A stretch of 17,311 nt of DNA, taken from assembly GCA_964035545.1 (NCBI GenBank), contig CAXIUT010000188.1, positions 1 through 17,311 on the forward strand. Reading direction: 5' to 3'. The stretch is from Bugula neritina. Taxonomy: Eukaryota; Animalia; Bryozoa. The notes beneath the pieces are model-generated. The model was not told the DNA's origin. It saw only the letters and a program-made list of their open reading frames with translations, and did not search any database. The first letter of the stretch is position 1. Every line of letters starts with the position of its first letter. Below, one piece after another: positions 1-17,311 of this stretch. The position numbers were made by a program, and so were the translations under genes.

Positions 1-71
1 CCCAACCCCAACCCCAACCCCAACCCCAACCCCAACCCCAACCCCAACCCCCAACCCCAACCCCAACCCCC
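1..71 (+). repeat. Left telomere, (CCCCAA)n, with a C5 variant at 48-52
   Basis: Tandem CCCCAA from base 1, C-rich on + strand as expected for a left chromosome end; same repeat unit as Tetrahymena (T2G4). Confidence 0.97.
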
Positions 72-265
72 GTAATGAATAATTACTTCAAGAAACCAAA
101 CCACTGATTTTGATTATATTTGTTGTTTATATTATCAAAATATTTAAAATTTAGCTAGTTTTGTTTTAAGTAGAAAACTTATTTAAATCGCTTTGTTATT
201 AGATTGATTATAGTTTGAAATAATGGCTATGATTTAGATTTAATAGTTATTTTTTTATTAGTTCA

Positions 266-592
266 ATGAAAGCTATCTTGATAGTTTTGGTTCTTATCGT
301 CCTCACCATTGCTCCTTCTCCAGATCTTGAAAAGTGTATCTAAGATAAATGTCCTGATCAATACTCAAAATGCAAAGCAACTAGAGGATGTGAAGATAAG
401 CTCAATAAATGTGAGGATAGATGTGGAGCAAAATTGGACCAGGCTTGCTGGACTCTCTGTTTGGGACTTCCTGGAGCTGCTGCAAACGTTGCCATATGCT
501 CTGTCAATCAGGGATGCATCTCAAAAATATCAAAATCAGACAGAATTGGATTAACTCTCTTGTAGGCCATCAATAACATCCAAGAAGAATGA
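266..592 (+). CDS. Small secreted cysteine-rich protein (108 aa, 10 Cys)
   Basis: ATG 266 to TGA 590-592, open when TAA/TAG are sense. MKAILIVLVLIVLTIA signal peptide, then CI*DKCPDQYSKCKATRGCEDKLNKCEDRCGAKLDQACWTLC...C...C. Confidence 0.85.
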
Positions 593-833
593 TCCAACAA
601 TCATGAATATAAACTATTCTTTGTTATAAAAATTTATTGATTTTATTCTTTTTGATGATAGATTTTTAATCAAAATCGTCATAATGATGAATCTTATAAA
701 AAGAAATCTTTCAATCAAAATAAAGAAAATAAGAAGAATAATAACCCTTTGAAACTCTTTTTTGAAAGGAAATAACTATCGCTGATATAATTGATATTGT
801 CTTATAATCCAGTTATGATAAGAAGTGGTAAAA

Positions 834-1229
834 TCAGCAAGTTGACGATTGATTGAGACCTACTTTTTAATGACATTTTCCACATCTATGTTATACATCT
901 TTGCACGAATTAAGGCATAAACAACATGCCCCAGTACAAAGAAAAGGCAAAAGCAAACAAATCCAAACCTTAGAAGCATAACCGTTTGTATATTCTATCT
1001 CACTCATTCCTAAGGAACCACATTTATGACAATTTATCATCACTGGTATTCTCGAAAAGTCTGCTACTCTGGGATAATCAGCTGGATGAGGATGTTAAAC
1101 AAAAACAAGATCTGCTTAGTTAGCTCCTTGTCCTACTGATGAAAAGTTACTATAGCTTTTGTAGATTGTATCGTTTTTAGGAGGAATTGGAGGGTTTATG
1201 TATCTGTCAAGTTGCTCAATATTCGACAT
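834..1229 (-). CDS. LITAF-domain (zf-LITAF-like) protein, 131 aa
   Basis: Pro-rich N-terminus, PVMINCHKC (CxxC), hydrophobic WICLLLPFLCTGACCLCL, CKDV*HRCGKC (HxCxxC); ends TGA 836-834. Confidence 0.9.
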
Positions 1230-1411
1230 TATTCGATTCTTACTGTTTTTCACAATTATTATATAGAACAACTGACAAGTTTTAGAAGAAAATAATAATC
1301 AAACTACAAACCTTAGCTCATATAAATGATTTCGAATAGAACTTTTAATTGTATTCTTTTTTTATTAAAGTTCATAAGTAAGTATAAATCAGGCAAAGGT
1401 TATAAATTTTA

Positions 1412-2247
1412 TCAGGGAATATAATAAATAGGTCCTGGACTTCTTTTATTCTTTTATTTCATGCATTATTATGTTATTGTGGTCTTAGCAGCTATCGAAA
1501 ATATATTTTTCTTTGATGATTTTCTTCTTGAATCAACATTTATATTTGGTGTATACTTTCCAGGTCCAATTAATGTGTTTTCTTAATAAAACCATAAATA
1601 CATAACTCTGAAACTAACCTTTGAGTTTTAGGGAAGGAAGCTTTTTTAGTATTTTTGAAATTTGATAAAGTCATTTTTCCTTCCTTCTCAAGATTTAGGT
1701 CATATTTACTGGGTTCAGGATTATGAGTTGGTTGAAGAAAGCTATCAGATGCTTGTTTTTTCCTCAAAGAAAACTTAGATCCTCGATGATACTTAGAAGT
1801 CGACTAAAATTGAGGATTATACTGAATTCACAAAAAAAATACATTTGTGCCTGAAGGATTCTAAATAAAAATAAAAATACTTTGTTAGCAATAGCTTTGG
1901 CAAGATAGTCATTATTTTTAACTTACTATATCGATGTAAAAATACTTCTCGACCGATTCCAAAAGAAACTCCTACTTTTTTTTATGAAGGAAGAGAATAC
2001 TAAGAAGCACAAGGGTTTTTTTCTGGAGGAGTGAAGAAGTATTTTTTTCCATAGCCAAAGGAACAGGTTCTGGTATCTCTTGGAGAAGAAATTTAAAAGA
2101 AATCAATGGTATAGCTATTTTATGAAAGATGTACCTTGATTTATGAGGAGAGAAACGTTGTGATTTACCAAAGGAATACTTATTTTTACGATCGTTTTTG
2201 AAATGAGATTTAGTGAGGATAGAATCAAGACCTGTTAGCTCCGACAT
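1412..2247 (-). CDS. STPG/SHIPPO (ODF3-like) repeat ciliary protein, ~244 aa, 5 introns
   Basis: Introns 2115-2134, 1926-1945, 1861-1880, 1822-1842, 1582-1601 give a 735-nt frame with KYSFGKSQRF, SFGYGKK, NPEPSKY, IGPGKY, SPGPIY motifs. Confidence 0.82.
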
Positions 2248-2474
2248 GATGATTATTATTTTTATTTTAGGAGTTAATTATTATTCTGAATAGTTAAAAT
2301 TTTAAGATATTCATTGAATGATCTTTATCAAGGAATTCATCTTAGAAAGAAATACTTATCATAAAGAAGTTTAGATTTTAAAAAAGATAAATAAAATTGA
2401 CTGAATCGAATGTTCTGATATTTATTTGATTAATTACAATAATATAAATGAACTAGACAAAGTGGTTTGTAGTA

Positions 2475-3011
2475 TCACAAAGAGTTGATAGATGACTCTA
2501 AAAGAGCTTTAACTCGACTGATCTTTTATAGTTTATGACTTTAATCTTGTTGTTGACCCAAAGGCTGTTGTTCAGAGTAGGTGGATGTGAAAGATGCATT
2601 GCCCTACAATTTATTAATCAACTTATGAATCAACTCCTATTGAAGAGCTATTATTGTCTTTTGTTCCTCTACCTATTGATGCAGTTTTTAGACCTAATGA
2701 AGACAATCTTATCTTGACTTCTATCGATATGAATTACCTTTTACTAAACCTATTGAGTTCCCAACGCTTCGATATTCTGGCAACTGATTGCTATTGGCTC
2801 GTACTAGAGTTTTAGTCAAGTTTTGCTTATTTATAGAGTTAGCATTGATGGGAGATAAAGGAATATTTGGAGATTTTTCAGATTGAAGAGCGCTTGTAGA
2901 GTTAATTTGAAGGTATTTATGAATTGTGCGAACTGAATGCGAGTTGATGTGGAGGTTTTGTGAGAAAAGAGAGTGATTAATTCCTGACTGAGATGATTTT
3001 TAAATTTACAT
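2475..3011 (-). CDS. Hypothetical protein with C-terminal coiled coil (178 aa)
   Basis: 537-nt ATG-to-TGA frame with TAR as sense; Glu/Gln/Leu-rich heptads (LH*V*KLHQ*VEEQKTIIALQ*ELIHKL). Confidence 0.65.
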
Positions 3012-3038
3012 ATTGTTTTTGATTCTATAATTAACGAT

Positions 3039-4566
3039 ATGAAGAAAAATGCAAGCTGTAAAGACATCAAAAATAATTACTTTGGGCCTTCCCCTCTAGG
3101 TAGTCCAACTCATGGCTATCGACCTATCTCTAGAAGGCCTAATATCGATCTTCCCTTCTATCGAAATGTGTCTCCAAGTAAGATTCCTATAATTTAGAAG
3201 TTTAGTACATGACCTCCACAAGGAATATTCAATAAAATGGGTTAAAAAAGAAAGTATTTTCAAGTGCAAGAATGCTACCAAAAAATAATTAAAATGTGAG
3301 CATGGTCAATATTGGTCCAGTTAGTCCTTTGGGGTAATCAAGTAAAGTATATGATCAACTGAAGAATAAAATTAACAATCTAGAAGGAAGATTAGTTGAT
3401 GTTAAGAAAAATTTTGAACTTTCTTTTCAAAAGAAGACTCAAGACCTGAGAACAGGTAAAGAAAAGACAGAAGGGAGTTGTTTGAAATTTAAAAATAAAT
3501 TTGATTTTGCCAAAAATAATGATAAGAACAAACTTACTATAAACATCAAACTTCAAAATTAAAATAAAATCAACAACAAAAAAACAGAAAACAACTCATT
3601 GAAACTAAAAGAAGCTAAGACTGATGAAATAAAATAAAATATTGTTCCTAAAAAATAAAAACCTGAAAGTATATTACAATAATATGTAACCACTTTTACT
3701 TGCAAGTAGCCTACTACTCTTACTCATTGTTAATCTGATGCGAATCTTTTCAAACCTCATAGAGTAGCTAAAGAAACTCAACTAAAAGAAAGATATTACA
3801 TAGATGCAGTTATAAATGCATTTGCCAGTAATAAATTGACCAGTTTTGATCAATTATGCAAAAACCATCTTATAACTTCGATTGATATTTTACAACTAGT
3901 CAAAAATAAAATGAAAAATAAACCTTAAAGACCAATTTCTAAGAGATTATTGCCTCCTACAAATAAACCAACTCTTATATTCGATTTAGATTAAACTTTG
4001 ATTCACTGTAACGAGAACAACAATATGCCAAGTGATGTTTCTCTTCCTATTCGTTTTCCAAATGGAGCAACAGTCACTGCCAGTATCAATATTCGTCCTT
4101 ATTTGAGTGAATGTCTTGAAGAATTATCAAAAAATTACTAACTTATTGTATTTACTGCCAGTCATTAGTGTTATGCCAATGTTATAATTGATTATATTGA
4201 TAAGAAGAAAAATATTAGTCATCGTTTCTTTAGAGATAGTTGTTGGAAAAGTTAATAAGGATTTTATGTGAAAGATCTTAGAATAATAGATAGAGATCTT
4301 AAAAATTGTCTACTAATCGATAATGTACATATATATTTATATAGGCTGCTTATAGTTACTGTCTACAATTAGATAATGGAGTGCCTATTGTTCCTTTCTA
4401 CAATAACAAGGCAGACCTTGAACTAAAATCTCTGGTCAACTATGTCAAGTATATCGGAAATAATTCTAATATCAGGTAAAGAAATGCTAGTATTATGAGA
4501 TTAGATGAATATGCTGAGATGAAATAGGCTAAATAACTGATCAAGAAGTTATATAGTCAAAATTGA
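3039..4566 (+). CDS. NIF/FCP1-type CTD small phosphatase-like protein (HAD family), ~495 aa, 2 introns
   Basis: TLIFDLD*TLIHC, INIRPYL, Y*LIVFTAS, FYVKDLR, LIDN|AAYSY, QLDNGVPIVPF; introns 3178-3197 and 4325-4344. Confidence 0.93.
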
Positions 4567-4622
4567 TTTAATTAAAAGTTAAGTTGTAACAAGTTTTATT
4601 AATAACAAATTTTATTAACGCT

Positions 4623-5114
4623 ATGCATCTGCCCTATAGAAACAGAAAGCAAACTTTACCTGTCGTTCGTGATCATAAATTAACACCCTATTTGACAGCT
4701 GTAGTCGATTATTCTCCTGTTCATAAAAATAGTATTTAAAAAATAATAGATAAACATGTTACTCCATTTAACCCGGATAGTCAAACTCTAACTTTCTACA
4801 AACCTCAAAGAAAAACTATGTATGGATCTAATAAAAGTCGAAAAGAGTTCGGAGGGAGTAAAGCATAAAAAAGATTTTAAAGAATAGAAGCCAGAGGTAC
4901 TATGAATCGAAATAAATCTAGTCAAATTGTTGATAAATCTGAAATTAAAGGATTCACTTAGTATAGACCTTATTTGCTTAGTAATCGAAAAAGTAATAGC
5001 ACTTTGAAAGTTAAAGTTTAGATAAAATAAGAAAAAGAGTTACCTGACTCTTTTTGTTAGTAGCTCTTACAGACATAGATATACAGTCTGTAGTAGCCGA
5101 GTGATTTTATTTGA
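4623..5114 (+). CDS. Hypothetical basic protein (163 aa)
   Basis: 492-nt ATG-to-TGA frame with TAR as sense; no recognisable motif. Confidence 0.62.
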
Positions 5115-5300
5115 ACTATTTTGTATAATTTTTACCTTGATATATTTATCAAAGATAGCTTTTTTAATAAAAAGCTAAAAAAATCAAGTTTACTGTTTAA
5201 TTTTTCTAGTTCTCATAGTGTTGATAAATTTACATATCATTTATTTTAGAATACAAATTAGCAATGAGATAATCAGTACAATATATGATAAATTCTTTAA

Positions 5301-5371
5301 GGGGTTGGGGTTGGGGTTGGGGTTGGGGTTGGGGTTGGGGTTGGGGGTTGGGGTTGGGGTTGGGGTTGGGG
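5301..5371 (+). repeat. Internal (TTGGGG)n array; right telomere of segment 1 joined to segment 2
   Basis: 12 G-runs, one G5 variant at 5343-5347 followed by 4 perfect repeats; preceded by ~185 nt AT-rich subtelomere-like DNA. Confidence 0.97.
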
Positions 5372-6485
5372 ATTTTCCCTTATCTTTTTTGCAGGAGCAT
5401 GCATTCCTTTTCGAATTTGCTTTACTTTCTGCTACTTTTCTGCATTTTCTTAGCTTATGAAGTTTGCTTTTCTATGACTAGTAATTCCTTTTTATTTTGT
5501 CTTTTTATTTTCTATCTGCGAACATCTTGTAAAACTTGTGTTTCTTGCTGCTTTACTAAGACACTTTTTCTCATATCAAGTTATATCTTTTTCTTTAGCT
5601 TAAGTTTCTTTTTCCTTAGATTCGATAAAATTGTCGACTGTTATTCATTATACATTCTAGGAGTTAACTATCTAACAGCTATTGGCTCTTCCAGATAGAT
5701 ATTGCCATCTGTTTCGTTGTTATCTTGATCATTTATATTCTTATTTAGATATTGTTTTTCATCTTCAGTTAATTTTTATTTTATGTTTTCAAAAGTAAGA
5801 TCAATATCTTTGACTATTTGTAGATCTTTTGCTGAGGGACATGCTTTAGTCAGATGTTTAATTTATTCTTTAATTTTGTTCAAAAGATAAACCAAATGAT
5901 GACGACTTACTTTTTTGCTAAAACACATCCTGATAATTAAAGTTTCAGAAATTTATTTATGAAAAAGAGATGCTTAATCAAGTTCTGTCGAATCCAAAAG
6001 GTTGCTTATGATTTAAATTGCTACTATTGCAAATCTGTAATATTCAGGCAAAAAAGCATGAGTTCGTTCTAAAAGTTTGGCACATATTTGTGTCAGAACG
6101 ATTCCTCTGGCTATGATCTTCGAATAGATAGAGATACTTTATTATTTTTAATTTTTTAGATGATTGATAATGGTCTCAACAATGATGGTAAATTCAAGAA
6201 TAAATGCCTGATAAAGTTTGTTCTCAGTTAACTGTTTGAAATTGCTTTTGATTAAATTTGACAGGGCATTAGCAGCTATTATTTTCTAGCTGACTCTAAG
6301 TTAGTTGAGGTAATTGAAGTACAAGAGTAGCTGTTGAACAATTGTTGGATATCAGTACCAGGTAATAATTTATTCTGAGGATGATGATGATTCGCACAAG
6401 CTAACAAAAGCTACTTGGTGAGATCGTTGAGTTGTTAAGGACTTTTTCTGAAGATTTAAGCTTGTTATGGTAGAAGAGTCTACAT
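5372..6485 (-). CDS. Nop14-like protein (C-terminal domain only), running into the telomere array with no stop codon
   Basis: ATG 6485; IARGIVLTQICAKLLERTHAFLPE and EPIAVR*LTPR plus a Lys/Glu-rich tail resemble the Nop14 C-terminal region (recall, not a search); one apparent frameshift near 6350. Confidence 0.55.
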
Positions 6486-6518
6486 TGATTAATATGTGAT
6501 CTATAAAAATATAACTCT

Positions 6519-7449
6519 ATGGCATAAAACGGAGCGTAAGCATATGATTATATAGAAAGGCTAAATTAATAGAACAACACATCAAACTCAAGGGTCAACT
6601 AAAGGAACTAGCTGCCTAAGATGGATGAAATAGCTTAGAAAGAGCGGGAACGTAAAAAAAAGAAACAGTTAAAATAATCAGATAGAAGAAGATTAAAGAG
6701 TTGTAGAACTTAAAAAAGAACTTAAAGACCAAGAAATTAGGATACAAAAAAACAAAGCTTAAATAACTAAGCTTAGAAGAAATCTTGACAGCAAGTACGA
6801 TATAAATAAGATTGTTTAAAAATAAAACGAGCTCAAGCATCTGAAAGGGCAACTTAAATCTCTTGAAGAAGAGAAATAGTCTCTTTAAAAATCAGAAAAA
6901 CACAAGAGAAGGCTCTCAAGAATAACTAAGACAGAGAGACTGCAAACAAAATATCTAGAATGGAAGAATAATTAAAAACAGCTTACTCAAAAAACAAAAA
7001 AGCAAGTAGAAACTATAAATGACAAAGAAAAACAGATCAGAAAATTACATGAACAGTATATTATTAAGGAATAAAAAGTCAGATAAATAGAAAATAAACT
7101 AAAAGAAAAGAAACCTCATGCCGAAGAAGTTAATGAACAAATGATTACTCAACTTGAAGAAGAAGTAAAAACTCTAGAAAATCAAAGAGCTTAGATATAA
7201 AAAGAAGGAAATGATAAAATTAGGGGTCTTGAAAGAGAAAGAAAGGATTTAAAAAGTTAGCTTTAAAAAAAGAAACTTATTTTGGAAGAAAAAGAAAAAG
7301 AATTGAGACTCAATCAACTTAAACACAAATAAATCATGAGATTAGTGAACTCAGCTCACGAAGAAGGAAAGGAAAAAGACAACAAAGAATAGAAGAGAGT
7401 TGTAAATAAGAGAGGGAAGATAAGCTCCTAAAATGTAGGGATAAGATGA
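6519..7449 (+). CDS. Coiled-coil protein with several apparent 1-nt indels; 3' end uncertain
   Basis: ATG 6519, 20-nt intron 6536-6555, long Glu/Lys-rich heptad sequence; frame shifts at ~6616, 6654-6661, ~6888, ~7000. Confidence 0.6.
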
Positions 7450-7539
7450 CGATATCATCGAGTAAAATCCTCATCCAAAGCTCCAGTAAAACCTAAGAAG
7501 AAGTAGTATGGATTTTGATCCAAATATGATGATTGATTC

Positions 7540-7764
7540 ATTCTGGCATATTAATTAATCATATTTACAGATTTTTATTTTTTAACATGAAGTGTGCTAA
7601 TTAAGAAAGAAATAGATATACAAGGACTTCTTTTATTTCATCTAAAGATTGCTCAGCTTTATTCATCAATTCGAGGGATCCTTTGAGACTTTAGAATTGG
7701 TAAGTTTGAGTGGCGGCTGTAGTAAGATTTAAAGTAGTTGTTTAAACAGTTGTTTGGAGCTCAT
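7540..7764 (-). CDS. Possible small hypothetical protein
   Basis: Open frame ELQTTV*TTTLNLTTAATQTYQF*SLKGSLELMNKAEQSLDEIKEVL; needs an indel after ATG 7764, end uncertain. Confidence 0.25.
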
Positions 7765-7783
7765 AATAATAATTTGCAAGTTG

Positions 7784-8842
7784 ATGAGTACTGGGTCGAG
7801 CATGGAGAAATCAAGGAGAGTTTTGGGTTATTACTAGATAATAAAGAAGTTGGGATAGGGAGCTTTCGGTTAAATATATCTCGGTCGTAATATTCGTGAT
7901 GGTTCAGAGGTAGCACTTAAGATAGAGAGTGCAAATGTTAAACGTAGCCAGTTGTTATTTGAAAGTAAATTCATAATAGATTTGGCAAAATCAAAAGAAA
8001 TAGGATAAGAAGTCAATATTCCTAATGTTTTCAATATCGGTAAGGAAGGAAATTGTTATGTAATGGTGATGGATTTGTTAGGAAACTCACTTTAAGATTT
8101 ATTAAATCTTTGTGAAAGAAAGTTTTCACTTAAAACAACTGTTTTGGTTGGAATTGATATGCTTAGACTCATAAAATTTGTTCATTCAAGAGGAGTATTA
8201 CACAGAGACATAAAACCAGATAATTTTTTAATTGGAAGAAAACAAAACATTTCAAAGGTATTCATGATTGATTTTGGCTTGGCTAAAAGGTTTCTTGGAA
8301 AATAAAAATAACATATTTCTTATAAAGATAATAAAGATCTCACAGGAACCGCCAGGTATTCTTTGTTCAACTTAGATATGCATCGATCAATACTCCATCT
8401 TGGAATTTAGCAAGGAAGACGAGATGATCTTGAGTCTCTTATCTATGTCCTCATTTATTTTTTGAAAGGAAGTCTTCCTTGGCAGTCCATGAAAGGAAAA
8501 TGTAAAAAGTAAAAATATGACAAAATTATGGAAAAAAAATTAACAATCCAACTTTCTCAACTTAATTAAGGTTTACCGAAAGAATTTCAGGAAATGTTAG
8601 CTTATGTGAGAACTTTACACTTCAATTCAACTCCTAATTATGACTACTTGGAATAAAAGTTAAAAGAGATTGCTGATAAGGAGGCTTTTAATTTATAAGT
8701 TCGTGATTTTGATTGGATTCAGGTTGTGAGAAGAAAATAGCTTAGAAGCAAAGACTTTCTGAACAGCAGAATCGAGTTCATATCTGATATGTTGTATAAT
8801 TTTATTAATCAAAGTAGTAGAAATGAATATGAAACCGTCTGA
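7784..8842 (+). CDS. CK1: Casein kinase 1 family Ser/Thr kinase
   Basis: [54 protein letters not shown]|[24 protein letters not shown]; intron 8356-8375; extra C at ~8395; stop is 8840-8842, or 8785-8787 if another indel. Confidence 0.95.
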
Positions 8843-9754
8843 GGCCTTTCGAACATCAACATTTAATCATGATTTTGGATTCAAAGAGTATATCACTCCT
8901 GGTTGCTAGTGTGATCCAAAAAAACAAATTTTGCAAAGAGAATTAGATGACTATAAACATCGACCTAAGCAGGGTAAATTTAAAGTGACAACAAAGGCGA
9001 TTGTCTGTCATTTTGATGAATTAGCAAAACTTACTAGTGCTAATCCAGCTCCTTCTAGGTACAAAACTGGAAATGATTTTATTAGGAGAAGTAAATCTTT
9101 ATCTCTTAAAAAAATAGTGGTGGATTTAAAATCTAATAAAAAGACATATTTAGATGAGATAACAGATTTCTAGAAGAAACACAAACCTCCTGCAGTTGGT
9201 AAAGCTGACCTGACTAAATACACAGATTTAGGAACAAAAAATTCTCACCTATAAAAAATAATCAATAAAGAATAAAAAATAAATAACTTTGATGATGTTG
9301 TAAAAGTAGCTGCAGAACTACCAGGACCTGGACAATTCAATCCTCATGTACAATCACATTAATCAAGAAAAGAGTAGATAAGTTGAAAGTTGACAGGACC
9401 ACTTACAAGGACTGGCAAAGTTATCATTCGACTAAAGAAAAGAAACTTAAGAGAGCAGTTTCAACTAAACTTGGTCCATCGACTTATAATCCTGTTGTAG
9501 CTGGTACGTTTTAGGAGTAGAGCAGTAGATAAGTCGAGAGTATTAATTTTATTATTTAGCCTATATCAAGATGGAGTCATGGAGTTATTGATATCAGAAA
9601 AGGAAGACGGTCTGATTACAAAGACCCAAGTCCTAGCAACTATGACACCATTCATCAATGGACTACTTCAAGAGATACCAGATAGAAAAAAGTTGGACAT
9701 ATAAATCTATTAAACAGAGTCAGCAGTGCCCATAATTTTGGAGTTTATCATTGA
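8823..9754 (+). CDS. STPG/SHIPPO-like repeat protein, 2 introns
   Basis: NPAPSRY, PPAVGK, LPGPGQFNPH, LGPSTYNP, DPSPSNY motifs; introns 9348-9367 and 9540-9559; one apparent extra T at 9509-9512. Confidence 0.75.
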
Positions 9755-9916
9755 TTAATAAGATTAATTATTTAATATATTGACAATAATAAAAGTAATG
9801 TATGTTAGTTAAATATCTTTTAAAATGATTTTCATAAGAATATTTTTTTCAATTTGAACCTTATCTAATATACATCGATTAAACTATAATAATAATTAAC
9901 AATAAAAGTAGATTAA

Positions 9917-10679
9917 TCAATTTCCTTTTCTATTTTGTTTTTGTTTTTGTTGTTAAATTCTTTTCATAAGAAAAGAAGGTATATTTTACATCTATTTTTA
10001 ATTTTATCCTCTTTTTTCTTCCATACTCAATCGTAAAAATTTATTTTTATTCTTGTATATTATTTCATCAGGACTTTCTGGTTCATCTTCGATTGTTTAA
10101 GCTATAAGCAATCTTCCATGAGAAAAAGAAGGCTTTAAGTTAAATTAAAGGACCACTAATTTATTTTTCTAATTTTTTACTAAATTGTTCTCTATAAAAA
10201 GATGAACTAAAATCTAAATGGTTTTCTTTACTACACTTTTTGTTCTGATGTTTGACTGATTTAGTATAAGAACTGTTTTTTTATTTAAAAGGACTAACTC
10301 TGTTCGAACTAAATTTTTATTCGAAATATGAACTCACAGTTTGCTTTTTTCGATCCTTTTTTTACCAAAACTTTAGGCAAAAATTAGTATTTATTATACA
10401 GATTATTTTTTTCATTTGTTTATTTACTTTTTTATATAAATACTGGAGAACTTTAAGTTTGATGTTTACGGAGAATTTATTCTATGGGTTTTGTTGATGG
10501 AGAAATATCATGTCTTTTGAAGTAGATTGATTAAGATTGATTTTAGTTAGTTGAGGGAGAAAGTAAAGACAGCTTGAACTAAGGTACCTTTTTCCTTTTG
10601 GGAGAACTTCTGTCATGACTATTATAGTATTTTCAATAAGAAGAATAAATTATTCTATCAGAAGCTTTTTACAATTCAT
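9917..10679 (-). CDS. Hypothetical Lys/Ser-rich protein; frame and boundaries uncertain
   Basis: Long TGA-free stretches on the minus strand (e.g. KVP*FKLSLLSPSTN...RHDISPSTKPIE, TIEDEPESPDEIIYK) that join only with frame changes. Confidence 0.4.
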
Positions 10680-10708
10680 AATAAATATGTTTTAATAAAG
10701 TTATTAGA

Positions 10709-11610
10709 TCACTTCTTGTGTGAATAAACATCTCCGTCATATTGTCCAAACTCTGAAGAGTTTTTATATGCTCCAGGTCCTGGCTTGAGACTAGAAGCCT
10801 TCACAAACTCATCAATTTTGGTTATTCTTTTAGCTGCATCAAATTTTGCATTCGTGCCACCTTTTTGAGATGAAATAAGATATTTACCAACATTGGAAAG
10901 GTTTGTAGGATTTTAATAGTTGCCAGGTCCGGGAACATCATTGTCTAAGTCAGAAAGATATACCTGCATTATGGAATCTTTTAGATTTATTACAGATAAA
11001 ACTTGTTTTTTTGAAATGACTGGCATAGAGGGTTTTTGATCCTTCTGGATTGTTATCATAATCAGCTGGTCCTGGAAATTTGTTCTGAGGTTAGATAGTT
11101 TTAGTTAGATCACGAGCTTTTAACTTTGAAGCCATTGAAAAAGAAGGAGCTCTTGAAGCTTTATATTCATTTTCAGAATCTAGATTATATCGGCCAATTC
11201 CAGGTTATTTTATTTTATTGGAATCAATATAAGAATTAAATACAATATTCTAGTTAAAAAATGACTTACTTCTCTACTAGATCCAATCGAAAATCCTTTT
11301 CTTTTTTTGGAATTTTAATCAAATAAACTTTTAGTTTCATATTTACCACCTTCAGGATTTTGTTAAGAATATTTAGTAAAATCAACTTTATTTCCATATC
11401 CCATGCCAGTTCCTGAATTCTTTTTAGCTATTTAAACACCTCCATAAGCATTAGTCGGACAACTAAATTATAAAAACATTACGTTGGTTTTTGTGTCTCA
11501 AATCTTGATGATTTGGAAAAAGTAAATGTTTGTTTGGTTGGAGATTTGTTGATTGAACTGTGGTTGATGGTATGGAAAGCTGCAACAGATGAGCAATATT
11601 TATCTTTCAT
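10709..11610 (-). CDS. STPG/SHIPPO (ODF3-like) repeat ciliary protein, 280 aa, 3 introns
   Basis: Introns 11463-11482, 11250-11269, 10945-10963 give an 843-nt frame; FTFSKSSRF, GMGYGNKVDFT, FPGPADY, VPGPGNY, KPGPGAY, SEFGQY. Confidence 0.9.
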
Positions 11611-11658
11611 TAAAATTATTAAGATGCTATTTAATAAAAAACAAATCAATAAAATGCA

Positions 11659-11740
11659 GGGTTGGGGTTGGGGTTGGGGTTGGGGTTGGGGTTGGGGTTG
11701 GGGTTGGGGTTGGGGGTTGGGGTTGGGGTTGGGGTTGGGG
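11659..11740 (+). repeat. Internal (TTGGGG)n array; right telomere of segment 2 joined to segment 3
   Basis: 82 nt of T2G4, G5 variant at 11712-11716 followed by 4 perfect repeats. Confidence 0.97.
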
Positions 11741-13633
11741 CTGAGAGTTATATTTGACAGACGATCTTTTTATGCATGATCTTCCAAATAATTAAGAGAT
11801 TGTTCAGTTAACTGATTGTAGCTAAGGTTGAGACTGTTAAGTTCTTGGCATCTCGTCAGTATTGTGGGGAAGATATCGTCTGTGATGCGATTATTCATCA
11901 ATTTAACTGATTTAAGTTTGTTTCTAGTTGGAATTAGTTCAGTAATAGTTAGTATAACTTTATCTCCAAGAAAAGCTCCTCCTAAATCAAGTACATCCAG
12001 ATGATCCTTTTCTAATTCTTCATAAATCTTCAAATATCTTTCAGGAAGGCATAATTTCTTTTTCTTTTTTAGATCTTTAGGACATAGCATACTTAAAAAT
12101 TCTTTCTAGGTTTTGTTAGAACTGTTAAAACTTTTGGAAATTGAGCTAACACTACTTCTATCAATGCTTTGAGAAAAAATATTTTTTTGAAGAGATACTT
12201 TATTCAAGATGGGAGTTTTTTTTAATTGACTACTTTTTTTTCTATAGTTAGGAAGATTTATTTGATGTGGAACCAGATCATGAGTTAATTCTTGACTAGA
12301 ATCGTCAAATTGTCTTATTGGTGGGATTGGACTAATACTTCTATTAAGGACAGGAGATTAAGGTTTTAAATCATTTATAAGCATTTCTTATTGATTTTTT
12401 GCTACACTACTTTTTGAAAATAAACTAATTAAACATCCTTTATCTTTATTTTTTGCCGTAGCAAATCTATTTGATTGAATCTTAGAACTCTTTTTCATTT
12501 CTAAAAAGTTATCAAATAAAGAATTTGGTATAGTTTATTACTTGAAACCAAAAGAATGAATTTCATCCTGAATCTAATTAGTAATCCTAGAATGATAGTT
12601 ATTAATTTATGCGATAAGAAATTATCCTTCTTGAGCTATATAGGAATTACTATGATTTCATTGACGTAATCAATGTATTGCTAGAAGTTATTAATTTGCA
12701 TAACTTTGGTAACTCCCTCTTTAATGTGATCAACTTTTTTATTAAATTAAATCATCTGAATCTCAAATTGTTAATTAGCAGTGTAAGATCTTAGTAGTTA
12801 TTATTTTGTCTATTGTAAAGTTACTTCTAATGATTTCTTTAGTTTTTTTTATAAATTATCAATCTATGATTGTAAAGAAGAAATAAAAGATGTAATTTTA
12901 TTTGTTTAAGTTTATTTTTTCAGTTCTATTTTATGTAATATTGTTTCCTCTATATTTTTCTGACTAACTTTCGCTTTGTTAGCATTTAGATTTTGACTAG
13001 TTTGTAAACATTGCTAAGCAAGAGATCCAAAATCAATAGCAAATTTATCATAAGGTATAATTTTATGACTTTTATGTTATCCAAAGAGTCCACAGTTAGC
13101 GCAAATCAAATCTTTATCCTCAAGACAGACTAGATCTGCCTTTTGAGCATGCAATAGACAAATATCGAATTGCTAAGGTTCAGAAACTGTAGGTTAGATT
13201 TGTTCTTTTGGTTTAGATTTTTATTTAAATTTAACTTAAATATTTTTATTTTTTGATTTATTGATTGATTTAAGGAGATTCTCTCTTTTACTTTCCATTA
13301 AGATATTTTATTATTTTATCTTTTTTTATATAGTTTCCACTTTTTTCTCATCTTATTTGATACTCCCTTCAACTTTGACTTTTTAAGAATGACTCTCATT
13401 ATTTTAATTGTTAAGAATAAGATTCAGCATATTCTCATTAGTTATAAAAGCTTCAAGAGTATGTTTTCTGCGATCGATTCTTTTGTAATCGATTGGACAA
13501 ACTAAATCAAAAAGATAATACGTATTTCAGATTTTAAGCATTGTAGACAGATAGTGTGTTCGCAATTGATCAGCATCTTTGGAGGATTTTCAGTTGAGTA
13601 AAGTTGTTCACATTTGGGGCATAAGATTGTCAT
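11741..13633 (-). CDS. RING - B-box - coiled-coil - LRR protein (TRIM/RBCC-like), 3'-truncated at the telomere array
   Basis: CPKC...CEHTICLQC...|CPID (RING), CLLH...LVCLEDKDLICANCGLFG*HKSH (B-box), heptads, then LDVLDLGG / LKSVKLMNNRITD / LNSLNLSYNQLTE / LSNITLS (LRRs); intron 13502-13521; frameshift near 12656. Confidence 0.85.
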
Positions 13634-13827
13634 AACAGACACCTATTATAATTATAATCATAGTTTTTTTTAATATAGATAGATGATTAAGATTAATAAT
13701 AAAAAACCTGTGAAAATAAATTAGTATTGATTAAGTAAAATATTCAATCGATAATTCTTATCTTATTAGTTGTCTAATATTTATATTTTGCCCAAATAAT
13801 GATGAATAAAATGTAAAAAGTGACTAA

Positions 13828-16800
13828 TCAATTTCTACGTCTTCTACTATTGGTAACAGCAAAGGGATCGACTAAAATAGTGGCAGACCCTCTTGAACCT
13901 TGATAGTTAAAACTGCACTGGACAGAGTAACTTTAGTTAGGTACTCCTGATGAATAAATCATCAAACAATCGAAAGTATTTAGCTATGGACTTTTTCTTT
14001 GCGAGCAGTAGACAGTAGGAATAGGTCCTTTTTTGAATTTAGTTTTGATGAAATTTTGACTTTCTTTAGGGTTATCAAATGTAAAGGTATTTTTAGTCTT
14101 CAAAGTTATAAATACATTATTGGAATTTATAACTGTGTTACCAGATTGGTATAAATTATTTTTTTTTCAGGTTTTGGAGGAGTAGGTTTTTGAGGTATTG
14201 GGTGGACAGGCGTAGTTATAATAGGAGTATTCGATCTACAGATAGATGGTTGTCCTGAACAGCGATATCCGCTTTGTATTTTACAACTTAAACAACCTGG
14301 AGAATACTTATTTCCAGTATCACAAGTTTAAGGAGAGACTACAAGTCCATCTCCACAAGTAGGAACACAACGACCTTATGAATTAGGCGAGTATCCACGC
14401 ATAGCACATGAAGTACATTTTGTAGCAGATGAACATGATTTACATGATCCAGGGCAAATGGCACAACCTACTTTTTTATCAAAATATTCTCCTTCTGGAC
14501 AAGTGATAGGTCTTAAGTTAACTTTAGAACAAGATCCGAAATTATTTTTATAAGAACCATGAGGACAAATACATCCATTTATCTATGGACTATACTGAGT
14601 ATTATGAGGGCAGATTGCGCATCCTCCTTGGAAAGCAAAATATCCTGCAGCACAAGAAAGCACACATATTCCACAGGAACTCTTAGCATATCCCTTTCGA
14701 CAGACGCATCTTCCATTTGATATGATCTGATTAGTTCCACAAGTATAACAGTTGCCTCTAGAATCAAGAATCTAATCGTTTTTACATTGACCTACGCAAC
14801 TAGATCCTTTACGAACTTTACCACCTGGACAGATACATTTTCTTTTTCCATCGTATATCATGTTGTTAGGACAAACAGAACAAACTCCATTGATCATGAA
14901 TCCATTCGATAAATTAGAGCATTTAGTACAAGTTCGGGCTGAATTATAAGCATAGCCAGCATTACAGACACATTTTCCTCCCTAAAGATGCTAGTTAGGT
15001 CCACAATCAGAACATCCATGAGGAGTGGCATAAGATCCAGATGGACAAACAGTACAAACTCCACTAATTCTACCTAATCCTTTCAAACACAAACATTGAT
15101 GAGTTTTACTGTCATAGTATTAATTAGTTGAACATTTTTTAGTACAAATACCATATTGATTGGTATAGAATCCTGGCTAACATTCACACTTGCTTTGAAG
15201 GAGATGGAATGAATAGGACAAGTTACACAATATCCATTGTTGATGAAATAGTTTTAAGGACAAACCTGGCAATCATTGTTTTGCAAACCGTAGCCAGGAT
15301 TACAAACACAGGAATTTACTTTTGAGTCGTATATTGAATTTTGGCCACAGACATAAATGCAAGAAGAAGTCTTTTCGCTCCAAATGGCTTTGTTTGGGCA
15401 TCGAGAACAATGTCCATTGTAGTTAGTATATCCATTATTACACTTACATGTACCATCAGATTGACGAGTACTGCCAACAGGACATGGAGTACCTTTTAAA
15501 CAAATGTTCTATGAGAAATAATATCCATTTTAGCATACACAAGTTTGAAGACCGTTGTCGAAAGAATGAGGAGGACATTTCTTTGGAGTCTTATTGGGTG
15601 GATGAGGACCTACAGGAGGGTGATGATGAGGTGGATTATTTGTTGGAGGAGATGGATGAGGTGGATGAGGTGTTGGAGGGGTTGGGTGTTGATGGGGAGG
15701 ATTATGAGGTGGGTAAGGTACAATTGGTAGTCCATAGTTGATGATAACAGGAATTGGGTTTGTTATGTGGATCGGAAGGCATATTCCATTAGAGTAAGAA
15801 TATCCAACTTAGCAGACACATTAGTGACCATTAAAGAAAGAATTTTAAGGACATCCTCCTTCAGGAATACGATATTTGGGAAGTTTTTTATGTTATTTTT
15901 TACCATGTATTTTATGATTTTTTTTAGAGTAAGGTACTGGCTTGTATTTAGGAATATACTTTTTAGTAATTTGGGATGGTCTTTAGGGTATTGGTGATCT
16001 AGATAGTCTTTATGGTCTTGATAGTCTTTGTGGTCTTTGTGGTCTTGATATTGATGATCTTGATAGTATTAATGGTCTTGATGATTTTGAAGGGTTTGAT
16101 GATTTTCTATTCATTGAAACTTGGCTGCCTGATATACATGCTATAGCTCCATCTTTGAACTTTTTTTATTAGGTTCCTTGAGGACATGAAGCAACACATA
16201 TTTTTCCAAAGGCGTAAGGCTCTTTTTAACACTTTGAACATAATTCTTTAGGAGAATTACCTGCGATGATATATATCAATCCAAAAGAATTAAACTACCT
16301 AGATGACTTGATTTTCAATTAGAAGTTTTTGTTGATTTAGCAAAAATAATCAAGAGGATTTTTTCCATCAACTGAAATATGAGTTAAGCCATAGATAAGA
16401 TAAGGAGTTTAATACAAACTATTACTAATATCTTTATTTTGTTAACCTTTAAAAGCAGCATTAGAATATGTTCCTCCATAGGCTGCAAATGATGAAGTAG
16501 AAGGAGAAAATGCAATAAAACTCAACCAAACACTTTTTATATTAGTTTTTTTGCCCATCATAACTTTTACTTTTAAAGTAGTTCCTTCAAGAATAGCTGG
16601 AGATAAAGCTATTTGAATAGCTTAAGAATCAGACATATATCCATTGATAAAAACTCTTGCGATAGGTTTATCAATTTGAGAAAAAGCATGCTGGATAGAT
16701 GTGGTTACTTATGCTACATTTCTTTATTTTAGGAGGTTAATAGATCTAAAATTACCAAGTTGAATTTCTTTATTTGCTGAGGCCCAAAAATTGAATCTTA

Positions 16801-17133
16801 TTTTTGTCCATATAGGTTTGTTATATGAGAAGATGAAGAGGATGGATGAAGGAGAAATGTGACTAGGTGCGATATAGTAAGAGTGGGGCCCGAAAGAAGA
16901 CACTGAGAAGTCTTGGAGTGCGATAGCGACTGAGGGAGTGCTTGGAAGTGCTTAGAGCATTGAATACTGAAAATTTTGTGATGAGTCTGGTTGAAAGATT
17001 GCTACTGTGATTTGAACTGAGTCTGAATGAGTAAATAAATACCAGCAACAAGATCGGGAATAAGGTAGTTCGCAGGACAGGAAGCCGATGCTAAATAGAT
17101 CAAGGTGAGGATGATCAAAATTGATTTTCTCAT
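13828..17133 (-). CDS. Large secreted cysteine-rich protein (~1090 aa): EGF/furin-like repeats, Pro/His-rich linker, Myxococcus-type Cys-rich repeat
   Basis: MRKSILIILTLIYLASA signal peptide; intron 17023-17042; many CxCxxGY...C and CxxC units; TCGDGLVVSP*TCDTGN...GC..C; TGA 13830-13828; two apparent 1-nt deletions (~15206, ~14160). Confidence 0.88.
15590..15725 (-). repeat. Low-complexity Pro/His-coding repeat (PPH/PHP) inside the Cys-rich gene
   Basis: Repeated CCA CCT CAT units; YPPHNPPHQHPTPPTPHPPHPSPPTNNPPHHHPPVGPHPP. Confidence 0.8.
15975..16105 (-). repeat. Degenerate short tandem repeat coding SRPQR/RLSRP units
   Basis: Repeated TCAAGACCA / CAAAGACTA; SRPQRPQRLSRP*RLSR. Confidence 0.7.
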
Positions 17134-17228
17134 CTTATTAATTTTAGAAGAAGTTAAAAATTGCGTTTTATAGATGTCAAAATAACGATTTATTACTATT
17201 AATAATAAAATATACTTATTCATATTTA

Positions 17229-17311
17229 TTGGGGTTGGGGTTGGGGTTGGGGTTGGGGTTGGGGTTGGGGTTGGGGTTGGGGTTGGGGTTGGGGTTGGGG
17301 TTGGGGTTGGG
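17229..17311 (+). repeat. Right telomere, (TTGGGG)n
   Basis: Perfect T2G4 repeats to the end of the window, correct polarity for a right end. Confidence 0.97.

Follow-up and report, generated by a model that had tools for sequence, protein, structure and literature searches.

The window (the whole 17,311-nt stretch of DNA analysed here) is ciliate macronuclear DNA capped and apparently divided by C4A2/G4T2 telomeric repeats, G4T2 being also the telomere repeat of Tetrahymena. Three units can be distinguished (Table 1), of which the second starts directly after the (GGGGTT)n tract that closes the first, without a left telomere of its own; neither the telomeres nor the chromosome sizes of peritrichs were found described in the literature searched. 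In addition to the genes listed in the table, unit 1 carries a secreted-protein gene ending in TGA at 590-592, and a Cys-rich surface-type protein is encoded on the minus strand at approximately 13830-17140. The gene with a B-box and leucine-rich repeats (LRR) is a single gene in the related contig L001, and the window copy is cut at 11741, some 27 codons short. One-base indels at 6615, 6671, 6974 and 7414 disrupt the frame of the coiled-coil gene in the window. Neither the B-box tail nor either of two PG-repeat pieces matched a Pfam family at E<=10, and an exact look-up of a 106-residue ORF of the window found no matching record.

Table 1. Telomeric tracts, genes and in-frame TAA/TAG codons located in the window
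Feature	Position	Strand	Evidence
(CCCCAA)n, left telomere of unit 1	6..71	.	Regex scan and direct reading
LITAF-like zinc-ribbon gene, TGA end	834..1229	-	Pfam zf-LITAF-like, E 5e-8
NIF/FCP-SCP-type phosphatase gene, start approximate	3302..4566	+	Pfam NIF; PDB CTDNEP1/SCP1 alignments; ortholog L015 7524-8710
TAA at E of catalytic DLDETL motif	3992..3994	+	Opposite E of SCP2; TAG in ortholog L015
TAA before LIVFTAS (phosphatase)	4139..4141	+	E in CTDNEP1 and SCP1; GAA in L015
TAG after FTASH (phosphatase)	4166..4168	+	E in CTDNEP1, A in SCP1; TAA in L015
(GGGGTT)n tract, right telomere of unit 1	5301..5371	.	Regex scan, direct reading, junction analysis
Coiled-coil protein gene	6553..7533	+	Synonymous third-position differences 6828-6873; ortholog L010 3177-4161, 55-78% identity
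Casein kinase 1 (CK1) gene	7802..8842	+	Pfam Pkinase; 61-homologue alignment; L015 ortholog, 84% identity
TAA, SL[E]DL of CK1	8093..8095	+	E in 48/61 homologues, K in none; E in 18/18 close fragments; TAG in L015
TAG, HLGI[E]Q of CK1	8408..8410	+	E in 52/61 homologues; E in 3/3 close fragments; GAA in L015
TAA, KK[x]KY of CK1, mixed column	8510..8512	+	Q18/E15/D9 among 61 homologues; TAA in L015 too
(GGGGTT)n tract, right telomere of unit 2; unit 3 directly after	11664..11740	.	
B-box + LRR gene	11741..13620	-	Pfam zf-B_box and LRR; ortholog L001 3243-5186
TAA in Cys-rich surface-type protein	14328..14330	-	Position confirmed
(GGGGTT)n, right telomere of unit 3	17231..17311	.	

The phosphatase and CK1 genes are each interrupted by a short intron. 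In the phosphatase, exon 1 runs to 4324, a GT..AG intron of 20 nt occupies 4325-4344, and exon 2 (4345-4566) ends in TGA; in CK1 the intron, again of 20 nt, lies at 8356-8375 and the stop is the TGA at 8840-8842. Base 8395 of CK1 is extra in the window, and a programmed +1 frameshift at this position was rejected because Illumina-based contigs lack the base.

In the validated coding stretches, which comprise 2,905 codons, TAA occurs in frame 72 times and TAG 26 times, while TGA never does, against 50 and 102 TGA triplets in the two other frames of the same stretches. UGA is thus the sole stop, and never a sense codon, in these stretches and in the modelled genes; those modelled (the secreted protein, LITAF at 836-834, the phosphatase at 4564-4566 and CK1) all end in TGA, as the first-pass annotation claimed for every complete gene, and the six in-frame codons that it cited were found at the right positions, in frame and within TGA-delimited ORFs. 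As to the two sense codons, TAA and TAG (TAR) account for approximately 3.4% of codons in the validated genes, with GAA/GAG (GAR) at 4.2% and CAA/CAG (CAR) at 3.5%, and usage alone cannot separate Glu from Gln. That TAA and TAG might instead be true stops, the ORFs being pseudogenes or assembly artefacts, has a next-to-nil probability: one-base indel errors are indeed present, about 12 of them in the window when compared with Illumina-based contigs and roughly one per 500 nt in 5500-11499, but Pfam domains remain colinear and in frame across the 98 TAR codons, its differences from other sequencing runs are mostly synonymous third-position changes, and the orthologues on three metagenome contigs share the frames, the corresponding sites holding TAR or GAR.

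We turn to what these codons stand for in known protein families. In the case of the phosphatase, Pfam NIF matched four colinear pieces of the gene, and the Thr that follows the TAA at 3992 corresponds to position 10 of the profile. The claim that TAA 3992 and TAA 4139 encode Glu is borne out by solved phosphatases, in which both face a Glu (SCP2 for the former, CTDNEP1 and SCP1 for the latter). These PDB alignments were obtained with typed stretches of 51-52 residues carrying X at each TAA/TAG; the one with SCP2 at TAA 3992 is weak (E-value 0.38 for a 52-residue query), the family being set there by Pfam NIF. Several other searches were negative: phmmer against the PDB with single between-stop pieces, from NIF and in one case from CK1, gave no useful match, a word search with a 48-residue NIF piece returned no candidate, Pfam at E<=10 found nothing for the 21-residue NIF N-terminal piece, and a literature search found no paper containing 'DLDETL'. 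In the LITAF-like gene, the TAA at 893-891 follows KDV, directly beyond the piece that matches positions 3-55 of the zf-LITAF-like profile. For the Cys-rich protein, Pfam at E<=10 gave no family match to the pieces flanking TAA 14330-14328, and the 'ExCDxGN' consensus claimed for this site is therefore without support.

CK1 offers a deeper alignment. Both codons previously placed in Glu columns, TAA 8093 and TAG 8408, do lie there (E in 48 and 52 of the 61 homologues), and among close fragments, which are metagenome-derived and 66-92% identical, Glu is likewise found in 3/3 at position 8006, with D9/E6 at 8303; several of these fragments end precisely at TAR positions of the window. Weighted log-odds over the 11 usable TAR columns were +7.6 for E, +0.5 for K, +0.5 for S and -1.6 for Q, and the Gln, Lys and Tyr readings all score far below Glu; separated by codon, E scores +5.1 for TAA (K +0.6) and +2.5 for TAG, the latter from 3 columns only. 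In columns with >=60% E the window has GAA twice, GAG twice, TAA, TAG and AAA, and in columns with >=60% Q it has CAA, CAG and GAT; together with the 74/116 ortholog positions at which CAR stands opposite Gln, this agrees with the proposal that conserved Gln sites use CAA/CAG. TAA codons also occur in columns that do not favour Glu, and those at 8510 and 8309 are missing from the first-pass annotation.

It is from such columns that the reading of TAA and TAG as Gln (table 6), with the Glu-like sites arising by chance, draws its case: Gln is the commonest residue at TAA 8510 (18/61), the TAA 8309 column is a K/Q one (K12/Q11), and three TAR codons face Gln in orthologues. We nevertheless consider this reading highly improbable, given that the two TAR columns with strong conservation show Q in no more than 1/61 and 3/61 homologues, that Q scores -1.6 where E scores +7.6, and that conserved Q columns hold CAA/CAG while TAR-GAR pairs outnumber TAR-CAR pairs about tenfold in the orthologues.

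The strongest test of the code is this comparison of orthologous codons in syntenic relatives, represented by three independent metagenome contigs (L010, L015 and L001). Across their orthologous genes, TAA/TAG codons of the window stand opposite GAA/GAG at 39 of 83 positions, opposite Gln at 3 and opposite Lys at 3. Exchange runs in both directions: in L010 and L015, window TAR faces E at 28/49 positions (Q 2, K 1), TAR of the relative faces E of the window at 12/27, and 16 pairs are TAR-TAR; seen from the other codons, GAR is paired with TAR at 40/229 positions and CAR at 4/116. In L010 both codons take part, with window TAA opposite GAR 19 times, window TAG opposite GAR 9 times and TAG of the relative opposite GAR of the window 7 times. 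Gene by gene, the 12 window TAR codons of CK1 correspond in its ortholog (84% identity) to 7 GAR, 4 TAR and 1 GGT, and GAR occupies 6 of the 12 window TAR positions in the NIF ortholog. L001 gives TAR opposite E 14 times and opposite Q twice, and its RPS8 gene has two TAA codons at sites where E is found in 62/80 and 68/70 orthologues. The same exchange is seen as polymorphism: the GAA codon at 9315-9317 (plus strand; the E of VAAELPGPG) is TAG in contigs from runs X1 and X3, and GAA 10190 is replaced by TAA, adjoining a synonymous AGA>CGA change. TAR codons thus behave as synonyms of GAA and GAG, whether families or close relatives are compared.

Two further readings have to be weighed against these counts. 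The first is a split code such as that of Oligohymenophorea sp. PL0344, with UAA as Lys and UAG as Glu, which is known from what is probably the same class of ciliates (PMC10553269) and to which the TAA codons in K-rich variable columns (K20 at 8567, K12 at 8309) could be attributed. This is scarcely credible: conserved TAA columns hold no Lys, TAA 8093 having E in 48/61 homologues and in 18/18 close fragments, TAA 4139 and 3992 stand opposite E, the 19 TAA-GAR pairs with L010 contrast with a single Lys there opposite all TAR codons of the window (Lys accounts for 3/76 of all TAA/TAG pairs with L010, one on the window side and two on the relative's side), and the TAA-only log-odds favour E (+5.1) over K (+0.6). 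The second is ambiguous or transitional decoding, in which TAR would be read mostly as Glu but sometimes still as Gln, left over from a switch from Gln to Glu. A few TAR codons do lie in Q-favouring CK1 columns, and the ancestor of the Oligohymenophorea has been inferred to read UAR as Gln (PMC10553269); those columns, however, are variable, with E frequent too (E15 vs Q18 at 8510), and the TAR-Q frequency (4/76) is of the same order as that of GAR-Q, with no excess over a plain Glu codon. The mixed Gln/Glu columns at a few TAA codons therefore do not demonstrate ambiguous decoding, which we regard as decidedly unlikely.

Taken together, the family columns, the alignments to solved structures, the three syntenic relatives and the GAA/TAG polymorphism support the core proposal of the first-pass annotation, and, as judged from sequence, the window very probably consists of ciliate nuclear genes in which UAA and UAG specify Glu and UGA alone terminates translation, as in the peritrich nuclear code (table 30). 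Comparison with the codes already described supports this placement: (i) the peritrich code of Vorticella, Opisthonecta, Carchesium and Campanella, likewise found in ciliate macronuclear DNA, has the same UAA/UAG=Glu and UGA as only stop and shows no difference in the code itself. (ii) Table 6 (the ciliate, dasycladacean and Hexamita code, used by Tetrahymena, Paramecium and Oxytricha) shares UAA/UAG as sense codons and UGA as stop, but reads the former as Gln, whereas those of the window behave as Glu and fall neither in Gln columns nor into exchange with CAA/CAG. (iii) Oligohymenophorea sp. PL0344, probably of the same ciliate class, shares UAG=Glu and the UGA stop but reads UAA as Lys (PMC10553269), whereas the UAA codons of the window read as Glu. 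(iv) The nonstop code of Blastocrithidia (table 31) shares UAR=Glu but makes UGA a sense codon for Trp (PMC12153298); Blastocrithidia belongs to the trypanosomatids, and its UAA doubles as stop, while in the window, with its ciliate telomeres, UGA is never found in frame (0/2,905 codons).

The organism itself is probably a peritrich or, more broadly, an oligohymenophorean. UAR=Glu is described in the literature from the peritrichs (PMC10553269, PMC11687900), in agreement with the first-pass annotation. An oligohymenophorean also fits the C4A2 telomeres, the 20-nt introns and the RPS8 of the relative L001, whose closest match is the Tetrahymena 40S chain. A host outside the peritrichs, with a second origin of UAR-to-Glu in ciliates, or a subset of TAA/TAG codons still read as Gln in a transitional state, is unlikely, though we allow it a small chance. 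In cluster look-ups for close relatives, the only labelled sequences came from a transcriptome of Gracilaria changii and a record of Sphagnum balticum, and both are presumably contaminant ciliate sequence.

As this code is understood elsewhere, UAA and UAG would be read by dedicated tRNA-Glu species with UUA and CUA anticodons, and eRF1 would no longer recognise either codon. The window holds no genes for suppressor tRNA, eRF1 or rRNA, no tRNA genes were found in it or in 9 related loci, and no Rfam or rRNA families were found in it or in its relatives.

The code is rare but was previously described, and the result therefore matters mainly for the correct translation of the genome; its significance is practical, not conceptual. 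Applied to this assembly, the standard code would break nearly every gene, and table 6 would put Gln in place of Glu, including in the catalytic motif DLDETL and at conserved kinase positions, so that table 30 is the proper choice for annotation. These genes add a well-supported genomic case of the peritrich-type code, carried on small chromosomes that are capped by telomeres and hold several genes each. Metagenomes commonly contain related organisms that use this code, and standard gene callers fragment their genes there.

Comparison with close relatives gives the strongest evidence that TAA and TAG (TAR) are probably read as Glu in this DNA, and it concerns the window's own codons. A word search with a piece of the casein kinase 1 gene (CK1; 7802-8842, plus strand) retrieved metagenome ORF fragments 66-92% identical to the window protein. 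Opposite window TAR these carry E in 18/18 cases at 8093, 3/3 at 8006 and 3/3 at 8408, and D (9) or E (6) at 8303; of these TAR sites, the closest fragment (85% identity) covers three, each with E, and several fragments stop exactly at a window TAR, so that TAR must be present there in them as well. One fragment is encoded by a JGI metagenome contig (L010/L015; 16,189 nt, 42% G+C, terminal G4T2 telomere) that is syntenic with the first two telomere-bounded units of the window. Over 1,412 aligned codon pairs, 28 of 49 window TAR codons face E (TAA-GAA 10, TAA-GAG 9, TAG-GAA 7, TAG-GAG 2), 4 face D, 2 Q and 1 K; conversely, E stands opposite 12 of the relative's 27 TAR codons, and TAR-TAR pairs number 16. 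As a partner, TAR is found for 40 of 229 GAR (GAA/GAG) codons, 4 of 116 CAR (CAA/CAG) codons and almost never for AAR (AAA/AAG). The CK1 ortholog on this contig (84% identity) has GAA/GAG opposite 7 of the window's 12 TAR, TAR opposite 4 and GGT opposite 1, so that LGxGAFGxIYLG in the window (x = TAR) corresponds to LGEGAFGEIYLG. In the ortholog of the FCP/SCP-type phosphatase gene (NIF; 3302-4566, plus strand), TAA 4139 is replaced by GAA and TAA 3992 by TAG, with GAR in 6 of the 12 TAR-versus-sense pairs.

A second, more distant relative (L001, JGI Ga0169931_10017972; 9,248 nt, 24% G+C) has an ortholog of the window's B-box/LRR gene, in which TAR is the commonest partner of E (14 TAR-E pairs, 2 TAR-Q pairs). 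Its RPS8 contains two TAA at columns that are E in 62/80 and 68/70 orthologues. Its Aurora-like kinase matches solved kinases through HRDIKP, and its EB1 matches solved EB1 through AK(ND)Y, each match being followed by TAR where the solved proteins continue with E. When the three comparisons (B-box/LRR gene with L001, codon pairs with L010/L015, NIF ortholog) are pooled, the 83 window TAR opposite a sense codon face Glu 39 times, Asp 4, Gln 3 and Lys 3. Organisms that would read TAR as Glu are abundant in public metagenomes (L001 and the related loci L002-L009), and standard gene callers cut such genes at TAR: 191-aa RPS8 products end precisely between LEGKEL and E of a conserved motif. Near-identical RPS8 sequences, presumably contaminants, also occur in transcriptome data of Gracilaria changii and in a record for Sphagnum balticum.

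The protein families point to the same residue. A library-wide search with a 69-residue CK1 piece gave 150 representatives, and the 61 spanning the kinase domain were aligned with X at each TAA/TAG. TAA 8093 and TAG 8408, which the first-pass annotation had placed at Glu positions, do fall in columns dominated by E (see the table); the columns of CK1 TAR codons outside the table are variable. Sequence-weighted log-odds over 11 usable columns were +7.6 for E, +0.5 for K, +0.5 for S and -1.6 for Q (TAA only: E +5.1, K +0.6, Q -2.4; TAG only, three columns: E +2.5), and were far below zero for Tyr, the Mesodinium reading. In the reverse direction, columns with at least 60% E are GAA, GAA, GAG, GAG, TAA, TAG and AAA in the window, those with at least 60% K exclusively AAA/AAG, and those with at least 60% Q are CAA, CAG and GAT, which, apart from the GAT, bears out the earlier remark that the best-conserved Gln sites use CAA/CAG. 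For the phosphatase, short stretches with X at stop codons were searched against PDB sequences: TAA 4139 lies opposite E in CTDNEP1 (QWYELVVFTAS) and SCP1 (ELFECVLFTAS), TAG 4166 opposite E in CTDNEP1 and A in SCP1, and TAA 3992 opposite E of VVIDLDETLVHSS in SCP2, a short query with a weak E-value for which the family is fixed by Pfam NIF and by CTDNEP1/SCP1. These alignments support the Glu positions proposed for 4139 and 3992; Glu at the other two cited sites, in the LITAF-like gene (893-891) and the Cys-rich gene (14330-14328), is putative.

Feature coordinates in the window, with homologue residues at CK1 TAR columns
Feature	Position	Gene or place	Observation
(CCCCAA)n	6-71	left telomere	regex scan/reading
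(GGGGTT)n	5301-5371	internal	
(GGGGTT)n	11664-11740	internal	
(GGGGTT)n	17231-17311	right end of window	
Intron	4325-4344	NIF phosphatase	20 nt, GT..AG, phase 0
Intron	8356-8375	CK1	20 nt, GT..AG
TAA	7871	CK1	E19/D15
TAA	8093	CK1	E 48/61
TAA	8309	CK1	K12/Q11
TAG	8408	CK1	E 52/61
TAA	8510	CK1	Q18/E15/D9
TAA	8696	CK1	D 42-43

Polymorphism was followed by comparing contigs of four public sequencing runs (X1, X3, X4, X5) with window 5500-11499. The differences, among the 40 of 102 listed, are mostly synonymous third-position changes in coding frames, eight of them consecutive at 6828-6873, and among these 40 no coding-frame codon switches between CAR and TAR. At 9315-9317 the window has GAA, for the E of VAAELPGPG, where X1 and X3 have TAG, and the GAA at 10190 (minus strand) is TAA in X1, adjoining a synonymous AGA>CGA. 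One listed difference turns the apparently in-frame minus-strand TAG 6288-6286 (window 6286) into TAT (Tyr) in X1; this codon lies upstream of its ORF's first ATG and is therefore probably non-coding.

Taken together, these sequence comparisons strongly support the reading of both TAA and TAG as Glu, which we regard as very probable. (i) Gln at TAA/TAG (table 6) is contradicted by the family columns, the PDB alignments, the relatives and the polymorphism. (ii) The code of Oligohymenophorea sp. PL0344, with UAA as Lys and UAG as Glu (PMC10553269), is contradicted because TAA itself occupies positions where Glu is invariant, and interchanges with GAR. (iii) Ambiguous Glu/Gln decoding is not supported: the columns that favour Q are variable, with E nearly equal to Q, and in the L010/L015 comparison TAR-Q pairs are no commoner than GAR-Q pairs.

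With TGA as sole stop, long ORFs open on both strands of the window (~30% G+C over 17,311 bases), each with many in-frame TAA/TAG, and the pieces between these are colinear with profiles for Pfam Pkinase (casein kinase 1), NIF, zf-LITAF-like, zf-B_box and LRR. Stretches validated by homology or orthologues (2,905 codons) contain 72 TAA, 26 TAG and 0 TGA in frame, and 50 and 102 TGA in the other two frames. A direct check located every TAA/TAG cited by the first-pass annotation in frame at its position, and its claim that genes end in TGA holds for those modelled (590-592, 836-834, 4564-4566, 8840-8842). The L015 ortholog of CK1 lacks the intron. Three genes, at 8860-9750 (+), 10709-11497 (-) and ~1460-2250 (-), encode PGPGxY/GxSxRF repeat proteins resembling sperm-tail PG-rich (SHIPPO/STPGR) proteins; the pieces tried gave no Pfam family at E<=10. 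A large Cys-rich protein (~13830-17140, minus), probably surface-exposed, has many CxxC-type repeats, a His/Pro-rich low-complexity part (~15560-15720) and matches to TNFR/EGF-like models, all weak.

The four telomere-type tracts indicate three telomere-bounded units of 5-6 kb each of ciliate macronuclear DNA. Unit 1 alone has telomeres on both ends, units 2 and 3 having no (CCCCAA)n left telomere. Directly after the internal repeats (5301-5372 and 11664-11741) the DNA starts inside a minus-strand gene, within its 3' end: the one from 5372 to ~6280 is without a stop ahead of the repeat, and the B-box/LRR gene misses ~27 codons at the tract near 11741. These junctions resemble mis-joined sequence or mixed chromosome isoforms rather than two clean chromosome ends. 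L015 7532-16189, matching window 3343-9780, carries NIF (unit 1) and the coiled-coil/CK1/PG-repeat block (unit 2) on a single contig with a telomere-free spacing of ~1.1 kb, and terminates in a telomere where the window runs on for 1.9 kb; break points would thus differ between relatives, or the window's internal telomere would mark an alternative break site. Compared with the Illumina-based X1/X3/X4/X5 contigs, the window has an extra base at 6615, 6671, 6974, 7414, 7712, 8395, 9281, 9514, 10150 and 10357, lacks one after 9235 and after 10518, and has four further one-base indels within 5500-11499. They create false frameshifts, CK1 for example reading GTARYASINTHLGIEQ only without base 8395, and a short-read comparison is advisable before apparent frameshifts or in-frame TGAs in the rest of the assembly are interpreted.

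The correspondence between codon and residue is the part of the mechanism shown here. By analogy with reassigned ciliate codes (PMC10553269), UAA and UAG would be decoded by tRNA-Glu with UUA/CUA anticodons and eRF1 would be limited to UGA; neither gene lies in the 17,311-nt window, in which no tRNA genes or Rfam families were found. Telomeres, intron length and the L001 RPS8 fit an oligohymenophorean, and none of them places the organism within Peritrichia. The C4A2/G4T2 repeats are of the Tetrahymena type, and RPS8 scores best against PDB entries 4bts/4v5o, which we take to be the Tetrahymena 40S subunit. Phyllopharyngeans, in contrast, have C4A3 repeats (PMC11687900), and the 20 nt of both recognised window introns agree with the short, narrowly distributed intron lengths reported for peritrichs and Paramecium (PMC13685798). 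Peritrichs are the only ciliates given with UAR as Glu and UGA as stop (PMC10553269, 2023; PMC11687900, 2024), and we consider it very unlikely that the host lies outside the peritrichs or that TAR is decoded in part as Gln. The code variant is one already described, the peritrich nuclear code.
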